64,000 nucleotides of DNA from Bdellovibrionota bacterium. Its GTDB lineage: Bacteria; Bdellovibrionota_C; UBA2361; CAKMMH01. The stretch covers positions 96,001 to 160,000 of the forward strand of contig JBMNLI010000017.1 in assembly GCA_050952645.1 (NCBI GenBank). The letters run 5' to 3'. A model generated the notes under the pieces. The model saw only the letters and a program-made list of their open reading frames with translations, ran no database searches and was not told the DNA's origin. Position numbers and translations under genes: made by a program. This document shows positions 1 through 64,000 of the stretch, in pieces. Positions within the stretch are counted from its first letter, which is position 1; each line of letters begins with the position of its first letter.

Positions 1-1184
1 GTAGTTTCTAGTTCTTCTTTTCTAGTTTCATCTTCTAGTTTATTTTCTAGTTTATTTTCTAGTTTATTTTTTATATCATTAAGATTTGGTTCTAGATTTA
101 ATTTAAGATTTGCTTGAAGATTTGCTTGCGTGTAAGCTATAAAATCTTTTGCAGTATTATCCCAATTAAATCTTTTAGGGTAATTTTGAGAAGCGTAATT
201 AGAAAATCTTATTAGCTTTTCTTTATCTGAAAGTAGCTCATCTAACGCATCATAAAGAGCTTCTACTGAAACTCGTTTTACTATCTTTCCACTTTTCCCA
301 TCTTCTACGCATTCTTTTATTCCTCCTACATCAAAGCCTACTACTGGGCAACCGCTCACTTGCGCCTCTACGGCGGTTAATGGGAAGGAGTCGAATTGTC
401 TAGATGGAATTACGCAAATGCCTGCTTCTTTCATAGCATTAGATACCACTTCTTGTGAAACAGCGCCATGGAATTTTATAGATGGAACTATTTTCACAAT
501 TTCTTTTTTATCGAGAAACTCTTCTTGTCCCCAAAGTTTTGCAGAACCGTAAATATCTAGCGATAAGTCTTTATGCTTTGAAACTAAATTAGCATAAGCT
601 TGAATTAGTATATCTACCCCTTTATGTGGAACTAAAGCACCAACAAAAATAAGTTTCTTAAAATTTCTCTTATCTATATCTCCTACCGTAAATCTTTCTA
701 AATCTGCTCCGTTGTAAATTACTTTTATTTTTTTCCCGTCGCCTCCCCCGTTTATTATCATCTGTTTTTGAGCTTTGCTTACACAAATAATTCCATCACA
801 TAATCTTGAAAGAATTTCAGGTTTAACACCAAAGGCTGCACTAGATGGGTCGTGGCATATTAAAAATCTTCCTAAACAATTAGGCTCGTTTTTTGCTAAA
901 AGGATAGGAAATGCTCTAGAAGCCGCTAGCAAAATATATTTTCCGAGAGTTTTTGCTCTTTTCAAGATTTTTTCTATATCGTAATCTTCACCAAAATCCC
1001 AAAACTCTACTCCACCTCTAATGCATTCTTTAGAGTCTGGCAAATAAGCACAAAGCACTACTCTCGCTCCTTGTTTTGCTAGGGCGCTAGCTAGTTTAAG
1101 CGTTGCAACTACAGTGCCGCTATTTTGCCCAACTAAATAAAGTGGGTGGTCGGAATGAAAAAATAGGTATGTCATACTATTCAT
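1..1184 (-). CDS. Glycosyltransferase family 4 protein (runs off window edge)
   Basis: Manual translation from ATG 1184 gives FVGALVPHKGVDILIQAY and PSRQFDSFPLTAVEAQVSGCPVVGFDVGGIKECVEDG (GT-B/GT4 motifs); no stop before position 1. Confidence 0.85.
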   Translation of the reverse strand, partial: MNSMTYLFFHSDHPLYLVGQNSGTVVATLKLASALAKQGARVVLCAYLPDSKECIRGGVEFWDFGEDYDIEKILKRAKTLGKYILLAASRAFPILLAKNEPNCLGRFLICHDPSSAAFGVKPEILSRLCDGIICVSKAQKQMIINGGGDGKKIKVIYNGADLERFTVGDIDKRNFKKLIFVGALVPHKGVDILIQAYANLVSKHKDLSLDIYGSAKLWGQEEFLDKKEIVKIVPSIKFHGAVSQEVVSNAMKEAGICVIPSRQFDSFPLTAVEAQVSGCPVVGFDVGGIKECVEDGKSGKIVKRVSVEALYDALDELLSDKEKLIRFSNYASQNYPKRFNWDNTAKDFIAYTQANLQANLKLNLEPNLNDIKNKLENKLENKLEDETRKEELET

Positions 1185-1313
1185 TTAATAATTTTTTCCA
1201 AAAACAAAAATAAAAGCATCTTTGTAATATGATGATAAAAACGCTTATTCGATTTAAGAAAAAACTAGTTTTTTTAATGTAAACTTATAGTTTTTTAATA
1301 AATTTAAAGATAA

Positions 1314-1375
1314 CTTTAAGATTAAACTTTAAGATTAAGCTTTAAGATTAAGCTTTAACATTAAGCTTTAAGATT
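1314..1375. repeat. 13-bp tandem repeat (CTTTAAGATTAAG) x~5
   Basis: Directly visible; a 15-bp x3 repeat (CTTTAGTATCTAGAA) follows at 1466-1510. Confidence 0.9.
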
Positions 1376-1600
1376 GAAACTAAAAGATAGATATAAAAAT
1401 TAAAAAAAAATTATATTAAAAAAACACAATAATTTTAATATGTTAAGATGCCACTTAAAGATAAGCTTTAGTATCTAGAACTTTAATGTCTAGAACTTTA
1501 GTATCTAAAAGCATGGGGGGACAAGTCTTAAAAAGGAAGTTAAAAGACGTAAAAATAAATAAACTTGAAAATTATTTAAAAAACCTTAAAATCTTAATTT

Positions 1601-2197
1601 ATGGCAAACTATGATAGAAAAGATAGTTATTATTTAAAAGCAAAAGAAGATGGGTATCGCTCAAGAGCTTCTTATAAGCTACTAGAAATAAACGAGAAAT
1701 TTAAAATTTTTAAAAAAGACTCCTACGTGTTAGACCTTGGCTCTTGGCCTGGTGGGTGGCTTCAAGTAGCAAAAAAGCTCTCTCCTAAAGGCTTTATTGC
1801 AGGAATTGATTTAGTAGAAATTGAGCCTATTAAAGGGGTTTACACTACTATAGGCGATGCTAGCGATGATGAAAAAATAAATGAAATTCTAAAAAAAGCT
1901 AATGGTCTTTTCGATATCGTTTTATCGGATATGGCAGCAAAACTTACTGGCATTAAAGCTACAGACGATGTGGCGGCTGCTGGAATTTTAGAACTTGCTC
2001 TTTTTGTAATGCAGAAAACTTTAAAACAAAACGGTATTTTCGTAGCAAAAGTTTTTAAGTGTGGGGAGATTGATACTGTAATTAAGGAAGCTAGAAAGCT
2101 TTTTAGAACGATAAAAAGAGTGGAATTAAAATCTTCTAGGAAGACCTCGAATGAATTTTATATTATATGTTTTGATTATAAGGCAAATAATATATAA
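1601..2197 (+). CDS. rlmE: 23S rRNA U2552 2'-O-methyltransferase RlmE/FtsJ
   Basis: GYRSRASYKL, DLGSWPGGW, LSDMA, SSRKTSNEFY motifs. Confidence 0.95.
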   Translation: MANYDRKDSYYLKAKEDGYRSRASYKLLEINEKFKIFKKDSYVLDLGSWPGGWLQVAKKLSPKGFIAGIDLVEIEPIKGVYTTIGDASDDEKINEILKKANGLFDIVLSDMAAKLTGIKATDDVAAAGILELALFVMQKTLKQNGIFVAKVFKCGEIDTVIKEARKLFRTIKRVELKSSRKTSNEFYIICFDYKANNI

Positions 2198-2283
2198 TAG
2201 ATAGATATTGCTTAAAAAAAATTAAAAATTTAAAAAATTAAAAATTTAAAAAATATTGTGATCACTTTCAAAAGATAGAAAAA

Positions 2284-3084
2284 ATGTTTTTAAATACTTT
2301 TATTAACCGTATAGAAAGACTAGGAAGGGCTACTATTAAACTCCTTGGAAATTTTGGAGCTTCTTGCATATTTGTTTTTAAAGGTTGGTTTCAAGTTTTC
2401 GTTCCACCTTTTAGACCTCATCTTATAATGGTTCAAATATTACAAATCGGAGTAAACTCTACTCTAGTTATAGCTCTTATCGGTTTTTTTACTGGCGCCG
2501 TGCTTGCAGTGCAAGGAGAATACGTTCTTAGCCAGTTTGGTGTTGCGGCTTATACTGGCTCTATGGTAGCCTTAAGCTTAATAAGAGAGCTAGGTCCCGT
2601 GCTTACTGCGCTTATGGTTATCGGGCGTGCAGGTTCTGCAATGACCGCAGAGCTTGGCATAATGAGAATTACGGAACAAATCGATGCTTTAAAATCTATG
2701 GCGGTAGACCCTATAAAATATTTAATCTCTCCTAGGTTGCTTGCAGGGATAATATCCGTTCCTCTATTAACTATTATATTTATAGTCGTAGGAATTTTTG
2801 GAGGATACGTAGTTAGCATCGGGATTTTAGGATTAAGCTCTGGAACGTTTATCGCAAGGATGCAATCTTCCGTTAAAATGGTTGATTTATATTCTGGTTT
2901 TATAAAATCTATAGTGTTTGGTTTTATCTTTGGTTGGGTAAGCGCTTACCAAGGGTATACTTGTGGCTTTGGAGCTGTTGGGGTAAATAAGGCTACTACT
3001 AGAGCGGTAGTTACTGCATCGGTAGCAATATTAGTAGTCGATTATTTTCTAGCTAGCATTTTAACTAGAGTATTTTTAGGATAG
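2284..3084 (+). CDS. mlaE: Mla ABC transporter permease
   Basis: RELGPVLTALMVIGRAGSAMTAELG...EQIDAL signature; operon context. Confidence 0.95.
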   Translation: MFLNTFINRIERLGRATIKLLGNFGASCIFVFKGWFQVFVPPFRPHLIMVQILQIGVNSTLVIALIGFFTGAVLAVQGEYVLSQFGVAAYTGSMVALSLIRELGPVLTALMVIGRAGSAMTAELGIMRITEQIDALKSMAVDPIKYLISPRLLAGIISVPLLTIIFIVVGIFGGYVVSIGILGLSSGTFIARMQSSVKMVDLYSGFIKSIVFGFIFGWVSAYQGYTCGFGAVGVNKATTRAVVTASVAILVVDYFLASILTRVFLG

Positions 3085-3204
3085 TTAATTTAAGTTTATA
3101 TTTTTATAAGTTTGTATTAAATAATTTACAAAACAAAAAATAAAAAAACAAAGATTAAAAGAAAAAGATAAAAACAAAGATAAAAAAAGGCAGAGTAAGT
3201 TAAG

Positions 3205-3954
3205 TTGATTTCGATAAGAAATATAACAAAGAGTTTTGGAAAGCAGTTAGTTTTAAATAATATTTCGCTTGAGATAGAGCATGGAGAAATAGTCGCTATC
3301 GTAGGACCTAGTGGAGTTGGAAAGTCTGTGCTTTTAAAGTTGATTACTGGAATTTTAACTCCTGATAGTGGAGATATTATTATTTACGGAGAAAATATTA
3401 CTAAGGCTAAAACTGAATTTAAGAAGAATCAAATAAGGAGTAATTTAGGAGTGCTTTTTCAATCTGCCGCTTTATTTGATTCGCTAAATATTTACGATAA
3501 TGTTGCTTTTCCACTTAATGCGAGAACTAATCTTAACGAAAAGCAAATCCATAAGCGAGTACTTAGAATGTTAAGAAATTTAGATATCGAAAAGTATGCA
3601 TTAAAAACCCCTGGGAAAGTTCCTATGGGGATTAGAAAAAGGGCTGGAATGGCTAGGGCTTTAATAACGGAGCCTAAGCTTATTTTATTTGATGAACCTA
3701 ACACGGGGCTAGACCCGCTAGTTGGGCAAGAAGTTTACAATCTTATAAAAGAGTGTCATCAAAAGTGGAATTTTACTGGAATAGTAATTAGCCATGAAAT
3801 TCCAGAGGTTTTTCAAGTATCAAATAGAGTTGCCATGTTATTAAATGGCGAAATTTTAGAAGATGGAACGCCTGATGAGTTGCTACATTCTGAAAATGAA
3901 GCAGTTAGGCAATTTTTAAATGGGAATACACATGGACCAATCAAAATCAACTAA
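3205..3954 (+). CDS. mlaF: Mla ABC transporter ATP-binding subunit
   Basis: Walker A GPSGVGKS, FQSAALFDSL, DEPNTGLDP; lies between mlaE and mlaD. Confidence 0.92.
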   Translation: MISIRNITKSFGKQLVLNNISLEIEHGEIVAIVGPSGVGKSVLLKLITGILTPDSGDIIIYGENITKAKTEFKKNQIRSNLGVLFQSAALFDSLNIYDNVAFPLNARTNLNEKQIHKRVLRMLRNLDIEKYALKTPGKVPMGIRKRAGMARALITEPKLILFDEPNTGLDPLVGQEVYNLIKECHQKWNFTGIVISHEIPEVFQVSNRVAMLLNGEILEDGTPDELLHSENEAVRQFLNGNTHGPIKIN

Positions 3955-4480
3955 ACAAAAAGAAAATAAAATTCCTAGACGAACTTTTACAACTGAAGTT
4001 TGGGTGGGGTTTTTCGTGCTAATTTCATTAATAGGCGCTGGCTACTTATCACTAGGGCTTGGTGGCATGGAGTTAGCCTCTAGCAAGTATTACAAAGTAT
4101 ATGCAGAGTTTGATAATATTTCAGGACTTAACCAAGGAGCTTCAGTCGAGATTGCTGGAGTTCCTATCGGGAGTGTTGAAAATATATCTTTAGATGATGC
4201 TATCGCAATAGTCGAGTTAAAAATAGATAAAGATATAAAAATTAGAGAAGATGATATTGCAACTATTAGAACTAAGGGAATTATAGGCGATAGGTTTGTA
4301 AAAATTTCTAGGGGAGCTAGCGATGATTACGTAAAACCGGGGGATACTATATTTAACACCGAGTCTATAGTCGACTTTGAAGATTTAATAGGAAAAATCA
4401 TCCACTCTGTAACTAGTGGTGATGATGATAAGGGTAGTGATAAAGATAATAGTAAAGGGAGTAATAAAGATAAAAAATAA
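3920..4480 (+). CDS. mlaD: MCE-domain lipid asymmetry protein MlaD
   Basis: N-terminal TM segment, AEFDNISGL..GASVEIAGVPIG.V, IRTKGIIGD. Confidence 0.92.
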   Translation: MGIHMDQSKSTKQKENKIPRRTFTTEVWVGFFVLISLIGAGYLSLGLGGMELASSKYYKVYAEFDNISGLNQGASVEIAGVPIGSVENISLDDAIAIVELKIDKDIKIREDDIATIRTKGIIGDRFVKISRGASDDYVKPGDTIFNTESIVDFEDLIGKIIHSVTSGDDDKGSDKDNSKGSNKDKK

Positions 4481-4520
4481 TAAAAAAAACAATTTAAATA
4501 ATTTATTGGAGATAAAGATA

Positions 4521-5153
4521 ATGCAAATGGTAAAAAAAATAGAAACAAAAAATACTATACAAAATATAATAAAAATTTTTTTAGTTTTAATATTATTTTC
4601 TTTAATGCCGTCTATAGCTTTTTCACAAAACTCGCCTTTAGAGGTTGTAAAGATAACCGTTGATAAAATTATAGTAGCGGTAGAAACTTATCCTTCAAAA
4701 GAAGAGACTGATATAAGGCGAAAAACGATAAGAAAGATAATAGAGCCAGCTTTTAACTTTGAAGCGATGGCAAAACTTTCCCTTGGGCATAATTGGAAAG
4801 ATACTAATGAAACGGAGCAAAAAGAGTACGTCGCTTTATTTTCAGATCTTTTAGCTACTACTTATTTAAAGAAGATAGATCTAATAAAAAAAGATACCGT
4901 TATCTTTAAAGGGCATCGAGAAAGGCAAGACCAAGCTTTAGTTAAAACTGATATAAATTACAATAACGACCAATTTCCCATAGTTTACAAGATGAGAAAA
5001 GAACTAGACGGCAAATGGAGAGTTCACGACATATCGATTGAAAATATTAGTTTAGTATCTAATTATAGGAGTGAGTTTGCAGGAATAGTTAGAAAAGATG
5101 GCATAGCTGGTTTAATCGAGCAATTAAAAAATAAAGTTAAAAAGGAAGAATAA
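4521..5153 (+). CDS. mlaC: Phospholipid-binding periplasmic protein MlaC/Ttg2D
   Basis: Signal peptide, FNFEAMAKLSLG.NW, WRVHDISIENISLVSNYRSEF; start moved to ATG 4521 (GGAG RBS upstream). Confidence 0.9.
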   Translation: MQMVKKIETKNTIQNIIKIFLVLILFSLMPSIAFSQNSPLEVVKITVDKIIVAVETYPSKEETDIRRKTIRKIIEPAFNFEAMAKLSLGHNWKDTNETEQKEYVALFSDLLATTYLKKIDLIKKDTVIFKGHRERQDQALVKTDINYNNDQFPIVYKMRKELDGKWRVHDISIENISLVSNYRSEFAGIVRKDGIAGLIEQLKNKVKKEE

Positions 5154-5208
5154 GTAAAAATAAGTAAAAATAAGATAATTTAAAATATTAAAATAGAGAA
5201 AAGCAATT

Positions 5209-6045
5209 ATGGATATTACTCAAGTTATTTTTATAATTTTATTCGGTTTAATTATAGGAAGCTTTTTATCTGTATGTATTTTTAGGCTTCCCATAGGTAG
5301 GTTTGATGCGTTAGATGATGATGGGGAAGCCGTGCCAAGCGATAAAGAAAAGATGTCTATATTTTATCCTACTAGGTCTTTTTGTCCTAGTTGCAAAAAT
5401 AATTTAAGGTGGTATCACAACATCCCTGTTTTAAGTTGGTTAGTATTAAGGGGTAAGTGTTCATTTTGCAAAACTAAAATTTCTTTTCGTTATCCGTTAG
5501 TAGAAATTATTAGTGCTATTTTTGCATTTTTATCTTTTTATTTTTATGGTGCTACCTTAGAGGGGTTTATTATATATGCGTTTTGTGCCGTGCTTATCGT
5601 GTTATCGTTTATCGATATAGATTATTTTATTTTACCGAATATTATTACTTATCCTGTAAGTATTATAGGTATAATTTTAGTATCGTTTAATCATTTTTTT
5701 CATTTTTTAAATTTTCCTTTTTGTGGTAGTTTTAAATGTCTCTTTCTTGGGCTTTTAGGAGCATTATTTTTATATTTAATCGGGGCACTTCATGGTTTTA
5801 TAAGAAAAAAAGAGGGTTTAGGCTTTGGAGATATTAAGCTACTTATAATGATTGGAGTATTTTTTGGTCTTCCTTCGTCTTTTTATACTATATTTTTAGG
5901 CTCTATATTAGCTATTATCGGCACTATAATTATCGCAATTTTTAAAAAAAACTCTCTTTCTGAACCACTTCCTTTTGGCCCATATTTAAGTTTAGGCTGT
6001 GTTTTATATTTGTTTTATTTTAGTTTTAGCACAATAGCTTTTTAA
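5209..6045 (+). CDS. pilD: Prepilin peptidase/N-methyltransferase (A24A)
   Basis: GSFL.VCI.RLP, two CxxC pairs, IDIDY and GFGDIKL aspartate motifs, LPFGPYL. Confidence 0.95.
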   Translation: MDITQVIFIILFGLIIGSFLSVCIFRLPIGRFDALDDDGEAVPSDKEKMSIFYPTRSFCPSCKNNLRWYHNIPVLSWLVLRGKCSFCKTKISFRYPLVEIISAIFAFLSFYFYGATLEGFIIYAFCAVLIVLSFIDIDYFILPNIITYPVSIIGIILVSFNHFFHFLNFPFCGSFKCLFLGLLGALFLYLIGALHGFIRKKEGLGFGDIKLLIMIGVFFGLPSSFYTIFLGSILAIIGTIIIAIFKKNSLSEPLPFGPYLSLGCVLYLFYFSFSTIAF

Positions 6046-6074
6046 GAATTGAAAATTAAGAGAATAGATGTTTT

Positions 6075-6473
6075 TTAAAAATGCGACCTCGAATCTCTTT
6101 TAAAAACTGCCTCTAATTCAAAGACTTCTCCAAGCTTGGGCTCTGAGCCTTCTAAATTAAACTCACGATTTCCCCGTGCTTTTTTAATTCTCGTATCAGT
6201 AGACTCGATTCTTTTATAAGCCCCTAGCATTCTATCATAAGCTCGCTCCATTATATTATGTTTAGAATGTAGCCTAACAAAATTCTTACCTTCAAATCCT
6301 TTAACATAAGGAGTAAGATTTAAAGCCTCCTTACTAAGCGATTCTTTAGTAAATATCACTTTACTTGCGCTAATTATTCGAGGAGCGTTCCTAAAAGCGT
6401 TTAAAATGCTTTGCCTATAAATGCGAATACAACAATCCCCTTCCTCTTTAATACAGTAATGCTTACCCTGCAT
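6075..6473 (-). CDS. Hypothetical protein
   Basis: Open frame; ATG at 6473 preceded by AGGAG; no recognisable motif. Confidence 0.55.
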   Translation of the reverse strand: MQGKHYCIKEEGDCCIRIYRQSILNAFRNAPRIISASKVIFTKESLSKEALNLTPYVKGFEGKNFVRLHSKHNIMERAYDRMLGAYKRIESTDTRIKKARGNREFNLEGSEPKLGEVFELEAVFKRDSRSHF

Positions 6474-6700
6474 CTTTCTATCTCCTATAACTACGTAAAG
6501 TAGCAACAAGGTTTTTGTTTGAACCAATATTTAGCGTTAAACTAAATATACAACGGTCGATTCGAGATAGACAAACAGCATTATAAAAACAAACACGCCT
6601 TAAGTCAAGCACGCTTTAAATTGCAGCCCCCCCGACCTTCCTTATAAATTACCAATTACACATTACTCCCTAAATTTTATTGATATAACAATTTAAATTT

Positions 6701-6899
6701 AAACTTTCCCTTGTTTTACGCATAAAATTTAATTTAAACTTTATAACCTACTCAAAATAATTAAAAAAATTAAGAAACACTCACATAAATTATTAAAAAT
6801 AGCAAACGTAAATACGTTCCCTTAAGAAACAACAAATACTAGCCTTAGGCTAAGTTTTAGCTCTTAAAAACATAGCATACGTATAACAAGAAAAAGTTT
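6701..6899 (+). mobile_element. MITE family B (IS1634-end-derived), copy 1
   Basis: Ends AAACTTTCCCTTGTTTTACGCAT and ATACGTATAACAAGAAAAAGTTT are inverted repeats and resemble the IS1634-like ends at ~23363 and ~22555; first ~115 bp similar to 40941-41070. Confidence 0.65.
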
Positions 6900-6991
6900 G
6901 TGTTTAAAAATAAGTAAAAAAAACGTTTATATAAATTGTTAAAACTATATACTTAAAATTTGAATTTGATTTTTGAACTTTTTTTGAAATT

Positions 6992-7888
6992 TTAATAATT
7001 CTCTTTTTCTTTCTCTACCTGCATCTTTGTGTTAGCACAAAGCAAATCTAAGTCTTTCTTATACGTGTTTTTATTAAAACCTAGCGCTCTAGCTAAAAGC
7101 GTTATTTCTTTTAAATCCACCTTATACCCCTCTGGGCTACCTATGGCTACCTTATGTGCTAATAAGCTTGATAATCTAATAAGCACAGTTTTTTCAGACT
7201 GTATATCGGTAAAAGACATCACCTCATAAGGGTCTAAATAATGCAAAATTACATAACACGTTTCAAGAGGAAAATTCCATTTTTTAGCGACTAACGCCCC
7301 TACTAGTGCATGAGTAAAACCAAAAACTTTTTGCTCCGCCTCTAAATATGATAGCGACTTTTGCTTTATTAGATCTATAACTTTTAAATAACTTTCCTTA
7401 GTGCTTTCTAAATTTAAAAGCGCTAGTTGCCCTAAGGAGTGAAGCATTCCATAAAGAAAAACCTCATCTTCATAAGACTTTTTTAGTGCTTCAGCTATAT
7501 TAGTCGCAAATGTAGCGGTAGCGATGCTATGCTCCCAAACTCGTTCTTGCACTATCGACATATCTTCATACATTTTTCTAACCGATGCCGCATAAATAAT
7601 TCCCTTTAAAGCTTTGTAGCCTATAAGCACGGTAGCATCTTTTATATTACCAATTTCTCTTTGCCTAGAAAATAATGCACTGTTTGCTATTTTTAAAATT
7701 CTTCCTACTAACGCCGTATCTTTAGATAAAATTTCACTTAACTGAACACTTGAAACATTTTCATTATTTAATAACGTGATAGCCTTAAGAGCAACATCTG
7801 GCATTAAAGGAAGATCCTCTGTTAAAGCGACAACCTCTTTCCAATGGCATTCACTTAGTTGTTTATCAAAAACTTTAGCACTTTTCAT
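6992..7888 (-). CDS. HDOD domain protein
   Basis: LPLMPDVA, D.AL..RILKIANSA, WEHS, GMLHSLG, THALVGA..A.KWNFP. Confidence 0.92.
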   Translation of the reverse strand: MKSAKVFDKQLSECHWKEVVALTEDLPLMPDVALKAITLLNNENVSSVQLSEILSKDTALVGRILKIANSALFSRQREIGNIKDATVLIGYKALKGIIYAASVRKMYEDMSIVQERVWEHSIATATFATNIAEALKKSYEDEVFLYGMLHSLGQLALLNLESTKESYLKVIDLIKQKSLSYLEAEQKVFGFTHALVGALVAKKWNFPLETCYVILHYLDPYEVMSFTDIQSEKTVLIRLSSLLAHKVAIGSPEGYKVDLKEITLLARALGFNKNTYKKDLDLLCANTKMQVEKEKENY

Positions 7889-7999
7889 ATAGTATTTGAG
7901 AAAAATTATATACTAAAAACAAAAACCTATATGGAATTATCGTAATAAGAATAAAAAAACTTTAAATTAAAGATTTGATAATTTAAACGTAAAAAATAA

Positions 8000-8047
8000 G
8001 ACTCTTCACGTTTTCAAGATGGTTTAAGAGTAAATAGATTGCTTAAA
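8000..8047 (+). mobile_element. MITE family A, left-end fragment
   Basis: GACTCTTCACGTTTT...GCTTAAA resembles the left end of full copies at 20391 and 34228. Confidence 0.55.
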
Positions 8048-8393
8048 CTTTTTATACTACCTTCTGTCTCTCCTGCCTCTAACTTTTTAATCATCGATAA
8101 ACTTAAATTGGTCTTTTTGCTAACTCTGCTTGCGTAAACTTTCTAAACTCTCTAAATACTTTTATTTTATTTTCACCATCTAAAACAGCATTTACAACTT
8201 CAGATGGAAAAAGCTCTATTTTGCCTTTTAATATTTGAGACTCTATTTCTTTACATTCGGCAATATCTTGCATATCTTCTAGCTTTTCTATTAGCCTTTC
8301 ATAAATCTCTAAAGGAAGAAGTGCGAACTTCTCACCTTTGATTTTAAGAATTTGCACTTCATTTTTTATATTCAATCTTTTTTCTCTCCCCAT
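8014..8393 (-). pseudogene. XRE-family HTH antitoxin-like regulator, frameshifted and truncated
   Basis: YERLIE.LEDM.D...ELFPSEVV..VLDGENKIKVFREFRKFTQAELAK; the HTH continues in another frame (TNLSLSMIKKLEAGETEGSIKSL) after an A5 run at 8114-8118, then runs into the MITE fragment. Confidence 0.75.
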
Positions 8394-9647
8394 TTACGCA
8401 ATCTTAGGTAAAGCTATCGTATCGCCAGTGCTAAATTGGTAATCTTTAAAGATATGCTCAGCAGATAATAACTCAAGGGTATTGTCTATATTTCTTATAC
8501 TCGTTTCCTTTAACCTATACGCATACTGTCCGCAAGTCCAGCAAGTGTTCCTATAAAAATGATTACATATACACATTTTTTCTTTTATATGCTCTTTTAT
8601 CGGTTTTATAATTTTCTCTGAAACATGTTTTTTATAAGCTTCTAAATACTGACAAGTTCCCTCTTTTGAAAGCATAAAGCCAAAAAGCTCACACTGCGGA
8701 ATTAACTTTCCAGATATACAAGGACTGTTTCTTAACATTCTCATTAAATAGCCCGTAGGAGATAAGGTATTTACTACTACATCTTCCTCTTTTGCTTCAA
8801 AATACTTTTGCTTTACCTCATATGGAAGTGCACACTCTTTAGAAACTACAAACCTAGTAGCAACTTGCACTGCGCTAGCTCCAAGCCCTACGAAACGAAC
8901 TGCATCGCCCCCAGTGAAAATGCCTCCAGCTGCAATAAGAGGGATATCTAAAGATTCACTTTCAAGCATCTCTTTTACTTCTTTTAAAATATCTGCTAAA
9001 TCAAAATCTTTCCAATCCTCCTCAAAGCCTAAATGCCCCCCAGCAAGTGGGCCTTCTATAACTATATAATCGGGAAGCCTATTTGCTCTCCTTGCACTTC
9101 TTAAAAAAACTTTTAACGCTCTAGCACTAGAAACTATTATCCCAAGTTTTACATCTCTAAATCTTTCATGATCTTCGATTAAGCCTAAACTAGACATATG
9201 AACACCAGCAGAAAGCGTAATGCCATCTACACCAGCATCTAAGGCACCTCTTAGCCTTGCTTTTAAGCTTCCGATAGGGTCGCCCATAGTAAGCTTTTCC
9301 ATTATATTTACAAATATTCCTCCTTGCCCCTTTTTTCTTTCCATTACGCTAGAAATATACTGTTTTTGCGCTTTGTAAACCGTTTCTAAATCGAACTTTA
9401 CTTTTGATTTATCTAGAGATTCTCTATTTGATTTAAAAAGATTAAACTTATCTCTTAAATAAGTCGTTTTCAATTCTTTATCACAGACCGCTAGAGCCAT
9501 TGCATCGGAAATATGCCCAATACCTCCAAGTCTAGCTATTTCTAAGGCTAAATCTGCATTCGATATATTAACTCCCATGCCACCTAAGACTATAGGCACG
9601 TAAGAATCTTTTTGTAAAACTAATCTGTAATTATCTAACTTATCCAT
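8394..9647 (-). CDS. Nitronate monooxygenase/FabK-like flavin oxidoreductase
   Basis: PIVLGGMGV, IEGPLAGGHLG, PLIAAGGIF, AVQVATRF. Confidence 0.88.
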   Translation of the reverse strand: MDKLDNYRLVLQKDSYVPIVLGGMGVNISNADLALEIARLGGIGHISDAMALAVCDKELKTTYLRDKFNLFKSNRESLDKSKVKFDLETVYKAQKQYISSVMERKKGQGGIFVNIMEKLTMGDPIGSLKARLRGALDAGVDGITLSAGVHMSSLGLIEDHERFRDVKLGIIVSSARALKVFLRSARRANRLPDYIVIEGPLAGGHLGFEEDWKDFDLADILKEVKEMLESESLDIPLIAAGGIFTGGDAVRFVGLGASAVQVATRFVVSKECALPYEVKQKYFEAKEEDVVVNTLSPTGYLMRMLRNSPCISGKLIPQCELFGFMLSKEGTCQYLEAYKKHVSEKIIKPIKEHIKEKMCICNHFYRNTCWTCGQYAYRLKETSIRNIDNTLELLSAEHIFKDYQFSTGDTIALPKIA

Positions 9648-9773
9648 AGCGTCAAATTATAGCAAAAAATTTTTCTTTAATATAGATGTTTTCTACAATT
9701 TATATATATAAATTTATAAAAATTAGTCGCTAACCATTTAACAAAAAAGTAAATAAAGCATTTTAACTAAACA

Positions 9774-10568
9774 TTAAAGTGGGGACACAAACAGACCTAA
9801 TGCGACTGGAATTTTATCATTCCCCGGAACATACCTAGCATTTATATTGCTAACTATATTTGGAATTTTATTACTAATATATATTTGTGCAGAACCTCCA
9901 CCATCAAAATTAAGAGCGTCCTTGCAATTTATCTCATCGGATACTAAAATTTTTTTAAGATCATCTAAACTAACTCCAGAAAAAGTATCCATCGTAGAAA
10001 AAATAATTAAGCGATTTTGAGTATCTACACACACTCCTGAACGCTTGCTATTTTGAAACGAATTTTTCGTTTCTAATATCGCCCTATTAGCTACTAACCT
10101 AGGACCAGCTTGAACGGCCTCTAAAATAGAAGAGTAATCTACATTATTTCTCCCAGTTATTTTTATATTAGTCCTATTAGCTTGAAAAACACCAGTTAAC
10201 GTATTTCCGCCACGATGCATCTTATTAAAAACCTTTCCCCTATTAACTACAAGCCCTAAAGCCTTTCCGTATTCATCGAAAAAATTTGCATTTATCGCAA
10301 TTATAGCATTGCTTTTTAAAGCTAGCGACTTAACGTCCATGCTCTTTTTACCATACTCCTTAGCACGAATAACTTTCACTTGATAATTTTTTAAAGAAGT
10401 TCTAATAAACAATAGATTACTACCAAAAATAGGATTGCTCTTTACCGGTATCTCTTTCATTTCTAAATCGGGAGCTAAAAGAAACCAATCTTTAGCGTAT
10501 AAATCATCAACGCTAAACAATAGTAAAAAACATAAACATATTTTTAACAAAATAAAATTTTTATTCAT
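9774..10568 (-). CDS. Phosphodiester glycosidase (NAGPA-like) family secreted protein
   Basis: Signal peptide, AINANFF, QAGPRLV, ALNFDGGGS. Confidence 0.85.
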   Translation of the reverse strand: MNKNFILLKICLCFLLLFSVDDLYAKDWFLLAPDLEMKEIPVKSNPIFGSNLLFIRTSLKNYQVKVIRAKEYGKKSMDVKSLALKSNAIIAINANFFDEYGKALGLVVNRGKVFNKMHRGGNTLTGVFQANRTNIKITGRNNVDYSSILEAVQAGPRLVANRAILETKNSFQNSKRSGVCVDTQNRLIIFSTMDTFSGVSLDDLKKILVSDEINCKDALNFDGGGSAQIYISNKIPNIVSNINARYVPGNDKIPVALGLFVSPL

Positions 10569-10690
10569 AATATTTTTTCACCACTTATTTTTTTTACTTT
10601 ATTTTTACACGTTATTTTACGACTCTATTTTAACACTCTATTTTATCACCTTATTTCGCACTTTATTTTAACACTTTATTTTACCACTTT

Positions 10691-10723
10691 AAAAATCTTA
10701 CCGCCTTAAAACGTGAAAAAACT
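10691..10723 (+). mobile_element. MITE family A, right-end fragment
   Basis: CCTTAAAACGTGAAAAAACT matches the right TIR of the full copies. Confidence 0.55.
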
Positions 10724-13301
10724 ATATAATCTCAAAACAAGCTTTCCCTAAAATCAATTTTTTCTGCTTAGGCTCATTATCAAAATCTATACACAATTTT
10801 ATTTTGTGTGGATTTTGAGTTTTTAAATTTCCTTGAATATCCCTAATAATCCCCTCTCCAAAATTTTGATGCCTAACTCTTAAACCCACTTTAACCTCTG
10901 AGGCATCTAACTTTCTAAAATTTCCTATCGGCTCTCCTAAACTTGTAGCAGTTTGAACTAAACCTAAAACATCCGTTAAAACATCTACCTTTTCTTTTTT
11001 ATCTTTAAAAAATTTCTTTTTATATATAGGGGGAAGAAAATCAAGATTAGCTGCATCATTATAATTTATATCCATATAGCGCTCTAAATTACTATTATCA
11101 TAATTATTATTACCAAAATTATTACTATCTTCCCCATAATTATCAGACTTAGCTACGGGCTTTATTTTATGCCCTACCTTCCCCTTAGACTTAAAGCTAC
11201 TAAAACTACTATCGAACACAAATTCACCAAGAACTTCCTCATCTCCACTTTCTTCTATAAGTTGCTTAGGAATATCGCTTACAAATCTTGAAACTTTCCT
11301 TAAATAAGACGTTGAGCTACTTCCATACATAGTCCTTTTTTTAGCATACGTTAAATATAACTTTTCCATCGCCCTAGTCATACCTACATAACATAGCCTT
11401 CTTTCTTCTTCTAAATCTTCCACTTCATCTAGCGACCTTGCATGAGGCACTAAGCCCTCTTCTAGCCCCGTAAAAAACACTACTCGGAACTCTAAACCCT
11501 TTGCTATATGAACGGTCATTAAAGAAACTGCATTCTCTTCTTCGTCCTCAGTGTTCTTCGACTCGAACGTCTCGTCGCTTCCCGTAAGAGCCACCTTATC
11601 CATAAACAAACTTATAGCTTTCTCGTTATCACTCTCGCCCTTAGAAATAGTTTCAGCATAAGCTATAAGCTCTAAGATGTTTTCCTGCCTACTTTCAGCC
11701 GTTTGATCTTTAGAGTTTTTTAACATCGCCTTATAAGTCGATGCTTCGTATATTATTTCTAAAAGTCTATGAAGAGACACATCACGTGCCCTACTTTTTA
11801 GATAATCTATAAGATTAACGAAAACATTTAATCTAGGATTGTTTAACGCCCTAGCTTCCTTAAATAGACTCGTTCCATGCTCCTTAGCGCTACCCATTAA
11901 ATTAGCAACCGTTTGAGCTCCTATGCCACGAGTAGGCGTATTTACTACTCTTAAAAAGGCTTGGTCATCGCTATCATTTACTACTAGTCTTAAGTATGAA
12001 ACCATATCTTTTATCTCTTTTCTATCCCAGAATTTTAGAGTTCCATAGATTTTATACTTAATTTTATTCATCACCAAAGCTTCCTCTAGTGCACGAGATT
12101 GAGCATTAGTTCTATAAAAACACGCTATGTCCTTATACTCACGTCCTCCCTCATCTACTAGCTTTCTTATCTCACTTGCAACGAAGCTCGCCTCCGAGTT
12201 TTCATCTAACGCAGAGTATAGCGTTATTAAATCCCCCTCTTTTCCGGCCGTCCAAAGTTTTTTGACTTTACGAATTTTATTTTTCGCTATAATACTATTT
12301 GAAGCAGATAATATATTCGATGTAGAACGATAATTTTGCTCTAATTTAATAACCTTAGTATTATCGAAATCTCTTTCAAACATTAAAATATTAGTAGGTT
12401 TTGCGCCCCTAAAAGAATAGATAGACTGGTCATCATCGCCTACTACAAATATATTTTTTCTCTCTTTAGCTAATAGGTGCATTAGCTTATATTGCACCTC
12501 ATTCGTATCTTGAAACTCATCGACTAAAATATAATGAAACTTATTTTGGTAATACTGCAAAACTTCTTTATCATTTTGAAATAGCTTAAGAGTATTTAAT
12601 AGTAAATCATCAAAATCCATCGCACTAAGAGCCATTAGCTCCTTTTGATACTCAGTGTAAACTCTTGAAACCGCCTTCTCTTGCAACAATATGCTAATAG
12701 AACAATATTTATTTGCGTCCACATTCGCTTCAAACTCTGTAGGCAAGATAAAATCATTTTTTGCTCTACTAATACACCCTCTTATATAATCTGGAGTATA
12801 CTTTTTATCATCAATCTTTTGCTCTTTGCAAATCTTTTTAATTAAATTTTGAGTATCTTTCGTATCGTAAATTGAAAAAGAATTAGAGTAGCCTAAACGC
12901 TCAGCATATCTTCTTAAAATCTTTGCTCCCATCGCATGAAACGTGCAAACCCAAAGCGAGTTAACCTCGTTTCCTAATAAGTCGGATAGTCTAGAAACCA
13001 TTTCAGCAGTCGCTTTATTCGTAAAAGTCACTGCTAGGATTTGCGATGGATAGACGCCTTTATTTAATACTAGATTAGCAACTCTTCTAGTTAACACTCT
13101 AGTTTTTCCGCTTCCAGCACCAGCTAAAACTAATATTGGTCCGTCGGTATGTAAAACGGCCTCTCTTTGCTCATTATTTAAATCAGCTAAAATATCATTT
13201 TCTAAATTATTACTTTCATTATTGCGTTCTTCATCGAATAAAAAAAACTCTTCTTCGTTATTAAAAACTCTATTAGCCAAAACTCTCTTCCCCCCACACA
13301 T
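10722..13301 (-). CDS. pcrA: ATP-dependent DNA helicase PcrA/UvrD
   Basis: LAGAGSGKT, VDEFQDTN, VGDDDQSIY, LEQNYRST, MTVHIAKGLEF, EERRLCYVGMTRA and C-terminal Tudor-like RVRHQNFGEG; start uncertain. Confidence 0.95.
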   Translation of the reverse strand: MCGGKRVLANRVFNNEEEFFLFDEERNNESNNLENDILADLNNEQREAVLHTDGPILVLAGAGSGKTRVLTRRVANLVLNKGVYPSQILAVTFTNKATAEMVSRLSDLLGNEVNSLWVCTFHAMGAKILRRYAERLGYSNSFSIYDTKDTQNLIKKICKEQKIDDKKYTPDYIRGCISRAKNDFILPTEFEANVDANKYCSISILLQEKAVSRVYTEYQKELMALSAMDFDDLLLNTLKLFQNDKEVLQYYQNKFHYILVDEFQDTNEVQYKLMHLLAKERKNIFVVGDDDQSIYSFRGAKPTNILMFERDFDNTKVIKLEQNYRSTSNILSASNSIIAKNKIRKVKKLWTAGKEGDLITLYSALDENSEASFVASEIRKLVDEGGREYKDIACFYRTNAQSRALEEALVMNKIKYKIYGTLKFWDRKEIKDMVSYLRLVVNDSDDQAFLRVVNTPTRGIGAQTVANLMGSAKEHGTSLFKEARALNNPRLNVFVNLIDYLKSRARDVSLHRLLEIIYEASTYKAMLKNSKDQTAESRQENILELIAYAETISKGESDNEKAISLFMDKVALTGSDETFESKNTEDEEENAVSLMTVHIAKGLEFRVVFFTGLEEGLVPHARSLDEVEDLEEERRLCYVGMTRAMEKLYLTYAKKRTMYGSSSTSYLRKVSRFVSDIPKQLIEESGDEEVLGEFVFDSSFSSFKSKGKVGHKIKPVAKSDNYGEDSNNFGNNNYDNSNLERYMDINYNDAANLDFLPPIYKKKFFKDKKEKVDVLTDVLGLVQTATSLGEPIGNFRKLDASEVKVGLRVRHQNFGEGIIRDIQGNLKTQNPHKIKLCIDFDNEPKQKKLILGKACFEII

Positions 13302-13345
13302 ACAAAATAATAAATACTAAATAATAAATACTAAATATAAAATAT

Positions 13346-13420
13346 AAAGAAAATCGACTTTAAGGAATTTACATAAAATAAAATACTTTATATATAGCTA
13401 TAATTTTAAAATAAATCTTT
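13346..13420 (-). mobile_element. MITE family A, internal fragment
   Basis: AAAGAAAATCGACTTTAAGGAATTTACATAAAAT...ACTTT...AGCTATAA aligns with 29077-29143. Confidence 0.65.
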
Positions 13421-13867
13421 ATTTTTTTTAAACCTCTTTTAATAAACATCATAATAAACATCATAATAAACATCAAAGAGCTATTAAACATCATAGAGCT
13501 AATTTAAAAAACCTTAAAGGTTAAAGATACCATAATTTTAAAAGCCTACCTACAAGTTCATTTTATATCCACCCTTTACATACATTATATTTAGCTTTTT
13601 ATTTAGTGTCTTATTTTATATCTTATTTTTTTTATATCTTATTTTGTATCTATAACGCCTATTATACCTAGCTCTTCTCCTATTAAAAGCAAAACGTAAA
13701 CTAAAAGCATTATTATTAAAAGTATTTCAAGAACATCTAACATATTAACCTCCTATACTTAAGAAACTTACTATAGAAATAATATAGTATATATAGAATG
13801 ATACTGCAATACTTTTTCTAGTTTTTTTCTATATTTTAAAAAAAATTAGCTTTTTAAAAAAGCCGTT

Positions 13868-16372
13868 CTACTCTAACCTTTTTGCTATCAGCACTTTTAA
13901 CAAGTCGCTTTTTTCCGTCTTTCTTTTTTCTTCTAAATAAGCCTTATGCTTTGGATTTTTTACATCTAAATGCGAGTATCCTATAGCTCTAGCCATAGGC
14001 TCAGAATGTTTTAAAAGTTTCCAAAGTATATCTTTTGTAAGCTTTAAATTCTTATGGCTTAAATATCTACTAACCTCGAAATTAAAAATATCATCCTCAC
14101 TTTCACTGCTTCTACAAAGCAAAAGTTTTAATAGCGTATCTATATCTATATCGTAAGATAAAAATTTATCTACCACTGCATGTTGCTTATCACCATCTAA
14201 TAAAAATAGCGATACTAGAATATAAATTTGCTCCCTAGAAAGTTTACTATCTCCCGAAGCTAAAAAATCTAAAACGCACTCATTTAATTTCTTGCTAGCT
14301 TTTAAAACTAACGCCGCACGCTCCCTTATTTCTAAAAGCGGATAAGATAACAAATCGATATACTCAGATATTTCTAATTGTTTTTTAGGAAGTCTCCCTA
14401 CAACGATATTTAAAGTATCTGCCTTTGAGATACCTTTCCAATCTTTAGTATTAAAAAAATCCATATATGGACTTATAACTTTTCTGTAATACGTATTTAT
14501 TATCTCATAAAGCATATCTACATTTACTAAATTATGCTCGGCTAAATCTAAGAGGATATAGATCTTTCCTCTTATAATAGATGGACTCGATATAGAGTCT
14601 ATAAAAAAACTTGCTATATTTTCTTTCGTTCCACCTATAACTAAAATACTACTTAACGCCTTGCTAGCAAGCTCATCTAAATGTTTTCCGCCAAGTAGCG
14701 AAAGCTTTTTATAAGCATCTCCATAAAAACCACCTAGCAAAGACATGTTCTCTAGAGATACCATCTTTAATTGGCTATTTGTAGCATCGAGCCTAACGCT
14801 ACCTGCCACTGCTAAAGCAATAGACGGGTGAAGCTTATCTAGCGTTTTAAGGGGAACGCTTTTTTCTGAAGCAGAAATTAGCTTTGAAGCTCCTAATCTT
14901 AACGCCGTATATCTATCTTCTTTAGTTAAATTATTTTCCCATAGCGGATTAAATATCGTTCTTATAATTAAATTATCTACGTAATTATTAACGCTATTTA
15001 AAGCTCTTTTATTATCACTAGAATTATCACTAGCAGCATTTACTATTACAGATAGCGCTACTAAATCATCTTTTAAAGCCTTACTAAGCACCTCTCTCAT
15101 AATTACAGGCTGATTAGTGTTCCAAGCGTATTCGTATTCTAATAGTAGCTTTTCACTATCTTTAAAAAAATTTACATTAGAAAATTTATCAGAATTAAAA
15201 AACACTATTACAAACAGTAAGGCAAATAATAAAACGTAAAACGTAAATCTACTAGATTGCTGATTTTGTGTAGTAGTCGCTTTGTTTTTATAGCCGTTAT
15301 TTCTAGAAGATGCCTTATTATTATCATAATTATTATTATTATAATTATTATTATTATAATTATTATTATTATAAAGTGGCTCTTCGTTATTTACTTCGTT
15401 ATTTACTTCATTATTTACTTCATCTCCATCATTAACTTTATTATTAACTTTATCTAGCTTTCTTATAATCTTTCCACTTCTTATTTTATAGCTATCTACT
15501 CTCTCATCACTTTCACTCTTATTTAAGTTCTTATCTTTATTTGCATCTTTATCTGCATCTTTATTTACATCTTTATTTACATCTTCATTTTCAGTCGATT
15601 TTTTTATAATCACGCCACTTACAAGCGGAGTATATAAAGCCTTCTTTATCTCATTTATTTTTGCTATTACTACTAGCAAATTATTTTTATTCACATCCTC
15701 TATTATAGGCATTAACAATGGGCAATTTTTTGTAGTAGCAACTTTTTGCATCAACTCTTTTAATTTTAAAATATCATCTTCATATTTAGGAAATCTTTGG
15801 CGAGTTTCTATACTAGAAAATATAGGGTCTATTAAAATATATTTATTTCCATCTAACACGATATTATTTTCACTAATATTCCCGTGGCAAATATTATTAT
15901 CCCAATAAATTTTTACATAATTTATAACGTCTATTAAAGCATCTAAAAAAACTAGGATATTTTTTTCAAAAAGAAAAAGCTCTGTAAACAATTTGCTCTT
16001 ATGGTATAATTTTCTTTCGTACCAAAATTGCTCTTCAGCGACACCCGTAGATAGCACTCCAGAAAGTTTGTTTTCCTTAAGAAGCAAAAAAATTTGTTTT
16101 AATTCTTCTAAGTTGTTGCTTACGTAATTATCTTTACTAAACTTATCATAAGCAACTAGGCCTTTAGTAAATTCAGGAAATGAAAATCTATACAAAACAT
16201 TTTTCTTAAGATCTACTATCCTAGTATCCCAAGGACTATTCCTATAATTAGAAGAATATATATTTTCAGTTGAACTTATTTTTAAAAATTCTAAATAATA
16301 ATTAAATAAAACTCTTTGCTCAACTCTGAGTTCATCTTCACTAAATAAATTTACGTAATAATCTGTATTCAT
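13868..16372 (-). CDS. Membrane-anchored protein with degenerate kinase-like N-terminal domain
   Basis: ICHGNISENNIV...ILIDP (catalytic-loop-like), Asn-rich repeat linker, one TM segment, large helical C-terminal domain. Confidence 0.65.
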   Translation of the reverse strand: MNTDYYVNLFSEDELRVEQRVLFNYYLEFLKISSTENIYSSNYRNSPWDTRIVDLKKNVLYRFSFPEFTKGLVAYDKFSKDNYVSNNLEELKQIFLLLKENKLSGVLSTGVAEEQFWYERKLYHKSKLFTELFLFEKNILVFLDALIDVINYVKIYWDNNICHGNISENNIVLDGNKYILIDPIFSSIETRQRFPKYEDDILKLKELMQKVATTKNCPLLMPIIEDVNKNNLLVVIAKINEIKKALYTPLVSGVIIKKSTENEDVNKDVNKDADKDANKDKNLNKSESDERVDSYKIRSGKIIRKLDKVNNKVNDGDEVNNEVNNEVNNEEPLYNNNNYNNNNYNNNNYDNNKASSRNNGYKNKATTTQNQQSSRFTFYVLLFALLFVIVFFNSDKFSNVNFFKDSEKLLLEYEYAWNTNQPVIMREVLSKALKDDLVALSVIVNAASDNSSDNKRALNSVNNYVDNLIIRTIFNPLWENNLTKEDRYTALRLGASKLISASEKSVPLKTLDKLHPSIALAVAGSVRLDATNSQLKMVSLENMSLLGGFYGDAYKKLSLLGGKHLDELASKALSSILVIGGTKENIASFFIDSISSPSIIRGKIYILLDLAEHNLVNVDMLYEIINTYYRKVISPYMDFFNTKDWKGISKADTLNIVVGRLPKKQLEISEYIDLLSYPLLEIRERAALVLKASKKLNECVLDFLASGDSKLSREQIYILVSLFLLDGDKQHAVVDKFLSYDIDIDTLLKLLLCRSSESEDDIFNFEVSRYLSHKNLKLTKDILWKLLKHSEPMARAIGYSHLDVKNPKHKAYLEEKRKTEKSDLLKVLIAKRLE

Positions 16373-17478
16373 AAAATTGCTTCTTTTATTTTCTTAACTG
16401 CCACATCTACTATTTCATCATAGCTATAACTTCCGATTAGCTCTCCTTTAACTTTTAAATTTACGAAATTAGGTGCACACCACATACCTATATCTGCATC
16501 ATCGCTCTCTCCAGGGCCATTTACTCTACAACCCATAACTGCAACGGTTAGATTTTTATCTTTTGCAAAAACCGTTGCCTCTTTTATTTTCTCTGCAAGC
16601 TCTATAAATTTATCTGTCTGAACTCTCGAGCACGATGGGCAAGAAATTATATTTAATCCCTTAGCATTATAGGCATCTTTAGGTAAAAATTTTTTATTAG
16701 CCACATCTTTAATTATCTGCTTTCCGATTTCAACCTCTCTATATTTTTCTAAAAAAGGCACTGTAAGAGAAACTCTTATCGTATCTCCTATGCCTTTAGA
16801 CAATAAGTGCTCCATCGCCACACGACTTTTTATCTCTCCTAGTGGGAGCATCCCTGCTTCCGTTACTCCTAAATGTAAAGGCACGAAAGGGTACAAGGAA
16901 GAAAACTCCTCGTTTATTTTTATAACTCCATATGGGTCGGAGCTTTTTAGAGAAACTACGTAATTTTTAAACCTAAGCTTTTCCATATATTCCACATGCT
17001 CGCTAGCCGATTTTATAGCAATCGCCCCCGAATCTTTAACGCCTTTTGAAAGACCAGGGTCAAGCGAACCAAAATTCACCCCTATCCTTAAAGCGCAATC
17101 GTTTTCTCCTGCTATTTGCACTAACTCTTTTACTTTATCTTCTACGATTTTTTCTTTTTCTATATGGTATAGATGCCCAGGATTATAACGAATCTTTTGC
17201 ACAAATGGTGCTAAATCTTTAGCAAGCAAATAGTTTTCTTGTAAATCGACCGATAAATTCACATCGGTTTCTTTTCTTATCTCTTTTAGACTCCTTACGT
17301 CTTCCTTATTATCTACCGCTAACCTTATAATTTGAGCCCCAGCGTCTTTTAGCGTTTTTATTTGTTCGAGAGTCCTTTTAATATCTTTAGTTTTAGATGA
17401 GCACATAGTTTGGACTACTACCGGGTTTTTCCCTCCTAGCAATATATCCCCTACCTTAATTTCTCTAGTTTTTCTCAT
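16369..17478 (-). CDS. ispG: (E)-4-hydroxy-3-methylbut-2-enyl-diphosphate synthase
   Basis: KIRYNPG, RIGVNFGSL, LHLGVTEAG, GIGDTIRVSL, SCPSCSR, AVMGCRVNGPGE. Confidence 0.96.
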   Translation of the reverse strand: MRKTREIKVGDILLGGKNPVVVQTMCSSKTKDIKRTLEQIKTLKDAGAQIIRLAVDNKEDVRSLKEIRKETDVNLSVDLQENYLLAKDLAPFVQKIRYNPGHLYHIEKEKIVEDKVKELVQIAGENDCALRIGVNFGSLDPGLSKGVKDSGAIAIKSASEHVEYMEKLRFKNYVVSLKSSDPYGVIKINEEFSSLYPFVPLHLGVTEAGMLPLGEIKSRVAMEHLLSKGIGDTIRVSLTVPFLEKYREVEIGKQIIKDVANKKFLPKDAYNAKGLNIISCPSCSRVQTDKFIELAEKIKEATVFAKDKNLTVAVMGCRVNGPGESDDADIGMWCAPNFVNLKVKGELIGSYSYDEIVDVAVKKIKEAIL

Positions 17479-17790
17479 TATCATTTCCTTTTTTTTTACA
17501 ATCATAACTATTAAATATAATTTTTATGCGATATATTATTATGCGTTATAAATATTATCTGTTATAATAGTATTTTAAGTAATATTTTGATATTATGCTT
17601 GCTAAAAAATGCAATATTTACTTTAATAATATTTGCTCTATTATAGTATTATAATTATAGTATTATAGTTATAGTATTATAGTTTTATAGTTTGATTATA
17701 ATTTACTTTAACTATAATTTACATAGAGAAAATTATTTTATTGTAAACAAACTCTAGAAAAACCATTTTTTTATAAAGGAAAATCAAAAA

Positions 17791-18327
17791 ATGTATTCTC
17801 CTGATGAGATAAGCGAGATTTTTGAAAAGATTTCTGACTATTACCAAGAACCTGTAAATATAGGCTCAAGGTGTCAAAGCAATTACTATTATAGAGTAGA
17901 AAATTTAAGTGAAAAAGATTTAAATATATGTGCTGAGCACGTAGCATATAGGATAAGAAATGTCCTATCTCCACAAGAACCACAACTATTTATAAAACTC
18001 CCTGGAGGATATAGTTTTTTTGCTGAAAGATTATACGCAGTTTTTTCAGAGATAATTTCAAACTCTGAAGAAATAGCATTTGAGCAATATTTAAAAAATC
18101 AAATTCAAAGTGGCTATCTCGATAAATACAAAGGTTATAACACGGTGCTTATTACCGATGTTATTACAACGGCTAGGTCAACACTAGAGGCTCACACTAA
18201 GCTTTCCTTAAGGGGCATTCCAATTCTATCTTGGGTTGCCCTAATAGATAGAACCTTTGGCCCTGGCCCCGTGCCGGTAATTTCAGCATACACAGGAAGC
18301 CCAGTAAAGTTGTTAAATAATTACTAA
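17791..18327 (+). CDS. Phosphoribosyltransferase-fold protein (divergent, OPRT-like)
   Basis: VLITDVITTARS PRPP-loop-like motif, ALIDR. Confidence 0.6.
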   Translation: MYSPDEISEIFEKISDYYQEPVNIGSRCQSNYYYRVENLSEKDLNICAEHVAYRIRNVLSPQEPQLFIKLPGGYSFFAERLYAVFSEIISNSEEIAFEQYLKNQIQSGYLDKYKGYNTVLITDVITTARSTLEAHTKLSLRGIPILSWVALIDRTFGPGPVPVISAYTGSPVKLLNNY

Positions 18328-18376
18328 AACAGATAATAAAAAATAAACAAAACAAATGAACAAAAAATAATTTTAC

Positions 18377-20317
18377 TTATCCTTTTGCTAAATTTATAAG
18401 CTCTTCTTCAGAAATAATTTTTATCGCTAACTCTTTTGCCTTAATATTTTTACTAGAGTTTGAAGTGATATCATTATTTATTAAATAATTAACATTACTA
18501 GAAATAGCTTTCAAAACTTTTCCCCCTTTACTTTCTATATATTCTACGAGTTCATCTCTATTTTTAAAACTGTTTGTGCTCCCAGTTATAACGAAATTTA
18601 TACTATTTAAAGTTTTATTATCACTAGTTTCTTTTATTATATTTATTTCTTTTTTTAAATTTTCAAATTCTCTTAGAAAATCGCTATCGCTAAAAACTTC
18701 TACCCACGCTTTTGCAACGCCCTCTCCAATGCCATCTATTTGATTTAATTCTTCAAAAGTTAAGTTACTTATTTTTTCCAAATCATCATTAAAGTAATTA
18801 CATATAAGCTTTGCTCTAGCTTGGCCAATTTCAGGAATGCCAAGAGCGTAAATAAAGTTTGCAAGCTTTATGCTCCTAGACTTTTCTACCGCTTCGATTA
18901 AATTGCTGTATGATTTTTCTCCAAACCCTTCAAATAAAATTATCTTCTCTCTATATTGCTCTAGTTTATATAAGTCAGAGTAAGCTTTGACCATGCCTTC
19001 ATCATAAAGTTTATTTAAAATCGCATCTGAAATTCCTTCTATATTCATAGCGTTTCTGCTTACAAATAAACTTAATTTTTTTAAAAATTTAGCTGGGCAA
19101 AACTCATTAGTGCAATACAAATATTCCGTATCATTTTCAGATATTATCGTAGCTTTATGTGCGCATACTGGGCATTTATCAGGAATAAGAAGATTATCGC
19201 TTTTAGTTTCGTTGCTAGCAACTTGAGGAATTATCATATTTGCTTTATAAACTAAGATGGTATCACCTAACCCAAGCTCAAGACCTTTTAAAATCGAAAT
19301 ATTGTGAAGTGATGCACGAGAAACCGTAGTCCCCTCTAGCTCGACACTATCGAATACCGCAACTGGATTTATAAGCCCAGTTCTTGAAACTAACCAATCT
19401 ACACTTCTTAATACCGTTTTAGCAGTTTCATCTTGCCATTTAAAAGCCAAGGAGTGTTTAGGGTATTTAGCCGTTATACCTAAACTTTCCGAGTATAAAA
19501 TATCATCAAAGGTAAGCACTAATCCATCAGACGGTATATCGTAATCGTTTATTTTTTCTTTAAACTTTAAAACTGCACTTTCAACATTACCTTTATTTAC
19601 GCTTACGCTTTCTACTACATTAAAGCCTAAGGTTTTTAAAAAATCGAAACACTTATTTTTAGAGTTTGAAATAAAATCTGATGCCTCTACTAAAGAAAAG
19701 ATAATGCAAAAAACATTTCTAGTAGCCACAACGGAGCTATCTTTTTGTCTAACAGACCCTGAACATAAATTGCGAGGATTTTTATAAATATCTCCAGCCT
19801 CTTTATTCATACGATTAAAATCTGAGTATTTTATTACTGCCTCTCCACGAAGCACTAGTTTTCCTTTATAATCTATAGAAAGCGGAATATTTTTAAAACG
19901 CTTAACATTTTCAGTTATAACCTCTCCGACTATGCCGTTTCCTCTAGTAACTCCGCTTACAAGCGTGCCATTTTCATAAGTTAAAACTATAGTTATACCG
20001 TCTAGCTTCCAAGATAAAAGCCCAAGTTTATCGCCAAGGAAATTTATAAGCTCTCCTACTTGTTTAGTCTTTTCTAAAGATAACATCGGGCTTGTGTGAG
20101 TAGCGTGAGCTAACGCCCCTAAAACCTCTGGCTCTACATTTATGCTTGGGCTATTAGGAAGAACTACACTAGTTTCTTTTTCTAACTCTCTTAATTTATC
20201 GAACAAGGCATCGTATTCAAAATCTGACATTATCGATTTATTTTCTCTATAATAAGAAGTTGCAGCCTTATTTAAAGTTTCTACAAGCGTTTTCATCTCG
20301 TTTAGTTTTTTATCCAC
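18377..20317 (-). CDS. ligA: NAD-dependent DNA ligase
   Basis: SWKLDG, TRGNG, LRGE, NPRN, DGLV, AFKW, Zn finger CPVC..C..C, BRCT FVITG. Confidence 0.96.
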   Translation of the reverse strand: MDKKLNEMKTLVETLNKAATSYYRENKSIMSDFEYDALFDKLRELEKETSVVLPNSPSINVEPEVLGALAHATHTSPMLSLEKTKQVGELINFLGDKLGLLSWKLDGITIVLTYENGTLVSGVTRGNGIVGEVITENVKRFKNIPLSIDYKGKLVLRGEAVIKYSDFNRMNKEAGDIYKNPRNLCSGSVRQKDSSVVATRNVFCIIFSLVEASDFISNSKNKCFDFLKTLGFNVVESVSVNKGNVESAVLKFKEKINDYDIPSDGLVLTFDDILYSESLGITAKYPKHSLAFKWQDETAKTVLRSVDWLVSRTGLINPVAVFDSVELEGTTVSRASLHNISILKGLELGLGDTILVYKANMIIPQVASNETKSDNLLIPDKCPVCAHKATIISENDTEYLYCTNEFCPAKFLKKLSLFVSRNAMNIEGISDAILNKLYDEGMVKAYSDLYKLEQYREKIILFEGFGEKSYSNLIEAVEKSRSIKLANFIYALGIPEIGQARAKLICNYFNDDLEKISNLTFEELNQIDGIGEGVAKAWVEVFSDSDFLREFENLKKEINIIKETSDNKTLNSINFVITGSTNSFKNRDELVEYIESKGGKVLKAISSNVNYLINNDITSNSSKNIKAKELAIKIISEEELINLAKG

Positions 20318-20439
20318 TACTTATACTCCTTAAAAATCAAGGTTTGAGGCTCTTTACACACGTGCAAGCACACGCAAGAACTAATTTTCTGGTTCTTCAC
20401 GTTTTAGGTGGGCTTAGAAAAATTGTTTTTCGGGGGTTA

Positions 20440-22332
20440 ATAGGGTAGAGCGAGGGCTATACCCTCTCCCTCCCGTCGCACCGTACGTACGGGTCTCGTA
20501 TACGGCGCTCCATTAATATAATATCAAGTAATACTCAGGTAATACGTCAAAGGGTCGATTAAACCAATTCGTTCCTTTGTTTTACGCCCCAATATTTTAG
20601 GGCTTAAGCATAATTCACTACGTACCACGAACTGCGTCTATACCAGCCGAGTCTGCTGTTAGCAACCTTATAGATTTCTTCATTTCTAAAATTGCAACCA
20701 AGCATTCGGTTCAATTTCTTAAGATTTAGATAGATTCGTCTCGGCAATTTCCACTGTTTAAGTATTATAACCCTCACTTTGTGTCTAAGCCATTGACCAT
20801 ATTTATCTATAAAAGTCTTAAGAGTTCCTATCTTATAATAGTTTATCCAACCTTTAATTAACCAGCTTAGCTGTTGAAATGTCGAACCTAACGTTCGTGC
20901 CATTGCCTTCCGTCTACAAAGAATTTCTCTAGTTTTATCATAGAGTTTTCGTTTGCGATCTTCAGCAGGTTTACATTTCCAAGTTTTATACCCACTCTTC
21001 CAGTAGGTAAAGCCTAAGAAAGTGCTTTCCGTCGGCCTAGAGATTTTACTCTTACTTGAATTAATTTTAAGTCGTAGCTTACGCTCCAACCAACTCGCAA
21101 CGGACTTCATTACTCTATTAGCAGCCTTTTCACTTCTAACAAATATATTACAGTCATCGGCATATCTAACAAACTTAAGTCCTCTTGCTTCCAGTTCCTT
21201 GTCGAGCTTATCAAGGTATATGTTAGATAATACTGGGGATAATGGACCTCCTTGCGGAACTCCTTTCTCACTTACAGTAAACAATCCATCTTCCATTATA
21301 CCAGCTCTTAAGAACTGTCTTATCAATCGTAGTGTCTTCGCATCTTTGATGCGTTCCCTGATTATCGAAATTAATTTGTCGTGATTAACAGTATCAAAAT
21401 ATTTCTCTATGTCTAGGTCTATAACCCAATCATAGCCTCTTTTCAAGTACTCAAGAGTTCTATATACTGCTAGATGGCAATTCCTTCTAGGTCTAAAGCC
21501 ATAGCTACTATTACTAAAATACTTTTCGTATCCGCGTGCTAGTATTTGCGCTACCGCTTGTTGAATTACCCTATCTACTACTGTAGGTATTCCTAAAGGT
21601 CTCATCTTACCATTAGCTTTAGGTATATACACTCTCTTAACTGGACTCGGCTTATAATTCCCTTCACGTATCTGAGATTTTATCTCTTCTCTGTGAACGG
21701 CAAAATAGTCTTCAAGCTCATCTACTGGCATATCATCTACACCAGATGCACCTTTATTTCGCTTAACAGCCTTTATAGCCTCATCTATATTTTTGTCTGA
21801 TATAATCAGTTCAATCAATTCCACCTGTTGCTCCTCCCTCTGTTTGTAAAGCTACTAGAAAACACCCCCTCTATCTTCTGCCCCCACAGGTTACGTTCCT
21901 GTTTGTTAGGCATATCTTCAATTTCGGACTCTTCTAGCCTTGCTTACAGTGATTCACAATATATTAACGTTCAACCCTTCCTTGAGTGGTGTCTCAAGTA
22001 CTATGGTATCAACTGACTTCCAGATATAAGCTTTATATCGCACGTGCATAGCACGCTATCTGGACCTCCCGGGGTAAGGCATAGTTCTTTCACCAGACAA
22101 CCTCCAGATTTACTCGTTTGGTTTTACGTTTGTCTTTAGGGCTTCGGTTTGTAGCGCAACCTCACCCACCATTTAGCCTTGTATCTGGTTTCTGTTCGTA
22201 GGCTCCTTGGTTTTGATCCGCCACTTCCTTCACTCTAACATTACTGCTTCGAGCTTGTGGCATCACTACACTTGGTGACAACTACCCGTGACGGGACTTT
22301 CACCCGCTAGAACTATGTCGTGCCCGGCACAC
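20440..22332 (-). mobile_element. Group II intron, class C-like (1893 nt)
   Basis: 5' end GTGTGCCGGGCACG; domain V GAGCGCCGTATACGAGACCCGTACGTACGGTGC (CGC triad); domain VI ending CTACCCTAT; internal RT ORF; both boundaries confirmed by empty-site copies. Confidence 0.93.
20604..21824 (-). CDS. ltrA: Group II intron reverse transcriptase/maturase (no endonuclease domain; C-terminus frameshifted, other frame runs to 20524)
   Basis: RPLGIPTVVDR, SYGFRP, DIEKYFD, GVPQGGPLSP, RYADD, FLGF, GWINYY; GGAGG RBS before GTG. Confidence 0.95.
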   Translation of the reverse strand: MELIELIISDKNIDEAIKAVKRNKGASGVDDMPVDELEDYFAVHREEIKSQIREGNYKPSPVKRVYIPKANGKMRPLGIPTVVDRVIQQAVAQILARGYEKYFSNSSYGFRPRRNCHLAVYRTLEYLKRGYDWVIDLDIEKYFDTVNHDKLISIIRERIKDAKTLRLIRQFLRAGIMEDGLFTVSEKGVPQGGPLSPVLSNIYLDKLDKELEARGLKFVRYADDCNIFVRSEKAANRVMKSVASWLERKLRLKINSSKSKISRPTESTFLGFTYWKSGYKTWKCKPAEDRKRKLYDKTREILCRRKAMARTLGSTFQQLSWLIKGWINYYKIGTLKTFIDKYGQWLRHKVRVIILKQWKLPRRIYLNLKKLNRMLGCNFRNEEIYKVANSRLGWYRRSSWYVVNYA

Positions 22333-22554
22333 GCTTAAAAGAAAATTGGCTTTTATAGAAAACTATCTATAGTTTAAAGAGAAATTACAACTATACTTAA
22401 AGTAATTTATTTTATGCAAATTTCTTTAAAGTCAATTTTCTTTTGGGCTTCGCCTGAGGTGAGTGATACTAACTTTAAGGTCTTTACCCCACTTAAAACG
22501 TGAAAAACTAATTTTCATATCTTATATTAAGTAAATATTTAATTTAGATAAAGA

Positions 22555-23363
22555 GCAAAAATTCCACTGTTTTACGTATGCTATTTTTAAGAGAGTAAAA
22601 GTTTGGTCATTTGAAGTTCTGCTTTTGTTTATTCGCGATCGTACCAATCGCTAGCAACCTTAATTTTTTTTATTTCAGACAAACGTCTAATAGCATCATT
22701 TATTCTCTCGCTGGGTTTAATACCCCGTTGCTTGCAACGGAGATGCCTTGAGTGTGAATGCACTCAAGGACGGAACACGACTGCAATTAGTTATATACAT
22801 TGCAATAAGCTTAAGTGTTCCGTTTCGCGAAGCGTTAAAATACCCCCGCTACGCGAAGCGTAGTCGGCTGTCTAGTAGACAGCCGAGTGCTTGCACCGTG
22901 GGTAGTTTATTTTCTTTTATAATTTTTAATATGCTATACCAAAACTAAAGAGCTATATGATTTATAAACATCCAACCTTGAAACTTGTCATCATCTGACA
23001 TAAATTGTGCATCTGCCTTCAATGTCGTTTTTAAAGTATCAAACGTTTGCTCTATCGTTGTCCTCATTTTATACATAGTATAAATATCTTCAGGGGGGAG
23101 ATCTTTGTTAGAAAAAAGTGCGATAGTGCCTATAGTAATTTTTCTGCTACGCTTCTTTGTTGTTAATGTCAATATAGCAAACCTCTCTCTCTGTCTTTTG
23201 CTCTATACTTTGTTGCCCAAGATGAGTATTTATGTTGTTTTTTTATCATACGTATATACGTATACTATTTTAGCACTTTATACAAGTACTTTTTAAAACT
23301 TTTTAAATGATTTCAATATGTTATGTAATTAAAATTATATACGTAAAAGAAGGGAAAGTTTGG
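22555..23363 (-). mobile_element. IS1634-family remnant (internally deleted, nonsense mutation, nested insertion)
   Basis: Imperfect TIRs (CCCTTCTTTTACGTAT / CCACTGTTTTACGTAT); transposase pieces MIKKQHKYSSWATKYRAK, GTIAL...YK.R..IEQ.FD.LK...FQGWMFINHIAL*FWYSILK and INDAIRRLSEIKKIKV; exact ends uncertain by ~9 bp. Confidence 0.78.
22713..22909. mobile_element. Non-autonomous palindromic element (IS200/IS605- or REP-like) nested in the IS1634 remnant
   Basis: Terminal hairpins CCGTTGC-TT-GCAACGG and TACCC..GTGC-TT-GCAC..GGGTA plus internal hairpins; interrupts the transposase reading frame. Confidence 0.65.
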
Positions 23364-23428
23364 ATAAATTGAATGTCATTTGAGCATTGCAATTAGAGCT
23401 AAATCGTATTAACACTTAATTTTAAAAT

Positions 23429-23457
23429 AAAAAAGAGCTCCTTGAATCGAGGAGCTC
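23429..23457 (-). terminator. Intrinsic terminator downstream of 23503-24375
   Basis: GAGCTCCT-loop-AGGAGCTC stem followed by a T-run on the minus strand. Confidence 0.75.
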
Positions 23458-23502
23458 AAATGATCAATCATCGTTGACCGCGTCTACAGAATGTTGCCGT
23501 CG

Positions 23503-24375
23503 TTACGGTGCTACTTCATTGCCATTATTAGCTTCAGCCCGAACTCGTGCATCTAGTATCGCTTGATTCTTAGCGATATTATTATTCCTTTCTTCTCGCG
23601 TTATAATATGAAACTCGGCATCTCTAAGCTCTATAGCAAAGTCTTGATTTTGTAAAGCCGCTTTTGGAATACCAAGTAATTCTAAATGATAACTTGCAGC
23701 CTGAAAGCAAAAGCTTTCACAAGACGCAAGCATCTTATCGAGTTCATCTTTCGCCTCTGATATAGCCTTAAGTAGCTCATCATTTTTTTCTTTTTTAGCG
23801 AGTTCTTTTAACTTAGGGAATACCAAATCAGCAAGAACGCATTTATACTTTGCGGTTGCGACTTTAGCTAAAAACTTACGATCTGTTAAAAGCTTCTTAT
23901 CACTCTTTTTCGATAGCTCAAGTTTAGTACTCCTTACAAACTCAAGCACAGGCTCGGTAAAATCCTTATTTATTGAATTACAGTTGTTAGTAACTCTAGT
24001 GCCAGCACGTTTTTTACCAATAACTGAAATATCATTTACCTTACCTTGGAATGCGAGCGTATATTTTTCAAGCAAATTAAGCTTTCGCTCTAACGACATA
24101 TTAACATCGAGAGTGCGTTCACTTAACTTATATCCAAGCATGTTCCTAAAAAGATCCCAATTAGTTCTCTCGTTAAATTCCATCTTTTCTACAAAAGACC
24201 AACTAGGAATAAAAAGTTCCTCTTTAGGTTCAGTAGGATTGAAATTGAAAACTGGGCCAACATTCTTAGGCGAGTTGCCTTGTGCAACGCAAACTTGCAC
24301 TTGCGAAGTAGCAAACAATGCCAAACACGCTACTAGTAAAGTAGCAACAAATGGAACCTTCTTCTTCTTGTCCAT
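23503..24375 (-). CDS. Hypothetical secreted protein
   Basis: 290-aa ORF, signal-peptide-like N-terminus, AGGAGAGG RBS, own terminator. Confidence 0.8.
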   Translation of the reverse strand: MDKKKKVPFVATLLVACLALFATSQVQVCVAQGNSPKNVGPVFNFNPTEPKEELFIPSWSFVEKMEFNERTNWDLFRNMLGYKLSERTLDVNMSLERKLNLLEKYTLAFQGKVNDISVIGKKRAGTRVTNNCNSINKDFTEPVLEFVRSTKLELSKKSDKKLLTDRKFLAKVATAKYKCVLADLVFPKLKELAKKEKNDELLKAISEAKDELDKMLASCESFCFQAASYHLELLGIPKAALQNQDFAIELRDAEFHIITREERNNNIAKNQAILDARVRAEANNGNEVAP

Positions 24376-24717
24376 AACCTTCTACCTCTCCTTTTTCTGA
24401 GCAGGTGAAAACCAGCTAAGCTAAATAGCAAAGCTTAAAAACAAATTATGCTTTTTAAAAAAGCGTAATTACCCTTTAAAAAAATAACATATCTAGGCTT
24501 TTAAATCAATTAAAATTTTAAATAGACAAACAGACAAAACAAATATATTAACTTATATTTTTTACTTCCTAAATTATACTAAATTACTCAAAACTTATTC
24601 TCTTTCTTTTAAGGTGCTAGAGGTGGTGGCACTATCATTCCATTATCTTCACAAGAACCACAAAGAGGCGCCATATAAGTAGAGCCATCATTTCTAATGC
24701 ATCGTGTTATAGGACAC

Positions 24718-27700
24718 TTAAGAAACTACACACCTGCCACTTTCACACCTTAGTTTATAGCTATCACAATCTGCATCATTTTCGCAAAGCTTGCCATAAT
24801 TCTTTTCCCCAAGCGAACACCTGTATATATCATCCTCAAACCGTATACAATTACCTCCGCAACATTCTTCAGTCATACTGCCTGGCGTGCAACCTAAAGG
24901 TTTAAAATTCTCCCCAGACATACAATTATACTCTCCTTTACATTCGCCATTATCACACGTTCTTCCTTCGCCACAACACTCACCACCACATAACGGCTCA
25001 CGACAACAATATTCATAAATATCATGCGTATATATACGATCTATCTCACAGCAACCACTTCCTAAGTATGATGTATAAGCAACTTTACCCTCATCGCAAC
25101 ATTTAGAACCATCGTAAACTCTCTCTGTTGGGCAACACGTCCCATTTACAAACTTACCATCGCAACATTCACTTCTATCATTATAACAATCTTGCTCACT
25201 AGAACAGCAATTAGTTCCACAAGCATAAGAACCACTTTCGCAACTCGCTTGGCTTTCTAAACTTTTACTAGATACACTACTTACAGATTCCGCTTCATAA
25301 CTATTATAACTTCCACTAGATGTGCTACTTTCACTTTCGTTTGTACACCTACCAGTATTTTCATCATATGCCTCACCAGATGGACAACATGCAAATATCT
25401 CTGTTTCCCAATTGCTATATGCGCAATACTCTCCAAGTTTACAACAGGAAGAGCCACACGTTCCAGTCGTATTATCTGTAAGTGGGTTGCAACAAACATC
25501 TATTAGTTCTCCTGTAAAACTATTCGTCACACTCCCAACATAATAATCGTTAGGTCTAGCACAGCAACCTTGATAATCAGGATCATTTGAATCTGTATAA
25601 ACAGTCCCATCACAACAGTATTGCTTAGTATCAGAAGCACTTCTATAAACAGTTCCATTACAACACGTATAAGTTATTTTTCCAAGTATTAATTCATTTA
25701 TCATACTTTCATCTGCCTCTTTCAAGCTATTCTCTTGAGCTTCTGTTAGCGATGACATACATTTATCGGCATCACAGCATACACCAGAAGGACATTGAAC
25801 CTGTCCATCTTTAGAACAACACGATCTAGCTGGCACAACTTCCCGTGTTCCATCTTCATGAATACGAATATACCTAAAAGAATCTTTTATATCGGCACAA
25901 TATATAGCTTCTGGATCATCTCCCTCAACACCAGTTGGGCAACAACTCCCCCCACAGTAAACTGAATCCTCTAAACAACACACAGGTTCCCCAGAAGGAT
26001 TAAATTTCTCACCTTTCTCTATGCCTAATCCTTTAAGTTTAGGAGTTCCTTCAGGACAGCAATATCCCATAACATAGCTTTCACCATCAACTTGAACTAC
26101 TTCTTCGCCTGCTACAAAACCTTCACCGCAGTCAAAAGAGCATGTAAATGTTATATTGCTATTTTGATCCATATGATACTGTGCAATTTCTCCATCTTCA
26201 CAGCATAATTTTTCTCCGAACTCTCCTTCAAAATAATTCTCATCTTTGCAACAACCATCCCCGGGGTCGCCATTTTCTTTATTGCAACACCTATTATCAT
26301 TCCCACTAGGATTATTACCATCGATATTATCCATGCACGTATACCCAGCAGGACACGTACAGCCTACAAATGGTGGCAAACTACTAGAACTAGAATAACT
26401 ATCGCTATAAGAATAACTAGAAGAACTACTATAAAAATAATTTGGTCTACTTGAACTAGATTGAGAACTATAACTACTAAAAGATGAACTCGAACTTAAT
26501 GATACCGACACTCTACTTAACGAAGACGAAACGCTTCCTAGAGATATAGAAAAACTACTAGGTGCCAAAGAATAATTGCTAGACTTACTAGACAATGAAG
26601 AGCCACTAAATAAAGAACCGTTAGATATACTAGATACAGATGATATAACACTACTTAAAGAACTTAAGCTACTACTAGGCGATAAACTGCTTTTGCTACT
26701 AGACGATGAACTCTTACTAGAAGAGCTACTGCTAGATAAACTTTGCGAACTGCTTTTACTAAAACTACTTGAACTCAAACTTAAAGAGCTAGACGATGAA
26801 CTCTTACTACTAGATGATAAACTAGAACCTAAAGAGCTAGAAGAACTACTACTTAGCGAAGAACTACTACTTAGCGAAGAACTCTTACCACTAGATGAAC
26901 TGCTTTTGCTACTAGACGACGAACTAGGACTTAAAGAACTAAACGAACTACTACTAGGTGAACTACTCTTGCTCGAACTGCTTTTGCTACTAGAAGATAA
27001 GCTAGGACTTAAAGAGCTAGAAGAACTACTACTTAGCGAAGAACTCTTACTAGATGAAGAGCTAGAACTACTAGATGAAGAACTCTTACTTGAACTAGAA
27101 CTACTTTTACTACCAGAAGATGAACTACTACTAGACGAACTTGATAAGCTACTTTTACTACTTAACGATGAACTTTTACTTAAACTAGAACTTAATGAAC
27201 TAAAAGAACTACTACTAGGCGAACTACTCTTACTACTAGACGGACTACTACTAGATGAAGAACTCTTACTAGAACTGCTTGAACTAGGGCTACTAGAAGA
27301 ACTTAATGAACTGCTCTTGCTACTAGAAGATGAACTCTTACTAGAAGAACTACTCTTGCTTGAACTAGGACTTAAAGAACTACTTGACGAAGAACTTTTA
27401 CTAGAGCTACTTTTGCTACTAGAACTACTACTTAATGAACTAGCTGAACTGCTCTTACTACTAAAAGATAAACTACTCTTACTACTAGATAAAGAACTCT
27501 TACTAGAACTAGAACTTTTCTTACTAGAACTAGAACTTTTCTTACTAGAACTACTACTGCTAAGCGAACTACTAGAACTGCTAGGCGATAATGAACTACT
27601 ACTACTAGAAGAACTAGGATATGAGCTACTACTACTAGATGCACTGCTACTAGATAAACTGCTCCTACTAGACGATGAACTGCTAGATGACGAACTGCTA

Positions 27701-27930
27701 CTAGACGAACTCCCCTTAGGTGAACTAGATGTATCGAAAATTTGCGCAGTCCTAAAAAAACCTACATGAAACGAATCTGCTATGAGAGGCTCATCACCTA
27801 ACAACTTAAATATATCTAATATTATACCAGACTTAATATAAATCTTCCCTCCCTTCATTGTCCTAAGTTTTATCGTCTCACTTTCTTTATCAACGGGAGC
27901 AAAATCTAAATATTCTTCCTTCTTCCACAA
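24718..27930 (-). CDS. Large Ser-rich/Cys-rich surface protein (main segment of a probably frameshifted gene 28553-24609)
   Basis: ~450-aa poly-Ser tract (~27733-26380) followed by many CC/CxxxCC motifs. Confidence 0.8.
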   Translation of the reverse strand: MWKKEEYLDFAPVDKESETIKLRTMKGGKIYIKSGIILDIFKLLGDEPLIADSFHVGFFRTAQIFDTSSSPKGSSSSSSSSSSSSSSSRSSLSSSSASSSSSSYPSSSSSSSSLSPSSSSSSLSSSSSSKKSSSSSKKSSSSSKSSLSSSKSSLSFSSKSSSASSLSSSSSSKSSSSKSSSSSSSLSPSSSKSSSSSKSSSSSSKSSSLSSSSSPSSSSSSKSSSSSSSPSSSKSSSPSSSSFSSLSSSLSKSSSLSSKSSLSSSSSSSSSSGSKSSSSSSKSSSSSSSSSSSSKSSSLSSSSSSSLSPSLSSSSKSSSSKSSSPSSSSFSSLSPSSSSSSKSSSSSGKSSSLSSSSSLSSSSSSSLGSSLSSSSKSSSSSSLSLSSSSFSKSSSQSLSSSSSSSKSSSSSSKSSLSPSSSLSSLSSVISSVSSISNGSLFSGSSLSSKSSNYSLAPSSFSISLGSVSSSLSRVSVSLSSSSSFSSYSSQSSSSRPNYFYSSSSSYSYSDSYSSSSSLPPFVGCTCPAGYTCMDNIDGNNPSGNDNRCCNKENGDPGDGCCKDENYFEGEFGEKLCCEDGEIAQYHMDQNSNITFTCSFDCGEGFVAGEEVVQVDGESYVMGYCCPEGTPKLKGLGIEKGEKFNPSGEPVCCLEDSVYCGGSCCPTGVEGDDPEAIYCADIKDSFRYIRIHEDGTREVVPARSCCSKDGQVQCPSGVCCDADKCMSSLTEAQENSLKEADESMINELILGKITYTCCNGTVYRSASDTKQYCCDGTVYTDSNDPDYQGCCARPNDYYVGSVTNSFTGELIDVCCNPLTDNTTGTCGSSCCKLGEYCAYSNWETEIFACCPSGEAYDENTGRCTNESESSTSSGSYNSYEAESVSSVSSKSLESQASCESGSYACGTNCCSSEQDCYNDRSECCDGKFVNGTCCPTERVYDGSKCCDEGKVAYTSYLGSGCCEIDRIYTHDIYEYCCREPLCGGECCGEGRTCDNGECKGEYNCMSGENFKPLGCTPGSMTEECCGGNCIRFEDDIYRCSLGEKNYGKLCENDADCDSYKLRCESGRCVVS

Positions 27931-28168
27931 ACTCCCTCAGGAGTTTAGTAGTCTTTATACTATCATTATCTAATTTTATACCAGGAATTAAAATAGCATA
28001 CTTAGCTATACACGGCTCCCCTTTTAACTCAAAATATTTAAAGCCTAGTTGCTTAGGGGTCGCCACCTTTTTCGATAATGCTAAATTATAAGCCGTAATC
28101 CAAAATTTACATATAGATAGGACAATCTTTAGATAGAGCTTGCACCTCAGGCACTTCGCATACTTCAT
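27890..28168 (-). pseudogene. Bridging segment of the frameshifted TadE-like/Ser-rich gene
   Basis: Overlaps both neighbouring ORFs on the same strand in different frames. Confidence 0.5.
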
Positions 28169-28553
28169 CTATTTCACTTCGAGTTTTCCCCCTTACAGAC
28201 TCACAATTAGGAACGTCTGTATCTCTTAAACCGTCTAGGCAATACTCTCTTAAGGCTACCATAAAATGAGGTGAAACATCGACTACAAATTGCACTGGCC
28301 TATTTTCTACAGCTATTAACAAGTCTAGATTTCTCTCATTTAAACATACTATATGAAAAACAAATACGAAAACATGCGTCACTACCCATGTAAGTGCAAA
28401 ATAATAAAAACAAACTATAGCCATCTCTGATAAAACGCTACCACGACTCGAATGAGACTTTTTATATTTATTTTTCATCAAATTTTTATTTTGAAAGAAA
28501 TTTTTAAAGAAATTTTTCAATCGGTTGTTTGAGGTTAAAAGGAATTTCAACAT
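28107..28553 (-). CDS. TadE/TadG-like pilin N-terminal segment
   Basis: Basic leader then RG|SVLSEMAIV plus hydrophobic helix (class III signal G|xxxxE); alternative start 28478. Confidence 0.6.
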   Translation of the reverse strand: MLKFLLTSNNRLKNFFKNFFQNKNLMKNKYKKSHSSRGSVLSEMAIVCFYYFALTWVVTHVFVFVFHIVCLNERNLDLLIAVENRPVQFVVDVSPHFMVALREYCLDGLRDTDVPNCESVRGKTRSEIDEVCEVPEVQALSKDCPIYM

Positions 28554-28789
28554 AATAAAAATCTAGTTTTTAATTTTACATGCACACTCTTAAAGTTTGG
28601 GCTTAAATTAACAATTTGCTTTTTTCAAAAAAATAATACTCTCAAAAAAAATATATCGTAATAAAAAAACTTAACAAAAGTATTATATAATCACAAACCT
28701 AAAACTTACAAGATTAAAATTTTAAGACTAATTTGGCTGATAATAGATGTCACTTAAAATATATAAACAATGTTTTTATTATAAAGGTG

Positions 28790-28969
28790 ATGTCTATGGA
28801 AAAGTATGAAAGAGAATTATATTTAAATTCGATTAAGACTCGTTATAATAAATTTGACAAGAAAGGCAAAGGAGCCGTTCTAAATGAAATTCAAGAAAAG
28901 TTAGGTATTGGCTATCGTCAAGCTATAAGATTTACTAAAAAACATATTATCTTTAAACTCTATTCTTAA
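28790..28969 (+). pseudogene. Truncated transposase N-terminus (ISNCY/IS481-like)
   Basis: RELYL..I..RY....KKGKGAVLNE....LG.GYRQAIR resembles the N-terminal helix of integrase-core IS transposases; stops after ~60 aa. Confidence 0.6.
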
Positions 28970-29011
28970 TTTTCTTAAACTAAAACTAGATGAGTTTGTA
29001 GTAAAAAATAA

Positions 29012-29224
29012 AGCTCTTCACGTTTTAAGGTAGTTTTAAATTTTCAAAATTAGTACAACTCCCCCCACGAAGCCTAAAAGAAAACTGACTTTAAAGGATT
29101 TACATAAAACAAATTACTTTGTATAGAGCTATAAAAAATCTTTATCTAGTCGAACACTAAAGCAAATTTTCTTTTAAGCTAACAAAAAAACAATTCTTCC
29201 AACCCACTCAGAACGTGAAGAACC
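29012..29224 (-). mobile_element. MITE family A, full intron-free copy
   Basis: TIRs AGCTCTTCACGTTTTAAGG / CTCAGAACGTGAAGAACC; internal 21-bp inverted repeat; contains the empty intron site (AAGC|TAAC). Confidence 0.88.
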
Positions 29225-29331
29225 AAAGTTTTAGATAAAGAGCAAAAATTTAGAAGCAGATTTAATATAAGCAAAGATAAAATATTGTAATGATAAAAAA
29301 TATATCTAAATACAAGCAAAAAGGCGAATTT

Positions 29332-29727
29332 ATGAAAAACTTAGATTATGATAGCGATTTTACTAAAGATTTATTATGTTTAAAGCTTCAATTTGAAACT
29401 CTCTTTGAAAATGCAGGCGGCGAGGAGTGTATAAATTTATTAAACCTAATCTCTAAACTTTCAGGAGCGGAAAGAGAAATAATACTCAAACAATTTAGCA
29501 ATATTACGAAGAATTTACTAAAAAATAAAGATAGAAAAAAATCTTTAAAAGATATTGAAGGTGAAAAATTTGAAAATGAGCTATACGATAGCATTGAAGA
29601 TGAGTTTAATAATATTCAAATCAAAGCCTTAACTCCACCTTTACCGCAATCTCGCTTTAAAGTATTAAATGGAGGAAAAAGTAGAGCGAGAAGTAAAATC
29701 ATAAAATTTAGAGGTGCTATTTCTTAA
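29332..29727 (+). CDS. Hypothetical protein
   Basis: Open frame; C-terminal FKVLNGGK motif. Confidence 0.7.
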   Translation: MKNLDYDSDFTKDLLCLKLQFETLFENAGGEECINLLNLISKLSGAEREIILKQFSNITKNLLKNKDRKKSLKDIEGEKFENELYDSIEDEFNNIQIKALTPPLPQSRFKVLNGGKSRARSKIIKFRGAIS

Positions 29728-29769
29728 AAATCTTTATTTCTTTAATTTTAAATATTATCTATTTAAAAC

Positions 29770-30702
29770 TTACAGCACTTCTCTTAGCACCCAACTAGGA
29801 GCTAAGTCCTTAGGGGCTTTTACAGTAATTAAATTTTGCATTTTATCTTTAAACTCTAATTTAAAACATACTAAGCATAGCTCATCGTTTATTTTACCAT
29901 TATAAAAATTATCTCCAATTATCGGAAACCCAAGCGAACTTATATGAACTCTTATTTGGTGAGTTCTCCCCGTTATAGGACGAGCAATAAGCGTTGTCGT
30001 GTCTTCTTCTTTATCTTTTTTTAAAACTGTAAAAATAGTTCTAGCAGGTTTTCCCCCATCTAGCGAGGATATCCTTAAAACTCTATGCTCGCTACTTTTA
30101 TCTATACAAAAATTACAATCGTATTCATCAAATGGAACGCTCCCTTTTACTTTTAATATATAATATTTTTGAATATTTTTTTGCTCGAAAAGTTTTTGCA
30201 CAAACTTATGTTCACTTTCTTTATAGCTTCCTATAACGAGTCCTGCGGTAGAGGTATCTAAACGACTAGGAAGGTGAACTTTAGAGTGATAATAGTTTTC
30301 TAAATAAGTTCTTAAGTTAAAATGAAACTGTTCTTTAGTTGGCAACGTTGGAAGTTTTCTTGGTTTATAATATACGACTATACCATCTTTTTCATATACT
30401 ATATTTTTTTTATCGAATTTGGGAAAAAAATCTTTTGCATTCTCTACATCATACTTAGGTTCGTAGTATTCTACATTACAAGGAGCAGTTATTTCATCTT
30501 TTATATTTGCACAAAGACCATTTACGAAAACACCACCTAGAAAAAATCTTTTTTCCCATGAACTAGGGGCGATATGTGGCAAGGCTTCAACTAGGTAATC
30601 GACTAACTTAACATTAGAGCGATCTAAATTTTGGAAAAAATGGTGTTTACTAGTAAAAGTGCTTTGCACTCTTTCTAAATCTAGAACACTATTGTTTATC
30701 AT
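29770..30702 (-). CDS. RluA-family pseudouridine synthase
   Basis: YKPRKLPT, SRLDTSTAGLV (catalytic Asp), TGRTHQIRVH, PIIGD..Y; start may lie further upstream (30753). Confidence 0.92.
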   Translation of the reverse strand: MINNSVLDLERVQSTFTSKHHFFQNLDRSNVKLVDYLVEALPHIAPSSWEKRFFLGGVFVNGLCANIKDEITAPCNVEYYEPKYDVENAKDFFPKFDKKNIVYEKDGIVVYYKPRKLPTLPTKEQFHFNLRTYLENYYHSKVHLPSRLDTSTAGLVIGSYKESEHKFVQKLFEQKNIQKYYILKVKGSVPFDEYDCNFCIDKSSEHRVLRISSLDGGKPARTIFTVLKKDKEEDTTTLIARPITGRTHQIRVHISSLGFPIIGDNFYNGKINDELCLVCFKLEFKDKMQNLITVKAPKDLAPSWVLREVL

Positions 30703-31408
30703 TTTTTCTTTTTGCTTCTCTTTCAACTCTAACTCTACGTAATTTATGGGCATCTAAATTCTTTATTGCTATTTTTATATGCGATAATCTTATAAGTAGC
30801 TCTTCGCTTTCTAAATTAGCACTTAGTGGCTTATCATGCACTAGACCAAAATATTTTTCAAGATTACCTAGCACGTATATCATATTTTCAGATAGCAACG
30901 ATTTTATTTCATTTTCTAATATAACCTGTCTTTTTTTTCTAGTTGCAATTAGCTCTTTTAGTGCAGATTCTTGCCCAGATAGTAATGTAATATTAGCTTT
31001 TTCGTGCGGACAAAAAGGCAAATCTTTTTCATCATATAAATATTTTGCTATCGGCTTTAAAGTGCTATATATTTTTTTGCCGTTTGTATCCTCTAGCACT
31101 GCTCCTACTAGGCTTGCGCTATTTTCTTTAGCATTAGAAACGTTTATTAAGACTGAAACTGTATTAACATTTTTAGAAAAATCTACTTTTTCTATAAAAT
31201 CTATTTTGCCTTTCTTGACGATTACTCCCTTAGTAGATTTAATATCTTCTATATCTAGAGCATTCACAGGAATGCTTATGCGTATTACTTCCGAGTAAGA
31301 GACGCTTGCAAATAACACCAGGCATAACATCATGCAAAACACCATGCAAAACGCCTTACTTAAAAATGTGTTTAAAAATGTTGTCGTTAAAAATTTAATT
31401 TTCTTCAT
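30689..31408 (-). CDS. Hypothetical exported protein
   Basis: Signal peptide, coiled-coil C-terminus, overlaps neighbours in an operon. Confidence 0.75.
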   Translation of the reverse strand: MKKIKFLTTTFLNTFLSKAFCMVFCMMLCLVLFASVSYSEVIRISIPVNALDIEDIKSTKGVIVKKGKIDFIEKVDFSKNVNTVSVLINVSNAKENSASLVGAVLEDTNGKKIYSTLKPIAKYLYDEKDLPFCPHEKANITLLSGQESALKELIATRKKRQVILENEIKSLLSENMIYVLGNLEKYFGLVHDKPLSANLESEELLIRLSHIKIAIKNLDAHKLRRVRVEREAKRKNDKQ

Positions 31409-31940
31409 TTTCTGCTACTATTTTTTTATTATACCATTTTAAAAGATTATAAATCTCATCCATTACTTTTGCTTTTCTTTCTTCTATATTAGCTTCCTCA
31501 AAAGTTTTTTGCAGAGGATCGTTTAAGCTTTCTTTAGAAACTTCTACAGGAAACTCGCAAAGTCTATTTGCTACATATTTTCTAGTCATCATTCTTTTAG
31601 TTTGATTCGGGTCTTCAACTATGAAAGCATAGCTTAATGTTTTTTTAGGATAAAAAATTTCAAAATCGTATACTGGCCTATCGAACTCATCCCAATACAC
31701 TTGGTTTGATGGCACATCTACGGCCATGCCATCTATTACGGCTATTAGCCTTACTTTATTATTTACATTTCTAGTCCCATTTAATTTAGCAGTTAGAGTA
31801 AATGGAAGCCCAGCGGCTTGAAACCCCCTTACATCTGGCACATTATGAAATATATCTTTTGCGCTAGCACAAAAGGCATTTTCAAATGAAAGCATAATTA
31901 AAAATAAAAAAATGGTTGTTAAGCAAAATATTTTCTTCAT
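31395..31940 (-). CDS. Hypothetical exported protein
   Basis: Signal peptide; operon context. Confidence 0.75.
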   Translation of the reverse strand: MKKIFCLTTIFLFLIMLSFENAFCASAKDIFHNVPDVRGFQAAGLPFTLTAKLNGTRNVNNKVRLIAVIDGMAVDVPSNQVYWDEFDRPVYDFEIFYPKKTLSYAFIVEDPNQTKRMMTRKYVANRLCEFPVEVSKESLNDPLQKTFEEANIEERKAKVMDEIYNLLKWYNKKIVAENEEN

Positions 31941-32009
31941 ACTATTTAATATTATCTTTATTAAAATATCCCTATTTAAATATCTTTATTTAATATCTTT
32001 AGTTAAACG

Positions 32010-33668
32010 CTACTTTTTTCGTCTATATAATCTTAAATTCCAAGTTCCTTTTTCGCCCGTAATTTTATTTACAACGTTTCCAGTTATCACACCGTTTGAA
32101 ATAGAAGTCGCTTTAAATACTAGGATTACTCCATTAAAACGTATTTCCATTTCTTCTTTATTATTACTATTATCAAACATTACTGGCAAAAAGCCTTCGC
32201 TTTTAACTTTAAATACTATAAAATTATCTTTAACGCTAATAACGAAACCGACTTTATCAAAAATTATTTTTTCTAATTCTCCTTCGTATAATCCATTTTC
32301 TAAATTTGGAAAAGAAAGTTTTATATCGAGCGCCTCAGTTTGAAGCTCTGAGAGTTCTTTTTCTTTATTAAATTTTTTATCAGAAGAATCATTCGGGTAA
32401 AACAACAACGCTATTGCAAAGAGTAGTATTAAAAATAAGATTATCTTTTTGCTAATTCCTCTATTTTTTTTAATGCCGTATACACTACTAATTCTTTTTT
32501 CGATATCTTCAACGCTTTCGATATCTTCATCTAACGCATCATCTATTTTAAGGTTTAATAATTCTTCTTTACTAGCTTTAGTTAGAGTCGCCTTTCTTGT
32601 ATCACGCTTGCTTGTATCACGCTTATACGTTTTGCTTTCTTTATTTTCAATATTACTTTCAATATTATTTTGAATATTATTTTTATATTTTTCATTATCG
32701 TAATCATTCTTTTTATCTTTTATGCTACGTTCTTTATCAACGTTTCGTTTATCTTGATTTAGTCTATCCTGATTTAGTTTATCCTGATTTAGTTTATCTT
32801 CATTTAGTTTATCTTTTTTAAATCTTTCACCTATTTTTTCAAACTCTTCTTCAAATGTTGCTATATTTTCTAAATGATCTTTAGTAAGACGTCTTGAAGC
32901 TTCAAGGCTTATAGGGTTTCTAGCGTTTAAAAAATCGAGCACTTCGCCTGCACTTTCGAAGCGTTCATTTTTATTTGGCATAACCATTTTTTTTATACAA
33001 AAAGAGAGCTTTTTATTTTTTATTAAATCTGTATTTAAAGATTTACTATGAGTAAACAAGTAAAAAAACGTTGCACCTAGTGAATATATATCTGATGTAA
33101 AATCTATTTTGCCATTATTAAAATATTCTGGAGCTACAAAGTCTTTTTTTTCTATTCCTATTTTTAATAGATTTTTATCTATATCATTAGTAATTTCACT
33201 TAATCCAAAGTCGCCTAGTTTAACTACATCATCTTCAAAAACTAAAATATTTTCTGGGCATATATCTCTATGAATAAAGCCTATTTTATGGATAAAATCT
33301 AGTACCTCTAATATTTTGATTAAGTATTTTTCTCCTTTTCTGTATTCTAAAACGTTTCCTTTCAGAAATTTTGAGATATCATTATACTTAGCGTATTCCA
33401 TCACTAAATAACAAAGGTTATCTAGCACTTGAAAATCTTCTAATTTTACTACGCTTTCGTGTCTGCATGAAACTAGAGATAGAGATTCTTTGCGAAGGAG
33501 TTCTTTATTGATAGCAGTTTGTTTTCCTACTAAAACTTTTATTGCTACATCTAAATTCTTCTCTAATAATTTAGCGTGATAGACTACGCTACTTCGTCCT
33601 TTTCCGACTATTTCAAAAATTTCGTATTTCTGATCAAAAATTTTTCTTTGATTATTACTATTATTCAT
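32010..33668 (-). CDS. Membrane-anchored Ser/Thr protein kinase
   Basis: GKGRSSVVY, VAIK, HRDICPEN, DFG, APE, SDIYSLG; TM segment near residue 410. Confidence 0.92.
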   Translation of the reverse strand: MNNSNNQRKIFDQKYEIFEIVGKGRSSVVYHAKLLEKNLDVAIKVLVGKQTAINKELLRKESLSLVSCRHESVVKLEDFQVLDNLCYLVMEYAKYNDISKFLKGNVLEYRKGEKYLIKILEVLDFIHKIGFIHRDICPENILVFEDDVVKLGDFGLSEITNDIDKNLLKIGIEKKDFVAPEYFNNGKIDFTSDIYSLGATFFYLFTHSKSLNTDLIKNKKLSFCIKKMVMPNKNERFESAGEVLDFLNARNPISLEASRRLTKDHLENIATFEEEFEKIGERFKKDKLNEDKLNQDKLNQDRLNQDKRNVDKERSIKDKKNDYDNEKYKNNIQNNIESNIENKESKTYKRDTSKRDTRKATLTKASKEELLNLKIDDALDEDIESVEDIEKRISSVYGIKKNRGISKKIILFLILLFAIALLFYPNDSSDKKFNKEKELSELQTEALDIKLSFPNLENGLYEGELEKIIFDKVGFVISVKDNFIVFKVKSEGFLPVMFDNSNNKEEMEIRFNGVILVFKATSISNGVITGNVVNKITGEKGTWNLRLYRRKK

Positions 33669-34096
33669 TTAATCGATATAAAACAATTTACTAAAAAACT
33701 TTAAACTTTTATTTCCTTATATATTTTTATAACACAAGTTTATCTTATTTATACAATACTATATTCTTTTAGACGCTTTTTCAAACGTTTGAGTTGCATT
33801 AAAAAAAATTTCTCGATATTTTATCGATATTTATTGTAAAAAATTTGTAAATTACGTATTTTTTTGGTAAATTACTATTTTAGCTTATTGCTTTAGAAAT
33901 TTTTAGTTCGATAATTTGATAAATTAAAATCAAAATTCCCTAACTATCTGTAAATGCTAAAGTTCTTGTGTAAATAAAAAAATATAATTACCATATTTTA
34001 TACTGCCTCGGCTTAAGGGTTATAGGCCAAGGTTATAGGTCAAGGTTATAAGCCAAGCTTATAAGTCTAAAAAGGCATATAAGCTATGTGTTTTGC

Positions 34097-34172
34097 GTGT
34101 TGTTTTTACGTATTGTTTTTACGTATTGTTTTTACGTATTGTTTTTACGTATTGGTTTTACGTATTGGTTTT
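34097..34172. repeat. 13-bp tandem repeat (GTATTGTTTTTAC) x~6
   Basis: Directly visible. Confidence 0.9.
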
Positions 34173-34227
34173 GTATATTGGTATTATATATTGGGTATTA
34201 TATATTAGTATTTTTTGAAAAAATTTT

Positions 34228-34292
34228 GCTCCTTCACGTTTTAGGTGGGTTAGGAAAATAGGCTTTTTTGTTAGCTTAAAACTTGAAGAACG
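34228..34292 (+). mobile_element. MITE family A, 65-bp mini derivative
   Basis: Left end joined to right end at CTTAAAA; perfect 8-bp TSD AAAATTTT (34220-34227 and 34293-34300). Confidence 0.82.
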
Positions 34293-34328
34293 AAAATTTT
34301 TATTTAATTTAATTATTTTTATATTAAT

Positions 34329-36104
34329 ATGAGAAACGAAAAGATTAGAAATATAGCTATTATTGCGCATGTCGACCATGGGAAAACGACATTAGTCGAT
34401 GCGCTACTTAAGCAAGCAGGCGTTTTTAGAGATGGCGAAGAAACTAAAGACCGTCTATTAGACAGCATGGCGTTAGAAAGAGAGCGTGGCATCACCATTA
34501 CTGCTAAAAACTGTTCTTTAAATTGGAAAGGTAAAAAAATCAATATATTAGATACCCCAGGACATGCAGATTTTGGTGGGGAAGTGGAAAGAGCCTTATC
34601 TATGGTAGATGGTGCTATTTTGCTAGTAGATGCCGCTGAGGGACCTCTTCCGCAAACTAGGTTTGTAGTTCAAAAGGCGCTTGAACGTGGGCTTTCGATG
34701 ATCGTTTGTATAAATAAAATTGATAGGCAAGATGCTAGGATAAAAGAGGTTTTAGATGAAATTTATAGTTTATTTATAGATTTAGGAGCTAGCGAGGAGC
34801 AAATAGAGTTTCCAGTGCTTTTTACCGTAGGACGAGATGGAACTGCGACTCAAGATTTAAGTGTCAAGGGCAAAGATTTATCGCCTCTTTTTGAAACTAT
34901 TATAGAGTGTGTGCAAGCTCCTAGCTACGATGAAGGCAAGCATTTTCAAATGCTCGTAGCAAACATTAGTTATTCAGAATTTTTAGGTCGTTTAGCCATT
35001 GGAAAGGTTGCACATGGAACGGCAAGAGCTGGCAATGAGTTAATTTTAATAGATGAGAATAATAATAGAAATGCTTTAAAGGTAGTAAAGCTTCAATCGT
35101 ATCAAGATATTAAAATAGTTGAGACTAAAGTTGCCGAGCCAGGGGATATTATTTTGCTTTCGGGTATAGATGAGGTGACTATTGGGGATACTATCTGTAG
35201 CTTAGAGGTTAAGGAAGCACTACCTAGAATTTACGTTGAGCCACCGACTGTGGCGATGTCTTTTTCTACTAATACTTCTCCATTTTCTGGGCGAGATGGA
35301 AAATTTATTCAGGCACAAAAAATTTACGAGCGTTTAGTAAGAGAGACTTTATACAATGTATCTATTCAAGTAGAAAAAACTAATATGCCAGATACTTTTT
35401 TAGTAAAAGCTCGTGGAGAGTTGCAGCTAGTAGTTCTTATAGAAACGATGAGGCGAGAGGGCTATGAACTTTCAGTTGGGCGACCAGTAGTATTATATAA
35501 ATATGAGAATGAAAAAAAGCTTGAGCCTATAGAGCATGTAGTGGTAGATTGTGAAGATGAGTATACGGGGGTAATCACTAGCAAGCTTTCTTCTAGGAAA
35601 GGTATTTTAGTAAATATGCATAATTATGGCAAGAGAACTAGGCTTGAGTTTTCGGTTCCATCTAGGTCTTTAATTGGGTTTAGAGATACTTTTTTAACTG
35701 ACACTAAGGGAACTGGGCTTATGAGTTCTTATCTAGAGGGTTATGAGGAATATAGGGGGGATTCCGTTTCTAGGGAAAATGGCTCGTTAGTAGCGGACAG
35801 AGAGGGCATTGCGGTTGCTTATGCGATATTTCATTTAGAGCCTAGGGGAAAAATGTTTATAGTCCCAGGGGAGACTTTTTATAAAGGCATGGTTATAGGA
35901 GAGCGTGTCAAATCGGGCGACCTTGAGGTTAATCCGTCTAAGGCAAAAAAACTTACTAATTTACGAGCTGCAGGAAAGGATGAGAATGTTATTTTAACGC
36001 CAGTGCAACCTATGACTATTGAAAAGGCTATCGATTTTATTACTAATGATGAGCTAGTAGAAATTACCCCTAAAGCTATAAGAATTAGAAAGAAAGATTT
36101 ATAA
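34329..36104 (+). CDS. typA: Translational GTPase TypA/BipA
   Basis: IAHVDHGKTT, ERERGITITAKN, DTPGHADFGGEVER, RGELQL, ELVEITP. Confidence 0.97.
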   Translation: MRNEKIRNIAIIAHVDHGKTTLVDALLKQAGVFRDGEETKDRLLDSMALERERGITITAKNCSLNWKGKKINILDTPGHADFGGEVERALSMVDGAILLVDAAEGPLPQTRFVVQKALERGLSMIVCINKIDRQDARIKEVLDEIYSLFIDLGASEEQIEFPVLFTVGRDGTATQDLSVKGKDLSPLFETIIECVQAPSYDEGKHFQMLVANISYSEFLGRLAIGKVAHGTARAGNELILIDENNNRNALKVVKLQSYQDIKIVETKVAEPGDIILLSGIDEVTIGDTICSLEVKEALPRIYVEPPTVAMSFSTNTSPFSGRDGKFIQAQKIYERLVRETLYNVSIQVEKTNMPDTFLVKARGELQLVVLIETMRREGYELSVGRPVVLYKYENEKKLEPIEHVVVDCEDEYTGVITSKLSSRKGILVNMHNYGKRTRLEFSVPSRSLIGFRDTFLTDTKGTGLMSSYLEGYEEYRGDSVSRENGSLVADREGIAVAYAIFHLEPRGKMFIVPGETFYKGMVIGERVKSGDLEVNPSKAKKLTNLRAAGKDENVILTPVQPMTIEKAIDFITNDELVEITPKAIRIRKKDL

Positions 36105-36206
36105 AAAATTAAAAAAAAATGACCTTTAGTGTTTTATAAAAACGATCAAAAAATGCGATAAAAAAATACAATAAAAAAAACGATAAAAAAATAATTGAAA
36201 CACACA

Positions 36207-36249
36207 CGCTTAAGGTCAGCCTCGTTTTAAGCGAACTAACCTTAAGCGT
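36207..36249. terminator. Hairpin between convergent genes (possible bidirectional terminator)
   Basis: ACGCTTAAGGT..ACCTTAAGCGT inverted repeat. Confidence 0.5.
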
Positions 36250-36334
36250 AAAGCGTTAAGTTTCAAGGGCAACTTTTAGCTTGCCCTGCTTGTTTCCTAA
36301 TAGGACAAAAAGGAGCGTCAAGGAATATTAGGCG

Positions 36335-36727
36335 TCAAAGATAGCAAACTCTTGTAGTTGGATCTAAATCCTCAATGTATAGCCCTTTGCTACCAGAAAA
36401 TACCCCGATAACGGAATCATCGATACCTATCATCCTTACTTCCCCATCGATACCAAATTCGAGTCCGTAAATATTTCCATTCACAATAAAATCATAAAAT
36501 TTGCGGCCATAGGTACAATACCATACTCCATATTGCTTTTGATAAATTCCTCCTCTTATTATATTGAGTTTAGGAACAAGTCTAGGTGATTCCCAAAGGG
36601 GAAGAGTAATTAGGAAGTGATCCTTCGTTGCTTTTTCATCTCTTTTGCCATCGTGCGATTTGTAGCATTCTCCTTCGCTTGGGCTACTTATTTTAACAGG
36701 GAAGTATTTCTCGCACTCTACTACCAA
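36335..36727 (-). CDS. Hypothetical protein (5' end probably degraded)
   Basis: Frame stays open upstream to ~36800 without a clear start. Confidence 0.45.
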   Translation of the reverse strand: MVVECEKYFPVKISSPSEGECYKSHDGKRDEKATKDHFLITLPLWESPRLVPKLNIIRGGIYQKQYGVWYCTYGRKFYDFIVNGNIYGLEFGIDGEVRMIGIDDSVIGVFSGSKGLYIEDLDPTTRVCYL

Positions 36728-37082
36728 GCCACGTTTTATAAGTGTTCCAAGCCGGTAATTTATACCGTTAAAATTAACAATACCTTCAAGCCATCTGCAC
36801 TATCTTAGCCTTTTTTACCTTTATTGTCAGATATTGTTATGTCCTTTCTATAACCTATTGTTAAACCTCTTCTTATGCGATGCTACGCACACCAAAGCAC
36901 TTAAAAGGTCATTTAAGCCTTTTATCTTAATTAAACTACAATTTGCTTCTAATTTTTCTTATTTTTTATGAAAACTATAAAAGCAAAAAATTATTTAAAG
37001 TTTACATTAAGAACCCTATTAGTTTAAAAGATAAAGAATATTTAAGCAAATTATTTCTCCCTCTTTTAATTCTGCATCTTCT

Positions 37083-37412
37083 TTAATTCCGCATCTCATT
37101 TGTAAAATCGGTTCTGACTGAATTATATTTTTTATAAGCACTAATTAAAATCGAAAGAGATACGGCAAGCTCACAAGTAGCTACTACCATAATAATAATA
37201 CCTATTAAAGGACCCGAAACTTTATCAACGGTCGTTTCAAAACTAGGATTAAAACGCCAAAACGCCATAAAATTTATTATCGCAGAATTTAAAATAAGCT
37301 CCACGCCTATCAAAATAGAAAATACATTATTACGACTAATAATAGAAAATATACCTAAACTAGCTAAAACACCCGACAAATATAAATAATAACTTAATGG
37401 TATTACATTCAT
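37083..37412 (-). CDS. nuoK: NADH-quinone oxidoreductase subunit K
   Basis: Three TM segments, GVELILNS, ATCELAVSL; follows nuoJ. Confidence 0.9.
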   Translation of the reverse strand: MNVIPLSYYLYLSGVLASLGIFSIISRNNVFSILIGVELILNSAIINFMAFWRFNPSFETTVDKVSGPLIGIIIMVVATCELAVSLSILISAYKKYNSVRTDFTNEMRN

Positions 37413-37433
37413 ATAAACACCCCTCCCCACTTC

Positions 37434-37946
37434 CTACTTTTCTTCCTTAATCATTATCGATGCCCCAACTAAAGCAACTAAAATAAGCACGGCTGCTACC
37501 TCTAATGTTAAAAATTCATAAGATAAAAGAAACTCCCCTATACTACTTAAAATTTCATCAGATTTCTTAATAACCCTATTTTCACCTACCCAAGTAGACT
37601 TTGAAATTATAGGTATAAAAAAAATAATAAAAAATACACAAACACTAATAAACGAACTTAACTTTAACCCTATAGATGTTTCACCTTTTAGAAATTTAGG
37701 AGATAATAATAATGCGGCAAATAATAGTAATATTAAAATAGCCCCTACGTATACTATAACTTGCATAATAGCTAAAAACTCCGAATATAACATCGCATAA
37801 AGCCCAGCAATGCCAAAAAATGTAGCAAATAAACTAAATAAAGCTACCTTTATATCCGATGCTAAAACTGAAATTAACGAAGATAAAATTATCGTAAAAC
37901 TTAATATAAAAAAACATACGCTTTCTAGTGATAAAAAATCTACCAT
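37434..37946 (-). CDS. nuoJ: NADH-quinone oxidoreductase subunit J
   Basis: EFLAIMQVIVYVGAILILLLF. Confidence 0.92.
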   Translation of the reverse strand: MVDFLSLESVCFFILSFTIILSSLISVLASDIKVALFSLFATFFGIAGLYAMLYSEFLAIMQVIVYVGAILILLLFAALLLSPKFLKGETSIGLKLSSFISVCVFFIIFFIPIISKSTWVGENRVIKKSDEILSSIGEFLLSYEFLTLEVAAVLILVALVGASIMIKEEK

Positions 37947-38150
37947 ATCTCCCTTACCCCCCCTTTTTTTCCTTAGCAGATTGTCAAATTAAACTAGACA
38001 AACCCAAAAACACACCCCATAAATACCCCTAGCAGTGTTTTGTAATTTAACAATCTTTCTTTATAATCTTCTCTAATAATCTTTCTTAGCAATCTTTTTT
38101 AATATCTTTTAAATATCTTTTTAAAGATTATCAATCGTTTTTATTCTTTT

Positions 38151-38603
38151 TTAATTTTTTGTTTTAATTTCTTTTATGCTATCTCTTTTTACAAAATCGA
38201 CTAACGTATCTTCCCTCTTATCAGTGCATAAATCAAATACATCACTCAAATATATCGCCTTATGTGGACACACCTCTTCACAAAGAGAACAAAATATACA
38301 TTTTTCATAATCTATCCTATAGCTCTTTATATCAACATCTTTGCCTTTCCCCTCTGCCTCTATTTCTATACAAGAAACGGGACAATTTATTTTACAAACC
38401 CCACAAGCCGTGCACTTATTTTTATTATACTTATGAGCCCCTCTAAACGAAAGTGGAAGCTCTTCTCTTTTTTCAGGATAACATAAAGTAGTCTTTCTTT
38501 TAAAAAAATACTTAAGCGTTATCAAAAGCCCGATAACAGTAGTTTTAATACCTAAATATATATTCTCAAAATATTTTTTTATCTTCAAAATAATAAATCT
38601 CAC
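38151..38603 (-). CDS. nuoI: NADH-quinone oxidoreductase subunit I
   Basis: YPE, FRG, two CxxCxxCxxxCP motifs. Confidence 0.93.
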   Translation of the reverse strand: MRFIILKIKKYFENIYLGIKTTVIGLLITLKYFFKRKTTLCYPEKREELPLSFRGAHKYNKNKCTACGVCKINCPVSCIEIEAEGKGKDVDIKSYRIDYEKCIFCSLCEEVCPHKAIYLSDVFDLCTDKREDTLVDFVKRDSIKEIKTKN

Positions 38604-38621
38604 ATTTAAAAAATAAAAATT

Positions 38622-39815
38622 CTAAAAAAACGTAATTTGCAAAATCACACCAATAAAACAACACAAACTAATAGGTAAAAGATACTTTAAACACAAACTA
38701 GTAAGCGCATCTACTCTTAATCTTGGGAACGTCCAACGAACCCAAATCATGGTAAAATATAATAAAAAAGTTTTTATTAAAACGTTAAAGACCCCAATCA
38801 TCTCCCTTACTAAAAATAAAAAATTATTTTTAGTAAAAAGCTTTAAAATAAAATCTTTAAGCGTTTCACTAGCAAAAAACATATCCTTAATAGATACTAA
38901 CTCTAAATTTCTTAAAAACTCACCCTCAGGTATAGGATATTTAAATCCGCCTAAAAATAACATTACCGCAAAAGCACTCACTACATACATTGCAGCATAT
39001 TCTGCCATAAAGAAAAAAGCAAACTTCATCGCAGTATATTCAGCATGAAAACCAGCCGTAAGTTCGCTTTCAGCTTCTGGCAAATCGAACGGCGCTCTTC
39101 TTGCACAAGCTAAACCACAAATAAAAAAAACTATAAATAGTATAAATAAAAAAGGAGACCTAAATATCGTTAAACTAAAAATACCATTTTCTGCTTGCCA
39201 AAAAGTAAGCTTATTAAAATTCATCGTGCCTGCCATAATGGCTACCGACAATACACACAAGCCTAAAGGAATTTCATAAGATAAAATTTGAGATACAGCT
39301 CTAATGCCACCATAAAGAGACCACTTGCTCTTGCTAGCATACCCAGCCATTAAAAGCCCTATAACCTCTATACTTTCAAAAGCAAGTATATAAATTAAAG
39401 CTAAACTCATCGAGGTCGCCTTAAAATATTCACTAAAAGGTAGCACAGCAAAAGGAAAAAGAACTCCAGTGAAAACAACCATAGGAGCTAGAACAAACAA
39501 TACCTTATGCACTCCCTTAGGATATATAGACTCTTTAAATAATAACTTTACCCCATCTGCAACGGGCTGGAATAGCCCAAAATACCCCGTTCTATTAGGC
39601 CCTAAACGACTTTGAATAAATCCTGCTACCCTTCTTTCTAGATACGTTCCAACGATTGCCATAAAACACATCCAAGAGATGGCTATAACGGCAAGCATTG
39701 AAAATAATATAGCGTAGGCTACCCAATGATACTTTCCTAGAAAAAAACTTTTAAATATATCTAGATTTATATTAGCAGGATTTAAATAAAATATTATATC
39801 ATTTAAAAAACTCAT
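38622..39815 (-). CDS. nuoH: NADH-quinone oxidoreductase subunit H
   Basis: ERRVAGFIQSRLGPNR, ADGVKLLFKE, RAPFDLPEAESEL..GF..EY, RWTFPRLR.D. Confidence 0.96.
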   Translation of the reverse strand: MSFLNDIIFYLNPANINLDIFKSFFLGKYHWVAYAILFSMLAVIAISWMCFMAIVGTYLERRVAGFIQSRLGPNRTGYFGLFQPVADGVKLLFKESIYPKGVHKVLFVLAPMVVFTGVLFPFAVLPFSEYFKATSMSLALIYILAFESIEVIGLLMAGYASKSKWSLYGGIRAVSQILSYEIPLGLCVLSVAIMAGTMNFNKLTFWQAENGIFSLTIFRSPFLFILFIVFFICGLACARRAPFDLPEAESELTAGFHAEYTAMKFAFFFMAEYAAMYVVSAFAVMLFLGGFKYPIPEGEFLRNLELVSIKDMFFASETLKDFILKLFTKNNFLFLVREMIGVFNVLIKTFLLYFTMIWVRWTFPRLRVDALTSLCLKYLLPISLCCFIGVILQITFF

Positions 39816-39940
39816 AAAATTTATGCAATTTAATGCTTAAAAAAAATTTAATGCTTAAAATTTTATACAAAAATAATACATATATAAAAAATATATTAAA
39901 TAAAAAAGATTAGATAAAAACTTAAAATAAAATTTTTAAA

Positions 39941-40276
39941 CTAGTTATTTTTCGTATCGTCCTTATCTCTATCATTATCCTTACTGCTATCTTTATTATC
40001 AAATTTCCTATCAAAACTATCTTCAAAAATAATCGCTTCATCATCATCAAAGCTTACTGCATCTTTAGGAGATAAAAAATAAAGCACTAAAGCACAAACT
40101 ACTAATAAAAATAGAACTGAAAGAACTATCTTCCATAGTAGCGTGCAAACGATACCTAATACGACACCACCAGTTAAAAGCTTCCACCCTTCTTGAACTT
40201 TTATAGTTTCTGCTAAACTGTTATTCCAACTTTGAACCATTTCCCTTAATTCAGCTTGAGTTTTTTTTAACTTCAT
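39941..40276 (-). CDS. Small hypothetical membrane protein
   Basis: Two hydrophobic segments, acidic tail. Confidence 0.7.
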   Translation of the reverse strand: MKLKKTQAELREMVQSWNNSLAETIKVQEGWKLLTGGVVLGIVCTLLWKIVLSVLFLLVVCALVLYFLSPKDAVSFDDDEAIIFEDSFDRKFDNKDSSKDNDRDKDDTKNN

Positions 40277-40433
40277 ATTTTACTCCCTTTGTACAAATAG
40301 AGTTCTTCTAAAAATTTTAAATTTAAAACGTAAAAAGATTTTTTTATATTTTATAACATTATAGCAGTTTTTATAAGCCTTTATTTTATAAAATACTTGA
40401 TTTACATTACTATTTTAAATATTATTTTTCTTT

Positions 40434-40895
40434 ATGAACGTAGTTTTAGTAAATCCACAAATTCCGCAAAACACTGGCTCCATATCTAGAACGTGCGGAG
40501 CTACAAAAACCAAACTTAGACTAGTTGGAAAAATCGGGTTTGATATTAGCGATAAAGCCGTCAGGCGAGCCGGGCTAGATTATTGGCCTTATGTCGATAT
40601 AAAAACGCACGAAACTTGGGAAGATTACGTTTTAGAAAATAAAGACTCAAAGTTATGGCTCATATCTAAATTTGGCACGAGAGAATATTGGGATGCAAAT
40701 TTTTCTAAAGACGACTCTTTAGTTTTTGGAAGTGAAACTAAGGGTTTAGGAAAAGAGTTTTTAAGTAAATACGATGAAGCACAAATACTAAGAATCCCAA
40801 TGTCCTGCGAGCACGTAAGAAGCCTAAACTTAAGTAATGCAGTATCTATAGTACTCTACGAATCACTAAGACAGATAAGCTTAAAATCTCTTTAA
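40434..40895 (+). CDS. trmL: tRNA (cytidine34-2'-O)-methyltransferase
   Basis: PQIPQNTG, RRAGLDYW, FGSETKGL, RSLNLSN. Confidence 0.95.
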   Translation: MNVVLVNPQIPQNTGSISRTCGATKTKLRLVGKIGFDISDKAVRRAGLDYWPYVDIKTHETWEDYVLENKDSKLWLISKFGTREYWDANFSKDDSLVFGSETKGLGKEFLSKYDEAQILRIPMSCEHVRSLNLSNAVSIVLYESLRQISLKSL

Positions 40896-40940
40896 AGCAT
40901 AAAAGGAAATTGGCTTTAAATTTAACTTAATCTTAAACTT

Positions 40941-41070
40941 AAACTTTCCCTTGTTTTACGTATAAAATTTAATTTTAACTTTATAACCTAATCAAATAAT
41001 TTTTTAAAAAAGTTAAAAAACACTCAAATAAATTATAAAAATAAATTTTTAAAAATAGCAAACGTAAATG
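40941..41070 (+). mobile_element. MITE family B, copy 2 (partial)
   Basis: Aligns with 6701-6815; starts AAACTTTCCCTTGTTTTACGTAT. Confidence 0.65.
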
Positions 41071-41130
41071 CACGCCCTTTTAAGCTTAAGTTTTAAGCTT
41101 TTTAAAAAATTATATTTATATTTATATTTA

Positions 41131-41574
41131 TTATATTTCTATCATAATAGATACGGGACCATCGTTTTCTACGTAAACTTTCATATCGGCACCAAAAATC
41201 CCCTTTTCTACTTTTTTAATTTGACGAACGCTTTTACATATACAAAAAAAATCATCAAACATTTTGCTCGCCTCTTTAGGTTGCATAGCGCTTACAAACT
41301 CTGGGCGTCTTCCATGCGAAGTATCGGCAAAAAGTGTAAATTGTGGAATTAACAAAAGCTCCCCTTTTATATCGCACAAAGAATAATCGAATCTTCCACT
41401 ATCATTTGAAAATATTCTTAGATTGATAATCTTCTCTTTCATCTTTTCAAGATTAACTTTCGTATCGTGCACACCAAAGCCTACAAAAATAGTTAACCCC
41501 TTTTCTATACTTCCAACCGTTTTACCGTCTACTTTTACGTAAGATTTTAAACATCGCTGTAATAAAACTTTCAT
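41131..41574 (-). CDS. dtd: D-aminoacyl-tRNA deacylase
   Basis: LRIF, PQFTL, GRRP.F, FGADM.V...NDGPV. Confidence 0.95.
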   Translation of the reverse strand: MKVLLQRCLKSYVKVDGKTVGSIEKGLTIFVGFGVHDTKVNLEKMKEKIINLRIFSNDSGRFDYSLCDIKGELLLIPQFTLFADTSHGRRPEFVSAMQPKEASKMFDDFFCICKSVRQIKKVEKGIFGADMKVYVENDGPVSIMIEI

Positions 41575-41782
41575 ACACCCCTCTCCCACCTTTTACATAT
41601 TTTGCCAATATTTACACACAAAATTTAGGACGCAAACTAAATGTCCATTTGAAAAAACACTCTAAGGAATGTATGATATCTTAAAAATAATTTTTAGAAT
41701 AGTTTTTAAAATAACTACTTATAAAATAAAATTTTAAATAAAAATATTATTTAAAAAAATTATGTAAAAAGATAAATCGAAT

Positions 41783-42544
41783 ATGAAAGATGAAACTATA
41801 GGTATTTTAGGAGCGATAAAAGATGAGATCTCTTGGATATTTCCTTTACTAAAAGAGCAAAGACAAGAAAAAATAGGAAATAGAAAATACTACATAGGAA
41901 AGCTTAATAATAAAAATATTGTCGCTTCCTACTCGGGGTACGGAAAAGTAGCATCATCGCTTACAGCTACCACTTTAATTACAAAGCATAACGTAGACTT
42001 AATAATTTTCGTAGGAGTTGCAGGGGCGCTAAAAAAACTAGTATCCATAGGGGATATCGTAATAGGTAAAAATTTCTATCAGCACGACGTATCCGCTAGC
42101 CCTACATTTAAAAAATTTATGCTACCTTTTCAAAAAACTCCTTTTATAAAAGGAAATGATAAGTTAATTAAAAAAGCTAAAGCAGGAGTAGAAAAATTTT
42201 TAACTAATCCAAATTTTAAAAATTTATTTAGCCAAAATGTCTTAAATGATTTTAATATTAAACACCCAAAATTATTTATAGAAGATATCACATCTAGCGA
42301 TAAAGCCGTGTTAAAAAAAGATGAAAAACTTTCCTTAGCTAAAGACCTGCCAAGCGCATTTGCAGTCGACATGGAGGGAGGTGCCATCTCGCAAGTATGC
42401 GAAGATTTTAGCACTCCCTTTGTAATTATTAGAGTCATTTTTGATGATATAAATAGTAGTGATAATTTAAACTTAAAAATATTTTTAACCGATTTAACTA
42501 GCGTATATTTTAAAGAGATTATAACTTATCTTTTAGAGCCATAA
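41783..42544 (+). CDS. mtnN: 5'-methylthioadenosine/S-adenosylhomocysteine nucleosidase
   Basis: IGILGA..E, SGYGKV, GVAGAL, GDIV, QHD, DMEGGAI.QVC. Confidence 0.88.
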   Translation: MKDETIGILGAIKDEISWIFPLLKEQRQEKIGNRKYYIGKLNNKNIVASYSGYGKVASSLTATTLITKHNVDLIIFVGVAGALKKLVSIGDIVIGKNFYQHDVSASPTFKKFMLPFQKTPFIKGNDKLIKKAKAGVEKFLTNPNFKNLFSQNVLNDFNIKHPKLFIEDITSSDKAVLKKDEKLSLAKDLPSAFAVDMEGGAISQVCEDFSTPFVIIRVIFDDINSSDNLNLKIFLTDLTSVYFKEIITYLLEP

Positions 42545-43640
42545 TTCTATTGTACGAAACATCTATTTGTTTTTTTGATATCGTGCCTTTCTTTATGGCA
42601 TCTTTTACAGCTATTATCACTCCGTCTAATATAGGAGTGCCGTTATAATACTCATTACTAAAAAGCAACATATCGACGCCTGCATTTAGAGATAAGATTA
42701 CCGCATCTTCAAAAGAATAATTTTTCTTTATTGCAGCCATAGTTAAATCATCTGAAACGACAACGCCATTATATCCTAGCTCTTTTCTTAATACTCCATT
42801 TATAATTTTTTTTGAAAGTGTCGCTACGTATTCATCATCTAAATTTTTATTAAAAATATGTGCAGTCATTATCGTATCGATTAAATTATTTTTAATTAAA
42901 ATTTTATAAGGCATCAACTCTTCTTTAGACCAAGTGTCGGATACGTCTACAAAATCCTTATGAGGGTCTAAGTAAGCGCTTCCGTACCCTGGAAAATGTT
43001 TTATAGATGTTAGAATATTTTTATTTCTATGTTCTCTTATAAAAATCGAAGCTAAAATGGAAACTTTAGTAAAGTCTTTTGAAAACATTCTTTCATATTG
43101 GCCTAAAGCCTTAGAGTTTTCGTTTATGTTTAAATCTACTACGGGGGCTAAGTTAAAATTAATGTTTACTTTACTTAATTTATCTGCGATAGTCCTACTC
43201 CAAACTCGCATCTCTTTAAAGCTCTTTCTATCGGCTATTACTCTAGCTGAGCTAGTTTCTGCAAAACCATTATAAGCGTTAAGCCTTGAAACATAGCCTC
43301 CTTCTTCATCGATAGCGATTAGTGCTTTTTTATTTGCTTTTTTAATATCTTTACATAATTTAGCTACTTGCTTTTTGTTTTTGATATTTTTAATTTTACC
43401 ATCAGGTTTTTTTTCATACAATAGCACTCCACCTAAGTTTTTATTTTTAAGTGCATCGTAAATGCTCGTGTTTTTAGATAACTTCGTGCCATCAAAGCCT
43501 ACTATCACCATATTTGCTATTTTATAATCTAAGGATTTAGCATCAACGCATTTAAAGTAGCCACAAACTATGAAAGTTATAAATAACAAGCTTATTATAA
43601 TAGGAAACTTCTTATAAAACTTGAATTTTCTTTGAGACAT
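42519..43640 (-). CDS. Glycoside hydrolase family 3 (beta-N-acetylhexosaminidase-like)
   Basis: IDEEGG.V.R, APVVD, KHFPG.G....D.H, IMTAH, SDDL.M.A. Confidence 0.92.
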   Translation of the reverse strand: MSQRKFKFYKKFPIIISLLFITFIVCGYFKCVDAKSLDYKIANMVIVGFDGTKLSKNTSIYDALKNKNLGGVLLYEKKPDGKIKNIKNKKQVAKLCKDIKKANKKALIAIDEEGGYVSRLNAYNGFAETSSARVIADRKSFKEMRVWSRTIADKLSKVNINFNLAPVVDLNINENSKALGQYERMFSKDFTKVSILASIFIREHRNKNILTSIKHFPGYGSAYLDPHKDFVDVSDTWSKEELMPYKILIKNNLIDTIMTAHIFNKNLDDEYVATLSKKIINGVLRKELGYNGVVVSDDLTMAAIKKNYSFEDAVILSLNAGVDMLLFSNEYYNGTPILDGVIIAVKDAIKKGTISKKQIDVSYNRIMALKDKL

Positions 43641-44253
43641 TTATCGATATAACCTTATTTAAATTATTATTTTTATCTTGCATAAAATTTTTACTTGCAG
43701 CTTTATTTACTACTTTCTTTTCTATTTTATTTTCTAAGTTATTTTCTAAGTTATCTTTAAAATTATCTTCTAGGGCATTTTCAATATTTTTATCGATTTT
43801 AGCGCTATCTGCTTTACTTAGCTTTAACATTTTATCTAACTCTTTTAATACTGCATTAAGAGCTTGATTTTTTGATTTTAACGAAACTAGCTCAAAAGAT
43901 ATTTTAGTAGATTTTGCAAAATCATCATTCCGAGTGGCCTTTAATAATTCAGACTTTTTATCATTAAAATTATTTAGCTCAAAGACGTGCTCTGTTTTAA
44001 ATTTTTCATATAATTTAAATGATTTTGAAATTAAAGTTTTTTGGTCATAAAAATCATTTAGTAGCGTTTCTAGTTCTGCTACTAGCTCTAAATTTACATT
44101 TTTCCACTCTACTATTTGAAGTTTCGAGTAAGAGAGCGTATTTGAATGGAATGGATGCTCTTGGGCGTTTAACAGCTCACTATATAACTTTGAAGCTTGC
44201 CTACTTTTTTGTAGTAGCGATATTAGTCTAGTTTTAAAAGTCGATTTATCCAT
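43612..44253 (-). CDS. Hypothetical protein
   Basis: 213-aa helical ORF overlapping the GH3 start. Confidence 0.7.
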   Translation of the reverse strand: MDKSTFKTRLISLLQKSRQASKLYSELLNAQEHPFHSNTLSYSKLQIVEWKNVNLELVAELETLLNDFYDQKTLISKSFKLYEKFKTEHVFELNNFNDKKSELLKATRNDDFAKSTKISFELVSLKSKNQALNAVLKELDKMLKLSKADSAKIDKNIENALEDNFKDNLENNLENKIEKKVVNKAASKNFMQDKNNNLNKVISINVSKKIQVL

Positions 44254-44523
44254 TATTATTTGTATAAATTTTTATAAACTTGCATAAGCAATCTAAATAG
44301 TTTCTTTATTAAAGTCCCTTTATTATAAGTAATATAATTTTAAAAACAATAATCGACGCATAAAAAACTAAATACTTTTAAATATCTCTAATATTTTGTA
44401 AGATTATATCTTGTGAGTGCATTATGTATCTTAAACTATATAAACTTTTAAAAATTAACTTAAATATAAAAATAAACTTAAAAAATTTAACTTCAAAAAA
44501 ATTATTGGGAGCTTAAAAGCATT

Positions 44524-45996
44524 ATGCAAAAAGATGTAATTATTATCGGTTCTGGTCCAGGGGGCTACATAGCTGCAATAGAGTGTGCAAAAAGAAACAG
44601 AAAAGTTTCACTAATAGAGATGGGCGATATTGGAGGGGTATGCTTAAATTACGGTTGCATGCCTACTAAAGCTTTGCTTCATAGTGCTAAAGAGGTTTTA
44701 AGCGTAAGAAATGCAAAAGAGCGTTCTATAATTTCTTTAGATGATTTTACGATTAACTACCCAAAGATTATTCAAAACTCTAGAGAAAAAGTTTTAAAAT
44801 TGCAAAATGGCGTAAGATTTTTAATGAAAAAATATAATGTAGAAATTATAAATGCTAAAGCAACATTTAAAAGCAAAAATGAGGTAGAATTAGAAATTAA
44901 CAATTTAGAAAATGGTAATTTAGATAAAAATAATTTAGATAAAATTAGCGGGAAAGGAACGATAACTTTTAACGATGCTATTATTGCTACGGGAAGCACA
45001 CCTAGAGTGCTTCCTAATATTCTAGTCAATGGGATAAACGTTCATAACTCAAAAACTTTTTTAGTAAATGAAAAAATGCCTAAAAATGTACTTATTATAG
45101 GGTCTGGCTCGATAGGTCTTGAGTTTGCTTCATTTTTAAATGCGTTAGGCGTTAATGTTATAATCGTTGAGGCTTTAGATAAGGTTATGCCTCAAGCGGA
45201 TGCTACAATTTCTAATACATTAAAGAGAAGTTTACAAAATAGAGGGATAACTATTCACACATCTTCGAGTATTTCTAGTTTTGAAAATAAGAATAATGAT
45301 ATAATAGATGTAGTTATAAAGAATAAAAAAGACGAAGAGATATCTTTTAAGGTAGACATGTGCTTAGTATCGATAGGAGTAGTCCCTAACACTAAAGATT
45401 TAGGATTAGAAAATGCTAATATTTTGCTAACTGAAAGGGGCTTTATAAAAGTAAATGATGATATGCAAACTAGCACGGCTAACATTTATGCCATAGGCGA
45501 TGTTATAGGGCTTCCTACGTTAGCGCACGTTGCAAGTAGAGAGGCTCTTATTGCGAGTGCTTCGTTATGTAGTAGTAGTAATAAATGTGATAGTGAATGT
45601 GATAATAAATGCAGTAATGAAAACAACACTGAAAGCAAGTTTAATAAAAATGTTATTCCTTATGGAACTTATAGTTTTCCTCAAGTTGCGAGCGTTGGAT
45701 TAACTGAGGAGCAAGCAAAGGCGCAGGATTTACCTTATAAGAGCGTTCGTATTCCGTTTTCAGCGAATGGCAAAGCGGTAGTTTCAGATGAAGACGAGGG
45801 TTTAATAAAACTTATATATGATACAGAAACTAAAAAAATATTAGGCTGTCATATTATTCAAGAAAACGCAGTCGAGTTAATTACGGAAATTACTTTAGCT
45901 ATAAACAATGATTTAACTTGCGATGATATAGCAAAGACTATCCACGCCCACCCTACTTTATCGGAGATAATAGCCGAGGTCTCAGCTCTCTTTTAA
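44524..45996 (+). CDS. lpdA: Dihydrolipoyl dehydrogenase
   Basis: GSGPGGY, GGVCLNYGCMPTK, ATGS, GSGSIGLE, AIGD, HAHPTLSE. Confidence 0.95.
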   Translation: MQKDVIIIGSGPGGYIAAIECAKRNRKVSLIEMGDIGGVCLNYGCMPTKALLHSAKEVLSVRNAKERSIISLDDFTINYPKIIQNSREKVLKLQNGVRFLMKKYNVEIINAKATFKSKNEVELEINNLENGNLDKNNLDKISGKGTITFNDAIIATGSTPRVLPNILVNGINVHNSKTFLVNEKMPKNVLIIGSGSIGLEFASFLNALGVNVIIVEALDKVMPQADATISNTLKRSLQNRGITIHTSSSISSFENKNNDIIDVVIKNKKDEEISFKVDMCLVSIGVVPNTKDLGLENANILLTERGFIKVNDDMQTSTANIYAIGDVIGLPTLAHVASREALIASASLCSSSNKCDSECDNKCSNENNTESKFNKNVIPYGTYSFPQVASVGLTEEQAKAQDLPYKSVRIPFSANGKAVVSDEDEGLIKLIYDTETKKILGCHIIQENAVELITEITLAINNDLTCDDIAKTIHAHPTLSEIIAEVSALF

Positions 45997-46076
45997 AGAA
46001 TAAGCTTACTCTCTTTTATTTCCTCATAGTTTATACTCTCGTTGTTTTATTAAACACTATTTAGAATACCAGTATC

Positions 46077-48689
46077 CTAGTGGGTCCATATTATGGTAAC
46101 CAACAATTTCACAATAAAGTTTTTTTCTTTATTATTGTTATCAATACACGATATAGGCTTTTTGAGTTTTTCAGAGCAAAATTCATAGGCCACCCAATAT
46201 TCACAGGATGGCTTTTCGAGCCTGCAACCATTTTCCGATACTATTATTTTATAGCTAGGTACTTCATGATAAGCAATTCCCATTATAGCGTGAGCCTCTA
46301 AAACAATCTCGCTTTGTCCACTTTCCCTAAGTAATTTTTGCATTTTTTCACAAAGAGTCTCATTCGTTTCTTGATCAGGCTTTTCCATATAATCCATAAC
46401 ATCTTCAATTCCTCCAAACCCGCTACAACCTCCATCTTTAACATTACATATAGAACAAGTTCCGCTAGAACAATCCATTACTAACTCAGGTAGTTTTTTT
46501 CCATTAAAATTACCAGAATGAGCTCGGAACTCTAAAGATAGAGTTTTGCATTGCGGATTTTTTTCTTTGTAATTTTTAACATATTCTTTTACATTATCTG
46601 ACACATAAGATATAACCAAATTAGAGTAAGCTCGTAGTCTTAATTTAAATTCCTTATACGTAAATTTTTCACAACCATCAAGACCAACTTTAGTAGGTGC
46701 TACAGCTTCAGACAAAATCTTACAATATTTTTTTTTATCTTTATTAAATTTTCTCTTAGATATTTTTTTTAATATTTGAAATTTTTTTAAGTCTACCAAT
46801 TCGGAATATCCGACATCCGTATTAAGATAACCCTCAGGATGAGAACAACTACTTTTCCATCTATTTACACATTCACCATTCTTATTATATTCACATCTTT
46901 GTATTATACTACCACCTTCATCGGTTTCAATAGAATTAATCATTCGCACTGCCGCAGCATGCACTAGCGATATTGTAGCAAAGCCTAATTGAGTACGACC
47001 ATCATGTAAATCCGTACAAGGAAGACGATCCCAATATTTAGAATCATAACACTTTCTTCTAACATATTCACGCATATATTCATATTGCTTTATATAATTT
47101 TCATTATTTTTACAGTGCTTATCTCTACACTGATAAACTTTAAAATCCTTAGGATTATTATCTTCATAAAAACATATATGACATTTATCAGCACAATCTT
47201 GAACATACTTAGGAGCTTTCTTCCCATCTAAATCTATTGCACTAGCTACTTTGCAATCTGTAATTTTAATATCATTAGAGTTGCTAGCCTTATAATTATT
47301 ACTGTCTTTATCTCCACCTTGTGGCATTACGTGTATTATATTTGAACACTTTCCGTTTACGCACTCTCTACCTTCACAATCTCTAAAGCTTTTACAAGGC
47401 GCCCCGAATGTACACATAGGAAGACTGCAAAATTTTTCTCCAAATTGTTTGTTTATTTCGTAAGACGTCATGCAAACCCCTCCACAACAATCTGCATCAC
47501 TTTCACAAGCGTGCTTTTTTACTTCACAAAAACAGTCTCTTTCTTTTTTAACACAACACGATACATTAGACTTTTCTTCGCTTGTAAGATTACCAAAAGC
47601 ACTCACATCACAACTATTTTCATTTCCTTCTTCTACTTGCTGTTTGCATGCATCATAACCAACAACAAGCTCATACCCTTCACCACAACACTCTTGTTTA
47701 TTATCTTTTTCGTCTGTAAATTTTATACATCTAGAAACTCCCATATGTGTTATGCAAATATCTTCTCCGCAACCTCCATTATTCACACAACATTCACTAG
47801 TAGCTTGGTAATCTCCAAAATCACTCTCTAGAAACATCGCTACATCTTCATCGCTAAGCGCATCTATTGCATCTTTTAAGTAATCTTTTTTAGTATTATC
47901 ACTATCATTCTTAACATTATTAGAAGCTTTACTATAAGACACTGCTTTACTTTTTATTGTAGCTTGGCTTTTATTGGCACTAGGAGTGCTTTTAGCATAA
48001 CTTTGCGAGTCTCTCATATAACTAGGAACTGTACCTATGCTTTTAACAGAGCTAACAGCACCAACACTTTTAGCATTTTTAACATAGTTAGAAGCTTTAC
48101 TATAAGACACTGCTTTACTTTTTATTGTAGCTTGGCTTTTATTGGCACTAGGAGTGCTTTTAGCATAACTTTGCGAGTCTCTCATATAACTAGGAACTGT
48201 ACCTATGCTTTTAACAGGGCTAACAGCACCAACACTTTTAGCATTTTTAACATAGTTAGAAGCTTTACTATAAGACACTGCTTTACTTTTTATTGTAGCT
48301 TGGCTTTTATTGGCACTAGGAGTGCTTTTAGCATAACTTTGCGAGTCTCTCATATAACTAGGAACTGTACCTATGCTTTTAACAGGGCTAACAGCACCAA
48401 CACTTTTAGCATTTTTAACATAGTTAGAAGCACTCTTCATATAGCTAGGATATAGATTATAGCTAGGTGCTGAATACGCACTTCCTCTACTTTGTGCTAA
48501 TGCATCACTATAAAAAATAAAACTAAAACTTAAAATTAGAAAAAAACTTAAGAAAGATTTCTTAAGGTTGGTTGGTTGGTTGGTTGATTGGTTGGTTGGT
48601 TGGTTGGCTGGTTGGTTGGTTGGTTGGCTGGTTGGTTGGTTGGTTGGTTGGTTGGTGCAAGAATAATGCCAACATTTATTTATTCTCAT
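46077..48689 (-). CDS. Large secreted Cys-rich repeat protein with 5' SSR
   Basis: TNQP repeats, signal peptide ending ALA|Q, 3x56-aa repeats, Cys-rich C-terminal two-thirds. Confidence 0.82.
47906..48431. repeat. 168-bp tandem repeat x3 plus partial copy
   Basis: TAGAAGC anchors at 47921, 48089, 48257, 48425 (spacing 168); copies nearly identical. Confidence 0.95.
48566..48656. repeat. Tetranucleotide SSR (GGTT)n / (AACC)n, ~22-23 units with 3 variant units
   Basis: Directly visible; lies 33 nt after the ATG of 46077-48689. Confidence 0.97.
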
Positions 48690-49303
48690 ATTTTTCCCTT
48701 TTTTTTATAAAAAATATATTTATTTAAAATTATTCTAACTTTGTAGTTTATCGGGTAAAATGCTAATAAAACTTTAACCTAAAAAACTACTTACTAACTC
48801 TTAACCGTTTATACATTAAATGCAAAATAAATTTTTTAGTTTCATTTTTGATTAAATTTAAAAAACAAAACTAGCAACGTATTGATTTTATTATATTAAA
48901 AAAAATACATTTTTGCGTTTCTTTATATTAATATTTTTCTTTACTCTCTGCATTTAAACCTAAAAATTAAGCCTTTTAAAAAAGCCTTAAAAGAAAACAC
49001 GAAAACTAAAATTAAATAATACCTAGGGGGTTATTTACTTTAGGGTTATTTACTCGATAATTTAATTTAAACGTGAAGTGCCGTTTCTTTTTCCTTTTTA
49101 ATTTTCTTTTTTTGATTGAAACAAAAATATTGTAAATTGTAATATTTAATTTAGATGCTTCGTTTATTTCGATGTATCTTACTAAAAAAAGTTCATATAG
49201 TCTTCATATAGTCTTTATATAGTCTAATGGCTCTATTTATATTTTTTTATAAGCTCCTTTAAAAATTACTAAGTCCCTTTAATAGCCTTATTTCTAATAA
49301 TAT

Positions 49304-49332
49304 TTGACTAAAACTAATTTTATTTTTAAAAT
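49304..49332 (+). promoter_or_regulatory. Sigma70-like promoter upstream of 49398
   Basis: TTGACT-17 bp-TAAAAT. Confidence 0.5.
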
Positions 49333-49397
49333 GTCCTGATATGTTTTAACGCTTCAGAAATTATACTTATACTTAAAGCATAGAAAGAGAGGCGAAA

Positions 49398-50504
49398 ATG
49401 TCTAAAGTAAATGATATTGTTAGACATAATTTAGAAGGTTGGCACAGTGCCAAGTTCTTAGAATGTTTTTTTTCATTGGATTTAGAAGGTGTAATAAAAG
49501 CATTAAATTCGATAGAAAGTGATGAATGGAAAAGGTTGATTAACAACACCGATATAATTCGGGTAATTCATCTCTACTACTTAATGCTTAGGGCAATTCA
49601 GCCTAACGGCGAACAAGATGAAATTAGTGCAAATAAAATCATTAGGTTTATTGAGGGAAACAAGTTAATAATTCTTCCACACGAAGATGAAGAAGCTTTT
49701 GGTGCAGATGAATACACGATAAAGCTTATAGCAGAAGATGCTGCAAAGGCTTTAAGAGAAGAGGACCAGCATGCCTTTGAAGTGCTAGATGCAATAGATA
49801 AAAAAGTTGCAGAGGCGATTTTAGACTTGCCTCAAACTTTCCAAATGCTCGAAGAAAGGCTTGACATTTGGGCCTCCTACAACAACACCATAGTTGGTAA
49901 TAAGGGGCAACCACCGAGTGAATACTATAATGCAGAAGAATTTCTTCGCTTTGCGTATGAAAATAAATTGATGTCAGATGAGGAAAATAACATCATATAT
50001 CGCATCAATGAAAAAGTGCAAAGCTACCTTGCTAAAACATTAAACGACTACTCTCCCTCTTTGCCAAATAAACTTTGGGCATATATGGCTAAGGAAGAGC
50101 AAGAAAGGTTTATAAGAGACCAAAAAAACCAAAACAAGGAAGAATCTTTTGCGTGCGAAGGTAATGATAAAAGTGCCGCTGATTTCTTCGTAAGGATACT
50201 ATTAAGTTGTTTTATAAATGGCGACTTTGCTACTGCTAAAGTGATCGTCAACTTAAGTTGTAGAAAAGAAATCATTGAAGCCCTTGAGAATTCTATTTGG
50301 TATTTCCCAATGGTTCGTGCTTCAATTAATATTTTAAATCCTGCTAGGAACGAGGGAAACAATCTTCTTGATCCTAACAGAGACGCTCCCTCTCGCCAAG
50401 CGAATAGTAAATGTATTAAGGCTCTTATGGATTGGGCAGAAAAGTTTAACCATTTCGTAGTAAAAGATGAAAATTTGTTTTCTTCTTCTTTTAGCGAAGA
50501 ATAA
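49398..50504 (+). CDS. Hypothetical acidic helical protein
   Basis: 368-aa ORF with GAGG RBS, candidate promoter and terminator. Confidence 0.8.
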   Translation: MSKVNDIVRHNLEGWHSAKFLECFFSLDLEGVIKALNSIESDEWKRLINNTDIIRVIHLYYLMLRAIQPNGEQDEISANKIIRFIEGNKLIILPHEDEEAFGADEYTIKLIAEDAAKALREEDQHAFEVLDAIDKKVAEAILDLPQTFQMLEERLDIWASYNNTIVGNKGQPPSEYYNAEEFLRFAYENKLMSDEENNIIYRINEKVQSYLAKTLNDYSPSLPNKLWAYMAKEEQERFIRDQKNQNKEESFACEGNDKSAADFFVRILLSCFINGDFATAKVIVNLSCRKEIIEALENSIWYFPMVRASINILNPARNEGNNLLDPNRDAPSRQANSKCIKALMDWAEKFNHFVVKDENLFSSSFSEE

Positions 50505-50588
50505 ACTTGCAAGGCTATCCCTCCTTACGAAGTCTTAGAGCGTTGCTTTAGAGCGTTTTTGAAACATCGCTTTTGAAACATAACATAG

Positions 50589-50627
50589 TAGCCCTTTTTC
50601 ATTTTACGTAAAAAGGGCTATTTTTTT
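50589..50627 (+). terminator. Intrinsic terminator
   Basis: TAGCCCTTTTT-loop-AAAAAGGGCTA followed by T7. Confidence 0.8.
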
Positions 50628-50690
50628 ATTTATCTTATCTTTTACTATCAGTTGCTATCTATTTACTTATCAGTTTTTTATTATATCCTC

Positions 50691-52979
50691 TTACAGCGGT
50701 GCTCCAAAGGAAAACATCGTAACCATGCTACTTTCACCATCTTCCTTATCTATCGGATAGCCAAACTCAAGCCTTAACGGAAACGGTCCTAGTGGAGATA
50801 CCCATCTAAAACCCCAACCCCAAGATTTTCTAAGCTCACCAAAATCTATACTCTCATTATCATCGAAAGCTTGCCCCATATCATAGAAAACTAACGCTCT
50901 TAAACCTGCCGACTCTATAAATGGAAAGATTAAATCTATATTATTTACAAACTGCTTAGCTCCACCATACTCACTACCATTGGCATCTTTAGGGCCTAAC
51001 GTTCTAGGTTTAAAACCTCTTACAGAATTTATACCACCTAAGAAATAACGTTTAAATAGCGATAAGTCACCGCCTCCACGACCTTCTCCATACCCAAAAT
51101 CGGTTCTCATAGAAAAAGTGATATCTCCACCACTCCACGCATCTTTTACTAAAGGATAGTAAAAAGTATTAGAAGCCTCAAATATATAAAACTCTTCATC
51201 TCCACCTAGTCCCCCAAACTCAAAAGAAATTTTTTGCATCGTGCCTTTAGATGGATTTAAATTATTATCTAAAGTGTTTCTTATTAACGCTGGTTTTATA
51301 GATGATGAAACGGATTTTCCTCTTTCATCTTTTATAAAATCTGCCGCATCTTCTTCTATATTTCTAATATTAATATTTAATAATTCATACCTTACCGAAA
51401 AATCTATATCTTCAAAGATGCTTCCGAAAACTTGCTCTAGCGGATATCCTAGAGTGATAGCACCACCAGTAGTAACTTTATCAAAATCGCTATACTCTCT
51501 ATCCGTAGCGAGAAGCTCCATGCCTAACGACCAAAAAGAATCATTTAATCTTCTATTAAGGAAAGAAAGCGTAGCGTTGTTTCTTTCCGTTCCTACATCG
51601 ATATCTAGCATTAAACTTCTACCAGTTCCAAAAAGATTATTCTCTGAAAAACGAGTATTAAATATCATACCATCCGAGGTTGAATACCCTACCCCAACGC
51701 TAAAACTTCCCGTCGAAGATTCCTTAACACTAGTATCTAAATCGACCTTTCCTAAATCATCTAAAGCACTCGTCGCCACATTTACCTCGCTAAAATACCC
51801 AAGTCTTCTTAATAAAGTTTCACTTCTTTTTACTTTTCTAGACGAGTAATTCTCACCTTCACTTATCACAAACTCACGTCTTATCACATTGTCATACGTT
51901 TTATCATTCCCAGTAATATTAATCTTGTTTATCTTTACCTTTCTTCCTTTCTCAACCGTAAAAGAAACATTAACCTCTGAAAGTTCTTTATTTATGGTAG
52001 TTCTAGGCTCTATATTAGCGAAAGCATACGAATAATCACCAAGAATATCACTTATTATAAATGAAGCCCTTTTCATCTTCTCTGCACTAAAAACATCTCC
52101 TCTTTTAATTTTAAGCTTTCCTAATATATCCTCTTTTTTCATCTCATAAAAATTAGTTTCTATATCTATCTTACCAAAGTAAAACTTTACGCCCTCTTTG
52201 ACTTTAAACGAAACATTTATTCCATCATCTCCATCTTTTTGAATATTTGCTTTACTAATATTTCCCGTAATAAAACCATGATCCATAAAATATTTAATTA
52301 CCAACTCTCTATCATTTTCTAACATTTCTTGATTTAATCTTCCTGTGCTAAAAAGCCACGAACTCCACCATTTATATTTTTTAGTCTGGATAGTATCTAA
52401 TAAATCTTTTTCATCTATTTCTTTTAAACCTTGAAAACTTATTTTTCTTATCTTATATCTTTTTCCCTCCTTAATATTAAAAGTAACATCCACTTGATTA
52501 TTTTCTACCGCCTTAGTAGTATACGAAATTTTAGCATCATAAAAGCCCCTAAATTGATATACCGCTTTTAATGCTCTCATAGAATTGTCAAGCATATTCT
52601 TATCTATAAAACGTGATTGATTATCGAAATTTAGTGCGTCCTTTAAATCTCTATCATCTAACTTACTATTGCCATCTAGTAAAAGTTTTCTTAACACTGG
52701 CTTTTCTACTAACTCGAATTTTAATATGTTATTTGCTATTAAACTCACCCTAACATTACTAAAATACGACATCGCATAAAGTTCTTTTACGTATTTATTT
52801 ATTTGATTTTTGTCTATCACCTTTTTAGAAATTTTTAATCGCTTTTTTATCGTATTAGTAGTTATCCTATGATTGCCCTCAAATACGACATCACTTACAT
52901 ATATATCTTGTGAAAATGAAGCACAAGGAAACATAAACACTAAAACTAGGAACAAACATTTTAATATATATTTTATCAT
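50691..52979 (-). CDS. bamA: Outer membrane protein assembly factor BamA
   Basis: POTRA repeats, GN.KT.D.VIRRE, TGSF..G.GYS, SVRGF, W.SPLGP. Confidence 0.96.
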   Translation of the reverse strand: MIKYILKCLFLVLVFMFPCASFSQDIYVSDVVFEGNHRITTNTIKKRLKISKKVIDKNQINKYVKELYAMSYFSNVRVSLIANNILKFELVEKPVLRKLLLDGNSKLDDRDLKDALNFDNQSRFIDKNMLDNSMRALKAVYQFRGFYDAKISYTTKAVENNQVDVTFNIKEGKRYKIRKISFQGLKEIDEKDLLDTIQTKKYKWWSSWLFSTGRLNQEMLENDRELVIKYFMDHGFITGNISKANIQKDGDDGINVSFKVKEGVKFYFGKIDIETNFYEMKKEDILGKLKIKRGDVFSAEKMKRASFIISDILGDYSYAFANIEPRTTINKELSEVNVSFTVEKGRKVKINKINITGNDKTYDNVIRREFVISEGENYSSRKVKRSETLLRRLGYFSEVNVATSALDDLGKVDLDTSVKESSTGSFSVGVGYSTSDGMIFNTRFSENNLFGTGRSLMLDIDVGTERNNATLSFLNRRLNDSFWSLGMELLATDREYSDFDKVTTGGAITLGYPLEQVFGSIFEDIDFSVRYELLNINIRNIEEDAADFIKDERGKSVSSSIKPALIRNTLDNNLNPSKGTMQKISFEFGGLGGDEEFYIFEASNTFYYPLVKDAWSGGDITFSMRTDFGYGEGRGGGDLSLFKRYFLGGINSVRGFKPRTLGPKDANGSEYGGAKQFVNNIDLIFPFIESAGLRALVFYDMGQAFDDNESIDFGELRKSWGWGFRWVSPLGPFPLRLEFGYPIDKEDGESSMVTMFSFGAPL

Positions 52980-52984
52980 ATCGC

Positions 52985-53671
52985 TTAAGACCTTATTTTA
53001 ATTTTTTTTAAATAACCTCTTTCTATCATTTCATAAACATTATCTAATTGAAACGCTAAATCTTTATTATGAGTAACTAAAATAAAAGAATTTTTCATTT
53101 CATTATTTAGTTCTAAAATCATATCCCAAATATATTTTGATGTATTTACATCTAGACTTCCCGTAGGCTCATCTCCTAGAACGATGCTAGGATTGTTTAT
53201 AAGCGCCCGAGCTATAGCAACACGTTGTTGCTCTCCACCAGAAAGCCTGCTAGGTATATGAGCACTTCTTTTTTCTAAGCCTACCATTTTTAATAATTCT
53301 TTCGATTTTTTATACGCCACATCCTTAGGTATTTTTGCTATCAAAAGTGGCATCGCAACATTTTCTAGTGCTGTAAAATCTGAAAGTAAATTATGAAACT
53401 GAAAAATAAAGCCGATATTTTTCGACCTAAAACTAGAAAGCTCCTTATCTGAATATTTAGTTATATCTATATCATCAAACAAAATCTTTCCACTACTAGG
53501 CCTATCGAGCGTTCCTAGAATATGAAGAAGCGTCGATTTACCTATACCCGATTTGCCTAAAATTGCAAAAGACGATTTTTCTTTAAACTCTATACTTAAA
53601 TTTTGAATAATCGTAAGTGTAGTATCTGCATCTTTATACGTCTTTGATAATTCACTTAATTTTAATCTCAT
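52985..53671 (-). CDS. lolD: Lipoprotein-releasing ABC transporter ATPase
   Basis: [41 protein letters not shown]. Confidence 0.92.
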
Positions 53672-53771
53672 AAAAAATACTTTTTTAAAATTTAAATTTT
53701 AAATTCCAATTTTTTATTTATAAATACTTTATAAATTACGCTATAAATTACGCTATAAATTATATTATAAA

Positions 53772-55043
53772 TTACTCGTATCTTAAAACCTCGCTAGGAT
53801 TTAACTTGCTAGCTCGAGTTGCAGGGTAAATGGTTGCTAAAAGTGAAATTAAAAATGAGGATACAGAAACCACTACAACATTTACTACTTCCACTTTTAC
53901 AGGCACTCTATCGACAGGAAAAACTCTAGCATCTAAAGGAAAGCCAAACTCTTCTAAACATATACAACCTATCATTCCTAAAATTACCCCTAACACGGTT
54001 CCGAAAAAACCTATAACTACTCCCATCGAAACGAAAACTTTAGCAATATCATTCGTTGTGGCACCTAAAGTTTTTAGCACTGCTACATCTTTTCTTTTTT
54101 CTAAAACTATCATTACGAGCGTCGTTACTACGGAGAAACTAGCCATAATAATTATTAAAAGAAGAACTATAAAATAAGTTTTCTTTTCTAATTGGAGTGC
54201 TTCCCAAAGAGGTCTATTTAAATCTAGCCAAGTTTGCGTAAAATAATACGGGCTAATTTGCTTTAACTCTTTATCGATATTATTTGCAACTATTGGTGCT
54301 GCATCTAAATCGTTTAAAAAAATCTCAAAACCTGAAACTCTATCTTTCATTTCAAAGAAACTTTGTGCTTCTTTAATATCAACGTATACTAGGCCGCTTT
54401 CATACTCAGATAACCCTGAAGAATAGATATCTCCCACGATAAAGCGCTTATATTTAGGCATTAAACCAAAGGGAGACGATTGAAGAGATGATGATAAAAG
54501 CGTAACGATTGCACCCCTATAAAGCCCTAAGTCCATAGAGAGTTGCTTTCCGATTATTATGACTGGCAAACTAGAGATATGATTAGTAGATGCGTCGTAG
54601 TAATCTTGTTTTTTATATAAAACACTTTCCTCATTACCTGCTACATTTTCAAAAAGTTTTTTTGAAGCGTCCGACCCTTCTTTTAAGCCTTTTATAAGCA
54701 TTCCAATAGTTCTATCTTTGTATTTTAAAAGCCCTTGTCTATAAATAAAGGGAGAAACCGTTTTAACATCTTTTACTTTTGAAATTTTTTCTTCTATTTT
54801 ATCGCTATCTAGAATGTCGCTTAGCGAACGCTTTACTATTATATGAGAGTTAGCACCGATAATTTTATTTTTAAGCTCATACTCAAAGCCTGTCATAATT
54901 GCCATTACGATATTTAACACGCCAACTCCTATTGCGATGCCAAGCAATGAAACTATGCTTATTATACTTATAAAAGCTTCTTTTCTTTTTGTGCAAAGAT
55001 ACCTATTAGCAACTTTTAATGAAAAACTAGACAAGAAACGCAC
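53772..55043 (-). CDS. Lipoprotein-releasing ABC transporter permease LolC/E
   Basis: GIAIGV..L.IV.AIMTGF, EKRKDVAVLKTLGA, YPA.RAS.L.P.EVLRYE. Confidence 0.93.
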   Translation of the reverse strand: MRFLSSFSLKVANRYLCTKRKEAFISIISIVSLLGIAIGVGVLNIVMAIMTGFEYELKNKIIGANSHIIVKRSLSDILDSDKIEEKISKVKDVKTVSPFIYRQGLLKYKDRTIGMLIKGLKEGSDASKKLFENVAGNEESVLYKKQDYYDASTNHISSLPVIIIGKQLSMDLGLYRGAIVTLLSSSLQSSPFGLMPKYKRFIVGDIYSSGLSEYESGLVYVDIKEAQSFFEMKDRVSGFEIFLNDLDAAPIVANNIDKELKQISPYYFTQTWLDLNRPLWEALQLEKKTYFIVLLLIIIMASFSVVTTLVMIVLEKRKDVAVLKTLGATTNDIAKVFVSMGVVIGFFGTVLGVILGMIGCICLEEFGFPLDARVFPVDRVPVKVEVVNVVVVSVSSFLISLLATIYPATRASKLNPSEVLRYE

Positions 55044-55384
55044 CTTTTTTATAAAAGCTAAAAAATTTTATTTTAAAACTATCAGTTTGAAATTACCAAT
55101 TTGAAACCACCTAAAAAACTATACCACTTTTAATATATTTTTAAAATATCTTAAAAAGGAACCCTTGGGCTCTATTTAATCCTACGCATTAAGATATACA
55201 TGAAAAGATATTATTACTTTATTTATCACTTGCTGCTTTACACTTTATTTATTGTATCTGTTTGTTGTATTTGTTTATTATATTTATTTACCGCCTTATA
55301 ATATTTGATTTGTTATCTTGCTTTATTATTTTGATTTATTATATCGCTTTACTTTTAAAATTAAATGATTAAAAATACTTAATT

Positions 55385-56533
55385 ATGGAAAACACAGAAA
55401 TATCTATAATCGGTGGCGGACTAATCGGGCTTACTGTGGCCTGGACGCTAGCTAAAAACAATATAAAAGTTACTGTTTTTGAAAAAGATACTTGCGGAGC
55501 AGGAGCAAGTTCATACTCCCTTGGAGTGCTTGGCTACCCATCTCCTTTAAGAAAAACTAACTTTCACAAGGCTCATAGAATTAGCCTTAAAATGACTGAA
55601 AATTTTTACAAAGAAATAGAAAGTGAGTCAAAAATACCATTAGATTACGCCCGCATCGGCTCTTTAGAAATTATCCCTGGCGAGGCACAATACAAACAAG
55701 CGTTAGCAGAGGTAGAGTATACTCAAAGCACTGAATGTGATAGCGACACACCTAGGTTAGAAATTATCCCTAAAGATGAATTAGAAAAACTAGAGCCTAA
55801 TATAAAACTTACAGAGTTTGGCGCAATTTACGCAAAAGCTTTTGCTAGATTATCGGTCGATAAAACTATAAAATCCATTAAACAAGCTTGCATAATAAAT
55901 GGCGTTACCATTAAAGAAAACACTCCCGTAAAAGAGCTTATTGTTGAAAACAACAAAGCTATAGGCATAAAACTTCTAAATGGCGAGAAAGTTTATTCTC
56001 AAAATATTTTAATCGCCTCGGGAGCTTGGTCTGGTTCGTATGGAAAAGAAGCGGCGTATTACGCTTATATGGAGGGGATAAGGGGGCAAGCGATAGAGGT
56101 AAAAAGTGAAACTAGACTTGCAAGCCACATTATAAAATATAATAAAGGGTATATAATACCTTCCCTAGATGATACTTATGGTATAGGCTCTACTACTGAA
56201 AAAAATGTCGGCTTTGATAGTAGTGCAACAGTTCAAGGATTTATAGATATATTAACTAGGGCAAAAGAAACTCTTCCGATTATTAGTAATGCAAAAATAA
56301 ATCGCCACTGGGCAGGGTTAAGACCAGCAGGAAGAGATAGAAAACCACATATTGGAAAAGTGCCAACGATAGATGGATTGTTTATCGCTACTGGGCATTA
56401 TAAAATAGGCTTTGGCTATGCACCTATAACGTGCGATATTATTAAAAGGCAGATGCTAGGAGAAGAGATCCCTTACCCTATAGATGAACTTATCCCACGA
56501 AACGCAGAGCCATTAAATAAAAAGAATAAATAA
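55385..56533 (+). CDS. FAD-dependent oxidoreductase, glycine oxidase ThiO/DAO family
   Basis: GGGLIG, GAS...G, ASGAWS, RGQ, WAGLRP, ATGHY..G. Confidence 0.85.
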   Translation: MENTEISIIGGGLIGLTVAWTLAKNNIKVTVFEKDTCGAGASSYSLGVLGYPSPLRKTNFHKAHRISLKMTENFYKEIESESKIPLDYARIGSLEIIPGEAQYKQALAEVEYTQSTECDSDTPRLEIIPKDELEKLEPNIKLTEFGAIYAKAFARLSVDKTIKSIKQACIINGVTIKENTPVKELIVENNKAIGIKLLNGEKVYSQNILIASGAWSGSYGKEAAYYAYMEGIRGQAIEVKSETRLASHIIKYNKGYIIPSLDDTYGIGSTTEKNVGFDSSATVQGFIDILTRAKETLPIISNAKINRHWAGLRPAGRDRKPHIGKVPTIDGLFIATGHYKIGFGYAPITCDIIKRQMLGEEIPYPIDELIPRNAEPLNKKNK

Positions 56534-56769
56534 GGTTCTTAAAGTTTTAAGTGGGTTAGAAAAATTGGCTTTTATAGAAAACTCCCTAAAGTTTTTTTAA
56601 AAAATTATAGTTATGTATTTATAGTTATATATTTATAGTTATATATTTATAGTCATATATAAAGTAATTTGTTTTATGTAATTTTCTTAAAGTCAATTTT
56701 CTATTGGGCACCCACTAGGGGCTTATGCTAATTTTTAAAATTTAAAACTACCTTAAAACGTAAGGAACG
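56534..56769 (+). mobile_element. MITE family A, full copy
   Basis: TIRs GGTTCTTAAAGTTTTAAG / CTTAAAACGTAAGGAACG; perfect 8-bp TSD ATAAATAA (56526-56533 and 56770-56777); internal 14-bp tandem expansion. Confidence 0.88.
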
Positions 56770-56781
56770 ATAAATAATCAT

Positions 56782-57330
56782 ATGGGAATAGCAAAAAAAC
56801 CACAAAAAGTTTTATTAACTATCACTATTTTTTCAAGTAGCAAAGAGCTTATAGAAAAAAGCAAAGAATGCTTGCAAAAAAAATTTGGCAAAATCGCTTT
56901 AGAAAGTGAGCTATTTAATTTTAATGAAACTGCGTACTATGAAAAAGAGATGGGAGATAATTTAAAATTACAAATAGTATCATTTGAAAAACTTATCTCT
57001 CCTAAAAAAATAGCTTCAATCAAAATAAAAACTAATAAGATAGAAAAAAAATTACATGCATTCGCTATAAAAAAATTAAATATTAAAAATATTAAAAGAA
57101 GCATCAATTTAGACCCTGGATACATTACGCCTAATAAATTTGTCCTTGCTACTACTAAAGATGCTGGGCATAGAATATACTTAGAAAAAGGAATTTTCGC
57201 CGAAGCTACGCTTTCATACACACATAAAAGCTGGCAAACGCATTCCTACACTTATTTAAATTATAAAAATAAAGACTATCAAGCGTTTTTAAGCAATTTA
57301 AGAGATTATTTAAAAAAGAGCTTAAACTAA
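56782..57330 (+). CDS. DUF4416-like protein
   Basis: F..T.YYEKEMG..L, IK..TN.IE, R.INLDPGY, LATTK...HRIYL..GIFAE.TL. Confidence 0.85.
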   Translation: MGIAKKPQKVLLTITIFSSSKELIEKSKECLQKKFGKIALESELFNFNETAYYEKEMGDNLKLQIVSFEKLISPKKIASIKIKTNKIEKKLHAFAIKKLNIKNIKRSINLDPGYITPNKFVLATTKDAGHRIYLEKGIFAEATLSYTHKSWQTHSYTYLNYKNKDYQAFLSNLRDYLKKSLN

Positions 57331-58112
57331 TATATCTTACTCTTTGTTAAAATTTCTACACCCGTTTCAGTTACTAGCACCGTTTCTTCCCACTGGGCAG
57401 AAAGTTTCCTGTCTCTCGTCCATACCGTCCAACCGTCAGCAGTAGAGCATTCAGTTTTAAAGGTTCCTTCATTTATCATAGGCTCTATGGTAAAGGTCAT
57501 CCCAGGACGCATCTCTTCCCCCGAACCCTTAGTAGCAATATGAACGACTTGCGGAAGCTCATGAAAAACTTTCCCGATACCGTGTCCCGTATAATCTCGA
57601 ACGATACCATAATTTTTCCCGAGTGAATTTACGTAGCGTGAGATAGCATAACCAATATCCCCTATTCTATTCCCAGGCTTTACCATTTGAATGCCTATAT
57701 TCATAGCCTGCTTTGCAGTTTCTACTAAATGGATAGCTTTCGAGGAGCAAGCTTTCTTGCCACCTACAAAATACATACGGCTAGCATCGCCATAGTAGCC
57801 ATCTAATATAGAAGTAACGTCTATATTTAATATATCGCCCTCTTTTAATATCTCTTTTTCATTTGGAATACCATGACAGACTACCTCATTTACCGACGTG
57901 CAAACGGACTTAGGAAACCCTTGGTAATTAAGTGGTGCAGGAGTTGCTCCTAATTTTAATGTTAAATCGTGAACGAAAGTATTTATATCCTCAGTAGAAA
58001 TCCCAGGAGCTACTATATCATGAATATCATCTAAAATTTTTGCAGTTACTTTACACACTTCACGCATCTTCTCGATTTCTTCTTTAGTTTTTATAGATAT
58101 TTTGTATAGCAT
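57327..58112 (-). CDS. map: Methionine aminopeptidase type I
   Basis: C.SVNEVVCHGIP, DVT...GYYGD, GHGIG..FHE.P, FTIEPMIN, SAQWE.T. Confidence 0.96.
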   Translation of the reverse strand: MLYKISIKTKEEIEKMREVCKVTAKILDDIHDIVAPGISTEDINTFVHDLTLKLGATPAPLNYQGFPKSVCTSVNEVVCHGIPNEKEILKEGDILNIDVTSILDGYYGDASRMYFVGGKKACSSKAIHLVETAKQAMNIGIQMVKPGNRIGDIGYAISRYVNSLGKNYGIVRDYTGHGIGKVFHELPQVVHIATKGSGEEMRPGMTFTIEPMINEGTFKTECSTADGWTVWTRDRKLSAQWEETVLVTETGVEILTKSKIY

Positions 58113-58292
58113 TTTTAAAAACTCCTTTTAAATATATAGTTTTTTATGGACAGCTTATTTTACCTTGCTTTACTAGACTTTTACTTTCGATTTTTAAAAA
58201 GTCAATCTATATATTATAACAAATTTAAGCGTATAAAGCTAATTTTAAACTACACTTCAAAGCAACTTCAAAGCAACCGTAAATTGTAATAT

Positions 58293-59141
58293 TTAAAGTT
58301 CTTCTTTATCAAAGACTCTTACGGCTATTTTATACTTATTTGCTAAACCCTCAAACGTTATAGGGTCGATTATAACAGTTTTCTCGGCTTCTATTGCTAA
58401 TGCAGAAAGCCTCGCCTTATTCATATTCTCAAGAGTCGTAGGACCTACCGTAGGGAGGTCTAATCTTAAATCTTGCTGAGGTTTAACTAGCTTTACTAGC
58501 ACGCCCTTTCTTTCTTTTGCACTTTTTTGAATAAGCTTGCCAGCTCTAAAAATCATCTCATCAGTCCCCTCGACGGCTTCTACCGCTACTACTAAACCAT
58601 CTGCAACCACAACGCCTTGCCCTATATCAAACTCGCCTATTTTTTTTGCTACATTCCAGCCAAACCTTACATCCTCAAACTCACTTTCCGTAAAATCTCT
58701 ATTAGAAATCAGCCCCCTTTTTGCTACGTAATTTTCTAAAAGGACTGTAGGTGATAAAACTTGAATTCCATTTACCTCTATCTCTTTTGTAGCAGCTCTA
58801 AGAATAACATCATCTCTTATAGTTTTTGCTTTTGCTAAAATTAAAAGTCCCTTTGCATCTATTTTTACATTACCAAAAAGATTTACTCTCTTTACGCCAC
58901 CTGCAAAAGCCATCTGCTTTATACGTTCTTTTTTTAAAATTTTTAAGAGCTTGCCAAACTCTCCTATCTTTATTTCATAGACTTTTTTCGCTAGTTTTTC
59001 TAACTCTAAAGATGCTTCACCTTTTATCTTAATTACGACTATCTCTATATCTTTTTTTATAGCATTTTTCACAAAATCCACTGGAAAATTTCCATTCCCT
59101 GCAAGTAAAGCTATTTTTGAATCGAGTTTAGCATTATTCAT
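58293..59141 (-). CDS. lpxI: UDP-2,3-diacylglucosamine pyrophosphatase LpxI
   Basis: AGNG.FP, DIGQ.VVV, AVEAVEGTD, KPQQDLR.DLPTVG. Confidence 0.92.
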   Translation of the reverse strand: MNNAKLDSKIALLAGNGNFPVDFVKNAIKKDIEIVVIKIKGEASLELEKLAKKVYEIKIGEFGKLLKILKKERIKQMAFAGGVKRVNLFGNVKIDAKGLLILAKAKTIRDDVILRAATKEIEVNGIQVLSPTVLLENYVAKRGLISNRDFTESEFEDVRFGWNVAKKIGEFDIGQGVVVADGLVVAVEAVEGTDEMIFRAGKLIQKSAKERKGVLVKLVKPQQDLRLDLPTVGPTTLENMNKARLSALAIEAEKTVIIDPITFEGLANKYKIAVRVFDKEEL

Positions 59142-59226
59142 ATATACATAATTTATATATTTTTATATTTTGATTTTGCTATTTAATATCTTGTTATTTA
59201 ATAAAAGAAATCTAAAAAAATAAAAC

Positions 59227-60045
59227 TTAAGATTGCTCCATATCTTCATCTATATTTTTTCTTGCTAATGTAAACCCTCTTATAGAATCTTCAGATAGAA
59301 AAGTTAAAAATATTTTCCCCATCTCAAAGCTATACTCTTCATCAGACATTAACGCTGCTACTCTATCTTTAAAATGTCCCTCACCTAAAAACACTTTTCT
59401 ATATAGCTTTCTCATTTTTAACACATCTTCTTTAGACATGCCCGACCTTAAAAGTCCTATTTGATTTATTCCTACTAGACCTGCTCTATCTCCTTGAGCA
59501 TAACAGCAAGGTGCTATATCCCTAGTAACCATTGCGCCACCGCCTACAAAGGCTTTTTCTCCAATACGTGTAAATTGATGCACAGCACTTAAGCCACCCA
59601 TAATCACATTATTAGCAATAGACACGTGTCCTGCAAGAGTTGCACAATTTGCAAAAACATTACTATTACCGATAACTACATCATGAGCTATATGAGTACA
59701 AGCCATAAATAAATTATTATTACCTACAACCGTTTTCATTATACCAGTCTTAGTTCCTTTGTGCATCGTCACGCACTCTCTTATTTTATTACCATTTCCA
59801 ATAATTAGTTCGGAATCTTCACCAGCATATTTTAAATCTTGAGGCACTGCTCCTATCGATGCAAACTGAAAAATTTGATTATTATCACCTATAGTAGTTT
59901 TCCCATCGATTACCACATTAGAAGCAATTTTATTGTTTTCGCCAATTTTTACGTTTGGTCCTACATAGGTAAAGGGACCAATTTCAGTCCCTTGCCCAAT
60001 TTGTGCTCCATCAGATACTACTGCTAATGAATGAATATTTCCCAT
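59227..60045 (-). CDS. lpxA: Acyl-ACP-UDP-N-acetylglucosamine O-acyltransferase
   Basis: Hexapeptide repeats, PQDLKY, IRE.VT.H.GT, HIAHD, AGHV, VHQF. Confidence 0.96.
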   Translation of the reverse strand: MGNIHSLAVVSDGAQIGQGTEIGPFTYVGPNVKIGENNKIASNVVIDGKTTIGDNNQIFQFASIGAVPQDLKYAGEDSELIIGNGNKIRECVTMHKGTKTGIMKTVVGNNNLFMACTHIAHDVVIGNSNVFANCATLAGHVSIANNVIMGGLSAVHQFTRIGEKAFVGGGAMVTRDIAPCCYAQGDRAGLVGINQIGLLRSGMSKEDVLKMRKLYRKVFLGEGHFKDRVAALMSDEEYSFEMGKIFLTFLSEDSIRGFTLARKNIDEDMEQS

Positions 60046-60147
60046 AATTATCTTCTCCGATTATCTTTATCTTTTCCGACTATTTTCGTCTTTAATCTCT
60101 TCTTTTTACTTTTAAATTTTTTATCTTTCTTTTTTTATCTTTCCGTC

Positions 60148-60621
60148 TTATTTTTCAGCCGCTGTTAATATACCACTAGCAACTATTTCACCATCAACGG
60201 TAGCAGTAGCTCGCATTTTCCACAAGAAGCTTTTTTTATTTAAGAGTTTCATCGTGATGTATATTACATCCCCTGGGACTACTTGCTTTCGCCACTTAAA
60301 ATCATCAACTCCTACAAGATAAAAAGTTTTAGATAAATCTGTATCTTTCACGATTCTTGCTAAAAATGCACCAGCTTGTGCCATAGCTTCTATAACGAGC
60401 ACCCCTGGCATAACGGGCTTTCCTGGGAAATGTCCTTGGAAAAAAGGCTCATTTATAGTTACATTTTTAATTGCTACTATTTCATTATTTTCATTTTTTG
60501 ATAACACCTTATCTATTAGCAAAAATGGATACCTGTGAGGCAATATTTTTGCAATATCATTAACATCATACAATGGTTCTTTTAATGGTTCATTTAATGG
60601 CTTATTTTTTTTATTACTCAT
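60148..60621 (-). CDS. fabZ: 3-hydroxyacyl-ACP dehydratase
   Basis: LPHRYPFLLIDK, NEPFFQGHFP..PVMPGVL.IEAMAQ. Confidence 0.97.
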   Translation of the reverse strand: MSNKKNKPLNEPLKEPLYDVNDIAKILPHRYPFLLIDKVLSKNENNEIVAIKNVTINEPFFQGHFPGKPVMPGVLVIEAMAQAGAFLARIVKDTDLSKTFYLVGVDDFKWRKQVVPGDVIYITMKLLNKKSFLWKMRATATVDGEIVASGILTAAEK

Positions 60622-60734
60622 AAAACTTCAACTCTCCCTTTTATAAACTATAACCTACACTATACTATTTAGTTATATCTATTTAGTTATATAATTCTTT
60701 TTATAATAAACGTTAATTTTTAGGAAAAAATAAT

Positions 60735-61244
60735 TTAATCAAACATTTTAATAACATCACGTGTTATATCATAGTCATCATTAGCATATATAACGAATGC
60801 ATCTCCCTTTTGGAGAACTAATTGATAACCATTCTTTTTTGATAAATCATGAACTACCTTTTGTATTTTAGAAAGTAAGCTTCTAAATAAGGCGTTTCTT
60901 TTCCTTGCATACATTTCTTTTTTATCATTAAATTCAAGCATTAAATCTCTTTCTTCTTTTTGAAGCTCTTTTTGTTTTTCCTCTAAAGCTGAACTAGAAA
61001 GAAGCGGTGCTTTTTGTAGTAAGTCAGCTCTTTTTTTATCGATGCCACTTTTCTTTTTTTCTAGTGCCTTATAAGCAGTTTCCATTTCCATTTTTAACGC
61101 ATCTAAGGATTTTCTAGACGACTTAGACTCGGCTAGAACTTTATTAAAATCGACAAAATAAACTTTATTATCATTACTTTCTGCATAACAAACATTGCTA
61201 CTTAAAAAAACCATTATAGCTACTAGTAAAAAAATTCTTTTCAT
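60735..61244 (-). CDS. skp: OmpH/Skp periplasmic chaperone
   Basis: Signal peptide, VDF.KVL.ES, coiled coil, VIYA....DIT..VI. Confidence 0.88.
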   Translation of the reverse strand: MKRIFLLVAIMVFLSSNVCYAESNDNKVYFVDFNKVLAESKSSRKSLDALKMEMETAYKALEKKKSGIDKKRADLLQKAPLLSSSALEEKQKELQKEERDLMLEFNDKKEMYARKRNALFRSLLSKIQKVVHDLSKKNGYQLVLQKGDAFVIYANDDYDITRDVIKMFD

Positions 61245-61580
61245 AATATTAAATTCCTGAAATTAAAAACAATATCATATTCTATATACTTTATCTAAAA
61301 ATTACAAGAAACTAGCTTTAGAGAATTAGCAAACTAAATATAAATAAACATAGATAAATATAAATAAATACAAATAATAGCTAAACTAGGCTCGCCGTTT
61401 TACTGCGTTCTAGAATAATGTCCTAGAATAAGTATTCAACAATGGCAAATTGTGGGTTAAAAACGTTAAAAATCACATCTTTTTTCAAAAAATAGCATCA
61501 AAATAGTAATAATGCACTTATATTATGTACTTATTATATACTCTAATTATATACTCTAAAAAATTAAGGAATATATTATT

Positions 61581-63020
61581 ATGAAAAAAAATAATTTTAT
61601 ATCGTTCATATTTTTAATGTTAGTAGTAGCTATGATTGCCCTGCCAAACTTTACTCCTAATGGGGCGACAAAACTCAATATTAAAAACCAAAAATTCTTA
61701 CCTACTACTTTCCCTTGGTCAGCCGAACGAAATGAGTTATCGCTCGTTAATTGCACCAACTACTCCCCCGATACTTATTCTACTATAAATATTACTTACA
61801 ATGGAGTAAATAGAGGGAAAAACTTAGAAAGAAAAAATTTAGAAAGAAAAAATTTAAAAAGAAAAACGACAGAAGAAATAAGTATAGCACCAAAAGAAAC
61901 GAAAACTTTTTTCACAAATGAATTAGAAAGCTTTAATAAGTTAAATAGTAAAAAAGGAACCATCTCCATAGATAGCAAAACCGATAATGTGTGCTGTTAT
62001 ATAAATTATTATACTTACGATGATAATGATAACATTAACAGTGTTTCATTTTTTACTAATAGCAATATTATCGTAGGAAATTCTTACTTTATAAATAATA
62101 AAAAATTATTTAATAAAAAAATCAAATCTATAAATTTGTATATTCATAATATTTCAAATGAAAATTTTAATGCAAATATTAAATCTTACTCTAAAAATGG
62201 AAGACTAAAAAAAATTTTTGAATTAAAAAATTTAAAACCTAATGAAACTAAAGTGTTTCGCCTAAAAGGTAAAAATAATATTACATACCATATTTTGCCG
62301 AATAAAAATGTCGATAAAAATAGTAAAAAAGTAGAATATATCGCATATATAAAGGTATTTTTTGAAGATGAAACTATTTTAATTAAACCTACAGAAAGTT
62401 TCGATTCGTCAAATATAGAAAGACTAAAGAATACTGTTATTCTCTCAAACACTAGTGAAAAGAAAATAAATGTATCGGCTACTATTTACTCTAATTTTTC
62501 AAAATATTCTACAAAAAATATTTTGCTTAAACCCTACTCACAAAAAACTCTTAATTTTAAAAAAGATATAAAAAACATTAAAAATCCTTATATTAAATTT
62601 ACGGAGCCCTCAAATAGCGTAGTGGCATTTTATAAGTATAAAGGCAAAACTTTTCCTTTCACATCTAAAGAAAGCTTATCTAGCAACGATATTATCCTTG
62701 GCTACAATCTATCATTAGGCGAGAGAGGCACATTAAGTTTAACAAATAGTGAAGATATAGAGGCTAAAGTAAATATTCATATAAATGGAGAACACGTAAA
62801 AAAACTAACCTTATCTCCTTTTTCACAGAGGCTAGTTAAATTAAATAAGCTATTAAATAGAAAAAACTTAATAGGCTACATCTATATTAGTAGCGATAAG
62901 AAAGTTAGTGCTAAACTAAATAACACTATCGGAAAAAAGATATCGTACACACACAAAGGACTAGCTATAAAAGATAGAACATTTAGTGGAATTGAGAAGC
63001 CAGAATATATAATAAAATAA
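61581..63020 (+). CDS. Hypothetical exported basic protein
   Basis: Signal peptide; repeated L.N.S....V......L.P.S beta-sandwich-like units. Confidence 0.72.
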   Translation: MKKNNFISFIFLMLVVAMIALPNFTPNGATKLNIKNQKFLPTTFPWSAERNELSLVNCTNYSPDTYSTINITYNGVNRGKNLERKNLERKNLKRKTTEEISIAPKETKTFFTNELESFNKLNSKKGTISIDSKTDNVCCYINYYTYDDNDNINSVSFFTNSNIIVGNSYFINNKKLFNKKIKSINLYIHNISNENFNANIKSYSKNGRLKKIFELKNLKPNETKVFRLKGKNNITYHILPNKNVDKNSKKVEYIAYIKVFFEDETILIKPTESFDSSNIERLKNTVILSNTSEKKINVSATIYSNFSKYSTKNILLKPYSQKTLNFKKDIKNIKNPYIKFTEPSNSVVAFYKYKGKTFPFTSKESLSSNDIILGYNLSLGERGTLSLTNSEDIEAKVNIHINGEHVKKLTLSPFSQRLVKLNKLLNRKNLIGYIYISSDKKVSAKLNNTIGKKISYTHKGLAIKDRTFSGIEKPEYIIK

Positions 63021-63156
63021 GATTTTTATATATTCTCTTTCATAAATTCTTTGACTAGCAAACGCACTTTTATAATTATTCTTATAACATTTATAATATA
63101 ATTATCCTAGGTTTAGGATATATTTATTCTAGCACTCTACTTTTATTTTTATTTTT

Positions 63157-64000
63157 TTATTCAATCCTACTTTTACACGGGTCGCTTATATTCCAGCATT
63201 GCCACTGCGAGCCGACTTTACACTTTAAAACTGACGGTCTATAAAATGAGGTGCAAAAAGAGTTTGCTCTCCAATGTTGTCTTAATACGCCAGCATGCGG
63301 ATTAGCAAACCCAGCATTTCGCATACTTTCAGAGCGTGAATTATTCCCTGCTACGACATAACAAATAGATGCTTTCGTGTGTATAGGAAGAAGCGCAACA
63401 GACTTTCCATCACTTTCACTCCTACCTTTCCATAAAAAGCCATTTCCTACCCCTCTAGTAATATCACAAGAAACACGATTTACATTATCATTAGGACTTT
63501 TGTTATTATTATCGTTATTATTATTATTATTGCTAGATGCAGTAATCGTAAAATCATTAATATCTCTAGCAAAGCTTCCTTTTCTTATATTATCGGGAGT
63601 GTTAATTGATAAAATAAACGTGGTATCTTTATTAGTAGTTAAGTTATATTTATATACATTGTCGTCTACTCCCATGTATATAAAACCTACCCCATCTTGA
63701 AAATAACCTCTATTTATCGCAAATTTTCTATCTATTTTCTTTATATTTCTTGGAATAATATATCTAGTCGTTTCGATATTTTTCAAACTTAACTTATTTA
63801 AAAATACTAAAAAAGAATAGTCGTTAGCTTTTCTTACATATCCTATCTCATTTTTCCTATCACCATTTATATCGTGTGCTATTATGCTTCCTTGAACCTT
63901 ATCTCCAAAAGACACGTTTCTTATAAGCACTATAGACCTACTAGTTACTACATCATAGCCCCAAACATTTTTTTGAATTTTCCCATTTAAAAGACCTATG
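63157..64000 (-). CDS. Hypothetical extracellular protein, C-terminal part (start beyond window)
   Basis: Frame open to the window end; DINGDRKNEI FG-GAP-like motif, Asn linker, Cys-containing C-terminal domain. Confidence 0.72.
   Translation of the reverse strand, partial: IGLLNGKIQKNVWGYDVVTSRSIVLIRNVSFGDKVQGSIIAHDINGDRKNEIGYVRKANDYSFLVFLNKLSLKNIETTRYIIPRNIKKIDRKFAINRGYFQDGVGFIYMGVDDNVYKYNLTTNKDTTFILSINTPDNIRKGSFARDINDFTITASSNNNNNNDNNNKSPNDNVNRVSCDITRGVGNGFLWKGRSESDGKSVALLPIHTKASICYVVAGNNSRSESMRNAGFANPHAGVLRQHWRANSFCTSFYRPSVLKCKVGSQWQCWNISDPCKSRIE

Follow-up and report, generated by a model that had tools for sequence, protein, structure and literature searches.

A class C (IIC) group II intron lies at the foot of a hairpin inside a MITE. 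Did it reach this position by homing into a transposon already in place, by traveling with the transposon, or by ordinary insertion after a terminator-like structure? Class C introns are known to insert after terminators, attC sites, or other inverted repeats, according to the available portions of three sources (PMC4424553; PMC7923331; PMC1702495). The window, i.e., the whole stretch of 64,000 nucleotides analyzed (G000:C17:96001-160000), belongs to a genome of 1.95 Mb in 17 contigs with a GC content of approximately 31%. A first-pass annotation of the window had described a class C-like intron inserted at the stem base of a MITE with TIRs and an 8-bp TSD. It had further proposed that this transposase-mobilised MITE serves as a multicopy intergenic landing pad, and that the intron could hitchhike when the MITE moves.

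Methods

Relatives of the intron comprised at least 80 genome loci (59-77% identity, mostly Bacillota) and at least 80 metagenome loci. For the covariation analysis, the loop taken from the Rfam alignment was compared with the last four exon bases. An earlier covariation run, which included repeated Mogibacterium pumilum copies and used a strict pattern, gave 53/112; those 11 loci were then dropped. This left 69 genome loci, of which 43 gave both a 5' end and a loop, and 80 metagenome loci, of which 56 did so; 94 unique sites had 50 nt of exon. Intron-spanning joints in runs X1-X3 had short sides and probably derive from other MITE copies; they were therefore not counted as empty alleles of the 20440-22332 locus. 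A lenient site rule was learned from the relatives, and 203 intergenic sites of the genome qualified under it.

Table 1. Coordinates of the intron, its host MITE, and related features in the window.
Feature	Position	Strand	Remark
Left 8-bp TSD (AATTTTCT)	20383..20390	+	7/8 identical to right copy
Left TIR of ISL3-type MITE	20391..20414	+	Nearly identical to left end of ISL3 at G000:C10:339480
MITE left arm (intron 3' exon)	20391..20439	+	20439 is IBS3 (T on minus strand)
Class C (IIC) group II intron, 1893 nt	20440..22332	-	1 of 10 genome copies
Domains V-VI	20440..20510	-	Rfam RF00029 alignment
CGC replacing AGC triad	20505-20507	-	Rfam RF00029 alignment
RT-maturase ORF, no endonuclease domain	20604..21824	-	406 aa as assembled; 433 aa in C6 copy
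Earlier tentative EBS1 (GCTT), rejected	22028..22031	-	3' of domain I
Domain I core with AGGAA motif	22079..22250	-	Rfam group-II-D1D4-3
EBS1 (GCUA)	22152..22155	-	Rfam-alignment loop and covariation; identical in 10/10 copies
116-bp hairpin module (21-bp imperfect stem, A-tract and T-tract feet, 74-nt branched loop)	22333..22448
Bottom-strand foot (site B), IBS1 AAGC	22333..22336	-	Occupied in window copy
Top-strand foot (site A), GGGC then T	22445..22449	+	Empty in window copy
Right TIR of MITE	22486..22509	-	TIR motif search
Right TSD (AATTTTCA)	22510..22517	+	7/8 identical to left copy
Diverged intron-free MITE copy	29012..29224	-	77% identical to intact reference copy
MITE left arm with intron-free junction	34228..34283	+	No full hairpin module listed there

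Intron and encoded protein

The intron runs from GUGUG to AU at 22332/20440 on the minus strand, and its ends match the GUGYG...AY rule for class C introns. Its CGC triad and AGGAA motif are described as IIC intron features in the available part of PMC1702495. The closing helix of domain I, read from the sequence, pairs 22309-22317 with 22080-22088; folding of the whole of domains I-III was uninformative (z = -0.91 against shuffles). A profile search of the RT-maturase ORF gave RVT_1 and GIIM as its only domains, and TIGR04416 was passed at 411 bits. The best PDB matches of the RT were the Eubacterium rectale (E. rectale) intron 7UIM and GsI-IIC 6AR1 (360 and 337 bits); in this similarity ranking, LtrA scored 165 bits and the 6ME0 maturase 133 bits. 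The window ORF is one base short near its end. The contigs of all four runs carry an extra base at 20607, and the missing base is present in the other nine of nine genome copies. By its ends, domains, CGC triad, AGGAA motif, RT ranking, 4-nt EBS1, and upstream stem-loop, the intron is assigned to class C, as the first-pass annotation had supposed.

Host MITE

Removal of the intron rejoins the junction GTTAGCTTAAAA, as in the intron-free copies at 29012-29224 (reverse) and 34270-34281. The inverted repeat read from the sequence (22333-22353 against 22428-22448) matches at 18/21 positions, and the insertion lies at the base of its stem, the 5' exon folding with z = -3.6 as DNA. These points of the first-pass annotation stood, as did the TIRs; the TSD is 7/8 at the window copy and 8/8 only in other copies, which are many. 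The TIR motif gave 256 matches in the genome and 0 in a reversed-genome control, and many left-right TIR pairs bear 8-bp duplications. MITE lengths cluster at approximately 104, 223, and 270 bp, the 223-bp form having the added 116-bp hairpin module. This module is present in 59 copies genome-wide, and short-loop variants retain the same stem feet.

A 1860-bp element (C10:339480-341339) shares the ends of the MITE and has a perfect 8-bp TSD, and it holds the sole PF01610 (ISL3) match in the genome. Its empty site, with 8 shared bases, was found in run X3; the ISL3 is thus polymorphic between runs. The transposase frame is broken near the 5' end, and the same break is present in a contig of run X1, itself perhaps the source sample. 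The interior of the ~270-bp MITE subfamily corresponds to the right 220 bp of the ISL3, and no stretch of 60 bp or more in the interior of the hairpin subfamily matches this ISL3 element. The shared ends suggest that the MITE family is of an ISL3-derived type and would be mobilised in trans by the ISL3 transposase. The matching ends and the empty site in run X3 also favor the proposal of a transposase-mobilised MITE. Two other candidate partners were rejected: IS1595, given no PF12762 match in the genome, and a nine-copy IS with a 562-aa ORF, the ends of which differ.

Head-to-tail MITE arrays were observed at C9:42963-43772, C10:108237-108727, and C10:199808-200457, with periods of 196, 98, and 272 bp; one of them holds an intron copy. 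For modules between co-oriented genes, MITE orientation equaled gene orientation in 32/40, a count that is inflated by tandem arrays and rests on crude ORF calls. Co-oriented modules often lie within approximately 70 bp of the next ORF, which may reflect an outward promoter or orientation-dependent selection.

Landing sites of the ten intron copies

The genome contains ten copies of the intron, at least 99.3% identical, and nine of them lie in the ISL3-type MITE family (six at the top-strand foot and three at the bottom-strand foot). Site A, empty in the window copy, is used in five other full hairpin copies (GGGC then T) and in one short-loop variant within a tandem array (AGGC then T). The three copies at the bottom-strand foot follow AAGC and precede T; one of these MITEs has lost or lacks its left arm. 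The tenth copy follows an unrelated GC-rich hairpin outside the MITE family (TAGC then A), and the +1 base is T in the other nine. The hairpin is used at both feet, on opposite strands, which goes beyond the single foot observed earlier. The flank table also bears out the MITE as a multicopy intergenic landing pad.

All ten 5' exons folded better than their shuffles (z -3.6 to -6.0 as DNA), and IBS1 at the hairpin foot is predicted to be paired in the DNA fold. An intron variant from run X3, with 11 differences, is likewise joined to the bottom-strand foot. The G-rich strand is the lagging-strand template if skew marks leading-strand sequence. The intron sense is on the G-rich strand in 8/10 copies, a strand bias that was not significant (p = 0.055). 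An attC reading of the sites was rejected: the junctions are AAGC, GGGC, AGGC, and TAGC with no TTGT/T, and the host has TIRs and TSDs. The RT gene of one intron copy is interrupted by a 1.86-kb IS with a 562-aa ORF (nine near-identical copies, e.g., G000:C10:108918-110785), which presumably resembles IS1634.

Separate homing or movement with the MITE

Hitchhiking would mean that the intron entered one or two MITEs and that the ISL3 transposase then propagated the composite. Six composites retain both TIRs and a 7-8/8 TSD and so appear mobilisable; their length of approximately 2.1 kb is close to that of the 1.86-kb ISL3, itself polymorphic between runs. However, the hosts do not resemble one another as jointly moved copies would. 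In pairwise comparison, 8-35 changes over 173-221 columns separate the eight occupied full-length host MITEs (28/28 pairs), no two being alike, whereas the alignment of the introns has 19 variable columns in approximately 1900, mostly single-copy indels. The nearest neighbor of an occupied MITE is an empty copy in 7/8 cases, and the occupied C6 MITE has an empty paralog, the C12 MITE, which shares its flanks and TSD. Two different MITE sites and one non-MITE site are occupied, and the only ISL3 transposase found has the frame break matched by the run X1 contig. The composites keep their TIRs, yet no movement was seen. Hitchhiking is largely refuted for the studied genome, and we consider a spread by composites highly improbable.

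The divergent hosts, the near-identical introns, and the empty paralog fit separate homing events into pre-existing MITEs. The ten near-identical copies, nine of them at MITE hairpin feet, would each have arisen from their own retrohoming into a MITE already in place, an explanation that we regard as probable.

EBS1 guide

Over the 94 unique sites of the listed relatives, 296 of 376 EBS1-IBS1 positions were Watson-Crick pairs, against a shuffled mean of 146 and a maximum of 175, a large difference even though the relatives are not independent of one another. The 43 listed genome loci gave 136/172 (shuffle 63, maximum 86). Since the loop covaries with the exon end, EBS1 is placed as GCUA at the position given in Table 1. 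The GCTT tentatively proposed before lies approximately 50 nt past the closing helix of domain I, in the next hairpin, which from its position would be domain II; that assignment was therefore abandoned. GCUA pairs fully with the non-MITE site TAGC and at three of four positions with both MITE feet, one of the three pairs at the GGGC foot being a G-U wobble. Position 4 of EBS1 is A, the commonest state in the listed relatives (76/94), and it is mismatched at both MITE feet; a mismatch at this position occurs in 29/94 sites of the listed relatives.

Relatives of the intron and the terminator reading

Approximately 95% of the sites of the listed relatives (89/94) are preceded by a short terminator-like hairpin (-5 kcal/mol or better) and a T-tract, and IBS1 is predicted to be paired at the foot in 19/86. 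The flanks of the listed relatives gave no MITE match in the 80 metagenome loci and one unrelated 60-bp match in the genome loci, and the 5' exons of the listed genome-locus relatives had no matches among each other. The intron was not found in 40 sampled same-order genomes (one weak match of 107 bp, 70%), a search for the MITE in 10 related genomes gave one weak match only, and neither ISL3 nor a group II RT was found in three same-family genomes (80-92% complete). The closest RT was 78% identical among the matches listed, and no ancestor of the intron was found there. From these sequence comparisons, MITE use appears local to the host lineage and no trait of the intron clade. The first-pass annotation had held that the insertion would be a one-off if other copies or relatives sat after ordinary terminators without enrichment for the MITE site. 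For the relatives this was the case, since none has a MITE flank and most are at ordinary hairpins; in its own genome, 9/10 copies are in the MITE, near the family's share of the site supply.

One alternative is that the intron is a textbook class C element and the MITE bears an intrinsic terminator acting in both directions (A-tract, stem, T-tract), which would make the insertions ordinary post-terminator events. Both MITE sites follow TTTTCTTTT, like the T-tract of the relatives (T at -7 in 91/94 listed sites), short-loop family variants have GC-rich stems, and the available part of PMC1702495 places IIC introns behind terminators "or other inverted repeats". However, the main target differs from a terminator in its AT-rich stem and 74-nt loop, and the modules are not enriched between convergent genes (9/58 placed modules against 101/698 gaps). 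This reading, which we hold to be somewhat unlikely, is compatible with separate retrohoming into resident MITEs and would lower its novelty.

Among the relatives, the M. pumilum loci L035-L044 and L076 have an RT-bearing intron after the same internal hairpin in 11/11 cases. Several of these loci show an additional intron 5' end upstream and an additional 3' end downstream, which looks like a twintron transferred as one unit to different terminators. At L161:1577-2406, a related intron is followed, approximately 110 bp past its 3' end, by an ISL3-like ORF, the only ISL3 match among the 160 loci listed. At L058:130-190, a related intron begins directly after the apparent domain V-VI end of another group II intron.

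Site supply and guide preference

The qualifying sites comprised 91 in the MITE mask (8 filled), 18 family-type feet (1 filled), and 94 others (1 filled). Under the lenient model, the excess over supply was 8/91 against 2/112 (p = 0.045; p = 0.15 if a +1 T was required), and a grouping chosen after viewing the data gave 9/109 against 1/94 (p = 0.022). The guide GCU fits 109 family sites plus 40 others at a cut of -5 kcal/mol (149), or plus 8 at -8 kcal/mol (117). Its rank among the 64 triplets is 30 without the family; with the family, it is 2 at -8 kcal/mol and 6 at -5 kcal/mol, a count in which family sites are exempt from the energy cut and thereby favored. The MITE family makes up 73-93% of the sites fitting the guide, so site supply is sufficient for 9/10 copies in the family. 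Preference beyond supply is weak (p 0.02-0.15), and the pattern looks like an abundant site used by the ordinary class C mechanism, not proven MITE-specific targeting. Hairpin-less MITEs were occupied in 0/14 cases and hairpin modules in 8/59 (p = 0.34), a sample too small for a comparison.

The intron might instead be a MITE specialist, the EBS1 of which mutated to GCUA after entry and was selected for approximately a hundred safe sites, and the maturase of which may have adapted to the long stem. GCUA occurs in 0/124 listed relatives with a readable loop, one of which begins with GC, and among the triplets listed GCU is the best of the 64 for family sites (109; next 54) and poor otherwise. 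EBS1 differs between near-identical relatives, which indicates that retargeting is fast; the intron has a long end branch (0.33), and the run X3 variant is also joined to a hairpin foot. Against specialization, position 4 is still A where GCUU would fit both feet better, the sole perfect EBS1 match is the non-MITE site, and an intron arriving already with GCUA would give the same picture, no ancestor having been found among the matches listed. EBS1 may have been retuned to the MITE, with position 4 left unoptimized. We judge the specialist account unlikely; it would add a step to separate retrohoming and leave the mechanism unchanged.

Proposed mechanism

Class C particles recognize a DNA stem, spacer, IBS1, and IBS3 and prime at replication forks, and the consensus target stem is roughly 12 bp, as stated in the available portions of PMC10190682 and PMC4424553 (for the stem length, PMC10190682). 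The MITE stem is longer than this consensus, and its loop is far larger (74 nt).

For separate retrohoming into resident MITEs, the following course is proposed. The MITE spread first, and its 59 hairpin modules offer a T-tract and RRGC/T junctions on both strands. EBS1 GCUA, as placed by covariation, pairs with three of the four IBS1 bases at each foot. By analogy with the class C mechanism, the RNA-maturase particle would bind the stem in single-stranded DNA and fray the weak basal pairs. Such fraying is assumed, as IBS1 is predicted to be paired at the foot. Reverse-splicing would take place between C and T, with the nascent strand at the replication fork serving as primer. With one site per strand in its hairpin, an intact MITE would present a target on the lagging-strand template in either orientation. 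Few ordinary hairpins are computed to end in RGC/T at 31% GC, and hence the MITE family supplies most of the eligible sites.

Comparison with known systems

The intron resembles the terminator-type IIC introns (E. rectale 7UIM, GsI-IIC 6AR1, and B.h.I1) in its lack of an endonuclease, 4-nt EBS1, +1 T, CGC triad, and upstream stem with T-tract, and its best PDB matches are among them. It differs from them in that 9/10 sites are in one dispersed transposon family, with a stem of approximately 21 bp, a 74-nt loop, and both strands of one element used.

IIC-attC introns likewise have as sites the copies of one long imperfect inverted repeat of another mobile system and still use other hairpins, according to the available part of PMC7923331. 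As far as that text goes, those introns insert mostly on the bottom strand and form one lineage, whereas here both strands are used and the relatives have no shared target. The target here is also not attC, having no TTGT/T junction.

IS-targeting group II introns offer another parallel. RmInt1 homes into ISRm2011-2. The intron c-Ha.de.I1, found in ISPlu15-like elements, multiplies by homing into a multicopy IS and leaves many sites empty (PMC3522654, available part). In that part of the text, c-Ha.de.I1 and RmInt1 are not described as hairpin-guided class C introns. Unlike both, the present intron sits in a non-coding MITE and has a guide of only 4+1 nt.

The host element resembles an ISL3-derived MITE of Microcystis, the ends of which start with GGCTCTTC. 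That MITE also has direct repeats of 8 nt and a stem-loop interior, and its genome contains matching ISL3 elements; the available part of the source makes no mention of an intron target (PMC11448079). A search, mainly of open literature, found no published case of a class C intron within a bacterial MITE; Mohr 2018 and Robart 2007 may describe repeat or both-strand insertions.

We tentatively raise, and think rather unlikely as a whole, a wider reading in which the MITE hairpin would join terminators and attC as a third type of class C target. The four-base guide would have been retuned to a transposon hairpin with mirror-image feet, and MITE expansion would have given a target-poor intron a niche of approximately a hundred sites, usable in either orientation. 

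The case illustrates how the number of targets open to one mobile element can be set by another; with a four-base guide, the copy number may follow whichever repeat family is abundant. With its long stem, large loop, two mirror sites, and hairpin-less variants, the MITE family also provides natural material for testing class C target recognition, which bears on how far the stem geometry of the E. rectale structure can be extended.

Neighboring features in the window

The intron-filled MITE starts 73 bp upstream of the start of an ORF (18377-20317; gap 20317-20391) that is co-oriented with the intron and that we take to be NAD-dependent ligase-like. A palindrome-rich stretch at 22701-22915 matches only itself in the genome; its palindromes recall, in our view, IS200/IS605 ends. 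The minus-strand ORF at 24718-27930 (1070 aa) is Ser-rich over a very long tract and Cys-rich in its C-terminal half; parts of this ORF recur at other loci.

What the first reader, a model, noticed from the sequence alone, without database searches (positions are those of the whole stretch)
48566..48689. (AACC)n contingency locus at the 5' end of a large Cys-rich secreted protein
Seen: a 91-bp tetranucleotide tract lies between the ATG (48689) and the hydrophobic signal core and encodes TNQP repeats; it is currently in frame (ON). A second ATG in another frame (ATG TTG GCA...) also precedes the tract. Known: CCAA/QPTN tracts near the 5' end of Haemophilus hgp genes cause slipped-strand ON/OFF switching. 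Inferred: phase variation of a surface protein in a deltaproteobacteria-like lineage, suggesting host, prey or phage selection. Three variant units may dampen slippage.
Basis: partly seen in the sequence, partly recalled or inferred. Interest (0 to 1): 0.7.

Follow-up and report, generated by a model that had tools for sequence, protein, structure and literature searches.

The report
Shared repeat switch on surface-protein genes
About 23 four-letter DNA repeats sit between the start codon and the predicted export signal of a cysteine-rich protein gene in an uncultured bacterium, and the same start region heads a second, unrelated gene out of frame, so the repeat likely works as a slow random on/off switch, although switching itself was not seen.

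Summary
The tract is real: 91 bp of AACC units with three variant units, by far the strongest four-base repeat in this 1.95-Mb genome, in frame between ATG 48689 and a signal peptide of an 870-aa, 48-Cys orphan protein. The architecture matches Haemophilus hgp. New here: (1) the same 5' region (359-bp upstream block, ribosome site, both ATGs, tract, signal) heads an unrelated Cys-rich gene on contig C7, where a shorter, more interrupted tract leaves it out of frame; (2) an allele in another sample differs at 32 codons, 31 changing the amino acid (pN/pS about 9), pointing to diversifying selection; (3) a sigma-54 promoter consensus abuts the tract in both copies, unexplained. Switching was not shown: only contigs were available and none spans the tract; one run indicates that the two short 3' runs are unchanged, and the longest pure run is only 7 units. 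Best reading: a slow, interruption-damped contingency locus (0.55); main rival: a frozen or decaying one (0.25). The host is probably Bdellovibrionota. Earlier notes of this scan report the same kind of switch in other genomes, not this locus.

The parts
48738..49096 (-). Distal upstream block, 359 bp, shared with the C7 locus (357 of 359 aligned bases identical plus one 17-bp indel); at C7 its first bases form the last codons of an ECF sigma gene
   Evidence: not found in G001-G003 beyond short AT-rich matches
48696..48700 (-). Shine-Dalgarno-like AAGGG, 6 nt before ATG1 (the C7 copy has AAGGAG)
   Evidence: sequence; SD-like 4-mers precede 366 of 1062 long ORFs against 8.5% of all ATGs on the + strand
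48687..48689 (-). ATG1, in frame with the gene body (ON state)
   Evidence: the public gene call P0001 also starts here
48673..48675 (-). ATG2, other frame, no SD-like motif; out of frame here, in frame but followed by a TAA at C7
48656..48672 (-). Sigma-54 -24/-12 consensus (GG-N10-GC; TGGCAY-N5-TTGCA) inside codons 6-11, kept in the C7 copy; predicted start site near 48645, inside the tract; function untested
   Evidence: consensus recalled; start-site offset from PMC4591121
48566..48656 (-). Interrupted (AACC)n tract, about 23 units, three variants, two identical 20-bp AGCC-(AACC)4 blocks; encodes TNQP repeats (Pfam PT, PF04886)
48495..48563 (-). Signal-peptide core: KK, hydrophobic stretch, A-L-A cleavage motif (residues 43-65); cleavage inferred by eye, no predictor run
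   Evidence: hydropathy windows; 46 of 54 aligned bases identical with the C7 signal
47906..48431 (-). 3.1 tandem copies of a 168-bp (56-aa) Ser/Ala/Lys-rich unit, 98% matches: probable stalk
47010..47792 (-). Cys-rich modules (residues about 300-560), shared in part with two distant homologues P0005 and P0006
   Evidence: no Pfam family above cut-off
46080..47003 (-). C-terminal region (residues 563-870); in run X6, 31 of 32 changed codons in 563-836 are non-synonymous and none of its 13 Cys changes
46077..48689 (-). Whole ORF, 870 aa, 48 Cys, no membrane anchor evident besides the signal; convergent with lpdA-like gene 44524-45996

Best explanation
The AACC tract is likely a frameshift on/off switch in the leader of a predicted exported cysteine-rich protein, and it would switch slowly because three variant units break it into short runs. 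Shown: ribosome-site-like motif, ATG1, 11 codons, the tract and a signal peptide lie in one frame here; the same 5' region heads a second, unrelated Cys-rich gene on contig C7 where the tract is shorter and the frame is broken. Inferred: during replication the tract gains or loses a 4-bp unit, most likely in the 7-unit run next to the start, or a 20-bp AGCC-(AACC)4 block; either change shifts the frame, translation then stops within a few codons of the tract end and no protein is exported. Inferred: the protein is a surface or secreted binding protein under attack or selection by prey, host or phage, which would explain both the switch and the excess of amino-acid changes between alleles. Inferred: the 5' region is a reusable cassette that brought both genes under one promoter region and one kind of switch; the C7 copy is now mostly stuck OFF.
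For: Layout identical in kind to hgp (CCAA tract in the 5' coding region; PMC9341677 passages). Non-triplet unit in coding DNA, top period-4 tract of the genome, rare in the class (2 of 124). No in-frame ATG/GTG/TTG between tract and hydrophobic core in either copy, so translation has to cross the tract. The two copies share the AATC-(AACC)4 core but differ on both sides of it (92 vs 49 nt between the same anchors; 126 vs 83 nt from ATG1 to KK), and each holds internal duplications (two 20-bp blocks here; AATT blocks at C7), which are fossils of slippage. At C7 the frame of the body is open from the middle of the tract on and for 320 codons, one unit off ATG1. A Logan short-read record of the C7 protein is also called from an internal ATG (P0003). 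Allele in run X6: Nd 34, Sd 1 over codons 563-836, pN/pS 9.4, Fisher p 0.003, two 3-nt deletions, no Cys touched. Interrupted CCAA tracts occur in hgp genes too: 6 of 7 interrupted tracts (PMC2651432 passages). An independent pure AACC tract directly after GAGGA+ATG, out of frame with a 110-codon frame, in G005 of the same order.
Against: No length variant of this tract was observed. None of the 4 runs laid gave a contig across it. The 217-nt X1 record matches the simulated k=31 unitig only if the 5-unit and 4-unit runs at the 3' end are as assembled and not visibly mixed; contigs drop rare variants, depth was 5.8, and X1 may be the source sample. The Haemophilus fit u = 2e-5 L - 2e-4 reaches zero at 10 units, above the longest pure run here (PMC3546556 passages). 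The C7 tract has a pure run of only 4 units and TAA codons in both ATG frames, more like decay than a live switch. The two distant homologues start with Met plus signal and no TNQP array. The sigma-54 consensus inside the leader is not explained by this model. The X6 differences rest on contigs of depth 3.6-5.2, 40 of 65 listed rows, with no housekeeping-gene control.
Confidence: 0.55

Rival explanations
1. Frozen or decaying contingency locus: the tract once switched, but point changes have stabilised it, ON in the window gene and OFF (early pseudogene) at C7.
For: Three variants here and about five at C7; pure runs of at most 7 and 4 units; TAA in both ATG frames at C7; no sign of mixing in the two short runs in X1; fitted Haemophilus rate is not positive below 10 units.
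Against: The two identical 20-bp blocks show expansion after a variant arose; hgp genes carry interrupted tracts that still differ in length between strains; the C7 body is still an open frame of 320 codons; the 7-unit run was not tested.
Confidence: 0.25
2. The real promoter is the sigma-54 site; transcription starts inside the tract, which is an unstructured A/C-only 5' leader, and the open frame from ATG1 is incidental or a second, minor route.
For: Both copies keep GG-N10-GC with TGGCAY and TTGCA while three spacer-side bases differ. The genome encodes RpoN and three strong sigma-54 activator domains. The site scores 8.5 of 9.5, like sites upstream of six genes that look flagellar by their N-termini (names by recalled resemblance). 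Only 1 of 1244 ORFs, this one, has such a site in its first 60 nt. The strict pattern occurs 24 times in 5 genomes against 4 for the reversed control. Cys-Trp-His is odd for a signal n-region. Motif-to-KK distances (92, 49 nt) are like the 41-232 nt seen for the flagellar-like genes.
Against: No ATG, GTG or TTG, and no conserved near-cognate codon or SD, lies between tract and hydrophobic core in either copy; the first downstream ATGs lie past the signal. ATG1 has an SD-like motif in both copies. 9 of 21 sites scoring 8.5 or more fall inside ORFs, and in E. coli 85 of 135 sigma-54 sites are intragenic, mostly inactive and without roadblock effect (PMC4591121 passages). The motif was noticed after the fact.
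Confidence: 0.12
3. Neutral microsatellite or in-frame spacer: the tract grew by drift in a dispensable n-region and selection merely keeps it in frame; no ON/OFF role.
For: The genome is rich in low-complexity tandem repeats (121 rows in the window); homologues manage without the array.
Against: Most coding repeats listed have periods that are multiples of 3; a 4-bp unit is costly in coding DNA; it is the only strong period-4 tract of the genome and sits at the hgp-type position in both copies.
Confidence: 0.05
4. Assembly artefact: tract structure or the C7 frameshift come from sequencing error.
Against: Four of the 7 lie within about 6 kb of contig ends, unlike either locus. Runs X1-X3 show no gaps against the window over the laid parts; X1 record ends (47949; 48066-48117; 48402 with 217 nt) equal the simulated unitig ends. 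P0003 from a 1570-nt Logan contig is also called from the internal ATG.
Confidence: 0.03

Closest known systems
Haemophilus influenzae hgpA/B/C (CCAA)n contingency loci
   Same: Same repeat unit, same place (5' coding region), non-triplet unit, similar total length (hgp 4-39 units in the table passage seen), interrupted tracts also recorded (PMC9341677 and PMC2651432, passages). Pfam PT repeat hit.
   Different: The passenger is an orphan Cys-rich protein, not a haemoglobin receptor; host is an uncultured environmental bacterium; three interruptions rather than one; the leader is shared by two non-homologous genes, whereas hgp genes are paralogues; switching is not demonstrated; a sigma-54 consensus overlaps the leader.
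H. influenzae lic1A / lic2A (CAAT)n with several start codons in different frames
   Same: Two ATGs in different frames upstream of a tetranucleotide tract (recalled; only the title of Dixon et al. 2007 was seen, in a reference list; the paper was not held).
   Different: ATG2 here has no SD-like motif and is closed by a TAA at C7; the genes are not glycosyl or choline transferases.
Neisseria opa (CTCTT)n coding repeats in the signal peptide (recalled)
   Same: A frameshift repeat in the leader of an exported protein, shared by several loci.
   Different: Pentamer inside the hydrophobic core versus tetramer in front of it; opa loci are homologous throughout.
Sigma-54 (RpoN) -24/-12 promoters and intragenic sigma-54 sites
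   Same: GG-N10-GC with TGGCAY/TTGCA; RpoN and activators present; intragenic sense sites are common in E. coli (PMC4591121 passages).
   Different: Here the site lies 17 nt after the start codon and directly abuts a repeat tract; no downstream start codon could serve a transcript from it.

Membership tests
Tetranucleotide SSR contingency locus (hgp type) | Non-triplet simple repeat, far above chance length, in the 5' coding region | tested here: met
Tetranucleotide SSR contingency locus (hgp type) | Start codon upstream of the tract and none in frame between tract and functional part | tested here: met
   (sequence only; the used start was not measured)
Tetranucleotide SSR contingency locus (hgp type) | Unit loss or gain closes the frame shortly after the tract | tested here: met
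   both other frames stop within 8 codons of the tract end; C7 copy is out of frame
Tetranucleotide SSR contingency locus (hgp type) | Repeat number varies among strains or within a population at the same locus | tested here: inconclusive
   no contig spans the tract in 4 of 4 runs; two short runs unchanged in X1, longest run untested; only the two paralogous copies differ
Tetranucleotide SSR contingency locus (hgp type) | Reversible high-frequency ON/OFF switching of expression | not testable with these tools
   uncultured organism; no raw reads or RNA runs offered
Tetranucleotide SSR contingency locus (hgp type) | Gene product is surface-exposed or modifies the surface | tested here: inconclusive
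   signal peptide and 48 Cys imply export; no anchor, family or fold found
Hgp haemoglobin-haptoglobin receptors | TonB-dependent beta-barrel receptor body | tested here: not met
   Pfam scan of the whole protein gives only PT above cut-off; homologues give none
Sigma-54-dependent promoter | GG-N10-GC with TGGCAY / TTGCW consensus | tested here: met
Sigma-54-dependent promoter | RpoN and enhancer-binding activators encoded in the genome | tested here: met
Sigma-54-dependent promoter | A translatable start codon downstream of the predicted start site and upstream of the signal | tested here: not met
   no in-frame ATG/GTG/TTG in either copy
Sigma-54-dependent promoter | RpoN-dependent transcript starting about 12 nt after the GC | not testable with these tools
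   no RNA holder listed

The most novel reading that the evidence does not exclude
A portable switch cassette: one 5' module (upstream regulatory block, ribosome site, embedded sigma-54 site, AACC tract, signal peptide) is grafted onto unrelated, fast-evolving cysteine-rich genes in an uncultured Bdellovibrionota-like bacterium, making any passenger exported, phase-variable and possibly tied to the sigma-54 flagellar programme; the variant units tune the rate and add a 20-bp step size.
Probability: 0.2. Interest if true: 0.7.

Novelty: new member of a known kind. Interest (0 to 1): 0.45.

Why it matters
Repeat-driven phase variation is best known from host-adapted pathogens. A case in an uncultured, probably predatory or host-associated bacterium from digester-type samples, on a gene whose alleles differ almost only by amino-acid changes, would mark the protein as a front line in an arms race with prey, host or phage and name a concrete candidate for how this lineage attaches. 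The two loci also give a small view of how contingency loci are born and die: a leader shared by unrelated genes, one copy expanded and ON, the other eroded and OFF. The mechanism class itself is old, and switching is not shown, which caps the interest.

Tried and rejected
Tract length in public runs: 4 of 17 listed runs were laid (X1, X2, X3, X6), all contigs; none spans the tract. No RNA holder listed. Close homologues of the body: only itself among 4999 candidates; shorter fragments: only an unrelated TNQP-rich protein among 6112 candidates; metagenome contigs: 442 pattern matches, none a relative; 41 related genomes: besides G000 only a weak 52-residue Cys match in G001 and repeat-only matches in G005; P0006 found nothing in 123 other class genomes. 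DNA around P0005, P0006 and P0003 could not be obtained, so the P0006 leader (MANQP..QS, one-unit-like) is untested. A 23-nt leader pattern in metagenome contigs gave 6 hits, none with a tract; their look prompted the sigma-54 idea. Structure: AlphaFold2 mean pLDDT 42 both alone and with 3 sequences; Foldseek 0 matches at E<=0.001; VIA-align best Z 6.4 to generic helical bundles, none at Z>=8; PDB profile search best E 0.27; Atlas no usable hit and only sub-0.9 Cys-rich leads for the C7 protein: no fold can be named. Sigma-70 scan: 14 sites against 16.7 expected, uninformative. RNA folding of the leader: z 0.02. Rfam: 0 matches in 3 loci. Direction of the duplication: the G001 sigma tail aligned no better than shuffles with either side of the C7 insertion (252 and 384 of 500 shuffles as good), so donor and recipient are unresolved. 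Other Cys-rich ORFs of the genome: apart from these two, none of the 19 listed has a sigma-54 site scoring above 4.5 in its upstream 300 nt, so there is no general sigma-54 link. Literature: Bdellovibrio + phase variation + simple sequence repeat gave 1 paper, on phage coevolution (listing only); Bdellovibrionota + Cys-rich surface protein gave nothing relevant among 12 listed of 14 (listing only); most subscription papers are not searched.

Full report
Observation. The minus strand reads ATG AGA ATA AAT AAA TGT TGG CAT TAT TCT TGC, then a 91-bp run of AACC units at 48656-48566, then a Lys-Lys and a hydrophobic stretch ending in A-L-A. The run is (AACC)6, AGCC, (AACC)4, AGCC, (AACC)4, AATC, (AACC)5, with a longest perfect stretch of 28 bp. 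ATG1 at 48689 is 126 nt from the Lys-Lys, so the 870-codon frame is open; ATG2 at 48675 is 112 nt away, out of frame. Both other frames stop within a few codons of the tract end. The tract is the strongest period-4 repeat in the 1.95-Mb genome (score 57, next 25), and six perfect units occur in 2 of 124 genomes of the class.

Organism. The genome has 17 contigs, 31% G+C, completeness 93.75%. The two best hits of a window housekeeping protein among GTDB species genomes are Bdellovibrionota MAGs at 60% identity (80 kept of at least 581; a third hit at 61% over a shorter stretch is a Clostridium), and earlier notes on this genome say the same; I take the phylum as probable. The three best-holding runs are digester, unspecified and bioreactor metagenomes.

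The protein. After the signal come 3.1 copies of a 56-residue Ser/Ala/Lys-rich unit, Cys-rich modules and a C-terminal region; 48 Cys in all. Pfam gives only the PT repeat above cut-off. A full HMMER read of 1.84 billion representatives with residues 264-870 returned 3 proteins: itself, P0005 (38% over the matched stretches) and P0006 (30%). Both begin with Met and a signal and have no TNQP array; P0006 begins MANQP..QS, which may be a one-unit remnant, but its DNA was out of reach. No fold could be assigned. Export is inferred from the signal and the Cys content; surface attachment is not shown.

A second copy of the 5' region. A genome-wide scan for AACC-like runs found three: this one, a short intergenic run after a tRNA-like sequence, and one at C7:135242-135279. 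The C7 locus shares a 359-bp upstream block (357 of 359 identical, one 17-bp indel), a more diverged stretch before the start (38 of 48), the leader (31 of 35) and the signal (46 of 54), but then encodes a different Cys-rich protein with an EB module; tblastn of the window protein matches only its first 25 residues there. At C7 the tract region is 49 nt instead of 92, with a pure run of 4 units; ATG1, which has a canonical AAGGAG, is 83 nt from the Lys-Lys and so one unit off frame, and ATG2 is in frame but meets a TAA at the first unit. The body stays open for 320 codons. In G001 (same genus, 91% complete) the ECF sigma gene is followed directly by the hydrolase, and lpdA by map, with neither Cys-rich gene at those places, and the upstream block was not found in G001-G003. 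The uneven identity implies an older shared leader and a recent copying of the distal block; the direction could not be resolved.

Is it an assembly error? Of 265 G001 ORFs from 20 stretches, 218 had orthologues in G000; 8 hit two frames (one is a tandem duplicate, 7 look frameshifted, 4 of these near contig ends) and 3 more had deep stops, so errors exist at a few percent. Against that, runs X1-X3 show no gaps on the laid window parts, and a k=31 simulation reproduces the X1 record ends at 47949, 48066-48117 and the 217-nt record from 48402. A Logan member of the C7 protein cluster, on a 1570-nt contig, is called from the internal ATG too; the simulation says a contig can cross the C7 tract, so this is indirect support for a real OFF state, though it may be the source sample.

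Does the tract vary? Not shown. No contig in the 4 runs laid spans it. The 217-nt X1 record fits only if the 5-unit and 4-unit runs at the 3' end are as assembled and not visibly mixed; changes in the 7-unit run leave that length unchanged and are untested. Contigs drop rare variants and depth was 5.8. In Haemophilus the rate fit is u = 2e-5 L - 2e-4 (PMC3546556, passages): about 2.6e-4 if all 23 units counted, not positive for 7. Interrupted CCAA tracts are nonetheless known in hgp genes (PMC2651432, passages). The two identical 20-bp blocks show that this tract expanded after a variant arose, and 20 is not a multiple of 3. The genome encodes MutL. In G005 of the same order a pure AACC tract follows GAGGA and ATG directly, out of frame with a 110-codon frame, an independent use of the same unit.

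Selection on the passenger. Run X6 holds an allele about 4% different over two contigs (24 differences in 625 nt, 41 in 896 nt). The table lists 40 of 65 rows, ordered by place up to 47003; the 25 unlisted rows match the remainder of the second contig, so I used codons 563-836 only and left out 5 rows near a 1-nt insertion close to the stop. There 32 codons change, 31 non-synonymously; Nd 34, Sd 1, pN/pS 9.4, Fisher p 0.003; 0 of 13 Cys change; the two longer indels are 3 nt. This points to diversifying selection, with the caveats of depth 3.6-5.2, one allele pair and no housekeeping control.

An unexplained sigma-54 site. The bases just before the tract, TGGCAT-TATTC-TTGCA here and TGGCAC-CGTTC-TTGCA at C7, fit the sigma-54 -24/-12 consensus (consensus recalled). 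The genome encodes RpoN and three strong activator domains. Of 21 sites scoring 8.5 or more, 12 are intergenic, six of them before genes that look flagellar by recalled N-terminal resemblance, and 9 lie in ORFs. The strict pattern occurs 5 times in G000 against 1-3 in Markov controls and 24 times in 5 genomes against 4 reversed; this gene is the only one of 1244 with such a site in its first 60 nt. A transcript from it would begin near 48645, inside the tract (offset from PMC4591121, passages), and would have no start codon before the signal in either copy. In E. coli 85 of 135 sites are intragenic, mostly inactive, with no roadblock effect (same paper). I therefore keep ATG1 as the start and leave the site as a probable real binding site or relic of unknown role.

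Verdict. The best-supported mechanism is a slow frameshift switch in the leader of an exported, rapidly diversifying protein (0.55); a frozen or decaying version of the same (0.25), a sigma-54-driven 5' leader (0.12), a neutral spacer (0.05) and artefact (0.03) follow. It works like Haemophilus hgp (PMC9341677, passages) but the protein is not an Hgp, and the defining test, variation in repeat number, is inconclusive. Searches of the held literature found no report for Bdellovibrionota (listings only), and earlier notes of this scan describe the same kind of switch in other genomes but not this sequence. No supplementary files were opened. New member of a known kind; interest 0.45.

Noticed in passing
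L001:6753-8252 (G000:C7:134753-136251): Second locus with the same 5' region heading an unrelated 320-codon Cys-rich EB-module frame, out of frame, inserted between an ECF sigma gene and a hydrolase; absent at that site in G001.
   Followed up: yes
L035:9285-9680 (G005:C129): Pure AACC tract of about 12 units directly after GAGGA and ATG, out of frame with a 110-codon frame that has no Pfam hit besides PT: a cleaner candidate contingency locus in the same order.
   Followed up: partly
window 48544-48565: Directly after the tract an 8-bp AT-rich inverted repeat is followed by seven T on the minus strand; it overlaps the stops of the OFF frames and could add polarity, but may be a by-product of Phe/Leu codons (fold; not counted as a terminator).
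   Followed up: partly
G000:C12:127499-127522: (TA)12 immediately after a TTGAC hexamer in an intergenic stretch, like a promoter-spacer repeat of the Haemophilus hif type.
   Followed up: no
G000:C12:66801-66824: Perfect (CATA)6 about 25 nt upstream of a GGAG plus GTG start; probably untranslated leader.
   Followed up: no
L174 (G000:C10:202169-202184, minus): Strict sigma-54 consensus followed by about 2.6 kb without a same-strand ORF of 80 codons; possible small RNA; no Rfam match.
   Followed up: partly
G000 genome-wide: Sigma-54-type sites with TTGGYA...TTTGCW precede at least six genes that look like flagellin, hook, hook-cap, FlhB, FlgK and FliD, suggesting an RpoN-run flagellar programme (names by recalled resemblance).
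   Followed up: partly
window about 24700-27858 (minus): A 1046-aa Ser-rich, Cys-rich ORF starting MKGGKI, one of four near-identical starts in the genome (C7, C12, C14, C17); three more related Ser/Cys-rich ORFs cluster at C17:315000-322700.
   Followed up: no
window 47906-48431: The 168-bp stalk repeat may differ in copy number: contig depth over it is about 3.5x single-copy in X1 and about 2x in X6; weak, contig depths only.
   Followed up: partly
window 49398-50504: 368-aa ORF without Pfam hit, divergent from the Cys-rich gene; G001 has a different 470-aa ORF downstream of bamA, so this site takes lineage-specific genes.
   Followed up: partly
L001:947-2248: 433-aa ORF that looks like a group II intron reverse transcriptase, 1.3 kb upstream of a pilT/pilU-like pair (names by recalled resemblance).
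   Followed up: no
P0005, P0006, P0001 C-terminal region: All three keep an H-S pair after a predicted strand (P0001 His724-Ser725) and a shared Cys pattern; no fold or catalytic role could be assigned.
   Followed up: partly
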